Source: a virus
Reading direction: 5' to 3' (one strand)
Length of the DNA: 64,000 nt
Virus record (IMG/VR): IMGVR_UViG_3300020182_002648
Span: 64,001 to 128,000 of that record
Part shown: positions 1-64,000 of the stretch, in pieces
Layout: the number at the start of each line of letters is the position of its first letter
Numbering within the stretch: the stretch's first letter is position 1
Notes under the pieces: model-generated
Databases searched by the model: none
Seen by the model: the letters and a program-made list of their open reading frames with translations, nothing else
What the model was told of the DNA's origin: nothing
Program-made: the position numbers and the translations under genes

Positions 1-188
1 TGTATTCTAATGTTAATGCTATTTTAAATTCGGATGGTTTGGTCATATTAATTTGTTGTTAGTTCTAATTTGCGAAGATCTCTTCTCAAGAAGAAAACTC
101 GATCCATATTCTTGTCTGATGGCCAGAAATGTAATGCTCTTTCTGCCTGCCATAATCGATGTCTGATTGCTGTTATTTTGTTCATACC

Positions 189-464
189 TTAATTATAGTC
201 TTTTTCTTTTGATTGCGCAACTTGTTTTTGTTCGTTATGTTTGATCATCGTCAACACTTCTCTGAACAATCCCATCATTTCCTCATGTCTCTTATCGCGC
301 GCCCTATTCCTTTCAAGTGCCACCATATCAACTTGTACTGGCTCAACTTGATTCTGCTGCGGATGCACTTGAGATGCATTTGTATTTGATCTGTTGTAGC
401 CATTATACAAGCCCCAGAGAAAAGCTGCGATCGCTAGACCGATATAGAATATATGTTTTTTCAT
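189..464 (-). CDS. hypothetical membrane protein
   Basis: ORF with N-terminal hydrophobic helix. Confidence 0.6.
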   Translation of the reverse strand: MKKHIFYIGLAIAAFLWGLYNGYNRSNTNASQVHPQQNQVEPVQVDMVALERNRARDKRHEEMMGLFREVLTMIKHNEQKQVAQSKEKDYN

Positions 465-619
465 TGATCAATCTATTTGTTGTTAGGATTGTCGAAAAGA
501 TCAGTTTTGCTGGTCAGGAGATCCCAAATGAGAACAATTGGAATTAACATTATTGGTAAGAGTAATAGTATATCGTAGTTCATAATATGATTATATGATG
601 TTTTGTCAGAATGCGCAAC

Positions 620-847
620 TTACTTTAAAATGTCTTCAATTTCAGTCATCTTACGAATGATATGATCACAAGCGATTTCGTCATATCCAGTTTTAGGTTG
701 CCCTTTGTTGGTTGTGACTGTCTCTTCTAAACATTCCAGAGCAGCTGACACTTTGAGCATCATTGCTTTCACATTGTCATATTTGTCTTCTGCCTCACAG
801 AATTTAGTGTAAAAAGGAGAAGGTTCAATTGGTGTGTCCATTGGCAT
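620..847 (-). CDS. early hypothetical protein (mini-gene cassette 1)
   Basis: ORF directly behind the conserved promoter+AACAAC leader module at 845-910. Confidence 0.75.
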   Translation of the reverse strand: MPMDTPIEPSPFYTKFCEAEDKYDNVKAMMLKVSAALECLEETVTTNKGQPKTGYDEIACDHIIRKMTEIEDILK

Positions 848-911
848 AATATAATGTTGTTAATTGTTGTTAAAATCTAATTATAAGTGAAACTAAGCTG
901 AAGCGCAACTT

Positions 912-1088
912 TTATCCGAAGTTTCTAAATTCAAACCGGTCCTGGCGCTCAGCAGTGTCTGCCGGGCAAAGTCCTAGATCCTCTGCAATCTCTTTGATGT
1001 CTAGAAATCGATCCATCATTTCCAGACCGTATGTTCCTAAATTTTCGTGAATGTGTATTTCCAATTGTTCCCAGATGTTTTCGTCCAT
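912..1088 (-). CDS. 58-aa acidic early protein (MDENIWEQLE...), not in ORF track
   Basis: ATG at end of leader module; TAA abuts the next -35. Confidence 0.7.
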   Translation of the reverse strand: MDENIWEQLEIHIHENLGTYGLEMMDRFLDIKEIAEDLGLCPADTAERQDRFEFRNFG

Positions 1089-1150
1089 AATATGTGTTGT
1101 TAATATTGTTGTTATGATCTAATTATAAGTGATACTCCGGTAAAGGGCAA

Positions 1151-1315
1151 CTAATCGCTGTCCTTTATAAAATCTGAATATTTGTAATGTTCAACACCAC
1201 TCACGAGATTTTCGTGCACAATATCAAATATTTCAGATTCAGTATAGCCTGAAAGGTCTTGTTCCAATTTAAGTTCGCGAATTAGTTGTTGTACTAATAA
1301 TTTTAAGTAATCCAT
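1151..1315 (-). CDS. 54-aa early protein (MDYLKLLV...EHYKYSDFIKDSD), paralog of 1690-1866
   Basis: manual translation; leader module; shared MDxLKL and EHYxYSDFIKD. Confidence 0.75.
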   Translation of the reverse strand: MDYLKLLVQQLIRELKLEQDLSGYTESEIFDIVHENLVSGVEHYKYSDFIKDSD

Positions 1316-1377
1316 AATATAATGTTGTTAATTGTTGTTATAATATAATTATAAGCTATTTTGAAGGTATCGGCAAC

Positions 1378-1506
1378 TTAATCTTCATCTCGTATCTCGA
1401 TATCACGATCCACGACAATTCTGTTGCCTGTTTCGTCGTCATAACACAAGCTCCAGCAGCCCTCTCCAGTTAGCTCTATCAAGTAATAATTTTTTGTATT
1501 GTCCAT
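1378..1506 (-). CDS. 42-aa acidic early protein (MDNTKNYYLIE...)
   Basis: ATG at end of leader module; stop overlaps the next -35. Confidence 0.65.
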   Translation of the reverse strand: MDNTKNYYLIELTGEGCWSLCYDDETGNRIVVDRDIEIRDED

Positions 1507-1568
1507 AATATAATGTTGTTAATTGTTGTTATAATATAATTATAAGCTATTCTGATGAAATGAGCAAC

Positions 1569-1700
1569 TTAATCTTCATCATATTTCATATCCACATCCA
1601 ATACAGCACAAATCTGCCATATCATCATCTCTTTCTCTTGATCATCATTCCCATCAGTTGATGTGATGATATCGGCAATCTCTTTCAATTTATTTTCCAT
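1569..1700 (-). CDS. 43-aa acidic early protein (MENKLKEIAD...)
   Basis: overlaps the stop of the upstream ORF and ends at the next -35. Confidence 0.6.
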   Translation of the reverse strand: MENKLKEIADIITSTDGNDDQEKEMMIWQICAVLDVDMKYDED

Positions 1701-1866
1701 CTGAATTGTCGTCCTTTATGAAATCTGAATAGCTGTAATGCTCTATCATACTCTCAACATTTTCCATAACACATTCAAATACATCTTCATCAGACATATC
1801 TGAACAGTTGAACTGTTCTTTTTGGAACTCAATAGCTCCCTTAATAAATAATTTTAAATGATCCAT
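1690..1866 (-). CDS. 58-aa early protein (MDHLKLFI...EHYSYSDFIKDD), paralog of 1151-1315
   Basis: manual translation; leader module. Confidence 0.75.
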   Translation of the reverse strand: MDHLKLFIKGAIEFQKEQFNCSDMSDEDVFECVMENVESMIEHYSYSDFIKDDNSDGK

Positions 1867-2216
1867 AATATAATGTTGTTAATTGTTGTTATAATATAAT
1901 TATAAGCTCTTTATTATGATCAGGCAACTATTATCCAGGCTTGTTATATATATCTCGGAACAGTCCTCCCCATATCCGTCATATCATGCTGAAAATAAGA
2001 CTATCCTTATACAGTTACTTTTGAGGCTGTAATAGGAATAGCTATTCCATTTGCGTTTCATTATTGTTCATACCTAATTATAAGATATTCTCACAAAATG
2101 AGCAACTTTCTAGATAGGAGGAAGTTTCTACCTATTCAGAAAACAGGAGGAATCTGTAAACCCTTAATATTCAACAACCAAATCCGTTTTCTTCCTAGAT
2201 GTTGCAATTTTCCTAT

Positions 2217-2729
2217 TCATATCATATCCTTCCAATTGGTCACATCAACAAAAGGCGCGATAATATCAGCCTCCAATATGCTAATCTTCTGATACACACC
2301 ATTCTCCAGGTGCCCGGCCCCGCAAACCAACGTAGAACACCCGATTCCATTGTTACAATTAGTCACATCAACAAAAGGCGCGATAATATCAGCCTCCAAT
2401 ATGCTAATCTTCTGATACACACCATTCTCCAGGTGCCCGGCCCCGCAAACCAACGTAGAACACCCGATTCCATTGTTAACCAGCTCGTCATCGTGCATGT
2501 CTATCATGTGCATGATCACTCTGTTGTGGTCCTTAGTAGGTATGCTCGTGGTGCACAGGCGGTCTCTGAGACACAGATACAATGGAAAGCCAACGTATTC
2601 CCCTACTGCTAGGTTCTTGGCATCCCAACTCCAGCTATCACCAGGGGTACCCGGACTAGCGCCTTCTGTATCTTTGTAGTGGTGCAATGGGTCTATGTGT
2701 GGATCGTCGGTGTTATCATCGTCTATCAT
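2217..2729 (-). CDS. hypothetical protein with in-frame 41-aa duplication
   Basis: ORF track; promoter at 2733-2762. Confidence 0.6.
   Translation of the reverse strand: MIDDDNTDDPHIDPLHHYKDTEGASPGTPGDSWSWDAKNLAVGEYVGFPLYLCLRDRLCTTSIPTKDHNRVIMHMIDMHDDELVNNGIGCSTLVCGAGHLENGVYQKISILEADIIAPFVDVTNCNNGIGCSTLVCGAGHLENGVYQKISILEADIIAPFVDVTNWKDMI
2233..2478. repeat. 123-bp tandem duplication, 1 mismatch
   Basis: 2233-2355 matches 2356-2478. Confidence 0.9.
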
Positions 2730-2996
2730 ATAATTATATAGGAGATCTCTAGAGAGGGCAACAAATTCGCGACAAATTCTGTTCAGGTCAGTTACCGTCC
2801 CCGTTATACTATCAGAGCCCTGTATACCCCGTATATCCTTTGTTCCAATTGTCTCCCAATACCTATCTATACCTTCTTACCTGGAACCCTTTCACTTTTG
2901 TTTAAAATACATATGTTTTTGTTCAAATACTATATGTTTTCGTTCGATCGTTCTACGCTATGATAACCTTTGTATAGTATACCCCTATATATAATT

Positions 2997-3105
2997 AACC
3001 GTTTATTATTTCGACTCGGGTCTGTGTCGCTTGTTACTTGTTGTATGATGTGTACGTATAGTCTACACAAGATATATTTGAACCGCTTATTATTTCGAGT
3101 CGGGT
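2997..3105. repeat. 25-bp direct repeat AACCGYTTATTATTTCGASTCGGGT in non-coding DNA
   Basis: copies at 2997-3021 and 3081-3105, 2 mismatches. Confidence 0.8.
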
Positions 3106-3684
3106 TTAACCAAATGGGTAACCTTGTTCAAGTAATTCTTGGTATTGTTCATCAGAGTAATAGTCCCAATCCCATCGTGTGCATATCTCTCTCATCACTT
3201 CTAAAAAGTAAAACACGTTTGGATGATTGCCGTCAGGATTGCCCATGCTTTTCACCAGGCCTGGATGTTTGTTTATTATGTCAGTTGCTCTGATGTCTGT
3301 ATTGTTCTTGTGTTCACGGGTCAACATGCCTTCAAATGTATCCGCACGTTCATCATCTTTGAGCCTGAAGCTGGTGATACTCAATTGTCGTTGTGTTGCA
3401 TTTTGTTGGTTGGTCTCACGCAACCCGGCTTGTGTGAATTGTTTATCACCGGCACGTTTCGGGGTCATCGCTTGATACAACACGAAATCGCTATCGATCA
3501 ACCGTCGCTTCTGTTCATGCGTGTCTGAGATCACATGATCAACTTGATCACCAAACTGCGGGCTCCTGGGCCATTCATGGACTTGGAAAACATTACAGAA
3601 CTTCGCATCTGCTTCGGGTTTCAATATTCTGATATACTTGCACAGAGCCATAATCTGACAGTTTCCGAGTGTTGTTATTACCAT
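3106..3684 (-). CDS. WcbI-like polysaccharide biosynthesis protein
   Basis: N-terminal GNCQ and C-terminal NHP motifs; TAAGTA late promoter upstream. Confidence 0.5.
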   Translation of the reverse strand: MVITTLGNCQIMALCKYIRILKPEADAKFCNVFQVHEWPRSPQFGDQVDHVISDTHEQKRRLIDSDFVLYQAMTPKRAGDKQFTQAGLRETNQQNATQRQLSITSFRLKDDERADTFEGMLTREHKNNTDIRATDIINKHPGLVKSMGNPDGNHPNVFYFLEVMREICTRWDWDYYSDEQYQELLEQGYPFG

Positions 3685-3704
3685 ACGATATTACTTATCG
3701 TTCT

Positions 3705-4124
3705 CTACTTGCCGTTCTCTATTTGCTGTATGATCTTTCTCAACCCACTGCTGCTATAACGATGGCTTCTACTATTGTAAGCTATTTCTATATTATGTTG
3801 GGCGCAGAGTTCTTTGCCGCTGAAGTCTACATCTCTATAATCATCTCCAATCACTCGAACATCAGGCTTGTATGTTAATAAGATGTCAAATAGATCGCTT
3901 TCTAAATTATAAGGTACAATCTCGTCTACATACTTACATCCAGCTAATTGGATATAACGTTCCACGATTGATTGTACAGGCGCATTTTTCTCTGGTCTTT
4001 CCACTTGAGGATCCACATGCAAGCCGCATATCAACCAATCGCAACATTGTTTAGCATCTTTGAGCATTGCAACGTGACCTGCATGTAACAGATCAAATGT
4101 GCTGAATGTGACAGCTGTTTTCAA
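3705..4124 (-). CDS. glycerol-3-phosphate cytidylyltransferase (TagD-like)
   Basis: FDLLHAGH (HxGH) motif, VDEI, RxxxxSSSxLR. Confidence 0.85.
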   Translation of the reverse strand: MKTAVTFSTFDLLHAGHVAMLKDAKQCCDWLICGLHVDPQVERPEKNAPVQSIVERYIQLAGCKYVDEIVPYNLESDLFDILLTYKPDVRVIGDDYRDVDFSGKELCAQHNIEIAYNSRSHRYSSSGLRKIIQQIENGK

Positions 4125-4427
4125 TCAGAAAGGACTGCCTAAATCACCGGCAAAGTATTTGTGTCTGTCATCCTCGCCCATGTCAACAAGTGCTTCAAGC
4201 ACATGAATGTGAGCGTTCAGTTGTTTGTCTGAAAAGCCTTCATATTTGATAGCAATATCGTCCAGGTCTCTTTGCTGGTCCATCATGTTACCAATCTTGA
4301 TGTCACGATCGTCAAGTTCGTCATCAAAGTCATGTTCTGGTGGATTGTGTTCATCACCTGTCATACGTGCCATGCTGCTGTCTTCGTAACTTTCCCAGAT
4401 CAATTGATATTCGTTCTTCTTTGCCAT
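4125..4427 (-). CDS. late acidic protein, possible capsid-internal protein
   Basis: TAAGTA-N5-ATG; N-terminus QLIWESY shared with 10141-10554. Confidence 0.55.
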   Translation of the reverse strand: MAKKNEYQLIWESYEDSSMARMTGDEHNPPEHDFDDELDDRDIKIGNMMDQQRDLDDIAIKYEGFSDKQLNAHIHVLEALVDMGEDDRHKYFAGDLGSPF

Positions 4428-4458
4428 ACCTTTACTTATTCAGACAGTATGTATTTCT

Positions 4459-4665
4459 CTATGCCCAACTTGATGTATCAACTCGTAAATGTTCAGCAAG
4501 GTCTTTGATTTGACTCTCTCGGTTGAAGTATTCGTAACATCTGGTCATCAATCTAGATAGATCACTTGGCATGAGTCTCATGTTTCTGATGTCATCGTAC
4601 ATTTCGAACACGCTAGCGTTCCAGTTCCAGTCTTCTAATAATTTGTTAATCTTTGTATCGCTCAT
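4459..4665 (-). CDS. hypothetical protein
   Basis: ORF with AAC-rich leader. Confidence 0.6.
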   Translation of the reverse strand: MSDTKINKLLEDWNWNASVFEMYDDIRNMRLMPSDLSRLMTRCYEYFNRESQIKDLAEHLRVDTSSWA

Positions 4666-4680
4666 AATTGTGTTTGTTTG

Positions 4681-4950
4681 TTAGTTTACTTGAAAAGGGC
4701 TCTTGTTATATATCTCTTTGAATTTCAGCTTTTTAATGTCTGTTCTGTGATCTTGTAACACTTTGTCAAATTCAACTTGTGCTTGTTCTAAATCACGTAA
4801 TGCTTCTTTCACCACCCATCTCACATCATCAAGAGGAGTTTCAGGAGTGTGTTTGTCCAGAAAAGCCAATCGACCTGTAGCGCTACTGATCGCTTTGAGC
4901 ACGTTGATGCTAGGGTAATTGCTAGGTTTGTCGTTATCTTTGTCGTTCAT
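4681..4950 (-). CDS. hypothetical protein, leaderless
   Basis: TTGCGC-N17-TATAAT-N6-ATG. Confidence 0.7.
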   Translation of the reverse strand: MNDKDNDKPSNYPSINVLKAISSATGRLAFLDKHTPETPLDDVRWVVKEALRDLEQAQVEFDKVLQDHRTDIKKLKFKEIYNKSPFQVN

Positions 4951-4998
4951 AATATAATTATAGTGTGTATTGTCAGAATGCGCAACTTGAGTTGAGCG

Positions 4999-5268
4999 TC
5001 AATCCCATTTGTATCCAATGTCCAAGGTTCTGCCGAAATGACTCAGTGAGCTCAATGCATGTTTGACATGAAATTTCAAGTCCATGTCTCGAGAGTCCAG
5101 TGCAAACTCTTGCAGGTCTCGCAAGTAAGCGTAACTGTTGTAGTATGCTTCACGCACCTTGCCGCTTGTGAGTTGTTCTTGTGCTCGTTGAGCTGTTGCT
5201 GCCTCAACATCCTCCGCAGTCAAGTCATCATCTAAAACTGTTCCATCATTATCTGTATTGTTTGTCAT
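4999..5268 (-). CDS. hypothetical protein
   Basis: ORF track. Confidence 0.6.
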   Translation of the reverse strand: MTNNTDNDGTVLDDDLTAEDVEAATAQRAQEQLTSGKVREAYYNSYAYLRDLQEFALDSRDMDLKFHVKHALSSLSHFGRTLDIGYKWD

Positions 5269-5277
5269 AATTGTATC

Positions 5278-5430
5278 CTATTTTTTCATTTTCTTCTCTG
5301 CGAGAGTCTTTGCCTTTTCTAGTCCAAATTGACCAACCATTCGTTTGAATGCTTCCCAATTCAATCTAGGTTGAGGCAAACTCTTCCAGGTTTTCATTCT
5401 CAATTCGGCTTTGTCTTTTGCGTTATCCAT
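5278..5430 (-). CDS. 50-aa basic protein, leaderless (MDNAKDKAEL...)
   Basis: TTGCCG-N17-TATAAT-N6-ATG. Confidence 0.65.
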   Translation of the reverse strand: MDNAKDKAELRMKTWKSLPQPRLNWEAFKRMVGQFGLEKAKTLAEKKMKK

Positions 5431-5467
5431 AAGTTAATTATAACATATATTCATCAGATCGGCAACT

Positions 5468-5502
5468 AAAAAGCCCGCCTGCTAACAACAACAGACGGGC
5501 TT
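5468..5502 (-). terminator. intrinsic terminator with UUGUUGUUAG loop (candidate antisense sRNA)
   Basis: AAGCCCGUCUG/CAGGCGGGCUU stem followed by a U-run on the minus strand. Confidence 0.8.
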
Positions 5503-5525
5503 GGATCATATTATGGATACGAAAT

Positions 5526-5819
5526 TTATGCGTGAGTCAATGAATTACTATCAATTCCTAAAATCCTATCATCAGCGAATTGGACATAGTATCTAGTGAA
5601 CATACGTGCGTTGACACCTCGTCCTCTAATTGTACCATCAGCTGCACAACTGACTGCGCGTACTTTGGCCACCCATCCTGTTCTCAAATGAACTGGTCCG
5701 CTAGCCCAATGAGCTGGATCAGTCACTTTGACCATTGCTCCTGGTTTGAACTTGCACCTCTTGTTGGTCCAATTTGTTTTGATGTTTGCCTTGATGTCTC
5801 TTAAGTTTGTTACTTTCAT
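5526..5819 (-). CDS. small basic SH3/KOW-like beta-barrel protein (start revised to MKVTN)
   Basis: KFKPGAMVKV...YYVQFAD...IDSNSL pattern; promoter at 5853-5883 lies inside the longer ORF call. Confidence 0.55.
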   Translation of the reverse strand: MKVTNLRDIKANIKTNWTNKRCKFKPGAMVKVTDPAHWASGPVHLRTGWVAKVRAVSCAADGTIRGRGVNARMFTRYYVQFADDRILGIDSNSLTHA

Positions 5820-5883
5820 AAATGTTTGTTTGTTAATTGATGTTATGTTTTGATTATAAGTTATTTGATAATGAACGGCAACT

Positions 5884-6729
5884 TTAGAACCATTTACCTT
5901 TCTTGTTTTTCTTCTTGAAGGGGTTTCCAATATCTTTGACTGGATTCACAATAACTTCTTTGATTGGATTCACAATAACTTCTTTGACTGGTTCCACTAT
6001 TTTATCTTGAACAGGTGCAACAATGTTGTCATTGACAAGATCCTTGGTCACGTCAATTGCTTCTTCAACTGGCTCAACAGTAGCATCGTAAACTGGATCA
6101 ACGTCAACTGTGACAGTACCTTCAGTCTTCACTCCTACAATCAAAGCGAGATTCACTGAACCTCCAATAGTGATCGGTTTACTATCATCATTCCACTCCG
6201 GTACTTGATAACCTCCTCCAATTGTACCACCAGCTTGAGCACCTACACTAACGCTTGTGTTGTTAGTCACTGCGACTCCTAAACTTTTGTTAGTATAATA
6301 CGTCCTGGTACCTGCTCCTGCTTTAGCTCCAGCAATTGCTCCACCCTCAAACCAACAACCATCCATGCCTACATTAGCTTGTGCTCCTGCCCATGCATAC
6401 AGTTCGGCATAAGCATATATTTCAGCACCAGCAGCATGATCACCATTCTCGTATTCTAATTTAGCGGCCACTTCTGCGCGTAATTTGGCTTCTGCGACTG
6501 CCTCAATATATAAATTGTCTTCTCTGTATTCAACACCATATTTGGCTGATGCACTAGCTTCTGCATTTAACAATGCTTGACCAGTCAGCACCCCACCGTC
6601 AGGATCAGTCCATTGACCTTGAGCGTTGACATATATACCAGCGCCTGCTCTGTACTCCCCGTTAAGGCTTGTGTCTGTATTGTCAGCATTGGCTCCCGCT
6701 GACGCGTCTGTATTTACATTTGTACTCAT
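5884..6729 (-). CDS. late Ala/Gly-rich beta protein with C-terminal PVKEVIVN repeats
   Basis: 281-aa ORF; TAAGTA-N5-ATG. Confidence 0.7.
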   Translation of the reverse strand: MSTNVNTDASAGANADNTDTSLNGEYRAGAGIYVNAQGQWTDPDGGVLTGQALLNAEASASAKYGVEYREDNLYIEAVAEAKLRAEVAAKLEYENGDHAAGAEIYAYAELYAWAGAQANVGMDGCWFEGGAIAGAKAGAGTRTYYTNKSLGVAVTNNTSVSVGAQAGGTIGGGYQVPEWNDDSKPITIGGSVNLALIVGVKTEGTVTVDVDPVYDATVEPVEEAIDVTKDLVNDNIVAPVQDKIVEPVKEVIVNPIKEVIVNPVKDIGNPFKKKNKKGKWF

Positions 6730-6985
6730 GTTATTACTTATTGAGTATATTTGTTAATCAATCTTATGATAGTATATACAATCAATCCATATACTGTGGC
6801 TCCAAGAAGCTCTGGTAAGTATGTATATATATGTTCTACGAACTGTATGACTGCTTGAGCGTCACTCTCTGTAATTGTTGGTTGGTTGTTCATATAGTTA
6901 TGTTCGACTTTGATACCATTCCCATAATATGATCAATACCAAGAATGTACACATACCATATGCAAACACTTCAATCATCATGTGA

Positions 6986-7267
6986 TCAACTGTCGTGTAG
7001 AAATTGTTGTGCAGCCAACTGCGCGATGTCAACACCTGGTACATTGACACTAGGTGTGTCTCTGGTGATGATTTTGTACATTTCTCTAACCTCTCTGATT
7101 CTCCTGAGGTTTCTCGCGACTGTGCTTTGTTCTGTTACATTCCGTGGCCGGTTTGGCTTGTGTGAATTGTTGTTCATCTCATCCAGGAACAAAAATGCTC
7201 CTTCGAGTTGTGCTAATTTCAAACTCATTTCTGCTACAATGTTAGGTGTGTTGTTATTATCGCTCAT
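6986..7267 (-). CDS. hypothetical protein, leaderless
   Basis: TTGCAC-N17-TATAAT-N6-ATG. Confidence 0.7.
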   Translation of the reverse strand: MSDNNNTPNIVAEMSLKLAQLEGAFLFLDEMNNNSHKPNRPRNVTEQSTVARNLRRIREVREMYKIITRDTPSVNVPGVDIAQLAAQQFLHDS

Positions 7268-7565
7268 GATATAATTATAGTATATATTCTCAGCATGTGC
7301 AACTATTTCTTAATTATATGAATATCAACTAGTTAGAGGAAACCCACATGTGACTTTTCTCTAAGTAATTAAATGTCAACAGGTTACACAAAAAACCAGC
7401 TGGTTTATTTTCTAAATATATACCTATCAACATGATAGAAGATGTTAGCTCCAACAAATTGAAAGGCTATCACACTGGCCCACATGGACCATTGTAACAC
7501 TTCCGTGAACAGATACATGCATGGGTAACAGACTATAAATCCTGCCTGCCATCTCAGATTGTATT

Positions 7566-8066
7566 TTAAATATCTTTTGAGCATCGTGTTCGCTTTCTAC
7601 TAACTTTGTTGTGTCGTTGTTGTTTTGTTTTGATCACTCCTGGCAATGTCAATCGTCTACCATACAGAGCATGATATTGATTGGGTCGATACTTGATAAG
7701 CCAATCATTGAACCTCAATTGCTCACGTGTGGTAGATGGTTCTTCAGAATACTCCACACTCAACTGATGATACATGCTCACTTTATGATCTTTATCACTG
7801 AACATTCGCTTCCATGTTCTCAATTTGTAATCCTCATCACCAGCCACTCCTCGAAGGTTCACGCTGACATGGTACGATCTCTGAGTCTCTTCAATCAAGA
7901 AATCCATCTCGTCGTCAGTCAGTCCTTGCATGTGCTTCACCTTCATCATGTATATGAAACTTTCTTGCCTGTTATGAGGCCATGGCTTGTCCTTGACGAA
8001 CACAGTGTGCTTCATGGTGCGAGGGTTGTATTGACAACCATCACTCAATTGTATTGTCTGGCTCAA
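7566..8066 (-). CDS. hypothetical protein
   Basis: ORF track; coupled to upstream 53-aa ORF 8063-8224. Confidence 0.55.
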   Translation of the reverse strand: MSQTIQLSDGCQYNPRTMKHTVFVKDKPWPHNRQESFIYMMKVKHMQGLTDDEMDFLIEETQRSYHVSVNLRGVAGDEDYKLRTWKRMFSDKDHKVSMYHQLSVEYSEEPSTTREQLRFNDWLIKYRPNQYHALYGRRLTLPGVIKTKQQRHNKVSRKRTRCSKDI

Positions 8067-8536
8067 TTGCTTGTGGTCTGTGATCCGCCCATCAGTTCTG
8101 CAATCTTGCCAACTAGATGTAGATCATCAGCGGTTATAGTGAATGAGTTGGTGAACCAATCACTGATTTTCACCTCTTTGATCATTGTAAGGTATGCATC
8201 GTAAGCTTCGTATTCGTCTATCATAATATTGTGTTTGTTGTTATTTGTTAAACTTTAATTATAACGTAAGAAATTATAAAGCGCAACAGTAAATATTTGT
8301 ATGATACATCATGTAACAATTGAGCAAATAATGTCCTTAATCGTCGTCGCTACTGTTCTGGTCACTTTTTTTTAAAAACCAATCTGACACTAGATCTGGA
8401 CTGAACACTTCTTGAGCTGTTTCCGGGTGAAAACCAACCGCAACTAACAGTCCCCTGAAGTGTTCGGCTGCTGCTGTCACATCACCTTCTGTAAATTCTA
8501 CGCTAGCGGTAGTTTGTGTTGTTTCTATCGTTATTT

Positions 8537-19327: not shown

Positions 19328-19825
19328 AGTGTGTTTGTTAGGTGTCTAGTTATTAATGCTAAGTCTTCAATCTCTTTATTGAATCTTGTTAAATTGTGTG
19401 TTGTTGCGTAGAAGATGGCTGACTTGAATCGTAACAACACGTCGTTCATCAACTCATCGCTAGGTTTGTCATCATTCTTCACAGCGTCATCGCAAATGGC
19501 ATCCCATAGATCACCAGCGAAGAAATCAGTTACATCTGTCCAGTTTTGGTCGTCTTCATTCATGTGTTGTGTTATTTAGCGATTACTACGAAGGCGTCTA
19601 AGACGAACTCTAAGATGGCCCACCCGATAAACATGCAAAGCCCGCCGACTGCCATAACTCTGGCTTGAGCTGGGAAGAGAAAAAACCCTCCGATTAACAT
19701 GCAGCTCGCGATGAATATCGCTAAGACTACACCCATTGATCCTATTTCTATTTCTGGTGGCATAATATGTAATTATTTAATGTTATTGTCGTTGTTAAAA
19801 TTTAATTATAATCTATTCTAGCTGA

Positions 19826-20779
19826 TCAGGCAACTAATAGATGTTCAACCGCTACTCGTTTGGCTCGAGCCTGCATGCCTGATCCTAGATTGCTGATAAA
19901 CTTACGGGCAGACGGGTTCTTGCTACTCTTGGCATGGTGATCAAGATACTCTGTGACTGCATTCATCATGTCATAGCGTGTCTTCCCTTCATTTCCCATA
20001 CCCTCTTTGAAGAGATGAATAAGATCATCCACTCGATTGTTCATCATGGTCTTGCTTCTGTCTGATTTCAATTTAGCAGCCTTCTTGACAGTCTCTTTGT
20101 CTCGGAAATCATTGAAGAAGTTCTGAGCGAATGATTTAGCCTGTCCTTCGCTCATGTTCACCTTGTACAATTTACTTGCGATATGTTGAAACTCTTTGAT
20201 CTGTCCTACACTCCTGCTGAACGCATCACGAGCCTGAGTCAAGTTGTCCTCCCATGTGGTTGAATGTCTCACACCGAATCCTCTGTCCTTGCTAGCAGCA
20301 GACAATGAGGCCATCATGTTGTTACAGATGATTCTGTTGTTGTATGACAGGAATGAGTTGCGTCTCATACCATCATGATACACTATCATGACCACTCGTT
20401 GCTCAAATTTATCATCCTTGTTGTTCGCAGCCTTAAAGTTCTCTGGAAGTTTAGCACTCACCCAACAGGTCTTTCCGTGATTAACAATTCCGGCGGATTC
20501 ATAAACCGCCCCGGCGTCTTTGACTGTCTCATCAAATGGCGCGAACATGTCTTCATTGTCAACGATGTTGTAACGATCACTACATGTACCTAACACGAAA
20601 TGATTGTCCTCACGACGCAACAGATACTTACCAGACACTTCATCACCTTCAGGTGTGTGCATTGGTACTTTCTCCATTTTGAAGTTGAGTTGGCTCCTCT
20701 CAAGGACGTTACTAAAGTCGATTTCACCGGTCAAGTCTGTGCCGGTTTTCTTATCTAAGCTGGTTAATTGACTGATCAT
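19826..20779 (-). CDS. DUF932 family protein (start revised, leaderless MISQL)
   Basis: Y.iv.N..mF, ESAG...G..cW, HDG, RIICNN, RHS, NAVTEYLDH motifs. Confidence 0.8.
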   Translation of the reverse strand: MISQLTSLDKKTGTDLTGEIDFSNVLERSQLNFKMEKVPMHTPEGDEVSGKYLLRREDNHFVLGTCSDRYNIVDNEDMFAPFDETVKDAGAVYESAGIVNHGKTCWVSAKLPENFKAANNKDDKFEQRVVMIVYHDGMRRNSFLSYNNRIICNNMMASLSAASKDRGFGVRHSTTWEDNLTQARDAFSRSVGQIKEFQHIASKLYKVNMSEGQAKSFAQNFFNDFRDKETVKKAAKLKSDRSKTMMNNRVDDLIHLFKEGMGNEGKTRYDMMNAVTEYLDHHAKSSKNPSARKFISNLGSGMQARAKRVAVEHLLVA

Positions 20780-21048
20780 ATTTATATTATAATGTATATT
20801 GTATTGATGGGCAACTATTACATGCCCCATTCGTTAGTTACTTTAAGTTCGAACTTGGTCATCACCACATCATCTGACACTCGATCAGTGTGAGAGCAAG
20901 TGTATCCCCATGGTTCCAATCGTGTCAACATATATGAAAGGTATCTTTCTCTATGTTTGACTAGATATGAGTACTCTTTCTCGATTATAACCTCCATCAG
21001 ACTGATGCTAAATTCTTCTAATATCGACCTGACCGGCTTCCGTACCAT

Positions 21049-21777
21049 TTAGTCAACAGTTGCTTCAGCGAAAGCTTCTGCTTGAGTCTTTACCAAGATT
21101 GTCTCATAATGCGATATCATGTGTTCTAAAGCATCCTCCACAAACTCACGTTGACTCATGGAGCTAGCCTCCACTACATTTTTCAATCGCTCCTTGAAGG
21201 AACTGTTGACTATCAACGAGAAGTAACGATCATGTGTCTTCTTGACGTTTTTTCTTCTCAAGCCATTGAACAAAGACTCATCTGCATCTACTTTCTTGAT
21301 AGCTTCAATTGCTGGTTGGTCAAGTTTAGTGTGTGACCATCCTCGAGTACCGGACCGCTCAACAGTCAATCCGAATCGCTCGGCAGCTGTCTTGAACTTC
21401 TTATTATGGTACTGACCTCCACTGCAATCACTCACCTTCTCCACACATGCGTTCCACAGATGAGCCATCTCATGTAACAATGTTTCTAACAAGCATGAGG
21501 CACCTCTAGAGAGATATTCAGCACTCAAATTGATCTCAGGAACACTGTCACCTACTAAGTTGTCTTTCCAGAAACCATTTCCAAACCACCCGTAGGCATT
21601 GCGACGACCACTCTCTTGAATGGTTATGACTACATTGGGTAGTTTGTTCTCTGCGAACGTCGCGTTAAAAATGTCAAATGCACGATACAGCTCAGAATAC
21701 AATTGCTGGCTTCGTGATGCGGGACTAGAGACATACCTTCCGGTTTTTTGATCTCTATATTTGGTTTTCTGTTTCAT
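21049..21777 (-). CDS. SprT-like zinc metalloprotease
   Basis: EINLS...LLHEMAH...YHNKKFK; leaderless promoter. Confidence 0.8.
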   Translation of the reverse strand: MKQKTKYRDQKTGRYVSSPASRSQQLYSELYRAFDIFNATFAENKLPNVVITIQESGRRNAYGWFGNGFWKDNLVGDSVPEINLSAEYLSRGASCLLETLLHEMAHLWNACVEKVSDCSGGQYHNKKFKTAAERFGLTVERSGTRGWSHTKLDQPAIEAIKKVDADESLFNGLRRKNVKKTHDRYFSLIVNSSFKERLKNVVEASSMSQREFVEDALEHMISHYETILVKTQAEAFAEATVD

Positions 21778-21820
21778 GTCTTTATTATATACTATTGAAT
21801 TGTGTTGTGCAACTTAAAGT

Positions 21821-22081
21821 TTAATATCCCCAATCGAATCCATCACGTCGGAATAGATTGATCTTACCATCATGAGATTTATACTCCTTGATGTATTGCT
21901 TTGCGTTATTCTCTTTTGCTTTAGTGTGTCGCTTGAGCACTCTGTCTCTCTCAGCATCTCTTTTCTTCATTACCTTGGGGTCGTCATATTGATTACCCAG
22001 GCGATACTCTTGGGAACCACAGGACGATAGAAACAATACAGAAGTTATTAATAGTGCTTTCATTTTGTCATGATATAGCAA
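21821..22081 (-). CDS. putative lipoprotein
   Basis: lipobox LSSC after hydrophobic stretch. Confidence 0.55.
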   Translation of the reverse strand: MLYHDKMKALLITSVLFLSSCGSQEYRLGNQYDDPKVMKKRDAERDRVLKRHTKAKENNAKQYIKEYKSHDGKINLFRRDGFDWGY

Positions 22082-22978
22082 TCCTCTTTGCTTTTGTCAA
22101 TTCCAAGGCATGGATAAATCTTACGGTCATCTCCTAGAACAGTATATGTTGCATGACCGTTATTCTCGAACGTAAGCTCCGTTACTGTTCCCTTGCGGTA
22201 AGACCCGGCATGATAAAACCACACCCTGTCTTTGATCTTTCTTTTGTGTCTCTTAGGAAATGTCTTTTTCTTCATGTCCTGGTAATTCTCTAGCGTATGA
22301 TTCTATCAAAGCTATACATGATTGAGCTAGCGCTTCAACTGACGGTGCCATGATATCAACTGGCTTGGGTTTGCCATTCTTTCCTGGTTTGCTTATCTCT
22401 AGTCTCTCTTTGCTCAACTCGATCAAGTTCCTGATTGCGATTGATTGCTTGAGTGTTGGAGATGTATCAGACATCATGACGTCATTTATACCGAATGGGT
22501 GTCGGCAGCTAAACCAAAACGCTTTCATTTCATCCTTGAACCAGCTCATCTCTTTTTGTATCGATTCCTCTTGATGTTGTTAGCTACAAATTCTTCTGCC
22601 ATTTTGACTCTCTTCTCGAGAGACTTGCCTCGAGGCCATCCCTTGGTGAATATTATACTCTCCAAGCCTGTACTGATCATATTCTCGTACTCGAATACAT
22701 CCTTCTTCTTTATCAAGAGTATGGTGATCCCGTCATCAAAATGAACTGAGTAACGTGCAGCTAGTTCTCCTCCTCCGTTGTATAATGAGCTTATAATCTT
22801 CATAGAAGCCAGCTGGCGATAAATCCTAGTGTTTTCATAAATTTTAGTTCTGGTAATTGAGCGAACTTATAGAAACGCTTCCACCAACTCTTGCTAAATA
22901 CCCAGTCTCGAGATTTGATGTACTGTGTTCTTATTAGCCTCATAATACAATTATAATGTCAGGTGATGTGATGCGCAA

Positions 22979-23476
22979 CTACTTAAGCTCCCATGGGAAC
23001 ACGATCCATTGATCATCCTCCACACACTTGTAATAGTAGTCTGGTGTGAATGATGTTCCTCGTTTGGTGAATATTGATGCAGTTTGAATAGGGTTACCGA
23101 AAGCCTCTTTCACATGGTTCACAACATGTCTCAATGTATTGCCTTTATCAGATATATCATCCACAATAAGAACTGGTTGTCCTTTGGAGAGACCCGGGCA
23201 ATTGATAGGTAAGCGTTGATATGTACGTATGCTGCTTTGTATGTCTTCTACATATCCGTTACTGGTGTCGTAACTCGCAACTCCCATGCTATAAACTTCT
23301 CTGACACCCATCAGGTTTGCGAAGGTTACAGCTGGTACCCATCCACCTCGGCTCAATCCGATGATCACTTGCGGTGGTGGAGGATGATATGTCTTGACTA
23401 TCTCTCTGCAAGCACGTTCTATGTATCTCCAGCTATAATGCTTCTTTTTACTCGTCCACTTGCGAATCCAGCTCAT
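22979..23476 (-). CDS. purine phosphoribosyltransferase (Gpt-like)
   Basis: IGLSRGG, VLIVDDISDKGNT PRPP loop, WIVFPWE. Confidence 0.9.
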   Translation of the reverse strand: MSWIRKWTSKKKHYSWRYIERACREIVKTYHPPPPQVIIGLSRGGWVPAVTFANLMGVREVYSMGVASYDTSNGYVEDIQSSIRTYQRLPINCPGLSKGQPVLIVDDISDKGNTLRHVVNHVKEAFGNPIQTASIFTKRGTSFTPDYYYKCVEDDQWIVFPWELK

Positions 23477-23848
23477 CGTTTAATTCAGTAAGGTTTTCGA
23501 TTGCGTCATTGAGACTTTCGAGAGTATCACCAGGTTCGATTGTGCAAGCATAAGCGTCGAGCGAGTATTCAAGTTTTTTGTATAAGTCATCTAATGTTGT
23601 TATATACTTCGCAAGATCTTTAGGCATAAACTTATTTATGCTCCTCCTGATCCAAAGTCGAGAAAAGTTCCAATTGATCTTTATTTTCTGTATTCAATGT
23701 TACGTTAGTGTCCCATATCTCTGTAACAATCTCATTAGCTAACTCTTCTTGAGCTCTGGAGCTACTCAGATTCACTTGACCTTCGTACTTGTCACTGAAC
23801 CGCTTGATAGTGGTTGTAATTTTGTTTTTAATATCGTTTAACATAAAG

Positions 23849-24826
23849 TTATTTGTTTTGCGCGGCGAAAGCTAGGATGTTATCTTCTCTTGACTCAAGC
23901 TCTTCAGCTGATAAAGTCCATACACCAGCAGTACCACGACCGTCTTTATTAGCTTTACCAATAGTAACTAACTCTCTTAACAAGTTATAAGCACGATTCA
24001 CGTTATCTTCTAGAAGTTTAGAAGCCTCGCTGATGTTGATACCGGTTGGTGACTTGCTCATAGCGTCAAGTAACGCTTCACGGTCAGCAGCTTTACGGTC
24101 AGCCTTACTACTAACTTTAGTAGTGCTTTCCTCATCACGGATAACAACCGCATCGAAGTCATAACCGTGAGGACCGATGACAGTCTCAAGCTCATTACAA
24201 GGACCGAATCGATTCTTCTCAAAATACACAACCCGGGCACCGTCATTGTCAACATCGTCGATACGATCGATCTTGAGGTTAGAGTCAACAGTATGAGGAA
24301 CAATTGTACCACCCTTGAGCTCACCACTCTTGGTCAAGTGCATGATGAATACTACAGTACATTCTGTATCTTTAGCGCGCTTAGTCAAAGTCTGTACAGC
24401 ATATTTCTCAAGCTGACGACTGTTCATTTTAGTCTTGCTAGTAAGAGCTTGAAATGAATCGATAACAATAAAGTCAAGATCAGTCATGTACTCACAAATC
24501 TCATCAATATCAGTCATGTTGGCGATTTGTACTCTCTTAGCATTAACTCGATTAGCAGTAAATGCTAACTGATAAATGCTCTCTTCACCAGAGAAATAAC
24601 CAGTCTTGTAACCGTTACGATCCATGCCGTCTAACAACTGCAACATGAATGTAGTCTTACCACAACCAGCTTTCGCAGTCAAAGTCAAAGCACTACCAGG
24701 TAGAATGCCTTCATCGAACAACGCATCAATCTTCGTGATGCCAGTTTTGAGGCGACGATTAAAGATGTCAGGGATAGTGATATCACATACCCTGGTGAGT
24801 TTGGTTGTTGTTAAGTCTAGATCCAT
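23849..24826 (-). CDS. RadA/Sms-like ATPase with C-terminal HTH
   Basis: Walker A AGCGKTT, SGEES, VIDSFQ, HLTKSG..HTVD, KNRFG. Confidence 0.85.
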   Translation of the reverse strand: MDLDLTTTKLTRVCDITIPDIFNRRLKTGITKIDALFDEGILPGSALTLTAKAGCGKTTFMLQLLDGMDRNGYKTGYFSGEESIYQLAFTANRVNAKRVQIANMTDIDEICEYMTDLDFIVIDSFQALTSKTKMNSRQLEKYAVQTLTKRAKDTECTVVFIMHLTKSGELKGGTIVPHTVDSNLKIDRIDDVDNDGARVVYFEKNRFGPCNELETVIGPHGYDFDAVVIRDEESTTKVSSKADRKAADREALLDAMSKSPTGINISEASKLLEDNVNRAYNLLRELVTIGKANKDGRGTAGVWTLSAEELESREDNILAFAAQNK

Positions 24827-25339
24827 TTTATTATATGTTAGGTGTTGTTATCTTGTTATACTATAATTATAACGTATTTGAGTAGTATGCGCAACTTTAT
24901 TATTTGTCATCTGCTGTGTCTGGTTCGCAGCATTCTTCTGCGAAATAGGTGCTTTTGATCTCAGTGGAAAGTTTCTGTTCATTTGACTGGCGAATCGCGC
25001 CCATCATGACTTCGCTCTGTTCCCTATGAATATAATCATCAGTCCCTTTGCTGAATATGTCATCAAAATTGTCTCCATATTGCGTTATGTTGTAAGGTCT
25101 TGGTTTGCTTCCTTTGCTCATATGTATATTATAACCTCACTCTTCAGAATGTTCAACTTCTTTCTCCTGTTGTATCAACTCGCGAGACACTTTCTCGGCT
25201 CTGACTACAATTTCTGGATGTGCATCATCGATCCACCAGTCAACAATTTGTCTCTTGTATAAAGCGATCTTGTCATCCTCAGTGAAATCTATAGTGTATT
25301 TGTTTATTTTGACCTCGTCCATATATAAATAATAACATA

Positions 25340-25735
25340 ATGAAGACGTTTAAGCAACATTTTAGTTCAGTATTAGCAGAAATGACCCGTCCAGGTCTAG
25401 CCAGATACTTCAAGACATCAGAGAGAACAGGAGAGACTAAGTTTAAGAGTCGTCAATACGAAGATGATACTAATGATCTTCTACGCAGAGCACAACGCAC
25501 AGTGAGCAAGCTCGATCAAGGAGACAAGGAGTCCATAAGGAGTGAGATAGCTGAACTGTTGTTCAAGATCGACATGATGTATGATGCATCAGGTGACGAG
25601 AGAACTGATGCAAAAGGTGACCTAGCTCGTAAGCGTACAGAAATCATCAAGAGAGCCAGACAAATGAACGCCATGCCCACTTACGGAGAGGCAGTTCAAT
25701 TTGCTAGAGATTTAAAGATAATACTGAGAGGTTAA
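25340..25735 (+). CDS. late protein with T4-like capsid-targeting N-terminus
   Basis: TATAAATA upstream; MKTFKQHFSSVLAE resembles T4 CTS MKTYQEFIAE. Confidence 0.6.
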   Translation: MKTFKQHFSSVLAEMTRPGLARYFKTSERTGETKFKSRQYEDDTNDLLRRAQRTVSKLDQGDKESIRSEIAELLFKIDMMYDASGDERTDAKGDLARKRTEIIKRARQMNAMPTYGEAVQFARDLKIILRG

Positions 25736-26052
25736 TGAACCTCGTTATTGACGGTAACTTGGTTTACCCTCCTAGCGAACTGTCTTGTATTAGAGACATA
25801 ACATTGTATAGCTCTATCTACAGTGACCTCACAATCGTTGTTCAGATTTGGCCTGAGTTGAAAGATGATGTCTGGTTCAGATTGAAAGCAGCTGGAGCCA
25901 TGGATTATGTGTATGAGATAACTGATCCGGAGATCGATGGTATTGTCATAAGCGATGCTAAAGGTAGTAACATCAGAGTTGATGAGATAACATGTGACAA
26001 TTTAAACAGTATTCTCAATCGATTGAGACCCTGGATTGATCTACCTATTTAG
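25735..26052 (+). CDS. hypothetical protein (possible degenerate HAD-like)
   Basis: ORF coupled to upstream gene; LVIDG start. Confidence 0.5.
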   Translation: MNLVIDGNLVYPPSELSCIRDITLYSSIYSDLTIVVQIWPELKDDVWFRLKAAGAMDYVYEITDPEIDGIVISDAKGSNIRVDEITCDNLNSILNRLRPWIDLPI

Positions 26053-26515
26053 TGTTGCTTTTCTTTTCAGCTACATTCTTACGACTCTTGCGTACCTGCT
26101 CCATATACTCGCGATGCTTCTCTAGTCGCTTCTGAGCTTCATTAGCTTTATCCCAGGCAGCCATTACTGATGGATCCTTGATAGGTGATTTATCAGAGCC
26201 GTACAATGTATGCTTCTCGTCTTTGACAGCCTTGTTAGCATCTCCATCCAATTGTTGTAATTTATCAATTGCCTCGTAGTTGTAAGGCATCCCGGACGGT
26301 CGATGTTTAGGTGAAGATGGTGAAGACGACATTCCGTTGTCTAACTTATAAACATAAAACATACCATTACCTACCTTCTTGATACCTGGTCGATTTTGCG
26401 ACAGATCCTTTGGTGCTTGTAACTTCTTTAAGAAATTACCAATCATGCTCTCACCGTTAGTTGTGATTGGTAATAACAATGTTATTAATGTCAAGGTGCG
26501 TATGTATTTGTTCAT
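26045..26515 (-). CDS. secreted hypothetical protein (start revised to MNKYI)
   Basis: signal-peptide-like N-terminus. Confidence 0.55.
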   Translation of the reverse strand: MNKYIRTLTLITLLLPITTNGESMIGNFLKKLQAPKDLSQNRPGIKKVGNGMFYVYKLDNGMSSSPSSPKHRPSGMPYNYEAIDKLQQLDGDANKAVKDEKHTLYGSDKSPIKDPSVMAAWDKANEAQKRLEKHREYMEQVRKSRKNVAEKKSNTK

Positions 26516-26534
26516 GTCAGTATTCAGTTTGATA

Positions 26535-26987
26535 TTAGTCCTCACGACGTCTTGGCAACACTTCAATCCGATCCATCTTACCGAGAGCTCGTTCATATCT
26601 CTTCTCGTAATCGATGATCGCATTTGCTCGACTAGCGGCTTCCATATTTTCAGCTTGCGTTCTAGCAACATCAGCTTCTGCTTGCAATGTTCTTTCTCTG
26701 GCTGCTAGCACATCAAACTCATCAATCGATTGACCGAACATGATACTCTCACGAGACACATATCGACTGCTCTCACGACGTTTGATGTTTCTGTCTAGGT
26801 CACGATCGCGGGCCTGCTCACGAGCTTCTAAAATCTCATTGCGTTCAGCGATGATGTTCTTAGCATCCCGACCAGTCGCGTAGTCTCCGGTGCTAGGGTC
26901 ATAAACAATGGTCTTCGATCGACATCCTACATTGAAGAGGATGGTCAGTGTTGCAGCGAGTTTCACTAATTTTAGTTTGTTTTTCAT
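26535..26987 (-). CDS. putative lipoprotein
   Basis: basic N-terminus, hydrophobic core, NVGC. Confidence 0.6.
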   Translation of the reverse strand: MKNKLKLVKLAATLTILFNVGCRSKTIVYDPSTGDYATGRDAKNIIAERNEILEAREQARDRDLDRNIKRRESSRYVSRESIMFGQSIDEFDVLAARERTLQAEADVARTQAENMEAASRANAIIDYEKRYERALGKMDRIEVLPRRRED

Positions 26988-27447
26988 AATCTTGTTTAAT
27001 ATGGTTATCGTTGGCGTATATCTAAGTATACGTCTATTTTCTCAAAGCGCAACTTATTTAAATATGCATCCGCTTTGTGATCGTCACTCCAGTCTGAACA
27101 TACAAGAACGCTAGCGATCAACGCTAACGTTCCTAGTACGGCATATAAAGTGATACCTTTGTTGTTTTTGTTCATTCTATAATTATAGAGATATAATCAT
27201 AGACAGGCAACTAATTATCAATCATCCCATGGATCATCATCAATCTCTTGATTACAATCAAGTGAATCCTCTACTGAGAAACTCACTTCATTAGAATGTG
27301 CTCCTGAGTTGATGATATTAGTAAAAATCTCCAGCTCATCACTAGTGAGATACAACGCGCCTGTATTGTTTCCATCAATTTCTAATACTGCATGCACTGA
27401 ACCAGATTCAGCTCGCGAGGCGATCAGTAGCTTCAATGCTTGCATCA

Positions 27448-27759
27448 TTATGCGGGTGCAGGAGCCGGGGCGTCCTCACTCGTAACTTGAGCCTGCTCAG
27501 CATCTGCTTGAGCTTTTTCAGCCTGTTGTACCGCTTCAACGAATGCAGTCTTGATCTCCTTGATCTTCTCTTCATCAGCGTCACTCACGATAGTGTCAGC
27601 ATCTCTCAGAGATACTTGCTGTACTAATGTTACAACCTGATTCAATGTGATATTGTTCAGAATGTTATTTGCTACGAAATTGACAAGTTCTTGCTTGTTC
27701 TCGATCTCGGGCTTTGCGTTAGATTTTGTGTCTTTACTCGTACTTTTTTTCTTGGCCAT
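27448..27759 (-). CDS. hypothetical protein
   Basis: ORF track. Confidence 0.6.
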   Translation of the reverse strand: MAKKKSTSKDTKSNAKPEIENKQELVNFVANNILNNITLNQVVTLVQQVSLRDADTIVSDADEEKIKEIKTAFVEAVQQAEKAQADAEQAQVTSEDAPAPAPA

Positions 27760-27989
27760 ATAATTATATATTATGTTTAAGGGTTAAATCAACTGATTCT
27801 AGTCTTTTTCAACTAGATATGTTCCTAAATTCTCTGACAAAACTTCGCATGCAGCAATGATAGAAGCTTTGATCTCAGGATCTTCCTCACCTATGCTAGT
27901 CTCATATACATCTAGTATGAAATCGTGAGTGATTTCTTGCTTCACCTCTCCTGTATCCATGTCGTGTGTCTCTTTATTGTTTTTGTTAC

Positions 27990-28517
27990 TCATAGTTCTT
28001 CAGTTAGAGTCTCGATCTTTTGTTCGATCTTCTCTATCTTAATATCTAGTATAGATACTTTGCTAGCCAATTTCAACCTTTTTTGTTGAACATCGATAGC
28101 ATCCACATGAACATCAGTGATAGCTTCTATGTTATCAATTTTTGTTCCTAATTTATTCTTGTCAATTGCTTCTAGTTTAGCCAATTGCACTCTGAGAGAC
28201 TTCTCTTTGGTTAACTGAGTCAACATCTCTCTGTTGGTACGTGAGCGCTCTCTCTGCAGATCGTCTCGATCTTCCTCTAGCTTGCTGATCTCATGAATCT
28301 TTTTAGTATCATCCAGATCATCACTCAAATCATCCACCTTTCCTCTGTCCTTAGCGTTTACTTGTGCGTACAGTGCGTCAGTACTTGAGGAACTAGATCC
28401 TGTAGGTATCATACTCTTAGCACGGTCAAATGCATTGTTCATTGAGGATGTACATCCAATGTTCAGTGACATTGCTGCAGCTAGAAGGGAGTATATATAG
28501 ATCTTGGTCTTTCTCAT
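27990..28517 (-). CDS. coiled-coil lipoprotein
   Basis: signal peptide with NIGC, long heptad region. Confidence 0.65.
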   Translation of the reverse strand: MRKTKIYIYSLLAAAMSLNIGCTSSMNNAFDRAKSMIPTGSSSSSTDALYAQVNAKDRGKVDDLSDDLDDTKKIHEISKLEEDRDDLQRERSRTNREMLTQLTKEKSLRVQLAKLEAIDKNKLGTKIDNIEAITDVHVDAIDVQQKRLKLASKVSILDIKIEKIEQKIETLTEEL

Positions 28518-28591
28518 GGTAGTAATAATATTGGTTTACGAATAATCTTGATTCGCTAATTATACTATGATCTATACTTAACGGCAACTTC

Positions 28592-29149
28592 TTATCGATA
28601 CTTGCTCATGTCGATACCCTGAGCGAGGGCTTTTGCTCGTGCAAAACCAGTCAACTTGTCCGGATCTGGTGCTACTCTGTCTGGTTCATCCTGGTGTTCC
28701 TCTGGATCTCCTTCGACTTCAGCCTTTTTGACCAGGTCCCCTACTTTAGCCTTGGCTTGTTTCTCGATGTTGCGGTATCTTTCTGCACTCATTGGTGGTT
28801 TGCCTGTGGTGAATGCACCAATTGCTTCAAAATATCGTTTGATATCATCTAAATTGTACTCATCTCCTGCCATTCTGCTCTCTAGTTGTGCTAGTTCTCT
28901 AATTGACAGGTCGGCTAGTTCTTTTTTGCTCATTGGTCTTCCAGCTTCATCAGCATCGTCCCATTGAACCAGCACTCGTTCAGCAGCTTGTTCCATTGCT
29001 TGGAGTTTTCTGTTCTTGGTGTCTCTGAATTCAGATTGTTCACCCTCCGGAAGGATGTTAACTTGACGCTTGATACCGGTCATTTTCTCATACGGGCTGC
29101 TGAAGTATGCTTCTTTTAAGATCTTGTCTACTGATTCATCGAAATTCAT
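28592..29149 (-). CDS. late protein, possible capsid-internal protein
   Basis: TAAATA-N5-ATG; MNFDESVDKILKEA leader. Confidence 0.55.
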   Translation of the reverse strand: MNFDESVDKILKEAYFSSPYEKMTGIKRQVNILPEGEQSEFRDTKNRKLQAMEQAAERVLVQWDDADEAGRPMSKKELADLSIRELAQLESRMAGDEYNLDDIKRYFEAIGAFTTGKPPMSAERYRNIEKQAKAKVGDLVKKAEVEGDPEEHQDEPDRVAPDPDKLTGFARAKALAQGIDMSKYR

Positions 29150-29163
29150 ATAGTTATTTATTA

Positions 29164-29868
29164 TCAGAACGCTGTATGCCTAGGTTTTTCTTCAGTATAA
29201 TTACCGTACGGGTGAAGCAACCGGTTCATTTTGAACTTATCCCTGGGGTAGTAATTCCACTTATCGTCCAATATGAACCAATGATCACGTAATATTATGT
29301 TCAGAAAAGGTTCATCCTTTTTATAGTGCTCATGGTGACTGTATTGCCTTATCAACCTCATGTAATCATCAGTTGTGTTGATATCGAGCCACGTATTAAT
29401 ATCAAAAACCATCATACCAGCATTAAAAAACTTCCTGGACTCATCCCCATTAGCGTATAACTCTGTTAGATTGTAGTATTTCAATGATTCATGTACGGTT
29501 TTTAGTATATAATGAGGCACAGCTCCTATAGGTTGTTGGTTAAGATCATGTCTCCATAGATCATATATACATCCAGTAGCAAACACATCACTATCTAGAA
29601 AGATCGCCCGGGTGATTGATTCATCTAACTTGCGGAGTATCTCTGGGATATACACCCGCTGGTGCATCAATGGTAGTTTGCTGATTTCATCTGATGGTTT
29701 AACGTACGTTATGTTATCATGAGAGATCATATCATCACTGGTTATTATATAGTAGTTGATATCACTCTTATCTTTCCTGTAGAACATGTTGATATAGTTG
29801 ATTGATTTTAATGTGAGCTTATGGTATGTTGAACCGCTCACTAGATAGCAGATATTAACACTCATCAT
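29164..29868 (-). CDS. glycosyltransferase family 8
   Basis: RAIFLDSD, FNAGMMV, LDDKWN. Confidence 0.85.
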   Translation of the reverse strand: MMSVNICYLVSGSTYHKLTLKSINYINMFYRKDKSDINYYIITSDDMISHDNITYVKPSDEISKLPLMHQRVYIPEILRKLDESITRAIFLDSDVFATGCIYDLWRHDLNQQPIGAVPHYILKTVHESLKYYNLTELYANGDESRKFFNAGMMVFDINTWLDINTTDDYMRLIRQYSHHEHYKKDEPFLNIILRDHWFILDDKWNYYPRDKFKMNRLLHPYGNYTEEKPRHTAF

Positions 29869-30572
29869 ATCTTCAACTTAAATCTATAAGTATCGTCTTC
29901 AATCCATGAGCCTATATTCCAATGCATGCCAGCACCAGTGAGGGGTATGTTCATGTTTGATTCTTGTATTTTATATCTCTCTGTTTTTGAGAGAGACTCA
30001 AAACTTTGATAGTCATGAGTAGTAGTGTTACAAATTGAACTGAACTTGTTATGACATACAGTCATATACCCACCGGCGGTGGTCATCATCACTTGATGAT
30101 GTTTATCTGCCTCAGAGTCTCTACTATCAAGAGCGAATTGCAATCCTCTTATACAATAATTCATGAACTTGCTTCCTGGTACTGAGTAGAATATACTGTT
30201 AGTCAATAATGGTTTATCATGAGGCCATCCTCCTAGACCATGCCCCGGGTGCTCTTCAAACAACACAACCTCGTCAGTAAGTAGGTGGCTAACATCTTTA
30301 AAACATTCGATGTCTAAGTCACAATACAATCCACCATACTCATATAATATTAAGTATCTGCTCATGTCACTCCTAGATATATTACACTCATAACGCAAGT
30401 ACAACCCCATCAACTCCGGAAACTTCTCTTCTATCAATTTCTCTATAGATTCATCAGTCCAGAACACGTGGTTCCAATCACGGTGGTGCTCAATCCATGT
30501 TGCTCTCCAATCAGCAAGCTTTGGTGGTATGTTATCATCTGACCACATCTGATGAATTGTCTTACAGGTCAT
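29865..30572 (-). CDS. glycosyltransferase family 32 (OCH1-like), start MTCKTIHQ
   Basis: IHQMW, SDMSRYLILYEYGGLYCDLD. Confidence 0.88.
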   Translation of the reverse strand: MTCKTIHQMWSDDNIPPKLADWRATWIEHHRDWNHVFWTDESIEKLIEEKFPELMGLYLRYECNISRSDMSRYLILYEYGGLYCDLDIECFKDVSHLLTDEVVLFEEHPGHGLGGWPHDKPLLTNSIFYSVPGSKFMNYCIRGLQFALDSRDSEADKHHQVMMTTAGGYMTVCHNKFSSICNTTTHDYQSFESLSKTERYKIQESNMNIPLTGAGMHWNIGSWIEDDTYRFKLKI

Positions 30573-31083
30573 AAATATCCACCCGGTCCTTTCCATAGAA
30601 TTTATTGAAACCATGCTTCTCTAAAATACATTGATACACTGGATTGTCATCATTATACGGAAAGCAGAAACTGGTCGGTATCAGGTTGTGATCTCTAAAA
30701 CGTCTCATCATTAATTTTGTATCATTTACAGTATTAAACCCGGCATGCTTGATATGCATGTGACTGTGACCACCTATATAACACCTCGGAGTACTGGCTA
30801 TCTCTTGTATTTGTCTCCAGTTCATGTAGTGTGATAGGTCACCGGTTTCGAACAGCTTGTCATGTGCTTTGTGGCATTGTATAAATTCATCTGATTGTGA
30901 TTGATCATCCGGAGCTACTATACCTGTACTGATGAAGAATATTTTATCGGTATCAATGCTATTAATCTTATCAAGATGTAAGTACTGTGTATATAGCCCA
31001 TCATCGAACGTCAATATATACTCATCTAGAGGAAGATCAAACATCCACTCCGCGACTTCATGTATCATCAATACAGGTTTCAT
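30562..31083 (-). CDS. polysaccharide deacetylase (NodB-like)
   Basis: LTFDDG, GGHSHMH, FCFPY. Confidence 0.85.
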   Translation of the reverse strand: MKPVLMIHEVAEWMFDLPLDEYILTFDDGLYTQYLHLDKINSIDTDKIFFISTGIVAPDDQSQSDEFIQCHKAHDKLFETGDLSHYMNWRQIQEIASTPRCYIGGHSHMHIKHAGFNTVNDTKLMMRRFRDHNLIPTSFCFPYNDDNPVYQCILEKHGFNKFYGKDRVDIYDL

Positions 31084-31727
31084 CTCTTGAACACTAACTT
31101 AAATCCCTCAGCGAGTTCGTACCCACACAAGCTTCCATGATACTGATCTCGAGCGGTTATCATCCGCAAGCTTACTGGATCAGGTGAGGGTCTGAGTTCC
31201 GTTGTATATCTGCTTATCATCTTCATCTTGATGTTAGCATGCTGAGTTATATCCTCATATACATTGAGCTGTTTAGGCTCATGTCCCCATTCAGTGCTGC
31301 CAGGTATCGTGAACTCATATAATTCATTGACAGGACTAGACTCTCTCATCCGACAAGCGACTCGCGTTGCACTAGATATTATCTGATGATCCTTATGCAC
31401 GTCACCATTGTAGTGTGTGTACACAACCGTCGGTTTAATTGACTGTATGTATTGATACATGATATTACACAACTCTGTTTGAGGTGTTTGATCTAGCCTG
31501 GTGTCTGAATATCCATGAAATGATGTATCTATGATACCAACATCCTTGCAGTTAGCAAGGCATGCCTTCTTCCGAGGAGATCCAACCTTCTCATGACCCG
31601 GTCTATCCCCCTTGCAGAACACCATCAAGTGTACATCATTTTGCTCACATAACTTTGCAGTAGTACCGCCCATGCCTAACTCAAAATCATCTAAATGTGC
31701 TGTCAGTAACAGTATTTTCTTTTTCAT
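31080..31727 (-). CDS. PIG-L/LmbE family N-deacetylase
   Basis: AHLDDFELGMGG, YTH..D.HKDH. Confidence 0.88.
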   Translation of the reverse strand: MKKKILLLTAHLDDFELGMGGTTAKLCEQNDVHLMVFCKGDRPGHEKVGSPRKKACLANCKDVGIIDTSFHGYSDTRLDQTPQTELCNIMYQYIQSIKPTVVYTHYNGDVHKDHQIISSATRVACRMRESSPVNELYEFTIPGSTEWGHEPKQLNVYEDITQHANIKMKMISRYTTELRPSPDPVSLRMITARDQYHGSLCGYELAEGFKLVFKR

Positions 31728-32644
31728 ATCATGCTCTTGATTATTGAGCGAACATCATGGATTGGTGTGAAGTATTGATTGATCTTATCAGTGTTCGGTT
31801 TGCGTTTGTATATTTCACCGAACTGATCACTGAAGTCATCTGCATGCGGTCTGTATATAATTTTACTCTTGCTGCCTATGACATCTATCACAGTTTCTGC
31901 TAGTTGTGATATGGTTAGTACATTACTTGTGTTACCAATATTGTATATTTCCCCTGCATGCTGATCCATTGACACAATGTCAAGCATACTAACAGCATCT
32001 CTGATGTCACAGAAAGTCCGGTATTGTGTACCATCACCATAAACAATTATATCTTCATCTTGTTTGGCTAGCTCCACGAACGTTGGTAACACCATACCGT
32101 ATTTACTCAGCTGCCCCTCGCCTGTGACGTTGAAGAACCTTGCGATAGTGTGAGGGAATGAGTATGTTTTGAGTAGAAATTCTGACATGAGTTTAGCACA
32201 AGCATATCCCCAACGTAGGGTGTCAGGTGAGCCAATCTTCAGCGTGTCTGTCTCTCTAGCCTCTTCTGTATTACCATAAACCTCACTTGTGCTAGCAAAT
32301 ACGACACGATTGTTATACTTCTCGAATAGCGGAAACATGTTGTTGTTTATGTTGAATGAATTGCGTAATGTACCTTGAGGGTCTCTGTCTACATACTTGA
32401 CACCAACTGAACCAGCCATGTGATAAACCAGATCAGCATCAGCGAGCTCTTTCTCGATCGTCAAGATGTCGTGCTGTGTACTTAGATCAACTGATAAGAC
32501 AGTCCGGTTGGGGCCTTTGATAAACACTTGACCGGTACTAAAATTATCGATAATAGTTACATGATCTTGTTGCTCTACATAAAACTCAGCCAGATGAGAG
32601 CCTATGAAACCTCCACCACCGGTGATTATTATTTTTTTATCCAT
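31724..32644 (-). CDS. NAD-dependent nucleotide-sugar epimerase/dehydratase
   Basis: TGGGGFIG, STSEVYG, YACAK. Confidence 0.92.
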   Translation of the reverse strand: MDKKIIITGGGGFIGSHLAEFYVEQQDHVTIIDNFSTGQVFIKGPNRTVLSVDLSTQHDILTIEKELADADLVYHMAGSVGVKYVDRDPQGTLRNSFNINNNMFPLFEKYNNRVVFASTSEVYGNTEEARETDTLKIGSPDTLRWGYACAKLMSEFLLKTYSFPHTIARFFNVTGEGQLSKYGMVLPTFVELAKQDEDIIVYGDGTQYRTFCDIRDAVSMLDIVSMDQHAGEIYNIGNTSNVLTISQLAETVIDVIGSKSKIIYRPHADDFSDQFGEIYKRKPNTDKINQYFTPIHDVRSIIKSMI

Positions 32645-33228
32645 TGTTTTATTTCTTGTATACTTTTCTTGTTGGTTACATCATACTCATGTGTAATGTT
32701 CGTGCTTGCTAATATCGGTTTAGTTTGATCGACAAACTCCTTCAATGTTATATATTCAATAACATTGTTCATGTCATCTGCCGGGATGATATTCTCTCGT
32801 ATTTGTCTCATTAGGCCTTTCTTTCTGCATTTACTATACACACGTGGTATACGCAGTATGATATAATTATTATATACACTCTTGATATAGTTTTCCATCA
32901 AAAGTTTACAGTGACAATATATGTTATCAGGTTGTAATGCTCCAGCAGTACTAGCAAAGATAAATTTAGCATCATGCTTTTTTGTTAGCTCTATCATATT
33001 AATAGTACCGTTTACAATAACATCAACGACACGTGCAGCGTCCTTGAAATCATACACGTCTGACGGACCCGCGAAATGGTACATATTGTCAAAATTGCTT
33101 ACATTGTCACTAATGTTTAGTATGTCACCATAGTCCACGTTACTACCAATTACATGCTGCTTCAGAGCACCAGCGAGATACCCTCTCTGACCACCAGTGA
33201 ATAGGTTAACTGGTGGAATCCCACTCAC
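32629..33228 (-). CDS. short NAD-dependent epimerase/reductase-like protein
   Basis: TGGQRGYLA, FAST, YCHCK. Confidence 0.7.
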   Translation of the reverse strand: MSGIPPVNLFTGGQRGYLAGALKQHVIGSNVDYGDILNISDNVSNFDNMYHFAGPSDVYDFKDAARVVDVIVNGTINMIELTKKHDAKFIFASTAGALQPDNIYCHCKLLMENYIKSVYNNYIILRIPRVYSKCRKKGLMRQIRENIIPADDMNNVIEYITLKEFVDQTKPILASTNITHEYDVTNKKSIQEIKQWIKK

Positions 33229-33694
33229 AGTTGTCCCATCCTAACCTTATGAAATTGGTGTGATTGTTTCTTAGACAGGATGTCAGAGTCTTAACAAATC
33301 CAGATCGATTTACCGGTTCATGACATTCAACACCCAATGCTTCCATTAATTTATAATCATCATCTGGTATATGACCGATACCACATCTATCATAACAGCC
33401 ATTATGACCAGCGTTGATCAGAGTGACATTATTACCATAATTCACTACGCTAAACTTTAACTGTTCATACGCTCGTTGATACACGAACCCAGCCACACCA
33501 TACACTATGACTCTCTTACCAGATCTCGCCAATCCTCCTGCAACGTTCATCATATTTGTCTCTTGAATACCAAAATTTAAACATCTCTCCGGGAACTTTT
33601 TCTGAAACTTCTTAAATCCCCACATGTCAGCATGCATGAAGATAGTGTCCTGGTTGTTATATTTACTTAAAAATGTATCAAGTGTCGCTCTCAT
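33206..33694 (-). CDS. transketolase pyrimidine-binding subunit
   Basis: NFGIQETNMMNVAGGLA, RAYEQ. Confidence 0.8.
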   Translation of the reverse strand: MRATLDTFLSKYNNQDTIFMHADMWGFKKFQKKFPERCLNFGIQETNMMNVAGGLARSGKRVIVYGVAGFVYQRAYEQLKFSVVNYGNNVTLINAGHNGCYDRCGIGHIPDDDYKLMEALGVECHEPVNRSGFVKTLTSCLRNNHTNFIRLGWDNCEWDSTS

Positions 33695-34568
33695 TATAAT
33701 TTTTCAGATATAGATTGAGTTCATGATTGTAGTCCTCAAATGTCATCTCTCTACCGGTTATTTTAAAATTAGATATACCTCTAGTCATTAATTGTTTGAT
33801 CTGATTGGCCTTGAGGTCCATTCCATAACTATCTCCATACTTATTGATAGTAGGCCCGTGACCCTCATCCGGTTCGAAGCCAGAAGATTTGAGGTAATCA
33901 GATCTCTCAGATAACCAACATTCCTCTATTCTATACATCTCTTTCTCTCCCGCTTCTTCCCATGGCTTCTTATATGTTCTATTTTGTTTGGCTATCTCTT
34001 CAAAATGCTCACCATAGTAAGGACAGTTATAAAGACATGTGTCGTTCAACATTATCTCGTATTTGGATTGTGTTAATTTATCGAACTGGCTATCGAACAC
34101 ATGCTCACATCTAGGTACTATATAATCGTATATTTCCTCTAGTCGAGTGTATAGTGAGATATCCTCCTCACTCATCGGGACTGTTATCTTCCCAAACCCA
34201 GTGATGGACCGTGTATGCTTATACAATGGATATTTGTCCTTAACATAACTTACCAGATCTTCATTGACTGATATAATCACGTTACCCGCCCGGTGAAACT
34301 TCTCTAATAACTCATTACCAATCTGGTCAGTCAGATCAACAACAGGGTTTGTGAACGTCAACGCTATAGTGATTTCATTCCGATAATAGAAGTCAATTGT
34401 GTCATCATCATGAAACACATCGCGATTTATTCTACCACCATTCCATGGACAGTTATTAATACCATCATATACGGTAATATCTATATCCTTGAGCGTCGAC
34501 TTGTTACGAAATATATACATCTTCAACTCAGTACTCTTACTGAACGCACCAGCTACATTAAACCTCAC
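33678..34568 (-). CDS. peptidase U32-like Fe-S protein
   Basis: WNGGR, LNDTCLYNCP...H, FKITGRE. Confidence 0.6.
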   Translation of the reverse strand: MRFNVAGAFSKSTELKMYIFRNKSTLKDIDITVYDGINNCPWNGGRINRDVFHDDDTIDFYYRNEITIALTFTNPVVDLTDQIGNELLEKFHRAGNVIISVNEDLVSYVKDKYPLYKHTRSITGFGKITVPMSEEDISLYTRLEEIYDYIVPRCEHVFDSQFDKLTQSKYEIMLNDTCLYNCPYYGEHFEEIAKQNRTYKKPWEEAGEKEMYRIEECWLSERSDYLKSSGFEPDEGHGPTINKYGDSYGMDLKANQIKQLMTRGISNFKITGREMTFEDYNHELNLYLKNYNESDT

Positions 34569-35280
34569 AATACATCTCCTCCATCGGTTTATAATGCCAC
34601 TTGACTGGGTCCTTCTCCATATAAGGCACTCCGTGACCTTTTGTGGTCTTAAAAAAGAATATACGTGGACGGGGTTGATTACGTGAGAGTGGTGAATTGA
34701 CTGAATGATTCCAGTTATCTTTAATTTTATCTACGTCATGTCCCTCAACGTCATATGTAAGCCAGTCGTAACCTCTACACATGTCAATAATCGGATCGAC
34801 AGTAAGTACGTTATCAGTGAATCCGGTCACTTGCATATTATTATAATCTACAGTTACTAATACATTATAGATCCTATGGTGACCTATATATTGTAATGCT
34901 TCTAATGTACTACCCATTTGTAGAGTTGCATCAGTTATATTGACCCATACTAGTTGTTGAGGATTCGCGAGAGCTATACCGGTTGCTACTCCTAAAGCAT
35001 TTCCCATGGTCTCCTCACCGTAATCTACAAACTTGATCTCATCATGCTTCACACCAACAGACAGGTCTTCAATTTCCGTTAGATAGCCGAGATCTTTCCA
35101 TAGAATATAGTAGGCTTGAGACCCAAATGGTTTACCTAAGACAATCCTATCACGGTATGGCTTGATATATTCATTTGTAAACAACACATCGATATATGTC
35201 AGCATTGAGAGAGCAGACGGTACGTGTGTTAGCTGGTGATCAAATGAATATTGAAGAATTCTATTACTGATAGAGCGCAC
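34558..35280 (-). CDS. transketolase TPP-binding subunit (start revised to leaderless GTG)
   Basis: HVPSALS, degenerate TPP motif TDA..Q.G...EA...DYNN, TKGHG, WH; promoter at 35287-35317. Confidence 0.8.
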   Translation of the reverse strand: MRSISNRILQYSFDHQLTHVPSALSMLTYIDVLFTNEYIKPYRDRIVLGKPFGSQAYYILWKDLGYLTEIEDLSVGVKHDEIKFVDYGEETMGNALGVATGIALANPQQLVWVNITDATLQMGSTLEALQYIGHHRIYNVLVTVDYNNMQVTGFTDNVLTVDPIIDMCRGYDWLTYDVEGHDVDKIKDNWNHSVNSPLSRNQPRPRIFFFKTTKGHGVPYMEKDPVKWHYKPMEEMYCEV

Positions 35281-35323
35281 TAATGTATTATAGTATATTT
35301 CTAATGTAAATGCAACTACGGTC

Positions 35324-36271
35324 TTACTTTTTCTTGGGTATATAAAACTCACCTTTACAACAACTCCACTTACATTTGGTGTAGTTGTTGGCTCTGATCT
35401 TGAATAATGTCTTATTGTCCAGTATATTTCCGATAGGCTTCTCTAAAGTATTTGCACAACACATAAAATAATCTCCATTTCCGTTTATTATAATATACTC
35501 CTTACCGACAGAGCAAGTCCATCCCTCGAATGAAATGCCCTCTCTGTACAGATCATTTGTATCATGAGTTTTAATTGTACCGTCTTGGTATGTTACTTCG
35601 TACTCTTCATGGAACATGGCATGCTCATTAACAAAATCGCTATACATGTCAGTGGTGCTTCGATAGTCAATGTAGCTATGAATAAATTCTATCTTGTTCT
35701 TGTATGGTCGCGTCAACATCTGCTTACTGTTGTCTATGATGTCATTCTTACTCTCTTCATCATGCTCCAACATCACATCTACCTTGCCTAACATCCCTGC
35801 ATTATCAATCATATCAATTTTATCTATAAACTTCTTAAAGTCCTTGGTGTATTTATGATGATATGATACGTTTATATCTAACTTGTTGTCTTTATGATCG
35901 TCAATCAATTCCTGTATATATCCATGGCCTACTGACAGGTTTGTTTGTAATTCAACAATAACAGATTTGTTCATGTTGAATATAAATTTGATCACATCTC
36001 TGCATTTAGGGTGTGTTGTAGGTTCTCCGCCATGGAAGTATATCCGGAAGTTTGTGTGATCTATGCAGTCAATCGCCGAGGTGATTGTATTTTCAATATC
36101 ATCTATATTGTAGTGATGACCGTATTTCCAGTGACAATACTCGCAGTCATAATTACAGTAATCTGTTATACGTAATTGGAATTCATAGTAAGGTTCATCA
36201 AACTTATGTACTCCTTGTTGAGTATTACCTCCTCGGTCGGCTTTTATATTATAATCTTTTGGTATAATCAT
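35324..36271 (-). CDS. radical SAM protein with Twitch-like C-terminus
   Basis: CNYDCEYC, GGEP, Cys-rich tail. Confidence 0.9.
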   Translation of the reverse strand: MIIPKDYNIKADRGGNTQQGVHKFDEPYYEFQLRITDYCNYDCEYCHWKYGHHYNIDDIENTITSAIDCIDHTNFRIYFHGGEPTTHPKCRDVIKFIFNMNKSVIVELQTNLSVGHGYIQELIDDHKDNKLDINVSYHHKYTKDFKKFIDKIDMIDNAGMLGKVDVMLEHDEESKNDIIDNSKQMLTRPYKNKIEFIHSYIDYRSTTDMYSDFVNEHAMFHEEYEVTYQDGTIKTHDTNDLYREGISFEGWTCSVGKEYIIINGNGDYFMCCANTLEKPIGNILDNKTLFKIRANNYTKCKWSCCKGEFYIPKKK

Positions 36272-36281
36272 AACAATCCTC

Positions 36282-37028
36282 TCACATTAAAAAGCATTTA
36301 TCGTGATTACATATACCGGTATGGTTCTTCCGGTGACAACAGTTATATAGACTTAAATCAGGAGCGTACAGGAAGTACACGCCAGTATACAAGCAAGGCT
36401 TGCCTCTAGGAGAATGACCCTCCCATAGTTTAGATCGATCTGTTCCTAGTCTTTCAACTTCCTCAAAATTAATTACCTTTTGCCAAGCCGGAGATCGTTT
36501 CAATCGATTATAATCCTTCAATGACTCACCAGACACACCATCACCAAAGTCTGCCACCGGTGTCAAGTATGTATTTTTAACATGTTCTTTAACTTTCATA
36601 TAATACTCAATCGCACCTCTGTTGGTGTACATGACGTCGACTATTCGTATGTCAAGATTTGTTGGTATGTTTATATCATCTAGAGCTATTTGCGTGGGAT
36701 GTATTGATACTTGTAATGTTACTGGTTCAGTTATCTTACTCAGAACCCTTTGGCTCTTGTTCGATAAATTTGTTTGTATGACGAATGGTATTTTATGTTT
36801 ATTGAATGTACGTATTATATACTCTATGTGCTGGTGTAGGAACGGCTCTCCACCGAATACAAATATTTCTACTCCTGGGTATGTCTCACCTAACATTATT
36901 ATAAATTCCTCTAACCGTGTCTTATCTAGCACCGGTTTTATTGATGGATCGAGATTTGTACAGTACGTACAACTATAATTGCACAACATAGTGACCTCCC
37001 ATTCCACCATTGTTGGAATTTTATTCAT
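36282..37028 (-). CDS. radical SAM protein
   Basis: CNYSCTYC, GGEP, Cys-rich tail. Confidence 0.9.
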   Translation of the reverse strand: MNKIPTMVEWEVTMLCNYSCTYCTNLDPSIKPVLDKTRLEEFIIMLGETYPGVEIFVFGGEPFLHQHIEYIIRTFNKHKIPFVIQTNLSNKSQRVLSKITEPVTLQVSIHPTQIALDDINIPTNLDIRIVDVMYTNRGAIEYYMKVKEHVKNTYLTPVADFGDGVSGESLKDYNRLKRSPAWQKVINFEEVERLGTDRSKLWEGHSPRGKPCLYTGVYFLYAPDLSLYNCCHRKNHTGICNHDKCFLM

Positions 37029-37036
37029 TACACTTA

Positions 37037-37825
37037 TTATAATATAATTTCGCGACGTTTTCCACTCAACATTATATTAAACTTTCTCACGTCAATGTCA
37101 TATATTCTATCATATGATTCCTTGGGAACATCTGTACCACCGTCTATCCATATGGAATTATCTATCCGAGGTGATAGTTGATACCGGGAGAGTTTTGGGT
37201 ACTTGATTTGCGTCCTATCATCACTTATAAAAAAATCATCAGTATCAATATCAGTAAAGCTAACGCACGGTTTATACTGTTCTGAAGTAAATTCGAATGA
37301 CTCTTTCATGTTGTTACGAATAAGTTCAGGGTTACTGGAAACCAATTCCGGTTCCGATAACTCAATATACTCTTTATATAATGTTTTCTGTAACTCAATA
37401 TCAGTACTATCCAATAGATTATCCAATTGAAAATCAATAACTTGTCTCATCACAGATTTGAGTAGTTTGGTTGCTAGCGGTACCCCACCAATCACTGATA
37501 CTAAGTCTTCCTCACGCATAACACGCCAACCAGTGGTCAACAATTCGATCCCTATATAGTTTGTAGTGTCAAACACGACCTCTGGTAATATATCATGTTT
37601 ATTAGACTTTAAAATGCCTGGCATCCAGTTGATCATATCATACTTTGGCCAGATTACATTCTTATTATATATTTTTAAGAAATTTTCCGTCACTGTATCA
37701 AAATAACATTCAAATAGAATACCGCTTTCCGGTAACGGGTTGCCTTTTGGTAAGGTTTCACGTGGTACTGATTTTATTCTATTGGCTGTAAGCTCTTCAT
37801 TCAGCTGTATTATATCGATATTCAT
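37037..37825 (-). CDS. hypothetical protein
   Basis: 262-aa ORF, TAAATA upstream. Confidence 0.6.
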   Translation of the reverse strand: MNIDIIQLNEELTANRIKSVPRETLPKGNPLPESGILFECYFDTVTENFLKIYNKNVIWPKYDMINWMPGILKSNKHDILPEVVFDTTNYIGIELLTTGWRVMREEDLVSVIGGVPLATKLLKSVMRQVIDFQLDNLLDSTDIELQKTLYKEYIELSEPELVSSNPELIRNNMKESFEFTSEQYKPCVSFTDIDTDDFFISDDRTQIKYPKLSRYQLSPRIDNSIWIDGGTDVPKESYDRIYDIDVRKFNIMLSGKRREIIL

Positions 37826-37834
37826 ATATATTAT

Positions 37835-38647
37835 TTATTCTCTAGCATTCATTATAACAATTTTATCAAGGCTATCAGCATATTTGGCGATCAACGCAGA
37901 GTATTCTCCTTGTGTTGGTATGAATATGTCTCCTGACAGCATGTCTAACAAGTCACTATCAGCATCACTTGAACGGAATTGAGTTTTTATGCCACGACAT
38001 GTGAAGACATCACCTACCATATACATCTCATCAACAATCTCATCTAGATGTACCTCTACTTGCGAATCTCTAGTCCCGAGATCTTCGTGTGTTCCGGAAT
38101 ATATTGTAATACTATCGCAATCAAGCTCGATCAATATATCAGCAATTTCATGAAATTTCTTAATTGGTGTGTACATTCTCCATTCTTTACCTACATGTCT
38201 AGAGATGCTCAGAACATCACCTGTTCTCAGATGTAACTGAGCAATGGTATCAGGGGAGCTCAATCTACTCTCTATTAAATTAAAGAATTTACGCTCTCTC
38301 GTGTCTATATTATCACTTATATCAATTGACTGTATGAACATAGATAACAAACTCCCAGGGAAAGCATCTACCATCCACTCTAGATCACTCATCGAATTAC
38401 AATGAGTGGCATAATTATAAAAATCACCCAACCTGTAGAGGTATCTCTCATCATCAACCGCGTGACAGCCAGTAAACCGGTCTAGATCAGGTGCTCTAGA
38501 GCTCTCATCAGAGCATGTATGTATTGTGTCTGTATATATTATTGAGAATAATTTTGCCCTCATGTTAAAGTTCATTGATCTTCGCTCCGGAGCATACTTT
38601 ATGTTAGAGTTTAAATACATACTATCCTTAAGTTGTGCCCGGGTCAT
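37835..38647 (-). CDS. fucosyltransferase-like (GT11/GT23-type) protein
   Basis: LHLRTGD motif and D..FI...G.YS. Confidence 0.5.
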   Translation of the reverse strand: MTRAQLKDSMYLNSNIKYAPERRSMNFNMRAKLFSIIYTDTIHTCSDESSRAPDLDRFTGCHAVDDERYLYRLGDFYNYATHCNSMSDLEWMVDAFPGSLLSMFIQSIDISDNIDTRERKFFNLIESRLSSPDTIAQLHLRTGDVLSISRHVGKEWRMYTPIKKFHEIADILIELDCDSITIYSGTHEDLGTRDSQVEVHLDEIVDEMYMVGDVFTCRGIKTQFRSSDADSDLLDMLSGDIFIPTQGEYSALIAKYADSLDKIVIMNARE

Positions 38648-39594
38648 TGTTTCTTCTCTTTGTATATTTTTAGCAGACCGTCACAGTTACATGAAGCGTG
38701 TGGACATTTCACTGGACAAACCCGGGTTATATTTTTAAAGAAATATATATCTCTCACTAGATCCACTGGCTCATCAAAACATACCCTATGTGCGATTCCA
38801 TCATATGATATCTCATAATTATTATTCCAGCAATCCCAGTCCTTGAAGTTAGTAAATTTGTTTTCAAATATATTATAATCATTGTACATCTGCTTGTCTC
38901 CGGTTGCCGTCTCGAATGTAAAGTAATCCGGGTAATCCTTAAATCGTTGAAATTCACTATAAAACTCTTGATTGTATTCTTCTAGCTTATGTACATCTCC
39001 TTCTGCATATAAAAAGTGAGGATGTATCACAACTTGATCGCCATATTTTTCGATCTCATCGACAAATTTATGAGTCTTGTTCCATAGACTCTTATTTGGT
39101 GATAGCATTACATTTATCTTCACTCGGAATTTCCTTCGGGTAGCGATCTCAATATTATCTAGTAGTTTCTTGAAGTTCTCGCCATACCGAGATTCATACT
39201 CAGGGTGAAAGCTGAACAGGAAATACAATCGCTCGTGAAACTGATGCTGCTCAAATATACTAGATCGTTGTGAACCGTTTGTAGTTATATACAATCTACC
39301 ATCTTGATGTGTAGTGACTGCATCCAGGCACCGGTTTACAAGCTCATCATAATGTGGATGGATTGTCGGTTCTCCTCCTAATAATCCTAGAAACACTGGT
39401 AAGCTACTTCTAGCAATATTATTTATCACTAACTTTTGCTTGAACCACTTATCTCTTCGTCCCCACTCTTCGCCATAATCTTTCATCGCATAACAATATG
39501 TACACTTGAAGTTACACTGAGTGCTAACATCCCAATGAATATATAACCGCTGCACCTTGTGCTTTGTGTCGTATTGCTTTACATAATTATTCAT
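38644..39594 (-). CDS. radical SAM protein
   Basis: CNFKCTYC, GGEP, C-terminal CPHASCNC. Confidence 0.9.
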   Translation of the reverse strand: MNNYVKQYDTKHKVQRLYIHWDVSTQCNFKCTYCYAMKDYGEEWGRRDKWFKQKLVINNIARSSLPVFLGLLGGEPTIHPHYDELVNRCLDAVTTHQDGRLYITTNGSQRSSIFEQHQFHERLYFLFSFHPEYESRYGENFKKLLDNIEIATRRKFRVKINVMLSPNKSLWNKTHKFVDEIEKYGDQVVIHPHFLYAEGDVHKLEEYNQEFYSEFQRFKDYPDYFTFETATGDKQMYNDYNIFENKFTNFKDWDCWNNNYEISYDGIAHRVCFDEPVDLVRDIYFFKNITRVCPVKCPHASCNCDGLLKIYKEKKQ

Positions 39595-40531
39595 GTTTAT
39601 AAAAGTTATAACAATCAGTACATGGGCAACCAGTAGTCAGAGGACAGGTAACACATTCACTTATGTTTTTATTATTTAATAGTAATGGCTCACCGGTGCA
39701 ACCATTACGAATCGATCCGTCTGGTTGTATATCCCAAAACGTAGCCTTGCACGACCATCCATAGAAGATATCTAATTCCTTCAATCGGACGTTATAATCG
39801 TCTATAATTGTTGTGTTGTTATCCTTGTCAGTAAACTTAACATCCTGAGATCTAAATAGAGATACACCATACCTCTGTTCAGTATCTCTTAAGAATATAT
39901 TAAACTCATCCACGAACTCATCAGTGTACTCTTCATTCCATACATCACTAACAGAGCTCAGCATTTGAAGCCCTATAGGTACTCCATGGTCAAGTAGATC
40001 GATGATAACTGCCTTTATCTCACGCCACATCTTTTCATATATATTAATATTACATACATACGATACATGCTTAAACTTGTTCACCCCCACGCTAGTCTCC
40101 ACAAACTTATCTTTAGATTTTTCATATTGAGGATGATATGAGCCGTTGATCTTAAGTTTGTTAAACTGCTGTTGATCGTACTTTGAGTACCACTCTATAC
40201 TTCTAACCATATTTGTGTGTAGGTTTATCTCATTACATTTATTATTCATGCATAGAGATTTTATGATTATATCTATATCATCATGAAGAGTTGGTTCTCC
40301 ACCTAATAGATCCATATTAAATTTTGGTATTGTCTTGAGAGATACCCGCTTTAAAACATTAACGTAAGCAGTTTTATTTCCTGTGGGTTCAACTTTGTTT
40401 AGACTCTTCTTGAAATAACAATAGTCACACCTGTATTGACATTGTGTATTGATATGCCACTTTAAGAATATCGTATCATGATCCTCTCTTCCGGAAGTGA
40501 TATAATTATTCTTCATAGAATCTAGTATCAT
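39587..40531 (-). CDS. radical SAM protein
   Basis: CQYRCDYC, GGEP, C-terminal CPLTTGCPCTDC. Confidence 0.9.
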   Translation of the reverse strand: MILDSMKNNYITSGREDHDTIFLKWHINTQCQYRCDYCYFKKSLNKVEPTGNKTAYVNVLKRVSLKTIPKFNMDLLGGEPTLHDDIDIIIKSLCMNNKCNEINLHTNMVRSIEWYSKYDQQQFNKLKINGSYHPQYEKSKDKFVETSVGVNKFKHVSYVCNINIYEKMWREIKAVIIDLLDHGVPIGLQMLSSVSDVWNEEYTDEFVDEFNIFLRDTEQRYGVSLFRSQDVKFTDKDNNTTIIDDYNVRLKELDIFYGWSCKATFWDIQPDGSIRNGCTGEPLLLNNKNISECVTCPLTTGCPCTDCYNFYKHE

Positions 40532-41165
40532 TATTAAGTTCAGGTACGCTTATGTTGTCCATCCCATCAGTAGTCTGTACCCATTTCTGTTCAGCTATAT
40601 ATTTAAAACTACATCCAATCTCTGCTAACATTCCTAGCAAGTGGTAGTCATTTCTTATATTATTACCACGTGGTACTTGATCTATCAGGTTGTTCTTAAA
40701 TATGATCTGACCTAATTGAAAATACTCATCATCAAAGACGTTAAAGAACTCACTCAAGTTAGTGAGAGACTGATACTTGCGATTTTTCCGCATCATCTTA
40801 TATGCACAAACCGGGCCGTAATATTCAATTTCCGGTTCAGAAATATACTCGATATACAGTACATCAGAATCATATACTATGTTGTCAAAAAAATTACTTC
40901 TAATATAATCATCATCTTCCAGAATATAGACATATTCCCCTCCGGATTGATCATATAACAGCTGATATATATCGGATATATCGATCGATGTTTGATAGTT
41001 ATATCGAATCTGTACCTGAGCGCTATGTATTTCGGTTATATCTTTACTGTCATTGTTAACTATGATTTCGATCGGATAATCTGGTAGATTATTGAGTATA
41101 CTATTTATTGATCGTTTAAATAGTTCCGGGCGATTGTGTGTTGGTATTAATATCGATAACTTCAC
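40506..41165 (-). CDS. glycosyltransferase family 2
   Basis: LSILIPTHNR, YILEDDD. Confidence 0.85.
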   Translation of the reverse strand: MKLSILIPTHNRPELFKRSINSILNNLPDYPIEIIVNNDSKDITEIHSAQVQIRYNYQTSIDISDIYQLLYDQSGGEYVYILEDDDYIRSNFFDNIVYDSDVLYIEYISEPEIEYYGPVCAYKMMRKNRKYQSLTNLSEFFNVFDDEYFQLGQIIFKNNLIDQVPRGNNIRNDYHLLGMLAEIGCSFKYIAEQKWVQTTDGMDNISVPELNNDTRFYEE

Positions 41166-42109
41166 GTTGCTTCTAGTATATTGATGATATCATCGCTCTC
41201 GGACAATCGAATACTATCAAAATCACTTTCGATATCCAGCATGCGATTCTTCAATCCAGTATCATGGTCAAGGTAATCATTGTCAATATTATGATAGATT
41301 ACATCTCGGTCATAATGTTTACATTCTGCTGGGAGTCGAGGGCTACCATCAAACATCCCTCGTGTAGGTGTGTATATATAAGTGTTGAATCGACTGAACA
41401 TATCTTGTAGAGGAGGTACAGTAAACTCAAACCGGTCATCTGGAATACTTCTGCATTGTTCTGTTATCACAACATATTTCTCAAACTCATAACTATCAGC
41501 CACCTGTAACAAGTCAGTATCTGAGATTTGTCTGCAGTTGATAGTAGCGTATATCAACCCAGTTGATTCTGTACATGTGTCAACTTGCTTCAATATGTCG
41601 AAGTTTATTTTCTTCTTGTAATTTATACTCAACTTAGTATCCTCTGGATTGCACAGATCATACACTCGATCATCTTGCAAAATAGTCACATCATACGGTA
41701 CATCATACAGTGTATCAAACCGCGAGCATTTGAAGGAATACACGCGATCAAAAATCAACTTCGTGCCTTGTCGCTTCAATCTGTGCAAATCACCATCTAC
41801 AAATAGAATATTATTGCCTTTGATAAACCTCGGTAGATTTGTGAAGTAGGTAGAGTTCTTAATTGAATCTAACTGATCATCGCTCAAGCTATACTTACGT
41901 GTTATCACTAGTTTAAATTCATCCCAACATTTAAACGTGTCACCGAACAGTATACATACATTAAGCTTGGTTGATAGTATCACGAAGTAATCGATTATTT
42001 CGAAAACATGACCTGATATTCGATGTGGTTGATCTGGGTACCAGGTCATCGATAAACATATATCATACTTCCGATCAAGTATGGTCATGTCACTCATCAT
42101 ACATCCCAT
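41162..42109 (-). CDS. hypothetical protein, possibly GT-B fold
   Basis: SGHVFE N-terminal motif, DGSPRLPAEC; cluster context. Confidence 0.45.
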   Translation of the reverse strand: MGCMMSDMTILDRKYDICLSMTWYPDQPHRISGHVFEIIDYFVILSTKLNVCILFGDTFKCWDEFKLVITRKYSLSDDQLDSIKNSTYFTNLPRFIKGNNILFVDGDLHRLKRQGTKLIFDRVYSFKCSRFDTLYDVPYDVTILQDDRVYDLCNPEDTKLSINYKKKINFDILKQVDTCTESTGLIYATINCRQISDTDLLQVADSYEFEKYVVITEQCRSIPDDRFEFTVPPLQDMFSRFNTYIYTPTRGMFDGSPRLPAECKHYDRDVIYHNIDNDYLDHDTGLKNRMLDIESDFDSIRLSESDDIINILEAT

Positions 42110-43121
42110 GACGATAATGATTCACGTCTGTGATCTTCTCACCTGGCTCAGGATTCGGCTTGCATGCGGTCACTTGCTTCTCGATACCATCACATATGTT
42201 ATAATACTTACAACTCATACACTCAACTGGCTTGACGTAATCCTCTTCACGTGGTTTACGCGCTGCATCATAAGCCATGTCTATCTTCTCTTCATGACTG
42301 TACTGTTTTGATACGTCAACACTGTAATCATAAATCTCTTTGTTCCAATCATATCTATCATAAATATGTTGATATTGATTGCATACATACTTCTCATATC
42401 CTTTCATGTAACAATAGGGTGTGTATCTAACGTTTATATATCGTACGTGATGCTTTATGTTATCGATACAAATTTTAATATTGTCCGTTACCTCCGTATA
42501 ATCTATAGCATCCGCAAACTTGTTATTTACCCAATAATTTAGAGTCAAGAAATTAACTTCTAATGGGTTTAACCTTTTGATAACCTCGTGATAACTCTTG
42601 AGACCTTCACAATTTCTTTGATACACTGTACAGTTTACTCTCACTACCATGTCATGAGCATGAGCTAGTTCGATTGCCTGGTTAATCTTCTTCCAGGCAC
42701 CCTTCCGGCGGACAATCTCATCATGGCTTTCCTCATCATATCCATGAACACTGAACATTATCTCTTTGAGTCCGCGCTCCTTGCTCTTCAATAAGAATTT
42801 CTCACGAGCAAATGCCCATCCATTACTCAATGTACTTATGTTACTGAATCTTGTATTACAGTAATCTAGTATATCAAACCATTGCTTATGCACGCTGCTC
42901 TCTCCGCCAGATAAATCAACCTCGTCAATACCGTATTTGTGGAGTATATCTATACGTCTCTTTATTTCATCAAAATCTGTCACTTGATCGAGCATGCCTT
43001 GGTAATAACAAAACTCACAGTCATAATTACAGAACGTACCAGTGTCCAGCTTGGCACGGTTACATCTAGGAGTGGTATAATCTTTTCGTAGTAGTACGGT
43101 GCTGAACTTGTTGCAATTCAC
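42090..43121 (-). CDS. radical SAM protein with SPASM-like Cx2Cx5C tail
   Basis: CNYDCEFC, SGGE, CMSCKYYNICDG; leaderless GTG. Confidence 0.9.
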   Translation of the reverse strand: MNCNKFSTVLLRKDYTTPRCNRAKLDTGTFCNYDCEFCYYQGMLDQVTDFDEIKRRIDILHKYGIDEVDLSGGESSVHKQWFDILDYCNTRFSNISTLSNGWAFAREKFLLKSKERGLKEIMFSVHGYDEESHDEIVRRKGAWKKINQAIELAHAHDMVVRVNCTVYQRNCEGLKSYHEVIKRLNPLEVNFLTLNYWVNNKFADAIDYTEVTDNIKICIDNIKHHVRYINVRYTPYCYMKGYEKYVCNQYQHIYDRYDWNKEIYDYSVDVSKQYSHEEKIDMAYDAARKPREEDYVKPVECMSCKYYNICDGIEKQVTACKPNPEPGEKITDVNHYRHGMYDE

Positions 43122-43155
43122 ACTATATTATATACTACCTGACTACAATTTGCAA

Positions 43156-44274
43156 TCAGTCTTTCAATGATGTGATTCGATCTTCTATAACATCAATCCA
43201 TGTACGATCAACCACCTTAATTTCACAGTCCGGGTTGTCATGGAGATCTATTTTTTGTTCATCGGTAAGTTCATCAGAGATTGTGAAGGTTTCACCTTGA
43301 TATATATCAAGCAGCTCTTGCAATTGTTCCGGTTCGTTTACCTCACTGAGTATATTGATCAATTGTTGTAATTCAAAATTCATTTCAGATGGATCGATAT
43401 CAATTTCCTCTTCCACGAACTCTGGTTCAAGTCCCTTGTTTAGTGTTTCATCCATCATGATGTCATCATCAACCAACTGTTTGATAGTGTCTCCGGATTC
43501 AATAATTGATATCATCAATTCATTATTAGGCCCCGGTAACAGTAAACTGGGCCAAAATCTGAACAACTCCTGGAATGTATTGTATTGTGTTAGGTCAGTT
43601 TCCTGTGGTATGTCTCTGAACATCTGCTTGATAGTGTCAATGTCTGCTAAATCGTCCTCACTTGTTTGCGCTTGCTTTGCTTCCTCTTCCAGTTGATCGA
43701 GCTCAACAAAGGCATCCTCGCGTTTGGTTCTGATCAGGTTCATGTATTCCTCCCTCATGCAGTGCAGGTCATCATCACACGCACAAGCTAAATCATGTAT
43801 GTTATCAAACTTCAAATTCATTGATTTGAGCGTGTACCACACATCAAATGTTTCCGGGTCTTGTACATTGGTTCTAGTGTGAAGTATCACATCTTCTACA
43901 TGCTGATTATCACACTTGACATGCTTAGAATCACAACAGCATTGTATTTCATCCTTCATCTTCTGTATGGTTTCCAATGTTCGGTCATGGTCGTAACCAC
44001 CGTCATCATCCACGAACACTGACATTATGCCAACATTATCAACCGCATGCACCACGAATTTTTCTGCAAATATATCCCACATCACGATTTGACTCGTGTC
44101 AACATCAGGTATGTCAGTGGTATCGATCGCTTCACAGCAGTAACAATCCTCATGATGAGGCCACATTGTGTAAAATCTATTGGAACCGAAATTGTCTTGA
44201 TCGTCTTGATATATCTCCAAGCGTATCACACTGTCAAGCATTGCTTGTTTAATTTTTTCTATTAGTATCGACAT
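43156..44274 (-). CDS. acidic protein containing a tail-fibre assembly chaperone-like domain
   Basis: IRTKR...ELD...KQMFRDIP...WP pattern; downstream of fibre genes. Confidence 0.55.
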   Translation of the reverse strand: MSILIEKIKQAMLDSVIRLEIYQDDQDNFGSNRFYTMWPHHEDCYCCEAIDTTDIPDVDTSQIVMWDIFAEKFVVHAVDNVGIMSVFVDDDGGYDHDRTLETIQKMKDEIQCCCDSKHVKCDNQHVEDVILHTRTNVQDPETFDVWYTLKSMNLKFDNIHDLACACDDDLHCMREEYMNLIRTKREDAFVELDQLEEEAKQAQTSEDDLADIDTIKQMFRDIPQETDLTQYNTFQELFRFWPSLLLPGPNNELMISIIESGDTIKQLVDDDIMMDETLNKGLEPEFVEEEIDIDPSEMNFELQQLINILSEVNEPEQLQELLDIYQGETFTISDELTDEQKIDLHDNPDCEIKVVDRTWIDVIEDRITSLKD

Positions 44275-44276
44275 GA

Positions 44277-45824
44277 TTAAAAGAGTTTGAAGTGATTAGC
44301 ACTCGGTGCTACCCCGACATGTGTTTTACCGGTGTATATGTCATATCCGACTTTTTGAATCCAATGCGTGTATTTCGGTGCAGCACCGGTGCCCCAGTTG
44401 GTCCAGTTCAATTGTTCACCCCACGTGGGGGTTGACATCATTGGATCACCCCATACGTGTCCGGATGATACCCTGTTGCCTTTATCAGTACATACCATTA
44501 TTCCATTGCTATAATTTCCACTCTGTCTAGATGTCCATGTCAGCTTGTCCCTGTCTGGTCCGAACGCGGTATCAGTATTTGATTTCCCAATAGCCACAAC
44601 TTGCTCAGGCTTGCTTGTGTTCCATATTGCAGCCGCAACCGCGCATGGATTTCTACCTTGAAATTGGTGTGGTACATTTCCATTTTTGACCTCAACTTCG
44701 ATCTTCTGATATCGGTTCGCGCCAGCTGGTAATGTAAAAGTGTGACTCGGTGGCATGTTAGATGAGTGCGAGGCTCCAGTGAATGAAAGTCCAAGCGTGG
44801 GTAAACTTACCTTCGACGCATCATCTCCACCGACCTTGATAGCCCACGTGTTGGGTTGACCAACACCGAAATCAACCATATCAACATATGTGTATGTTCC
44901 TGGTAATGGATTCCTTGATTTACCGAAAGCGTCAGTCGCGTTCATGGCATATGACCATGATCCTTGACCCATGTCACCAAAACCAATACCAGTATATTTT
45001 GTAAAAGGCAACATTGGAAATGAACCATTAAATTCAAGCCATTTCCCCCAACCGGCGAGAACTCCACCGTACGGTACGTTCCATGACTGGTAATAAATCG
45101 TACCGTACCAATCGGAGCTGGCAATTCCTATCATGACAGCTTTGTTTGTTGTTCTGATTGTAACTCCTGAACTAGCCGTCCATTCCAACTTGACTGGGTG
45201 ATGAGATTTGTTGAATGCATGATCATTGGCCTGCCGGAATAACCAGCTTGAAGTACGGGAGTGAACTCTTTTGGTCGCTCCTAAAAGGAATGATGCAGTC
45301 CCGCCGGCGGAGGTAGTTTTGGCGATCGAATCACATGTGACCTTGACGATATCACCAGTTCCGTGACCTAAAAACCGTTGAGAGTATGCTCCATTCTTCG
45401 CATCAGCATAACCACCCACAGCCGCGCGTGGTTTCACTCTCTCGTAATATTGCAAACATGTATGATCGCGAAAATCACTGAACTTTACTGGGTTTTTACC
45501 TCCATCAAATGTTTGATGTAATGCACCTACTGATCCTAAAGTGCCTTGGTTTGTTATCTGTGATTTGTGATAGTTGTCTATGTTAGTTCCTTGAGGTATA
45601 GGAAACATCCTTCTGGCGTACCAGCTCCACATCTCACTCAAGGATGCTTTGTTGTTCCATGATCCTCCTACTTTGGCAGTCTCATCACTACTAGTGAATC
45701 CACCGTGCACGTAATTTCTTTTATGGTCAGCATACACCCTAGTGGCTGCATTCATGTCACTCATACCAATTGCACCAGTGGCAGGTGTTTGTACTGTTGC
45801 TTTTACGTTACTTGTTCTAGGCAT
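44277..45824 (-). CDS. virion structural protein / tail-fibre tip adhesin
   Basis: PATGAIGMSD and VKFSDF N-terminal motifs, Gly/Trp-rich; follows the fibre gene. Confidence 0.6.
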   Translation of the reverse strand: MPRTSNVKATVQTPATGAIGMSDMNAATRVYADHKRNYVHGGFTSSDETAKVGGSWNNKASLSEMWSWYARRMFPIPQGTNIDNYHKSQITNQGTLGSVGALHQTFDGGKNPVKFSDFRDHTCLQYYERVKPRAAVGGYADAKNGAYSQRFLGHGTGDIVKVTCDSIAKTTSAGGTASFLLGATKRVHSRTSSWLFRQANDHAFNKSHHPVKLEWTASSGVTIRTTNKAVMIGIASSDWYGTIYYQSWNVPYGGVLAGWGKWLEFNGSFPMLPFTKYTGIGFGDMGQGSWSYAMNATDAFGKSRNPLPGTYTYVDMVDFGVGQPNTWAIKVGGDDASKVSLPTLGLSFTGASHSSNMPPSHTFTLPAGANRYQKIEVEVKNGNVPHQFQGRNPCAVAAAIWNTSKPEQVVAIGKSNTDTAFGPDRDKLTWTSRQSGNYSNGIMVCTDKGNRVSSGHVWGDPMMSTPTWGEQLNWTNWGTGAAPKYTHWIQKVGYDIYTGKTHVGVAPSANHFKLF

Positions 45825-45828
45825 GAGA

Positions 45829-48636
45829 TTATTTAAGTCGAGATTCTAGTTCTTCCACTTTCGCGGTTAGTTCTTTTATCGATTCGATTAACAGAGGCAC
45901 TAGTTTTTCATACTTGACTGCCTTGTAACCATCATCACGAGCTGCAACAACCTCTGGCATGACCTGCTCGACCTCTTGTGCTACAACTCCTACATCATGG
46001 CCAGAGTATGTATTCTGCTTGTCATTCCAGTCAAATTCATATCCGTTTAACCTCGAGACTTTCTCTAGTGGACTGGATATAAGTGTTAAGTTGTCCTTCA
46101 ATCGTTCATCTGACGATGCGAATGCAATAATATCACCTTGACATTCTATCGTACCGGCACAGCTGATATCACTACAGGTAAGTCTCGAAGCAGTTATAAT
46201 TTGTTTGAGAACATATATCGAGTCATCGACTCTAACATGACCTGTGAAGGTACCTCCTGTAACATCCACAAAATTACCTTTTGGAATTGACGCATTGTTG
46301 CTCAAGTCTAAATTATCACCATTTCCATGAAAACTAGTAGCATGGCATTGGGAGTTGATTGAGACACCTTCGCTAGTGGTCATGATTCTCCAAGTGTTGT
46401 TGTGATATAACTTTGAATCTGAATTGCCGGCGAATCTTGCAGATGTTTCAGAACCGCTACCAATTGTTACAACCCCAGCTGCGTTATCCGTCTTGACTTG
46501 GAGATGTGTACCGGTGTTGATTAACATATTACCGCTAGCTGTTTGCTGAATGTATGATCGCTGAGTAGTTCCTTCCGAAAAAGCGACTTTTGCTTTGTTA
46601 TTGAATGAAGTGGTCATACTTGCTCCAGTTGTGGCGGAACTTGCATTGCTTTTCAGAAACGATGCATTACCAATAGCAGTCTGCAAGTCATTTAGTTGAG
46701 TTTGAACTCCTGAGAATCGATTACCTACTTCATGTCTATTGTAGTAATTGGCCTTGAGATCATACACATGTGTGGCTTTAATTGTACCATAATCATTAAA
46801 ATCAAATCCGGTTACAACTTGAGCATGGTAAGTCGCACTGTTCTCCACAACACCGGATGTCAGTGAAGGTGTGGACGCTGATCTACCTGTCATCAGATTG
46901 TAATCATTAGGTGCAGTGACTGATCCACCGGACCTGCTAGGTTTAGTACCTACATGCTCTAGAGAGAGAAAACTATCAGATGGTGAGTTGGTCGTAATAT
47001 TGGTCACGTGACCGGCTCGATTAAATTGAATACTCTCGACTAACGTACCACCACCGCCAACAGTCGCTAACGTTTGACCGCTAGTAGCATGAGCAGTGAA
47101 AAGCGTCTGTGCGTGGGATTTGTGATTGATCTTGATCTTGTTCCCTGTGATGTTTTGGGTGCTTATGTTAACCTCACTAGAACTACCAGCACCATTACTA
47201 GCACTGTCTCCGACAAATGATATCGCGGAGTGGTTTGTGGTGGGATTGAAATTACCTGTGTTAGTGGATACATTGTACCACTTGTTAAAGAACTCAGTTT
47301 GTGTAGTAGCAGCATCAACAAATGCTGCAGTAGGTACCATACGATTTGCGAAGGATATAACACCGGTCGTTGCATTGGATGTAATATCGATCCAACTAGC
47401 AGAATCAAAACTAGTGGATTTAGCGCCGGTGCTTGAACCAGTTATCAATTGACCGGCACCAAGAACCAAACTTCTGAACGGACCATCACTGTCTGTCTCA
47501 TGAGAAGCTAACACTCCTCCAGCGGCGTATGAACTGTTACCAGTACCACCACTACTCACTGACATAGGATCACCTGGTGTACCATCTGCGTTCTGAATGT
47601 TGATACCAGCGAAAGTCGGAGAGGCTCCTGTGTCAGTGCTTTGATTGATTAGATAGCCATTCCATCCACCGATATCAGTTGCTCCTTCACCGTACACAAT
47701 CAAACCGGTCTCAAACACTAGATCAGCATTACCAGAGTATTGACTCGGTCTAGCACTTTTCAGCACCAGAGGCTTACAAGCATTGAGCCCAGAGCCAACT
47801 GATATACCTCCACCGGTCCAACCGCTAGTTGTTTGGGAGTTTCTGTCTAATCTTGTCAATAGATCTGTCTCACCATTGGTCCAGTCGTTTTCATATACAG
47901 GTGGTTGTATCTCAATAGTACTCCATCCTGTATCATCACCAGTATGTCCGACGGATATATGACCGGCACTCAGATAATTTCTATGAGATAGATACAATCC
48001 AGTCTTTTCTGATGTTCCTCCAACTCCCGGTGCTGTTATATTACCATTAGTTACATTGACGTTAAGATCAAGTGTCTTGTCTTCGTATACAGTTGTATCA
48101 GCTTCCGCAAAAATAAGTTTAGCTGCCTCAAAGGTAGTTGAATCGGTGCTAAATCGTACTGAACCTAATCCAGTATCATCTACATCTACATACAATGCAT
48201 TACCTATATTGATTGTACCTCCGTTGGTTCTATTAATATAAAATTCAGACTCTGCAGAGCCATTGTAAAAGATTGCCGGTTCTGTTTGGCTTATGGTGCT
48301 GAACTGTAGAGGGTAGTCAGTGTTGATAGTCCGGTCTGTGCCATGAACTGATCTGTTGTACTCACCATCACCAACGAGAGAGGCACTCAACCCATGAACA
48401 TTGATATCTAATTTCTGCGGCCCGGCACCCTGTTGTCCGCTAGCATCAGTGTAATGTAAGTGTTGATCGGCTCCACTCAAGGCCGGATAACCACCAGGAG
48501 TAACACCGTCACCAATCCATAATCGTTTAGTATCTAATGCCCAGCCTGGTTCCCCACTCGCTAAGATTGTCTTTTCTCTGTCAGAATTATTCCCTCTACG
48601 GAATAACATTTTAGTAATTGTAGTTGTTGTTGCCAT
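45829..48636 (-). CDS. tail fibre with C-terminal intramolecular chaperone (peptidase S74)
   Basis: FRRG...GEPGWALDTKRLWIGDG N-domain; SSDERLKDN...GVVAQEV...LIESIKEL. Confidence 0.9.
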   Translation of the reverse strand: MATTTTITKMLFRRGNNSDREKTILASGEPGWALDTKRLWIGDGVTPGGYPALSGADQHLHYTDASGQQGAGPQKLDINVHGLSASLVGDGEYNRSVHGTDRTINTDYPLQFSTISQTEPAIFYNGSAESEFYINRTNGGTINIGNALYVDVDDTGLGSVRFSTDSTTFEAAKLIFAEADTTVYEDKTLDLNVNVTNGNITAPGVGGTSEKTGLYLSHRNYLSAGHISVGHTGDDTGWSTIEIQPPVYENDWTNGETDLLTRLDRNSQTTSGWTGGGISVGSGLNACKPLVLKSARPSQYSGNADLVFETGLIVYGEGATDIGGWNGYLINQSTDTGASPTFAGINIQNADGTPGDPMSVSSGGTGNSSYAAGGVLASHETDSDGPFRSLVLGAGQLITGSSTGAKSTSFDSASWIDITSNATTGVISFANRMVPTAAFVDAATTQTEFFNKWYNVSTNTGNFNPTTNHSAISFVGDSASNGAGSSSEVNISTQNITGNKIKINHKSHAQTLFTAHATSGQTLATVGGGGTLVESIQFNRAGHVTNITTNSPSDSFLSLEHVGTKPSRSGGSVTAPNDYNLMTGRSASTPSLTSGVVENSATYHAQVVTGFDFNDYGTIKATHVYDLKANYYNRHEVGNRFSGVQTQLNDLQTAIGNASFLKSNASSATTGASMTTSFNNKAKVAFSEGTTQRSYIQQTASGNMLINTGTHLQVKTDNAAGVVTIGSGSETSARFAGNSDSKLYHNNTWRIMTTSEGVSINSQCHATSFHGNGDNLDLSNNASIPKGNFVDVTGGTFTGHVRVDDSIYVLKQIITASRLTCSDISCAGTIECQGDIIAFASSDERLKDNLTLISSPLEKVSRLNGYEFDWNDKQNTYSGHDVGVVAQEVEQVMPEVVAARDDGYKAVKYEKLVPLLIESIKELTAKVEELESRLK

Positions 48637-48711
48637 GGTATACTACATTATTTATTTGAGGAGATTCGTTTTCCAATGGCCTTTTACTACATTTGTTGTT
48701 ATAATATAGAT

Positions 48712-49083
48712 ATGTCAGATATTAAATCTAAAAAACTTGAATGTATCGTTACAGGGAGAAAGCTCATTGCCACCAAGGATTACTATGCTAGAAAGGTAGA
48801 AAAGGCTGGAAGTGAAGATGAATTGCATAGAACTTATATATGCAGGGAGGCGAAAAATTTACTCAAATCCGGCACCAGTGTCGACAAAGTACGTGACATT
48901 CTCGGATCCACTGACACTGTGGCGCCTGAGATTGATCAGGATATTATCAACAGTATAGTTGATGACAGTACCAGAACCAGCTTGAGACGTATAAACAATA
49001 TCGTGAGTATCAGCAACATGATCAACAACAAGACAGATCCAGCTGTCAAAAAATACATTTTAAACATCACTAAGACTAATTAA
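48712..49083 (+). CDS. hypothetical protein (start revised, leaderless)
   Basis: TATAAT-N6-ATG at 48712. Confidence 0.6.
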   Translation: MSDIKSKKLECIVTGRKLIATKDYYARKVEKAGSEDELHRTYICREAKNLLKSGTSVDKVRDILGSTDTVAPEIDQDIINSIVDDSTRTSLRRINNIVSISNMINNKTDPAVKKYILNITKTN

Positions 49084-49087
49084 TAAC

Positions 49088-49312
49088 ATGAACAGAGTGT
49101 ACACAGTATCACCAGTTGGACCTGGTATATATCAAACAGCAGACATGTCAAATGGAATGATATTGAGTAGATTCAATATCCCGGGTGTGCTTATAAGTGG
49201 ACCGATCGTTAATGGTGATCAGTGCACGATTGTCACCAAGGAGCACGGAACACAACACGGATATACACTGCGACTACCCAGTGGTATGATCATGAACAGA
49301 TATATCATGTAG
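49088..49312 (+). CDS. hypothetical protein
   Basis: ORF track. Confidence 0.55.
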   Translation: MNRVYTVSPVGPGIYQTADMSNGMILSRFNIPGVLISGPIVNGDQCTIVTKEHGTQHGYTLRLPSGMIMNRYIM

Positions 49313-49351
49313 AATATTCAGTCGCGCACAGTGAGATGATTAAGTAATTAC

Positions 49352-49792
49352 ATGAGTGAAAAGGAATCATCAAATACACATGGCGCATGCAATATCGAAG
49401 AAAGGCTCGAAGGAGAGTTACATAAAATTAGGCGCGAAGTAGATGATTTATACGAGACGGTCTACAAAGGAAATGGAGTTCCATCGTTGGTTACACGCGC
49501 CAACAACATGGAATCCAAACTCAGCGGGTTACGCGAAATAATGAACGACAAAATCTCTCATATATCATCAGAAAATGCACTCAGATTCGAGTCAATAAAC
49601 CAGAAGATAGACAGCAAGTTCACTCGACTGGAAGGATGGATAGAGACAAAGTTATCAAGCGTTGAGATGATACTTCATGGTCTGTCTGAAGCGAAAAAAA
49701 TCGACCGTACTGGTGGTTGGCAATTGAAAGCTGCCTTGATCACCGCAACAGTCGCGATAGCTGGTATTGTAGCTTCATTATTATCTAAATAA
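49352..49792 (+). CDS. late coiled-coil protein with C-terminal TM helix
   Basis: TAAGTA-N5-ATG; hydrophobic C-terminus. Confidence 0.6.
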   Translation: MSEKESSNTHGACNIEERLEGELHKIRREVDDLYETVYKGNGVPSLVTRANNMESKLSGLREIMNDKISHISSENALRFESINQKIDSKFTRLEGWIETKLSSVEMILHGLSEAKKIDRTGGWQLKAALITATVAIAGIVASLLSK

Positions 49793-49830
49793 AACTTGAC
49801 TTACACCGGTGTATACTATATCATTAGTAT

Positions 49831-50325
49831 ATGCACGAGCAATTATTAGAACTAGCTGACTCTCCACCGGACTTAGAGCAGTACACACCTTACGTTCAAT
49901 ATGGACCACCAGTTTTAATTTATGGTGTCCCTATCAAGAATAGCTATGATCATGAGAGGTTGACTCTCAATGAGAGTTTAGAACCCAAAAGATTGAGAGT
50001 TGGTACTGATTGCTTTTATGGCTTTATATTGCAACCGACACGATTGATGAGCAAGGTGTGTAGTGTTGCAACTAGTGTGCCGATGGATCACCCAGACTGT
50101 GTCAATATGTATAAGAAGAGACTCGCCATGTGTGAATTGACATGTGACAATTGTTGGGCTCACTTGAGTGAAAATATTTTTCCTATTGATGCGAATAATT
50201 TACCTCTCTTAGCTATAAATAGTCGGTACATGCGGATGGCGAACCCCATGCCACTACAATCAACTCGCACCAAACTTCCCTGGTTCACACAACACGCACA
50301 AATGAAAATTTTTATCCTCAAATAA
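49831..50325 (+). CDS. hypothetical protein, leaderless
   Basis: TTGACT-N17-TATCAT-N6-ATG. Confidence 0.6.
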   Translation: MHEQLLELADSPPDLEQYTPYVQYGPPVLIYGVPIKNSYDHERLTLNESLEPKRLRVGTDCFYGFILQPTRLMSKVCSVATSVPMDHPDCVNMYKKRLAMCELTCDNCWAHLSENIFPIDANNLPLLAINSRYMRMANPMPLQSTRTKLPWFTQHAQMKIFILK

Positions 50326-51965
50326 TGAACGTAAAGAAACGTAACAACAAAACAGAAGAATTTAACGAACAGAAAATTCGCGCTTGTATCGAGAGATGCT
50401 GCGTCGATCCTGAAGGAAATGTATACCCCGGGGTCACAGCTGATACTATAGTGTTTAATGCTAAGATCAAACTGTATGATGGTATAACAACTCAAGAGAT
50501 CGATGACAGTATAGTCAAGAGCGCTCGTAGCATGATTGAGCAAGAGCCTAACTACAAGTTTGTTGCTGCCAAGTTGTTGTTAAACACCATATACAAAGAA
50601 GTGTTCAACACTGGTGTTGATGGTGATGCGTTTGAATTACAATATCGTACCAGCTTCATTGTGAATCTCAAGAAACTGGTGAAAGCAGGTATCTTGCACA
50701 AAGACATGGCCAAGTTTGATCTTAACAAGTTGTCGAGTCATTTGAAAATTGAGAGAGACAACAATTTCGAATATTTAGGTATTCAGACTATCTATGATAG
50801 ATATCTGCATCATATTGATGAACAGAAAATGGAGGCTCCTCAGGCATTCTGGATGAGAGTCGCCATGGGACTGGCATTAGGTGAAGCTAAGGAAGATAGA
50901 GTCGAGTGGGCTTTGAAGTTCTATGATCAATTGAGCAGTTTCAATTGGATGAGCAGCACTCCTACATTGTTTAATAGTGGCGGGACGTTCAGTCAGCTGA
51001 GCAGTTGTTTCCTCAACACATTCGAAGACAGTATTGTGGGTATATTTGATGGCTTGTTACAAGAGGCTCTCAAGAACAAATATTCAGGTGGGTTGGGTAT
51101 GGACATGACCAACTTCAGAGCCACAAACAGTTATATCAAGGGTACAAATGGAGAGACACAAGGCGCTGTATACTTCTGGAAGCTGTATGGTGACATGCTC
51201 ACTGCTGTCAATCAAGGTGGCAAGAGAAGAGGAGCCGGATGTGCTTACTTAGAGACTTGGCATGCTGATATTGAAGACTTTATTCAATTGCGGAAGAACA
51301 CAGGAGATGAACGCAAGCGCGCTCATGATATGAACACAGCTAACTGGATTCCTGATCTGTTTCTCAAATGCGTCAATGAGGACAAGCCATGGTATTTGTT
51401 CACACCCAATGAGACTCCTGATCTTCATGATTTATATGGTAAGGATTTTGAGAAGAGGTACTATGAGTATGTCAAGAAAGGTAAAGCAGGAGAGCTCAGA
51501 GTGTTTAGAGAGGTTCAAGCTAAGGATCTGTGGAAGAAAATGCTTAGATCTCTATTCGAGACTGGTCATCCATGGATCACTTTCAAAGACTCATGCAATC
51601 TGAGAAGCCCTCAACAACATGCTGGTGTGGTTCACAGCAGTAACCTTTGTGTAGTGGGTGATACAGAGATAGATTGTATCATAGATGGTCGTAACAGTGT
51701 TGTACGTATGGATGAACTTGTTGATCTACATAACAGTGGTAAACGATGTGAGACAATGTCATATAACGTCGATACACAAGAGTATGAATATAAGCTAATA
51801 ACTGATGCTGCTATGACGAACGACAACGCAGAGATCCTAGAGATTGAGGATTGTACCTCCGGTAAGGTCATCAGATGTACTGCTGATCACAAGATATACA
51901 CAACCAACCGTGGGTATGTACCTGCCGGAGAGCTAACAGAGGAGGATATTTTAGTAATATCGTAA
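50325..51965 (+). CDS. nrdA: ribonucleotide reductase alpha, N-terminal part fused to split intein IntN
   Basis: ATP cone, TPTLFNSG, LSSC, ends HSSNL|CVVGDT...TADH intein. Confidence 0.95.
   Translation: MNVKKRNNKTEEFNEQKIRACIERCCVDPEGNVYPGVTADTIVFNAKIKLYDGITTQEIDDSIVKSARSMIEQEPNYKFVAAKLLLNTIYKEVFNTGVDGDAFELQYRTSFIVNLKKLVKAGILHKDMAKFDLNKLSSHLKIERDNNFEYLGIQTIYDRYLHHIDEQKMEAPQAFWMRVAMGLALGEAKEDRVEWALKFYDQLSSFNWMSSTPTLFNSGGTFSQLSSCFLNTFEDSIVGIFDGLLQEALKNKYSGGLGMDMTNFRATNSYIKGTNGETQGAVYFWKLYGDMLTAVNQGGKRRGAGCAYLETWHADIEDFIQLRKNTGDERKRAHDMNTANWIPDLFLKCVNEDKPWYLFTPNETPDLHDLYGKDFEKRYYEYVKKGKAGELRVFREVQAKDLWKKMLRSLFETGHPWITFKDSCNLRSPQQHAGVVHSSNLCVVGDTEIDCIIDGRNSVVRMDELVDLHNSGKRCETMSYNVDTQEYEYKLITDAAMTNDNAEILEIEDCTSGKVIRCTADHKIYTTNRGYVPAGELTEEDILVIS
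51648..51965 (+). mobile_element. split intein N-half (105 aa)
   Basis: block A CVVGDTEI, block B CTADHKIYT.NRGY, then stop. Confidence 0.92.
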
Positions 51966-51985
51966 AAGTATTCAGGGGTATCTCA

Positions 51986-51991
51986 TAAGTA
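51986..51991 (+). promoter_or_regulatory. late promoter of the homing endonuclease
   Basis: TAAGTA-N5-ATG, same geometry as other late genes. Confidence 0.6.
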
Positions 51992-51996
51992 GTTAT

Positions 51997-52785
51997 ATGA
52001 CGCTTAGAGATACCCCTAAACACTATGTATATATGCATACAATAACTACAACAAACAAGTCCTATATAGGATACACATCAAAGAGTGTATCTGAGAGGTT
52101 GAAGGGTCATTATAAGAATGCTTTCATTAATAACCTACAAGCCCATTGGCATAAAGCTTTAAGAAAGCACGGGATGGGAGCAGTTAAGACTAAGTTACTA
52201 GCAGAAGCTGATTCTAGAGAAGAGGGATTGAAACTTGAAATGGAATTTATCGAGAAATTTGATACTTATAAGAATGGTTATAATCAAACACTTGGAGGTA
52301 CCGGAGGTGTTACTATAGACAGGGAACGCGATCCAGAGAAGTGGCAAGCATGGTATGACAAGAAGTTAAAACATGTACAAGGAGCAAACAATCCTAGTTA
52401 TTCTGGATACACTGATGACCAGCTGGTCGACATCGCGGTTGGTTTATATTTAGACAATAACAGATTGTTCACGTACGGTATATGGAAGAGACATTGCCAG
52501 TCGTCAAAGACTCCACAGAGTTTCTCTAAAATGAGATTCAATGGAGAAGGGTTCAGAGGTTTCAAGAGAATGATCAAACTAGAATTGACAAATAGAGGTA
52601 TTGATTATACTGATGATAGTTTTACATACAAGAGAACTGCTGAGCATAATGCCAATTTGAGAAACAACAATATAGGAAAAAAGTGGTTCACAAACGGGAC
52701 GAAGAGGTTAATGACATATCAAGATGACCCGCGGGTATCCGGTTGGAAGAACGGAAGGACTTTAAACAAGACAAACACAATTTAA
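51997..52785 (+). CDS. free-standing GIY-YIG homing endonuclease
   Basis: YVY...SYIGYT, R, LE..FI, NGYN; NUMOD-like GKKWFTNG...GWKNGR. Confidence 0.88.
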   Translation: MTLRDTPKHYVYMHTITTTNKSYIGYTSKSVSERLKGHYKNAFINNLQAHWHKALRKHGMGAVKTKLLAEADSREEGLKLEMEFIEKFDTYKNGYNQTLGGTGGVTIDRERDPEKWQAWYDKKLKHVQGANNPSYSGYTDDQLVDIAVGLYLDNNRLFTYGIWKRHCQSSKTPQSFSKMRFNGEGFRGFKRMIKLELTNRGIDYTDDSFTYKRTAEHNANLRNNNIGKKWFTNGTKRLMTYQDDPRVSGWKNGRTLNKTNTI

Positions 52786-52787
52786 TT

Positions 52788-54014
52788 ATGATAAAAATTA
52801 CAAAACTTAAACAAAAGCAACCAGTGTATGATATCACTGTAAAAGATAATCACAATTTCTTCGGAAATAATATACTAGTACACAACTGCACCGAGATCAC
52901 ATTAAACACAAAAGCGACTAGCTACACAAAAACTGGCAGAAGTGTCAAGGAGTATGGAGAGACCGCTGTTTGTAATTTAGGTAGTATCAATCTGAAGAAT
53001 CATTTGATTGAAGTAGATGGAAAAGTAACGTTAGACTATGACAAGCTGAAGAACACAGTGACTGTTGGTATGAGGATGTTAGATAACGTTATTGATATCA
53101 ACTTCTATCCGACTGAAGAGACTCGGAGGAGCAATACTAAGCACAGACCAGTAGGCATGGGTAGCATGGGCTGGCATGATATGTTCTTGTCAATGGGCAT
53201 TGAATTCGATAGCGATGAGGCTGTCAAGTTGTCAAGCGATGTGTATGAATACATTTCATACAATGCTATATCAGCTAGTAACGATCTAGCCAAAGCCAGA
53301 GGCAAGTATGAATCATTCGAAGGATCAGCCTGGTCACAAGGTATATTACCGATGGATAGTTATCGTGACTTGATGAAGTTACGTACTGTGCGAGCTAGCA
53401 GTCGATCCAAACTCGATTGGGACTCTCTCAGAGCGTCTGTAGTTAAGCATGGCATGCGGAACAGCAACACGATGGCCATAGCACCAACAGCCACGATTAG
53501 CTCTATTGTAGGATCAAGTCCGAGTATCGAGCCATATTACAGTGTGTTGTATGTGTACAGTACATTGAGTGGTGAGTTTACCATGGTCAATGATCACTTC
53601 GTCAAGGACATGAAGAAGTTAGGATTATGGTCTCAGAGGCTAATCGATGATGTGAAACGTACAGATGGTGATATCTCCAAGTTGACTGATTGGAAAATTC
53701 CAGCAGAGATTGTGTCCAAATACCGAACAGCGTTTCAGCAGGATCAGATGAAGATGGTTGAATCTGCTGCTGCAAGGCAAAAGTGGATTGACCAGGGGGT
53801 GAGTTTAAATCTGTACAATGACAAGTCGAGTCTCAAGTTTTTGAATGATTTGTACATGCATGCATGGGAGAACGGATTGAAGACCACATACTATCTACGC
53901 AATCGTGCTGCCAGTACAATTGAGAAGAGCACAGTTGGGTCAACTCCAGAACCAGAAAATATCACAGCATGTAGTTTGAACAGTGCCCCTGGTGAATGTG
54001 AAGCTTGTCAGTAG
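52788..54014 (+). CDS. nrdA: split intein IntC (33 aa) fused to RNR alpha C-terminal part
   Basis: MIKI...VYDITV..NHNFF..NILVHN|CTEI; CNLGS, APTATIS, KTTYY, C-terminal CEAC. Confidence 0.95.
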   Translation: MIKITKLKQKQPVYDITVKDNHNFFGNNILVHNCTEITLNTKATSYTKTGRSVKEYGETAVCNLGSINLKNHLIEVDGKVTLDYDKLKNTVTVGMRMLDNVIDINFYPTEETRRSNTKHRPVGMGSMGWHDMFLSMGIEFDSDEAVKLSSDVYEYISYNAISASNDLAKARGKYESFEGSAWSQGILPMDSYRDLMKLRTVRASSRSKLDWDSLRASVVKHGMRNSNTMAIAPTATISSIVGSSPSIEPYYSVLYVYSTLSGEFTMVNDHFVKDMKKLGLWSQRLIDDVKRTDGDISKLTDWKIPAEIVSKYRTAFQQDQMKMVESAAARQKWIDQGVSLNLYNDKSSLKFLNDLYMHAWENGLKTTYYLRNRAASTIEKSTVGSTPEPENITACSLNSAPGECEACQ

Positions 54015-54197
54015 CGTGAGAATAATATTTGCCTGGTTATTATATCAAGTTGGTGACATTATAAGTAGATTGTTACGGTATAGTATGTTCGCGTGGTTAT
54101 ATCCAGTATATAGCAAGTTGATGTTGTGGAGCTCTCATCTCGATAGTAGTGATGCTATATGGCATAAAAAAAATGACTGATATGTATAAATAATAGT

Positions 54198-54350
54198 ATG
54201 CCAGTAACAACCACGACTACAAGCACTAGACCTGTACTAGAATCATCGCATGCAGGTGCGATGTTATTCGACACAGATACCAATCAACTCATCATATGGG
54301 ATGGCACTATATGGTATGTATTCGAACCAACGGCCACAATAGATCCTTGA
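54198..54350 (+). CDS. 50-aa late protein with fibre-like GxMxFDTD..W motif
   Basis: TATAAATA-N5-ATG; manual translation. Confidence 0.6.
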   Translation: MPVTTTTTSTRPVLESSHAGAMLFDTDTNQLIIWDGTIWYVFEPTATIDP

Positions 54351-54357
54351 TTCCATA

Positions 54358-54663
54358 ATGAGTACAAAGATTATAGGAAAGAACGGGTCGATATGGTTAA
54401 CTGGTAGATCTGCATTTGATCTAGATCAAGGAGGAGTCATTACTTTCCCGTACCCGGATATAGTTGATATTGAGAGTGTCATCACCGCTGCAGCAGCAGA
54501 GGACGGTATAATGGGATTCGGTACCGATACTAAGAACTTGTATATATCAAATAATGGAAGATGGTATAAGTTTGATTCTAGGTGGCATAAATGGAATACT
54601 CACGACCTAGATTGGAATGAGGAGAGCTTTGTTGCGATTGATTCTAATAGCACACCAATATAG
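54358..54663 (+). CDS. small protein with fibre-like GxMxFxTD..W motif
   Basis: similar motif to the upstream ORF. Confidence 0.55.
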   Translation: MSTKIIGKNGSIWLTGRSAFDLDQGGVITFPYPDIVDIESVITAAAAEDGIMGFGTDTKNLYISNNGRWYKFDSRWHKWNTHDLDWNEESFVAIDSNSTPI

Positions 54664-54736
54664 GCTGAATAACTTTCTATAATTAAGTAGTACTTGTTGC
54701 TATTTATCAGCAATAATATATACTAAGTATTGAAAT

Positions 54737-55732
54737 ATGAGTCAAATCTTAGGCAAAGAATCCGCAGGAGTAAATCAAATACTCCCACACAAAAACAAAT
54801 GGGCTTGGGACCTGTATCGTTCTGGAAAGAACAACAATTGGACACCTGAAGAAGTGCCTATGACCAAGGATGTACAGAACTGGAAGAAGAGTGATGTTAT
54901 CTCTGATAATGAAAGACTGCTCATCAAGAGATGTCTAGGGTTTTTTGCTGGTAGTGAGAGTTTGGTAGGTAACAACTTGTTCACATTGTTCAAGTATATA
55001 ACGGATGCTGAATGTCGGCAGTACTTGAGCAGGCAGATGTATGAGGAGTGTTTACATAATGATACAATCGTGTATATTTGTGATTCACTTGATCTGGATA
55101 TTACTGAGGTATATCAAGCATATGAAAATATTCCTAGCATCAAGGCTAAAGATGATTTTCTCATGAATGTAACAGGTGACTTGGTTAACAATCCAGTTGA
55201 CACGAGCACACCTGAAGGAGTGAGAGAAGTTATCAAAGCAGCGTTCATATACTGGATTGTATGTGAGGGTACATTTTTCTTCAGCGGATTCGCCATGCTG
55301 CTGGCATTATCGGACAAGATTCCTGGAATCGCTGAGCAAATTCAATACACATTGAGAGATGAGAGTATACACATCAAGTTTGGCACAATGCTTCTCAACA
55401 AGATCAGAGAACAACATCCAGACGTGTGGGACGCTAAGCTAGATGAAGAGTTGACAGGATATCTCAAGAGTGCTGTAGAGTTGGAGATAAACTACGCTAA
55501 AGACGCTCTCCCCTCAGGGATCCTAGGTTTAAACTCTGACATGTTCGTTGATTACATGCAACATATTGCAAATCGTAGATTGTCCGGATTAGGCATGGAT
55601 TTCCGGTATGAAAAGGACGAGAATCCGTTTCCTTGGTTGAGTGAAGTGATAGATTTGAGCAAACAAAAGAACTTCTTTGAATCAAAGGTTACAGAGTATC
55701 AAAACTCTGGTGCTCTCGACGACGACTTTTAG
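54737..55732 (+). CDS. nrdB: ribonucleotide reductase beta, class Ic-like
   Basis: FFAGSE, EECLH, EGTFF, RDESIH, NFFE..VTEY. Confidence 0.93.
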   Translation: MSQILGKESAGVNQILPHKNKWAWDLYRSGKNNNWTPEEVPMTKDVQNWKKSDVISDNERLLIKRCLGFFAGSESLVGNNLFTLFKYITDAECRQYLSRQMYEECLHNDTIVYICDSLDLDITEVYQAYENIPSIKAKDDFLMNVTGDLVNNPVDTSTPEGVREVIKAAFIYWIVCEGTFFFSGFAMLLALSDKIPGIAEQIQYTLRDESIHIKFGTMLLNKIREQHPDVWDAKLDEELTGYLKSAVELEINYAKDALPSGILGLNSDMFVDYMQHIANRRLSGLGMDFRYEKDENPFPWLSEVIDLSKQKNFFESKVTEYQNSGALDDDF

Positions 55733-55783
55733 AAATACGTATACTTTTCGGTAGCGCAACCGACTTTTCGATTAAATAATTAT

Positions 55784-57001
55784 ATGATCGAGAAAATAAA
55801 GAATATACTTAAATTTAAAAATGATGTAAGCCTGCCTGACATAGAGGTCAACGAGGTGTCACAGACTTTATCTCAATCCATTGGATGGGGATTAACACAA
55901 AACAACATACCACGGGCTTGGACAGAGTCTAAGGGCAAAGGAGTTGTCGTGGCTGTGATTGACACAGGCATGCCCATTCATCCAGATATAGGGGACAATG
56001 CTATTGAAGGTAAATCCTTCATACCTGGTGAGAACATATATGACAACCATGGACATCAAACTCATTGCGTTGGTATCATATGTGCCAAGAATAATGAGTT
56101 TGGAATGGTCGGAGTTGCTCCGGAATCTAAATGTGTTTGTATCAAGGGATTGAGCAACAGTGGCAGTGGCAGTTCTAAAGGAATCGCAGATGCACTAGAT
56201 TATTGTTTGGAAATCAAGCCGGATATCGTGAGCATGAGTCTAGGTAGTTCCAGAGCAGACCCAGCCATGCATGAGGCTATCAAGCGACTGGTCAAGGCTG
56301 GTATAGTTGTAGTATGCGCCGCTGGCAATAGCGCTGCAGCTGGTGTCAATTATCCTGGAGCATTTCCAGAGACTATAGCTATTGGTTCACATGAAGTTGA
56401 TGGTAAGCTGTCATGGTTTAGTAGTGTAGGTACTCAAGTCGATTGGGCTGCACCTGGAGGTAAAATATACAGCACGTACACCAAAGGACGATATGCAGAG
56501 CTGAGCGGAACTTCAATGGCATGTCCATTTGTAGCTGGTGTTCTAGCTCTATTGATATCTAAATGGAAGAAGGACGGTAGAGAATACACTGTGGATGATG
56601 TTTGGTTGTCGTTACTTTCCAATACTATAGACAAGTTTACACCTGGTGAAGACAATCACTTTGGTAATGGCATCATTGATGTGTTGTCTCTTTTAGATGC
56701 TGGGCCGGAACCTGAACCAACACCGGAACCTGAACCAACACCGGAACCAACACCGGAACCAACACCGGAACCAACACCGGAACCTGAACCAACACCGGAA
56801 CCAAAACCCGGGGTATGGATGAGACAACGGACATGGGTTACTATTGGGTTGTTTTTACTAACCACAATAGGCATACTGTCACTAATAAATCACCACATGT
56901 CTATTGACGTTCTAGAAGAGATCGATTGGGATCAACGACTAGAGGAGGACTTGGAGAGCAGAGGACTAACGGAAGAGCAATGGCGCTCTATGAGGCGTTA
57001 A
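55784..57001 (+). CDS. subtilisin-like S8 serine protease with Pro-Glu-Pro-Thr linker and C-terminal TM
   Basis: VIDTG, GHQTHCVG, AAGN, SGTSMACP; TAAATA-N5-ATG. Confidence 0.92.
   Translation: MIEKIKNILKFKNDVSLPDIEVNEVSQTLSQSIGWGLTQNNIPRAWTESKGKGVVVAVIDTGMPIHPDIGDNAIEGKSFIPGENIYDNHGHQTHCVGIICAKNNEFGMVGVAPESKCVCIKGLSNSGSGSSKGIADALDYCLEIKPDIVSMSLGSSRADPAMHEAIKRLVKAGIVVVCAAGNSAAAGVNYPGAFPETIAIGSHEVDGKLSWFSSVGTQVDWAAPGGKIYSTYTKGRYAELSGTSMACPFVAGVLALLISKWKKDGREYTVDDVWLSLLSNTIDKFTPGEDNHFGNGIIDVLSLLDAGPEPEPTPEPEPTPEPTPEPTPEPTPEPEPTPEPKPGVWMRQRTWVTIGLFLLTTIGILSLINHHMSIDVLEEIDWDQRLEEDLESRGLTEEQWRSMRR
56705..56806 (+). repeat. coding minisatellite, PE(PE)PT units
   Basis: ccggaa(cctgaa)ccaaca tandem units. 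Confidence 0.9.
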
Positions 57002-57497
57002 GAGAGTCTTTTTTGATAATTTTAAGTGCTGCTTCGCGATCTAACCAGTCGTGAACCAGCACTTGTTTGTTGGACAAATCCTTGTAGTGTTGAAAGAAAT
57101 TCTTAGTCACATCTAAGAATAACCGGCTGACTTGATGTATGTCGGTTTTTCTTTTAACTGCGGATGTAGGCACGCCTAAGATCTTGTAATCCTTATCACC
57201 ATCGTCATCCATATCTAACACTCCTATCACGCGACACTCTACTAATGTGGTTCTCTCTATGGGAGCATTAGCATACACCAGGATGTCTAGTGGGTCGCCA
57301 TCAGCACCTAATGTGTTAGGTATAAACCCGTAATTGGCAGGGTAGACCATGGCGCTCGTTAAGCATCTATCCAGTCTAAATATCTCTAAATCTTTATCAT
57401 ATTCATACTTCGTACTGGTTCCTTTGGGTATCTCTACAATAGCGTTTACTATGTCCGGGGAGTCCTTATGTAGGGGAATCTTGTACAGGTTTATCAT
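56988..57497 (-). CDS. ppa: inorganic pyrophosphatase family I
   Basis: EIPKG..KYEYD, YPANYGFIP, DGDPLD, D.K. Confidence 0.95.
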   Translation of the reverse strand: MINLYKIPLHKDSPDIVNAIVEIPKGTSTKYEYDKDLEIFRLDRCLTSAMVYPANYGFIPNTLGADGDPLDILVYANAPIERTTLVECRVIGVLDMDDDGDKDYKILGVPTSAVKRKTDIHQVSRLFLDVTKNFFQHYKDLSNKQVLVHDWLDREAALKIIKKDSLNAS

Positions 57498-57532
57498 GTG
57501 ATTATTTATGATAGTGTTGTGTGATTAAATAC

Positions 57533-57563
57533 AAAAAAGCCTGCCAACTTTCGCTGACAGGCT
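57533..57563 (-). terminator. intrinsic terminator after the porin gene
   Basis: AGCCUGUCA...UGGCAGGCU followed by a U-run. Confidence 0.7.
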
Positions 57564-57590
57564 AGATATTTTTAGCTCTTATTCCATCAA

Positions 57591-58250
57591 TTAGAAGTCC
57601 ATGGACAGTCCAACTGATACAATAGTTTCCCCATCGACGTCTTCTGCATCAATGTAATCGACTCCCAAGTTACCCTTGAGATCACCAACGACCACACGTG
57701 AAGCACCCAGACCAGCAATGAAGTAGTCTCGGTCGAGTGTTTTGGTCACTTCAGTCCGTCCAACACCAGCTCCAACCGTCAATGCGGCAAGGTCAGTGTC
57801 GAACGTGTGACTGATTCCAAGCTCAGTAGTATACAACTCATCGTCGAGATTGTAAAACACTGTAACTGTTGGTGACAATACTACATCAGCTGACAAACCA
57901 ATGAACAATTCACCAACTGACGCTCCGTCTACTTGCTCACGGTGAGTGTACCCACCAGTTGCAGCTAACAGACCGTCAAGGAAGGTTGATGACACACCTC
58001 CGACGAATTCATACGTATCACTCGTGCCTGCTAGAGGTGAGCTCATGAATCCGGAGAAGTACGCTCCGATATTATCAGAGACATCCCCTTGGACACCTAG
58101 TTGAGTTTGGATTGCTTCAGAAGACACGAGAGCACCACGATAAATGTAGTCGGACTTGTACCCCGTGCTAATATTACCAGACAGCTCTCCTGCCGTTACG
58201 TTATTGATTAAGCTGCAAAGCAGCGTTAGAATAGTTAATTTAACTTTCAT
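57591..58250 (-). CDS. outer-membrane beta-barrel (TIGR02001-like porin)
   Basis: signal peptide, SDYIYRG motif, amphipathic strands, C-terminal Phe; leaderless promoter. Confidence 0.75.
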   Translation of the reverse strand: MKVKLTILTLLCSLINNVTAGELSGNISTGYKSDYIYRGALVSSEAIQTQLGVQGDVSDNIGAYFSGFMSSPLAGTSDTYEFVGGVSSTFLDGLLAATGGYTHREQVDGASVGELFIGLSADVVLSPTVTVFYNLDDELYTTELGISHTFDTDLAALTVGAGVGRTEVTKTLDRDYFIAGLGASRVVVGDLKGNLGVDYIDAEDVDGETIVSVGLSMDF

Positions 58251-58292
58251 GCCATTATTATAATGGCTTCTGAAGCTAATGGCAACTGTTAC

Positions 58293-58405
58293 CTACTCTC
58301 CAAATTTGTACCCGAAACAATCTTCATCTATCACACTTTCATAAAACCCCAATAAACTATTAAGTTCTGAGCATAATCCACGTATTGTGAGTTTGTATGT
58401 ATAAT
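58293..58405 (-). pseudogene. chimeric deletion remnant
   Basis: reads IITYKLTIRGLCSELNSLL...DEDCFGYKFGE* with no proper start; tail resembles the C-terminus of 61557-62189. Confidence 0.4.
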
Positions 58406-59065
58406 TCATTTCTCTAAAATTATTCTCATTAATACAGGGTTATCATCTTTGTAGATAGATAAATCGTCTTGCTCGTTGAAATAAAGCAATTTAAATCCAA
58501 GAGATAGAACTGTATTTAAGAACTTTTGTGAATCTACGAATCTACGAGTATGTCCATCATTAAAATATGTTGTGTCACATATATGCTCACCCACTCCGAA
58601 TTTTGTATCTTTGGTTGTGCGAACTTCAATACAAAACAAACCCTCTCCCCTTAAACATTCGAATACTTTGGTTAATAGTCTATCTTGCTCTTCTGATGTA
58701 ATTGAATGAATAGTGAACCGAGAATAAAACACATCAATTGGTAACAGGTCTGGATGATATTCATTTGTATGTTTATCATCTGAGTGATGCGAGGGTTTGA
58801 TAAAATCATCCACAAGAAACTGTAGTCTATGGTGAGCTTTGCCTTCTTTAACTGAAGAATCTATAGACTGATCAACAGCCAGAACATCATGACCTAATTT
58901 AGCGAAATAAAACGAGTCTCTTGCATTTCCACACCCTAAGTCCACGATTGATCGCTGATGTTTAAAAAAGTTTTCTTCGCAAAATTTAGCAAAAGTGCTA
59001 CATTCAGATATATCCTCTCTAAACGAGTGATCTCTATAAAATTTATTCCAGTATTGTTTGTCCAT
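58406..59065 (-). CDS. class I SAM-dependent methyltransferase
   Basis: VDLGCGNARD, YSRFTIHS. Confidence 0.88.
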   Translation of the reverse strand: MDKQYWNKFYRDHSFREDISECSTFAKFCEENFFKHQRSIVDLGCGNARDSFYFAKLGHDVLAVDQSIDSSVKEGKAHHRLQFLVDDFIKPSHHSDDKHTNEYHPDLLPIDVFYSRFTIHSITSEEQDRLLTKVFECLRGEGLFCIEVRTTKDTKFGVGEHICDTTYFNDGHTRRFVDSQKFLNTVLSLGFKLLYFNEQDDLSIYKDDNPVLMRIILEK

Positions 59066-59652
59066 TATCGTTTTCCGTGTCTAGTATGAGCATGCTTGTC
59101 TTTTATTGGTGTGCGCCAATCACTACCATAAAGTTTCTGAAAATAAACCTCTGGATTTACTGGGCATGCAAACTCTCTATTGTTGAAGCTCACTGTGTTA
59201 TTTTTTGAGAAATCCGCAGGTGTCAAAGTGCCAAAAGACGGATGATTGATTAAGTTTTCTGATTCCGTATTTTCTTTTTCATAGAAATAAATATCTATAT
59301 AATCCCCGCCACGAGTGAATGAGGTAATCAAAGGGAGCAACCTAGTTAGTATCAGCTTATTTTCTTTCATCTTTTCTACGATTTTGATAAGCTCCTCCTC
59401 ATTATCAATCCATACAGCTATATCTGTATCCGTATCATGCTCGATAAGGTTTCCATCTCTGTATATCCCCAGTAGAGTACCAAATACAATACAATACTTG
59501 ACTTCAAGATGTTCAAAGATATCAACCGTGGTTAACAGGTTGGATGTTGACTGTTGTATATTGATTGGAGTTCCGGGCTGGTTAGGATGATTTGAGAACC
59601 GATTTTGCCCGGTGATTCGAGGGTACTTACGTTTGATTTTATTTATTTTCAT
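59065..59652 (-). CDS. LicD family phosphotransferase
   Basis: FGTLLGIYRDG.LI.HDTDTD, YG.DW..P. Confidence 0.88.
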   Translation of the reverse strand: MKINKIKRKYPRITGQNRFSNHPNQPGTPINIQQSTSNLLTTVDIFEHLEVKYCIVFGTLLGIYRDGNLIEHDTDTDIAVWIDNEEELIKIVEKMKENKLILTRLLPLITSFTRGGDYIDIYFYEKENTESENLINHPSFGTLTPADFSKNNTVSFNNREFACPVNPEVYFQKLYGSDWRTPIKDKHAHTRHGKR

Positions 59653-59824
59653 TTTATAAATTTTACATTTTTGTTATAATCCCATGCATTTTGTTTTTGC
59701 AGTGAGTCTTGTTTGTTGTTTTGGGAGTATCTAATTGTAATCCAGTTTTTTTAGCCAGCACATATGCAGCTGCATATTGTATCAGTCGGTTTCCAAGGCG
59801 ACCTCGATATTTCATATCAATCAT
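59649..59824 (-). pseudogene. internally deleted GT11 (alpha-1,2-fucosyltransferase-like) gene
   Basis: MIDMKYRGRLGNRLIQYAA start, joined out of frame to a tail ending in the ATGA overlap with licD. Confidence 0.6.
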
Positions 59825-60789
59825 AACTTGCTATCTAATCCTTTTAAACTTAAAATTTCAGTAGATATAAATTTATTATCAATTTTATTTATATCAAAAT
59901 CATTTTTATATATTTCCACGAGCTTTGCTAACAGAAACTCCGAGAATCCATATGCAGCACAATTGTGTTTAAAGAACATATCATGAAATTTGCGAATATT
60001 GTTCTTCATATACAATACACGTTCTTTGTCTTCTAATAACAATGTAACTTGTTGATGTATATGTTCCATGCTATGTTCTCGTAAATCAAATCTTAACACG
60101 TAATCGTCGACATTCGTAAATATATTTTCCCAGCCATAGTCATTCATAGAATTGATCATAATCGGAATACACCCACATCTTATTACATCAAAAAATGTAT
60201 GTGTCCAAATTCTATCACCACGTAACATATACACGACATCTGATTTGGATAAATTATTTAAATAAGTTTCATATGTTCCTGTTTTGAATCCATCTCTGTA
60301 GATCTTCTCTTTAAATAAAGAAACATCGAATCTTTTGTCATCTACTTTGTTGTAAAAAGAAAGAACGTTACCTCGTGTTTCATGAGTGTTGTTACCAGAC
60401 CAAAAAACTTTATTGTGAAAAGTTTCATTTTTAATTGTTTTATTGTCGCCAAACTTAGGGCCGAGAGGAGTCGGTATGACATAAGGAATATCGCATAAAT
60501 CGTTTGTTGAAAAACAAAAGTTACTAAAGTTTGGACGAGGTGAAATTGCATTATCAACACAAAATCCTTCACGGCACTTCAACAAACTTAAGTTTACATA
60601 TTTGCGAGGATTGCGAAGAATAGAAACCTCATTGGGTTTTACTTTGTTTGAATCATATGCATGCCAGTGCTTTTCCGTAAAATACAAATCGGCATCTTTA
60701 GATGAGCCATCAACGAAATTGATTTTTTTATGAAAAGTGTCGCAAAACCGGTTTTGCTTTAATCCAAAATCTGTTGCTATTGTTATCAT
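59821..60789 (-). CDS. exostosin-like (GT47) glycosyltransferase
   Basis: FWSG..TH..R, Y...L..S...LRGD, GCIP. Confidence 0.7.
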   Translation of the reverse strand: MITIATDFGLKQNRFCDTFHKKINFVDGSSKDADLYFTEKHWHAYDSNKVKPNEVSILRNPRKYVNLSLLKCREGFCVDNAISPRPNFSNFCFSTNDLCDIPYVIPTPLGPKFGDNKTIKNETFHNKVFWSGNNTHETRGNVLSFYNKVDDKRFDVSLFKEKIYRDGFKTGTYETYLNNLSKSDVVYMLRGDRIWTHTFFDVIRCGCIPIMINSMNDYGWENIFTNVDDYVLRFDLREHSMEHIHQQVTLLLEDKERVLYMKNNIRKFHDMFFKHNCAAYGFSEFLLAKLVEIYKNDFDINKIDNKFISTEILSLKGLDSKL

Positions 60790-60790
60790 A

Positions 60791-61510
60791 TTATAGTAAT
60801 TTATTTAAGAAATCATCATATTGTTGTATAAAAGGAAATTCACTCAATAATTTGCTCTGTTCCTCATTGCTGAGTTTTTTCTTCCACTCATAAATGTCTG
60901 TGGTTCTTTTGTGAGATTTTAACTTACCCGCTTCGATTAAATCGCTTTTATCTTCAATCGGTGCGAAAGAGTATTTCCATTTCTCGTAAGTTTTATCGTA
61001 TACAGAAGCCATGTCAAGAGTTTGTAACAACTCTTTTAAAAATTCACTAAAATTACCTATCATGAACTCATACGGTAATATAACTTTGTTGGTTGCCGGC
61101 AAGTTCCAAAATTTTTCAATTTTCTTTGAATTAATGGGGGTAACTCTATTGATATAATTCGCAAGTCCTTCTTTTTGAATTTTTTGCCGTTTCGACTCAA
61201 ATTGTTCTTGTGTAAAACCAGCAGGGCACTTATGAGTGTATCCGAACGAATAAAACATAGATATGGTAATACCAATAGGATTGCGAGGTATGAAAATAAA
61301 ATTGTCATTAGCGAGATTAACACCAACAAGTTTTGCCGGATTTGCTGGATTGATCAATCGCTCAAATCGCAACTTCATTAAGCCTGAATCATTATTAACC
61401 ACAATATCTTCTCCCACTTTGATTCGCGGAAGATCGAAAACACTCTTCAAAATTTTTGAAACTATTGTTGATCCGCACTTGTGCGGTGCATGTATTATAT
61501 ATTTTTTCAT
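60791..61510 (-). CDS. sulfotransferase (start revised to MKKYI)
   Basis: HKCGST PAPS loop, RNP...S.FYS, YE. Confidence 0.75.
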   Translation of the reverse strand: MKKYIIHAPHKCGSTIVSKILKSVFDLPRIKVGEDIVVNNDSGLMKLRFERLINPANPAKLVGVNLANDNFIFIPRNPIGITISMFYSFGYTHKCPAGFTQEQFESKRQKIQKEGLANYINRVTPINSKKIEKFWNLPATNKVILPYEFMIGNFSEFLKELLQTLDMASVYDKTYEKWKYSFAPIEDKSDLIEAGKLKSHKRTTDIYEWKKKLSNEEQSKLLSEFPFIQQYDDFLNKLL

Positions 61511-61556
61511 TTTTGTTTTTTTTTCGTTCCCTAAGAAAGTATACTTTTTTATTTTG

Positions 61557-62189
61557 CTAAAATTTATATCCAAAGTAATTTATGTCCCACTCAAATAATT
61601 TTGAAACCTTTTCTTTGGTCTCGTCGTTGTAGTATTTTCTATAATCATATTCTACCCGGTTAGTATTATGCTTTTGGTGTGAGAGATTATAATCAACAAT
61701 TCCCAGTTTATTAAAAACGACCTTCGCATCGTGTTCTATGTTTTCTTGTCTTATGAAGTGATCTATACATAGTTCGTTGTTATAATGAAACATTGATTTA
61801 TATGTGTTGTTACGGGTAAAATGATCTCTCTCTAGATTATGACAAACCCAATCATTAAATGTAGATGTTACTCCACGATGAACCGATATATGATGGTAAA
61901 AAGAGACAACCCTATCAAAAGGATTTCTTATAACTGTAAATATATACCATTCCTTTCTTTTAAAACAATCTTCAGAATACCTGTCATTAATAAATTTAAC
62001 AAATTGAGGTAGTGCTCCATGTACAGATAGATAATAATTTATGCCTTCGTTAGATAAATCCATACCAAACGGCTCTAGTTCTTTATTTCCATCGAAGGAT
62101 CCATACTGACGTCGCAATACCGCCCTAACACTTGTACCAGCACATTTAGGTGGATGTATGAACATGAATTTTTCTGAATTATTAATCAT
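61557..62189 (-). CDS. sulfotransferase family 2
   Basis: FIHPPKCAGTS, RNPFDRVVS.Y, D...FGY.F. Confidence 0.88.
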   Translation of the reverse strand: MINNSEKFMFIHPPKCAGTSVRAVLRRQYGSFDGNKELEPFGMDLSNEGINYYLSVHGALPQFVKFINDRYSEDCFKRKEWYIFTVIRNPFDRVVSFYHHISVHRGVTSTFNDWVCHNLERDHFTRNNTYKSMFHYNNELCIDHFIRQENIEHDAKVVFNKLGIVDYNLSHQKHNTNRVEYDYRKYYNDETKEKVSKLFEWDINYFGYKF

Positions 62190-63004
62190 TGATCATCAGT
62201 TATAATTCTATCAAGCTCATTACCTTTTACACTTAAGTCAACATATCTGTCTGGTTGTTGGGTAGCTCTACTGCTATAATGACCAAATATATCGTCATAA
62301 TTTGTTTCAGCTATAAGTTCTAGACCATCTTCTTTCCACCTATCAATCCAGAAAAAATCTTCATGAGTAAATTCATGTGCATATGCTCCCATCACATTAT
62401 ATTCAGACATAATAGGTAAATCTTTTAATACATCCACAAGAGGGGTACTCTCATTGATTCCTTCAATGTACTCTCGTACCAGTTTGCTTAAGTTCTTCGG
62501 ATATACTAGAGGCATCCTGAACATGAATTCAAACTCGACATTAAAATTAAGAATTTCTGATGTAGTGTCTTGCCATCTCTTGACCCCTTCAATAGGATGT
62601 CCAATTTTTTGTAAGCGAGGTAATAATTTGCTGTATCTATTTTTTACTAAAAGAGGCTTATTGTTTTTAAAAAATCTATCTGGTGTATGCTCTTTTTTAA
62701 ATAAGCTATCTGCATCAATATGACATATGTAATCAGTGTCAGTCGGGACATACAGGTCACTTAATAATTTCATATATTGCTGCCGCACATATCCCCTTTT
62801 AACGTGTTTCGCTTCTTTGTTTATGAAATATTTTTGTTCTATTGAATCAAGGTAACGCTGTGTTTCAATGCAATCATTTTCATGGTCGTCTATAATTACC
62901 ACGTTATCATGATATCCTTTACAAAACTTTTTGATGGACTTGAGGTTGTACTTTAAGAACTCAAGGTCCTTATCGTAAGTTATTGTAACGATGGAAGTTT
63001 TCAT
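62186..63004 (-). CDS. GT-A fold glycosyltransferase-like protein
   Basis: GY..QQ.MKL, HIDAD, SEYN..G. Confidence 0.6.
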   Translation of the reverse strand: MKTSIVTITYDKDLEFLKYNLKSIKKFCKGYHDNVVIIDDHENDCIETQRYLDSIEQKYFINKEAKHVKRGYVRQQYMKLLSDLYVPTDTDYICHIDADSLFKKEHTPDRFFKNNKPLLVKNRYSKLLPRLQKIGHPIEGVKRWQDTTSEILNFNVEFEFMFRMPLVYPKNLSKLVREYIEGINESTPLVDVLKDLPIMSEYNVMGAYAHEFTHEDFFWIDRWKEDGLELIAETNYDDIFGHYSSRATQQPDRYVDLSVKGNELDRIITDDQ

Positions 63005-63315
63005 TTTTTATTTTTTTTGTAGTCTGTTAATTTTACTTGCATACGTGATGCTATTGATGTGATTATTAATATCATTTTTTGCAGACCCTTATCATCTTCG
63101 TAACAATTGTATAATACTCTTAGTAAATCGCACACAACCTTCGGGTTTTCCGGGGATATTTTATCCCTGTTTTGAAGGTGTAATAGACACCATTTTAGTC
63201 TTTCTTCGTCATGTTTTGTAGTGCCACGTAGATTAACTTCACCGGTAATTATACTATCAGCGAACTGCTTAAGTTGCTCTTTTGTTTTTATTTTTGTTAT
63301 ATCGATTGTCTTCAT
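63001..63315 (-). CDS. hypothetical protein, homolog of 12361-12693
   Basis: C.....C.ED...RM..KL pattern. Confidence 0.55.
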   Translation of the reverse strand: MKTIDITKIKTKEQLKQFADSIITGEVNLRGTTKHDEERLKWCLLHLQNRDKISPENPKVVCDLLRVLYNCYEDDKGLQKMILIITSIASRMQVKLTDYKKNKK

Positions 63316-63330
63316 AAATGTAATGATGTT

Positions 63331-63978
63331 TCAAGAATTACAATATCTCTCCCATAATTTTCTGTCCCAATATGTGCGGTCAAGAAAAGTTTGTTGTGTC
63401 TGATCGTCAAGTTCGTTGAATTCAAGTTTGATCTTGTTAGGTGTGTTGTTCCGCCAAACATCAACAACCTCTACCTCCACATCTGATCTCATGACACCGT
63501 ATGCTCCGTGAAACACCTGGTCAATCAATTGGTCTGTGTTTTGTATGCTTTTGACTATCCAATGCCTCAAGTATTGATCACATGCGGTCAGGTGTTTAGG
63601 TTCAATTATGGTATCATCTGATAGATTCAACAAATTGCGAATGAACCAGCTGTCCTCTAGTTCATCTGAGTTGATATACTTGATGAAATCTTCTGCTTGA
63701 ATGGCTCCATGATTTGGTTCATGTGCGCTGGCATCTGTGGTCAAATAGTTGTACATCGATTGAGTTCTGCTCCATGGATCTCTCAGGATGGTGAAATTGA
63801 GCAGATGTTCACGTCCAGTGGCTTGTTGAATCAATTGCAAGGCTTGTCTGTGCTGACTGTAACCATGAGAGTAATCATCTGGCATGTTTGAAGCACCATC
63901 ACCCACTGGATCGACACTCACAGAAAAAACCTCAATCTCACCAGATTCAATCGCCTCAACAAAATGTACTATATCCAC
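63331..63978 (-). CDS. sulfotransferase-like protein (5' end probably beyond the window)
   Basis: FTILRDPWSRTQSMYNY. Confidence 0.65.
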   Translation of the reverse strand: MDIVHFVEAIESGEIEVFSVSVDPVGDGASNMPDDYSHGYSQHRQALQLIQQATGREHLLNFTILRDPWSRTQSMYNYLTTDASAHEPNHGAIQAEDFIKYINSDELEDSWFIRNLLNLSDDTIIEPKHLTACDQYLRHWIVKSIQNTDQLIDQVFHGAYGVMRSDVEVEVVDVWRNNTPNKIKLEFNELDDQTQQTFLDRTYWDRKLWERYCNS

Positions 63979-64000
63979 CCAATCGGAATTTCCGTCTCCA

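Follow-up and report, generated by a model that had tools for sequence, protein, structure and literature searches.

T4-type phages are a model for timed gene expression, with known early shut-off via RegA, RegB and changes to RNA polymerase. The T4 RegA protein damps many early mRNAs post-transcriptionally by occluding AU-rich start-codon regions. In phages P1 and P7, the c4 antisense RNA uses two short single-stranded segments to pair around the ribosome-binding site of the phage's own mRNA; it lies in the same transcription unit as its target, and its control is confined to a single immunity operon, icd-ant, of a temperate phage. The 3′ UTR of the Staphylococcus aureus icaR mRNA contains a motif that base-pairs with the region around its own translation start. 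The CcsR1-4/CcaF1 system of Rhodobacter sphaeroides combines 3′ UTR sRNAs with a small, co-encoded RNA-binding protein (PMC8034643). Finally, T4-type phages carry elements named PeSLs (promoter-early stem-loops; Arbiol et al. 2010, PMC2839356; Comeau et al. 2014, PMC4122927), described as terminator stem-loops that directly adjoin a sigma-70-like early promoter and sit where genomes differ by indels.

Here we analyze a 3′ UTR element in a 64,000-nt window (the whole stretch of DNA analyzed) from a 146.8-kb partial record of a marine T4-type phage. The record encodes a Gp23 capsid protein (PF07068, 319 bits) that shares about 36% identity with cyanomyovirus gp23. Our main reading, to which we assign a probability of roughly one half, is that early transcripts of this phage carry at their 3′ ends an anti-leader module that would base-pair across the start codons of leadered early mRNAs, whether in cis or in trans. 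Read along the minus strand, the first copy of the element (copy 1) consists of the TAA stop of ORF 5526-5819, AUUUCGUAUCCAUAAUAUGAUCC, stem AAGCCCGUCUG, UUGUUGUUAG, stem CAGGCGGGCUU and UUU, and this sequence is as quoted in a first-pass annotation of the same DNA. Copy 1 and its surroundings comprise the following features:

5853..5881, minus strand: early promoter TTGCCG-17-TATAAT of the 97-aa gene, from which a degenerate CA-rich leader runs to the ATG at 5819
5526..5819, minus strand: early gene for a basic protein of 97 aa (pI 10.5), whose TAA stop (5526-5528) begins the element
5503..5525, minus strand: single-stranded 3′ UTR flank, with a conserved AAAYUUU beside the stop codon and then the invariant seed
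5508-5516, minus strand: flank seed CCAUAAUAU (AUCCAUAAUAU = 5508-5518), invariant in 7/7 distinct versions (alignment A4)
5492..5502, minus strand: 5′ arm of the predicted terminator stem (AAGCCCGUCUG), from fold and covariation
5482..5491, minus strand: invariant loop UUGUUGUUAG, in which 0/10 columns vary
5471..5481, minus strand: 3′ arm of the predicted terminator stem (CAGGCGGGCUU), from fold and covariation
5466..5470, minus strand: remaining U-tract, a mosaic junction at which close-relative homology stops
5437..5465, minus strand: next early promoter TTGCCG-17-TATAAT, adjoining the U-tract (−35 at 5460-5465, −10 at 5437-5442) and driving a leaderless 50-aa gene (ATG at 5430)

The first-pass annotation had claimed one RNA, yet each genome carries two paralogous 3′-end elements, the second of which (copy 2) lies 6.7 kb downstream, beyond the window. 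Copy 1 follows the 97-aa gene and copy 2 follows an unrelated 120-aa gene in the same transcription direction, and together they bracket a tandem array of small leadered genes, which are the best-matching targets. The stem of copy 2 differs from that of copy 1, the loop and flank are identical, and the element is followed by a conserved noncoding stretch with no promoter. Orthologues were found via neighboring proteins and not via the motif. The element is present at 14/14 loci with the 120-aa gene (61–93% protein identity), copy 1 is present after the 97-aa homologue of L052, and every lineage reached through neighbor genes has the element, bar one branch without copy 1. In L008–L011 the leaders are kept (with AACAGCA in L010), but copy 1 is absent after the 97-aa homologue (56–64% identity). 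Searching for relatives of the 97-aa protein returned one distant relative, L002, whose homologue directly abuts the next gene; the L002 clade (rest of record G001) has different leaders and no comparable sense-strand terminator. Megablast of positions 5000-6800 against GenBank phages gave no match, IMG/VR scans with a 20-nt leader and with CCATAATAT-N-TTGTTGTTAG returned unrelated hairpin-less contigs only (L003–L006, L012–L038), and an IMG/VR search with the 120-aa family gave no related loci. A metagenome scan yielded four true orthologues and one chance match (L042).

The hairpin at 5471-5502(−) folds with −25.6 kcal/mol (z −6.1; 0/200 shuffles equal it) and is predicted to be a strong intrinsic terminator. 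Directly 3′ of the stem lies a U-tract of 5–6 U in the window, L007, L039, L052 and L059. The U-tract of copy 2 is broken (UUUGUGUUU, CUUUGUGUG) in L060, L064 and L055, so termination there may be leaky. The first-pass annotation described the loop seed as exposed, which holds for part of its 9 nt: the minimum-energy fold leaves only UUGU as loop and closes three weak pairs between UUG and UAG (U-G, U-A, G-U), so that the 9-nt seed would be exposed only in part. The 9-nt invariant flank stretch sits 5–6 nt 5′ of the stem, and in copy 1 the flank seed is able to enter a weak 6-bp hairpin that is not kept in copy 2. Next to the stop codon, the conserved AAAYUUU may represent an RNase E site, which it resembles. 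Rfam gave 0 matches in the window or the copy 2 region (gathering score or E <= 1), hence no homology to c4.

Stem and seeds evolve in different ways. Among 7 distinct versions of the stem, 96.1% of cells are paired and both sides change in 7/11 pairs; 0/500 shuffles reach this covariation, and slid registers collapse. G-U pairs occupy 10/76 stem cells and would be A-C on the opposite strand, which argues that the structure is selected on the sense RNA. Seed columns are variable in 0/19 cases vs. 37/51 elsewhere (P = 1.3e-8, Fisher's exact test). In L007, a 99%-identical relative, the 58-nt element has 0 substitutions, the 294-nt gene has ~18 and the promoter spacer differs. None of the sampled lineages shows a change in the loop seed, the flank seed or the leader motifs; because the loop and the leader motif are both invariant, this is co-conservation rather than loop–leader covariation. 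Leader variants comprise 12 transitions vs. 4 transversions, a wobble-compatible bias that is too slight, and drawn from cases too interdependent, to carry weight.

These patterns bear on the fallback offered in the first-pass annotation, an inverted leader relic. We considered it as a neutral, inverted promoter–leader remnant or hitch-hiking repeat that was duplicated once. The reverse complement of the element does resemble a leader plus ATGGAT and opens a 27-codon frame in copy 1, and inverted modules occur beside the hairpin in relatives. However, neutral seeds should diverge like the stem and the rest of the UTR, the opposite strand of copy 2 reads ATG GTA TAA with no gene, and stem polarity differs between the copies while loop orientation stays unchanged. 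Such a relic is now highly improbable. Separately, the 27-codon plus-strand frame that opens at the "inverted leader" ATG in copy 1 was considered as a candidate small ORF and rejected because of the ATG GTA TAA reading of copy 2.

The two invariant segments are complementary to the early leaders of the phage itself. The early leader lacks a Shine–Dalgarno sequence (SD), and its conserved parts are UAACAACAA...AUAUUAUGG: the loop part UUGUUGUUA complements UAACAACAA, near the leader 5′ end, and the flank seed CCAUAAUAU complements AUAUUAUGG across start codons. The details given in the first-pass annotation were confirmed. UCCAUAAUAU is complementary to the start-codon regions of four cassettes, over 10 nt at 1088 and 1506 and extending to 11 nt at 1315 and 1866. 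Each of these four leaders has two occurrences of UAACAACA, which is found again at 8236, 8905, 12278, 13928 and 24843, and the two seeds are antiparallel and collinear with their leader targets. Many leaders with UAACAACA lack AUAUUAUGG. Along the 146.8-kb record, the RNA-sense strand contains three occurrences of CCATAATAT and four of TTGTTGTTAG, and copies 1 and 2 are the only places where start-proximal and distal anti-leader 9-mers lie <=40 nt apart. By an analytic estimate, a pair of fixed 9-mers would be both anti-leader and collinear with a probability of about 3.5e-8, and the two seeds are far above background expectation. In relatives, the leaders retain ATAACAACAA and (C)ATATTATGG in all sampled lineages, with exact TAACAACAA in 47/76 distinct leaders; on the 11.6-kb sense strand of L055, TGTTGTTA and CCATAATAT occur once each, both within the element, and TAACAACA occurs 11 times. 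The seeds are short and AU-rich. Overall, the element ends in the same terminator as the mRNA upstream, and its conserved single-stranded seed is complementary to the predicted targets, as in sRNAs derived from 3′ UTRs.

Pairing energies distinguish leadered from leaderless mRNAs. Leaders are unstructured (0 to −0.3 kcal/mol), and the predicted duplexes reach −10 to −11.6 kcal/mol for the flank and −8.9 kcal/mol for loop:leader. The net cofold gain on ATATTATGG leaders is −12 to −15 kcal/mol for copy 1 and −7 to −10 kcal/mol for copy 2. Random 63-nt windows (n = 900) average −4.4 (sd 2.1) and 1/900 reaches −13.5; by energy alone, copy 2 falls in about the top 1% of random windows. Leaderless 5′ ends gain 0 to −3 kcal/mol; leaderless mRNAs lack the target, in line with the earlier inference that they escape. 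The leader of the 97-aa gene itself pairs poorly with the element (ddG −1.9). The best predicted targets (ddG in kcal/mol) are:

1864..1892, minus strand: leader AUAACAACAAUUAACAACAUUAUAUUAUGGAU of ORF 1690-1866, ddG −12.5 with copy 1 and −10.2 with copy 2
1504..1532, minus strand: leader AUAACAACAAUUAACAACAUUAUAUUAUGGAU of ORF 1378-1506, ddG −12.1 with copy 1 and −10.2 with copy 2
1313..1341, minus strand: leader AUAACAACAAUUAACAACAUUAUAUUAUGGAU of ORF 1151-1315, ddG −13.5, 16-bp duplex with the copy 1 flank
1086..1115, minus strand: leader of ORF 912-1088 (…ACACAUAUUAUGGACGAAA), ddG −14.7

Conservation together with a reverse-complement relation could in principle arise without RNA pairing, if a protein that binds double-stranded DNA recognized TAACAACAA plus ATATTATGG and the terminator were an inverted copy of this bipartite operator. 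The position of the motifs just downstream of about 20 early promoters would suit such a site. Their spacing is 16 nt in the element vs. about 3 to >20 nt in leaders, a variability that fits a bipartite DNA site poorly. Moreover, all copies share one orientation relative to transcription, and one motif is the loop of a hairpin whose G-U pairs point to selection on the sense strand. We consider a DNA-level site very unlikely.

Under the anti-leader reading, nested early transcripts would all end in the module, which could act in cis, on the RNA to which it is joined, or in trans, once released as a stable 3′ piece. First contact would be made between the U/G-only loop and the unstructured CA-rich leader, after which the flank would pair across the AUG. 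This pairing would block 30S binding, and translation of the leadered class would drop as early RNA accumulates. Leaderless early mRNAs, which begin at the AUG and bear neither target, would escape. Several points tell against this reading: each transcript would offer a single module for several leaders, the seeds are short and AU-rich, and L008–L011 keep the leaders although copy 1 is absent after the 97-aa homologue. The trans-acting shut-off RNA proposed in the first-pass annotation survives in part: its seeds exceed chance, are invariant and face an unstructured leader without SD, but a dedicated protein partner is not supported, and there are two elements per genome instead of one RNA. 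We infer that repression is the likeliest direction of the effect. The module would share its predicted outcome with RegA, which is a protein. It resembles c4 in being a phage RNA with two short seeds against its own mRNA start region and differs in that its predicted targets are an entire class of early genes in a lytic T4-type phage and that the RNA is the terminator itself. A search for the RegA family gave no match in the 146.8-kb partial record and is uninformative, as the control was also unmatched.

Real pairing could also act positively and in cis, with the 3′ module looping its own nested mRNA and thereby protecting it from 5′-end-dependent decay or 3′ exonucleases, or timing its translation. 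From the 13 promoters at 5465 to −538 down to copy 2, the sense strand has no terminator as strong as −10 kcal/mol, so leaders and anti-leader would share molecules, and 3′ UTR–5′ UTR pairing has a bacterial precedent in icaR of S. aureus. That case concerns a single bacterial gene and an anti-SD motif, whereas here the transcripts are nested, polycistronic and phage-borne, the leader lacks an SD and there are two seeds. A positive role is at odds with the flank seed covering the AUG itself, which would normally block initiation, and with the poor pairing of the leader of the gene nearest copy 1. We regard it as quite unlikely.

The first-pass annotation also suggested that the RNA might work with its own RNA-binding partner, encoded by the upstream gene. 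Its description of a small basic SH3/KOW-like protein agrees with the model of the 97-aa product: AF2 predicts an SH3-like small barrel of five strands (pLDDT 74.6). Structural comparison gave a best Foldseek E of 0.05, and VIA-align gave PetP at Z 7.1, KOW at 6.6–6.8 and Tudor at Z 6–7, a range common for generic folds. Pfam and PHROG returned no match for the 97-aa or the 281-aa protein, and a language-model atlas yielded just unnamed viral clusters, plus PetP and DUF3104 below 0.9. A dedicated partnership is not supported by the genomic context: copy 2 follows the unrelated 120-aa gene, and the 56–64% identical 97-aa homologues lack such a 3′ UTR. The architecture that had been proposed, a 3′ UTR sRNA plus an RNA-binding protein, is the CcsR/CcaF1 layout. 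The element would resemble CcsR1-4 in the origin of a regulatory RNA from a small protein's 3′ UTR, and it resembles them in having conserved hairpin loops (PMC8034643). The two are unrelated in sequence and family. The loops of CcsR are rich in C and U (PMC8034643), whereas the loop here consists of U and G alone and faces a CA-rich, SD-less leader, and the association of the element with the 97-aa gene is not maintained.

The insertions that distinguish relatives fall precisely on the hairpin U-tract, and for this reason we read the hairpin and abutting promoter as a PeSL-like terminator/promoter cassette that marks a recombination junction. Homology to L007, L039 and L047 stops at the U-tract, where 1.3–1.4-kb inverted late modules are inserted, and the hairpin is found in three downstream contexts, one with the promoter plus 50-aa gene and the other two each with a different inverted late-gene module. 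In L039 and L047 a duplicated hairpin without flank is fused to a truncated gene start. As with PeSLs, the phage is T4-type and the stem-loop is placed after a stop codon and directly before a sigma-70-like early promoter, here TTGCNN-17-TATAAT, near the TTGYVH-N17-TAWWAT of nt-1/KVP40 (PMC2839356, PMC4122927). The setting among small ORFans is likewise similar, and close-relative insertions, deletions and replacements fall at the cassette. There are also differences. PeSLs carry an SD (PMC2839356, PMC4122927), whereas none is present here, where the mRNAs that follow either start at the AUG without a leader (TATAAT-N6-ATG) or begin with a CA-rich one. The genome has about 45 promoters vs. only two stem-loops, and copy 2 is without a following promoter. 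In the consulted parts of PMC2839356 and PMC4122927, PeSLs are not described as having an invariant loop or flank that complements the downstream leaders. A PeSL-type role is absent from the first-pass annotation.

Such a cassette could be the whole story, with the loop and flank kept for a cause unrelated to leaders, e.g., as a site for an RNA-binding, processing or termination factor of phage or host, and the complementarity a by-product. The break in homology exactly at the U-tract, the three downstream contexts and the flank-less second hairpin copies in L039 and L047 all accord with this, as does the account of T4-type PeSLs as terminator plus promoter at indels (PMC2839356, PMC4122927). 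Yet neither recombination nor termination needs 19 invariant bases beside a stem that changes at 7/11 pairs, a cassette of this kind does not predict collinear leader complements (about 3.5e-8), and a protein that binds leader RNA would not recognize the complement of the leader. We judge this explanation unlikely. The PeSL-type role itself is independent of pairing, and the hairpin and promoter cassette acts as a joint at which gene modules are exchanged.

Combining this role with the anti-leader module leads to a wider proposal that we advance tentatively and consider somewhat doubtful: a regulon-wide RNA timer, in which every early transcript would end in one of the two modules, accumulating 3′ ends would titrate leadered mRNAs while leaderless ones continue, and the same cassette would serve as an early-gene recombination joint. 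With the loop binding UAACAACAA and the flank covering the AUG, RNA would here do the job of the T4 RegA protein.

If the anti-leader reading is true, a terminator, the cheapest possible RNA, carries a pair of conserved seeds that are antisense to early leaders of the same phage, and the existence of two early mRNA classes in one phage would be explained, as only the leadered class can be regulated. PeSL-type cassettes would then hold post-transcriptional information besides a promoter and a terminator. The leader and anti-leader would also form an orthogonal pair without SD that is directly testable with reporters. Because members of this phage family are plentiful in metagenomes from the ocean, among them Tara and further marine assemblies, the mechanism would act in a widespread group of uncultured phages.

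We find that this phage carries, twice per genome, a terminator-type RNA hairpin on the sense strand, whose two invariant single-stranded stretches are complementary, in collinear order, to both conserved parts of its early leader. The window spans bases 64001-128000 of an IMG/VR virus record (146.8 kb, rated ~65% complete). The capsid protein of this record is a T4-type Gp23 (319 bits), only ~36% identical to cyanomyovirus gp23, and the record therefore represents a divergent uncultured marine T4-type myovirus, with relatives in Tara and other ocean assemblies. Its early region has ~45 near-identical minus-strand promoters, (A)GTTGC-N17-TATAAT, and two classes of mRNA, one leaderless (TATAAT-N6-ATG) and one with a ~30-nt leader, AUAACAACAAUUAACAACAUUAUAUUAUGG, that contains no Shine-Dalgarno (SD) sequence. 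Distinct promoter-proximal sequences from all fetched relatives comprise 76 leadered and 50 leaderless forms, and exact TAACAACAA was counted 47 times in the leaders. At about half of the ~45 consensus promoters (window 190-28600, minus strand) the ATG lies 6-7 nt past TATAAT, so leaderless mRNAs, which are unusual for a T4-type phage, are predicted. Examples are:

590, 4957, 5437, 7274, 9172, 10928, 14426, 16663, 20786, 21784 and 22950, minus strand: ends of the -10 boxes of leaderless promoters

The leadered form resembles the leaderless one plus 26 nt inserted between copies of a TATATT repeat. Orthologous small genes also fall into different classes in different lineages (the MDHLK... gene has a leader in the window, 1690-1866, and none in the related locus L052, 4540-4620), so the leader behaves as an exchangeable module.

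Copy 1 of the element follows a 97-aa ORF, and its sequence (5466-5530) reads exactly as quoted in the first-pass annotation. The parts of copy 1, and the position of copy 2 (negative coordinates lie before the window's first base in the same record), are:

TAA stop of ORF 5526-5819, minus strand: start of the element
after the stop, minus strand: 22-nt tail containing AUCCAUAAUAU
5492-5502 paired with 5471-5481, minus strand: G+C-rich 11-bp stem enclosing UUGUUGUUAG
after the stem, minus strand: U-tract, directly abutted by the following promoter's -35 box
~-1250 (62738-62811 of the whole record): copy 2, after an unrelated 120-aa gene

Copy 1 has a folding energy of -25.6 kcal/mol, with z = -6.1 relative to dinucleotide shuffles; no sense-strand terminator in the window's first 57 kb is stronger. 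The loop had been described as exposed; its seed is present, but three weak pairs (U-G, U-A, G-U) of the minimum-energy fold reduce the loop to UUGU, leaving the seed only partly free. Copy 2 emerged from a search for terminators across the entire record; it lies 6.7 kb onward in the same transcription direction and reads UAA-ACUUUAUA-CCAUAAUAU-AAUCC-AGGCGGGUCG-UUGUUGUUAG-CGGCUCGCCU-UUUUU. Its loop and flank seed are identical to those of copy 1, while its stem sequence differs, even showing the opposite purine/pyrimidine polarity. Together the copies bracket a tandem array of the best-matching small genes. A small antisense gene at the element is ruled out, as the strand opposite copy 2 reads ATG GTA TAA. 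Immediately beyond copy 2 lies a G+C-rich stretch of ~330 nt without an ORF (62419-62745 of the record; window -1581 to -1255; L045:2419-2745, minus strand), with repeated GUUUCUGAAA, a conserved GCGUGCGAGAC...ACGCAUGC helix and T-runs. This stretch is kept in L052, L055, L059 and L060, has no Rfam match and shows weak covariation (3 pairs); it could be a noncoding RNA or an origin.

The element is strongly conserved among relatives whose orthologous loci were reached via neighboring proteins, with the motif not used as a query. It lies directly 3′ of the stop codon at 14/14 loci encoding the 120-aa protein (61-93% identity), and in the distant L052 lineage copy 1 accompanies the 97-aa homologue. 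In an alignment of seven distinct element versions, 96% of stem cells are paired, 7/11 pairs show changes on both sides, and the observed covariation is reached by 0/500 shuffles and collapses in slid registers; ten cells are G-U, so selection on the helix acts at the level of the sense RNA. Variable columns number 0/19 in CCAUAAUAU plus UUGUUGUUAG versus 37/51 elsewhere (P = 1.3e-8, Fisher's exact test). An inverted leader relic is hardly credible as the origin of the element, given invariant seeds beside a fast-changing stem. Relative to L007, the closest relative, the gene has ~18 substitutions and the promoter spacer differs, with the 58-nt element identical. The leaders of these lineages retain ATAACAACAA and (C)AUAUUAUGG; loop and leader are both invariant in the sampled diversity, so no loop-leader covariation occurs there. 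On the 11.6-kb sense strand of L055, TGTTGTTA and CCATAATAT each occur once, both within the element. The distant L002 clade has other leaders and no comparable terminator, and some lineages have an interrupted U-tract in copy 2.

Complementarity to the early leaders is real. As first proposed, UCCAUAAUAU pairs over 10 nt with the start-codon region of all four cassettes at 1088, 1315, 1506 and 1866 (11 nt with two), and UUGUUGUUA is complementary to UAACAACAA, present twice in each of their leaders and once each in leaders at 8236, 8905, 12278, 13928 and 24843. The leaders are unstructured (0 to -0.3 kcal/mol), and duplex energies are -10 to -11.6 kcal/mol for the flank and -8.9 for the loop. 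Cofolding yields a net gain of -12 to -15 kcal/mol with ATATTATGG leaders versus 0 to -3 with leaderless 5′ ends; random 63-nt sense-strand windows gain -4.4 +/- 2.1, with -13.5 reached by 1/900. By chance, two fixed 9-mers would both be anti-leader and collinear with a probability of ~3.5e-8. A role purely as a terminator or promoter-early stem-loop (PeSL) element, with loop and flank maintained for the sake of a protein, is unlikely and leaves this complementarity unexplained. An operator in double-stranded DNA, occurring in either orientation, is highly improbable, since motif spacing varies, orientation is constant and the hairpin is on the sense strand. Two more anti-leader 9-mers (UGUUGUUAU type) beside a small hairpin in ORF 16692-17846 (17679-17706, minus strand) are probably a coincidence within coding sequence.

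We put the probability that the element functions by pairing with leaders at about 0.5. No terminator of -10 kcal/mol or better separates copy 2 from the 13 promoters at 5465 to -538, and the only terminator-like hairpins between the upstream promoters and copy 1 are at 8433 and 18338, so nested early transcripts would mostly finish in the anti-leader modules. A module could act while still attached or as a stable 3′ fragment, first contacting a leader through its U/G-only loop; the flank would then zip over the AUG, in a duplex that for the 1315 leader could reach 16 bp, and pairing there would hinder initiation. Leaderless mRNAs carry neither target. Repression, whether in cis or in trans, is the likeliest direction of effect, and positive 5′-3′ closure in cis is unlikely. 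The element is akin to two known kinds, antisense or 3′ UTR-derived regulatory RNAs and PeSL cassettes.

The complementarity described in the first-pass annotation is confirmed and its interpretation is partly supported, but its dedicated protein partner is not. Linkage of the 97-aa gene to the element is not conserved: copy 2 follows a different gene, and 97-aa homologues in L008-L011 (56-64% identity) lack the element and have the next promoter directly after them. The 97-aa protein is basic (pI 10.5) and has no match in Pfam or PHROG family searches. Its model is an SH3-like small barrel (pLDDT 74.6) whose best matches, PetP, KOW and Tudor, are in the generic range (Z 6-7, Foldseek E at least 0.05); the predicted fold class is as far as support for a partner extends.

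A second role of the element, as a recombination junction, is established. Homology between close relatives stops at the U-tract, and what lies downstream varies:

window, L043, L046, L048: promoter and leaderless 50-aa gene
L007: four genes on the opposite strand, in a 1.4-kb block whose promoters are of the TATAAATA type (T4 late-like)
L039, L047, L049, L050: a different inverted block, with products of 179 aa and 176 aa (the latter Lectin_C)
L007:870-2260; L039 5620-6900 (reverse strand); L047:2864-4545: extents of inverted modules at the hairpin
L039 6910-7000 (reverse strand); L047:4169-4242: early promoter and first six codons of the 50-aa gene fused to the hairpin

In L039 and L047, where the contig is long enough, the inverted block is followed by the truncated start of the 50-aa gene, fused at AAGCC microhomology to a second hairpin copy without the CCAUAAUAU flank, which looks like a footprint of hairpin-mediated recombination. 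The inverted modules have TATAAATA-type promoters 6-7 nt ahead of the ATG, and their proteins begin MPKISEL/MPTISEL, one of them carrying a Lectin_C domain. These late genes, which probably encode virion-surface proteins, sit within the early region. PeSLs of T4-type phages are described as stem-loop terminators that abut sigma-70-like early promoters where indels fall in hyperplastic regions (PMC2839356, PMC4122927), and the hairpin-promoter junction behaves as described there. The match is incomplete: this phage has no SD and only two stem-loops for ~45 promoters, and no promoter follows copy 2.

Elsewhere in the window, a consensus promoter (18793-18821) opens a stretch at 18300-18823 (minus strand) that ends in the terminator-like hairpin at ~18338 (-13.7 kcal/mol), and the ribonucleotide reductase large subunit (50325-51965, plus strand) has an intein splicing domain at its end (Pfam).
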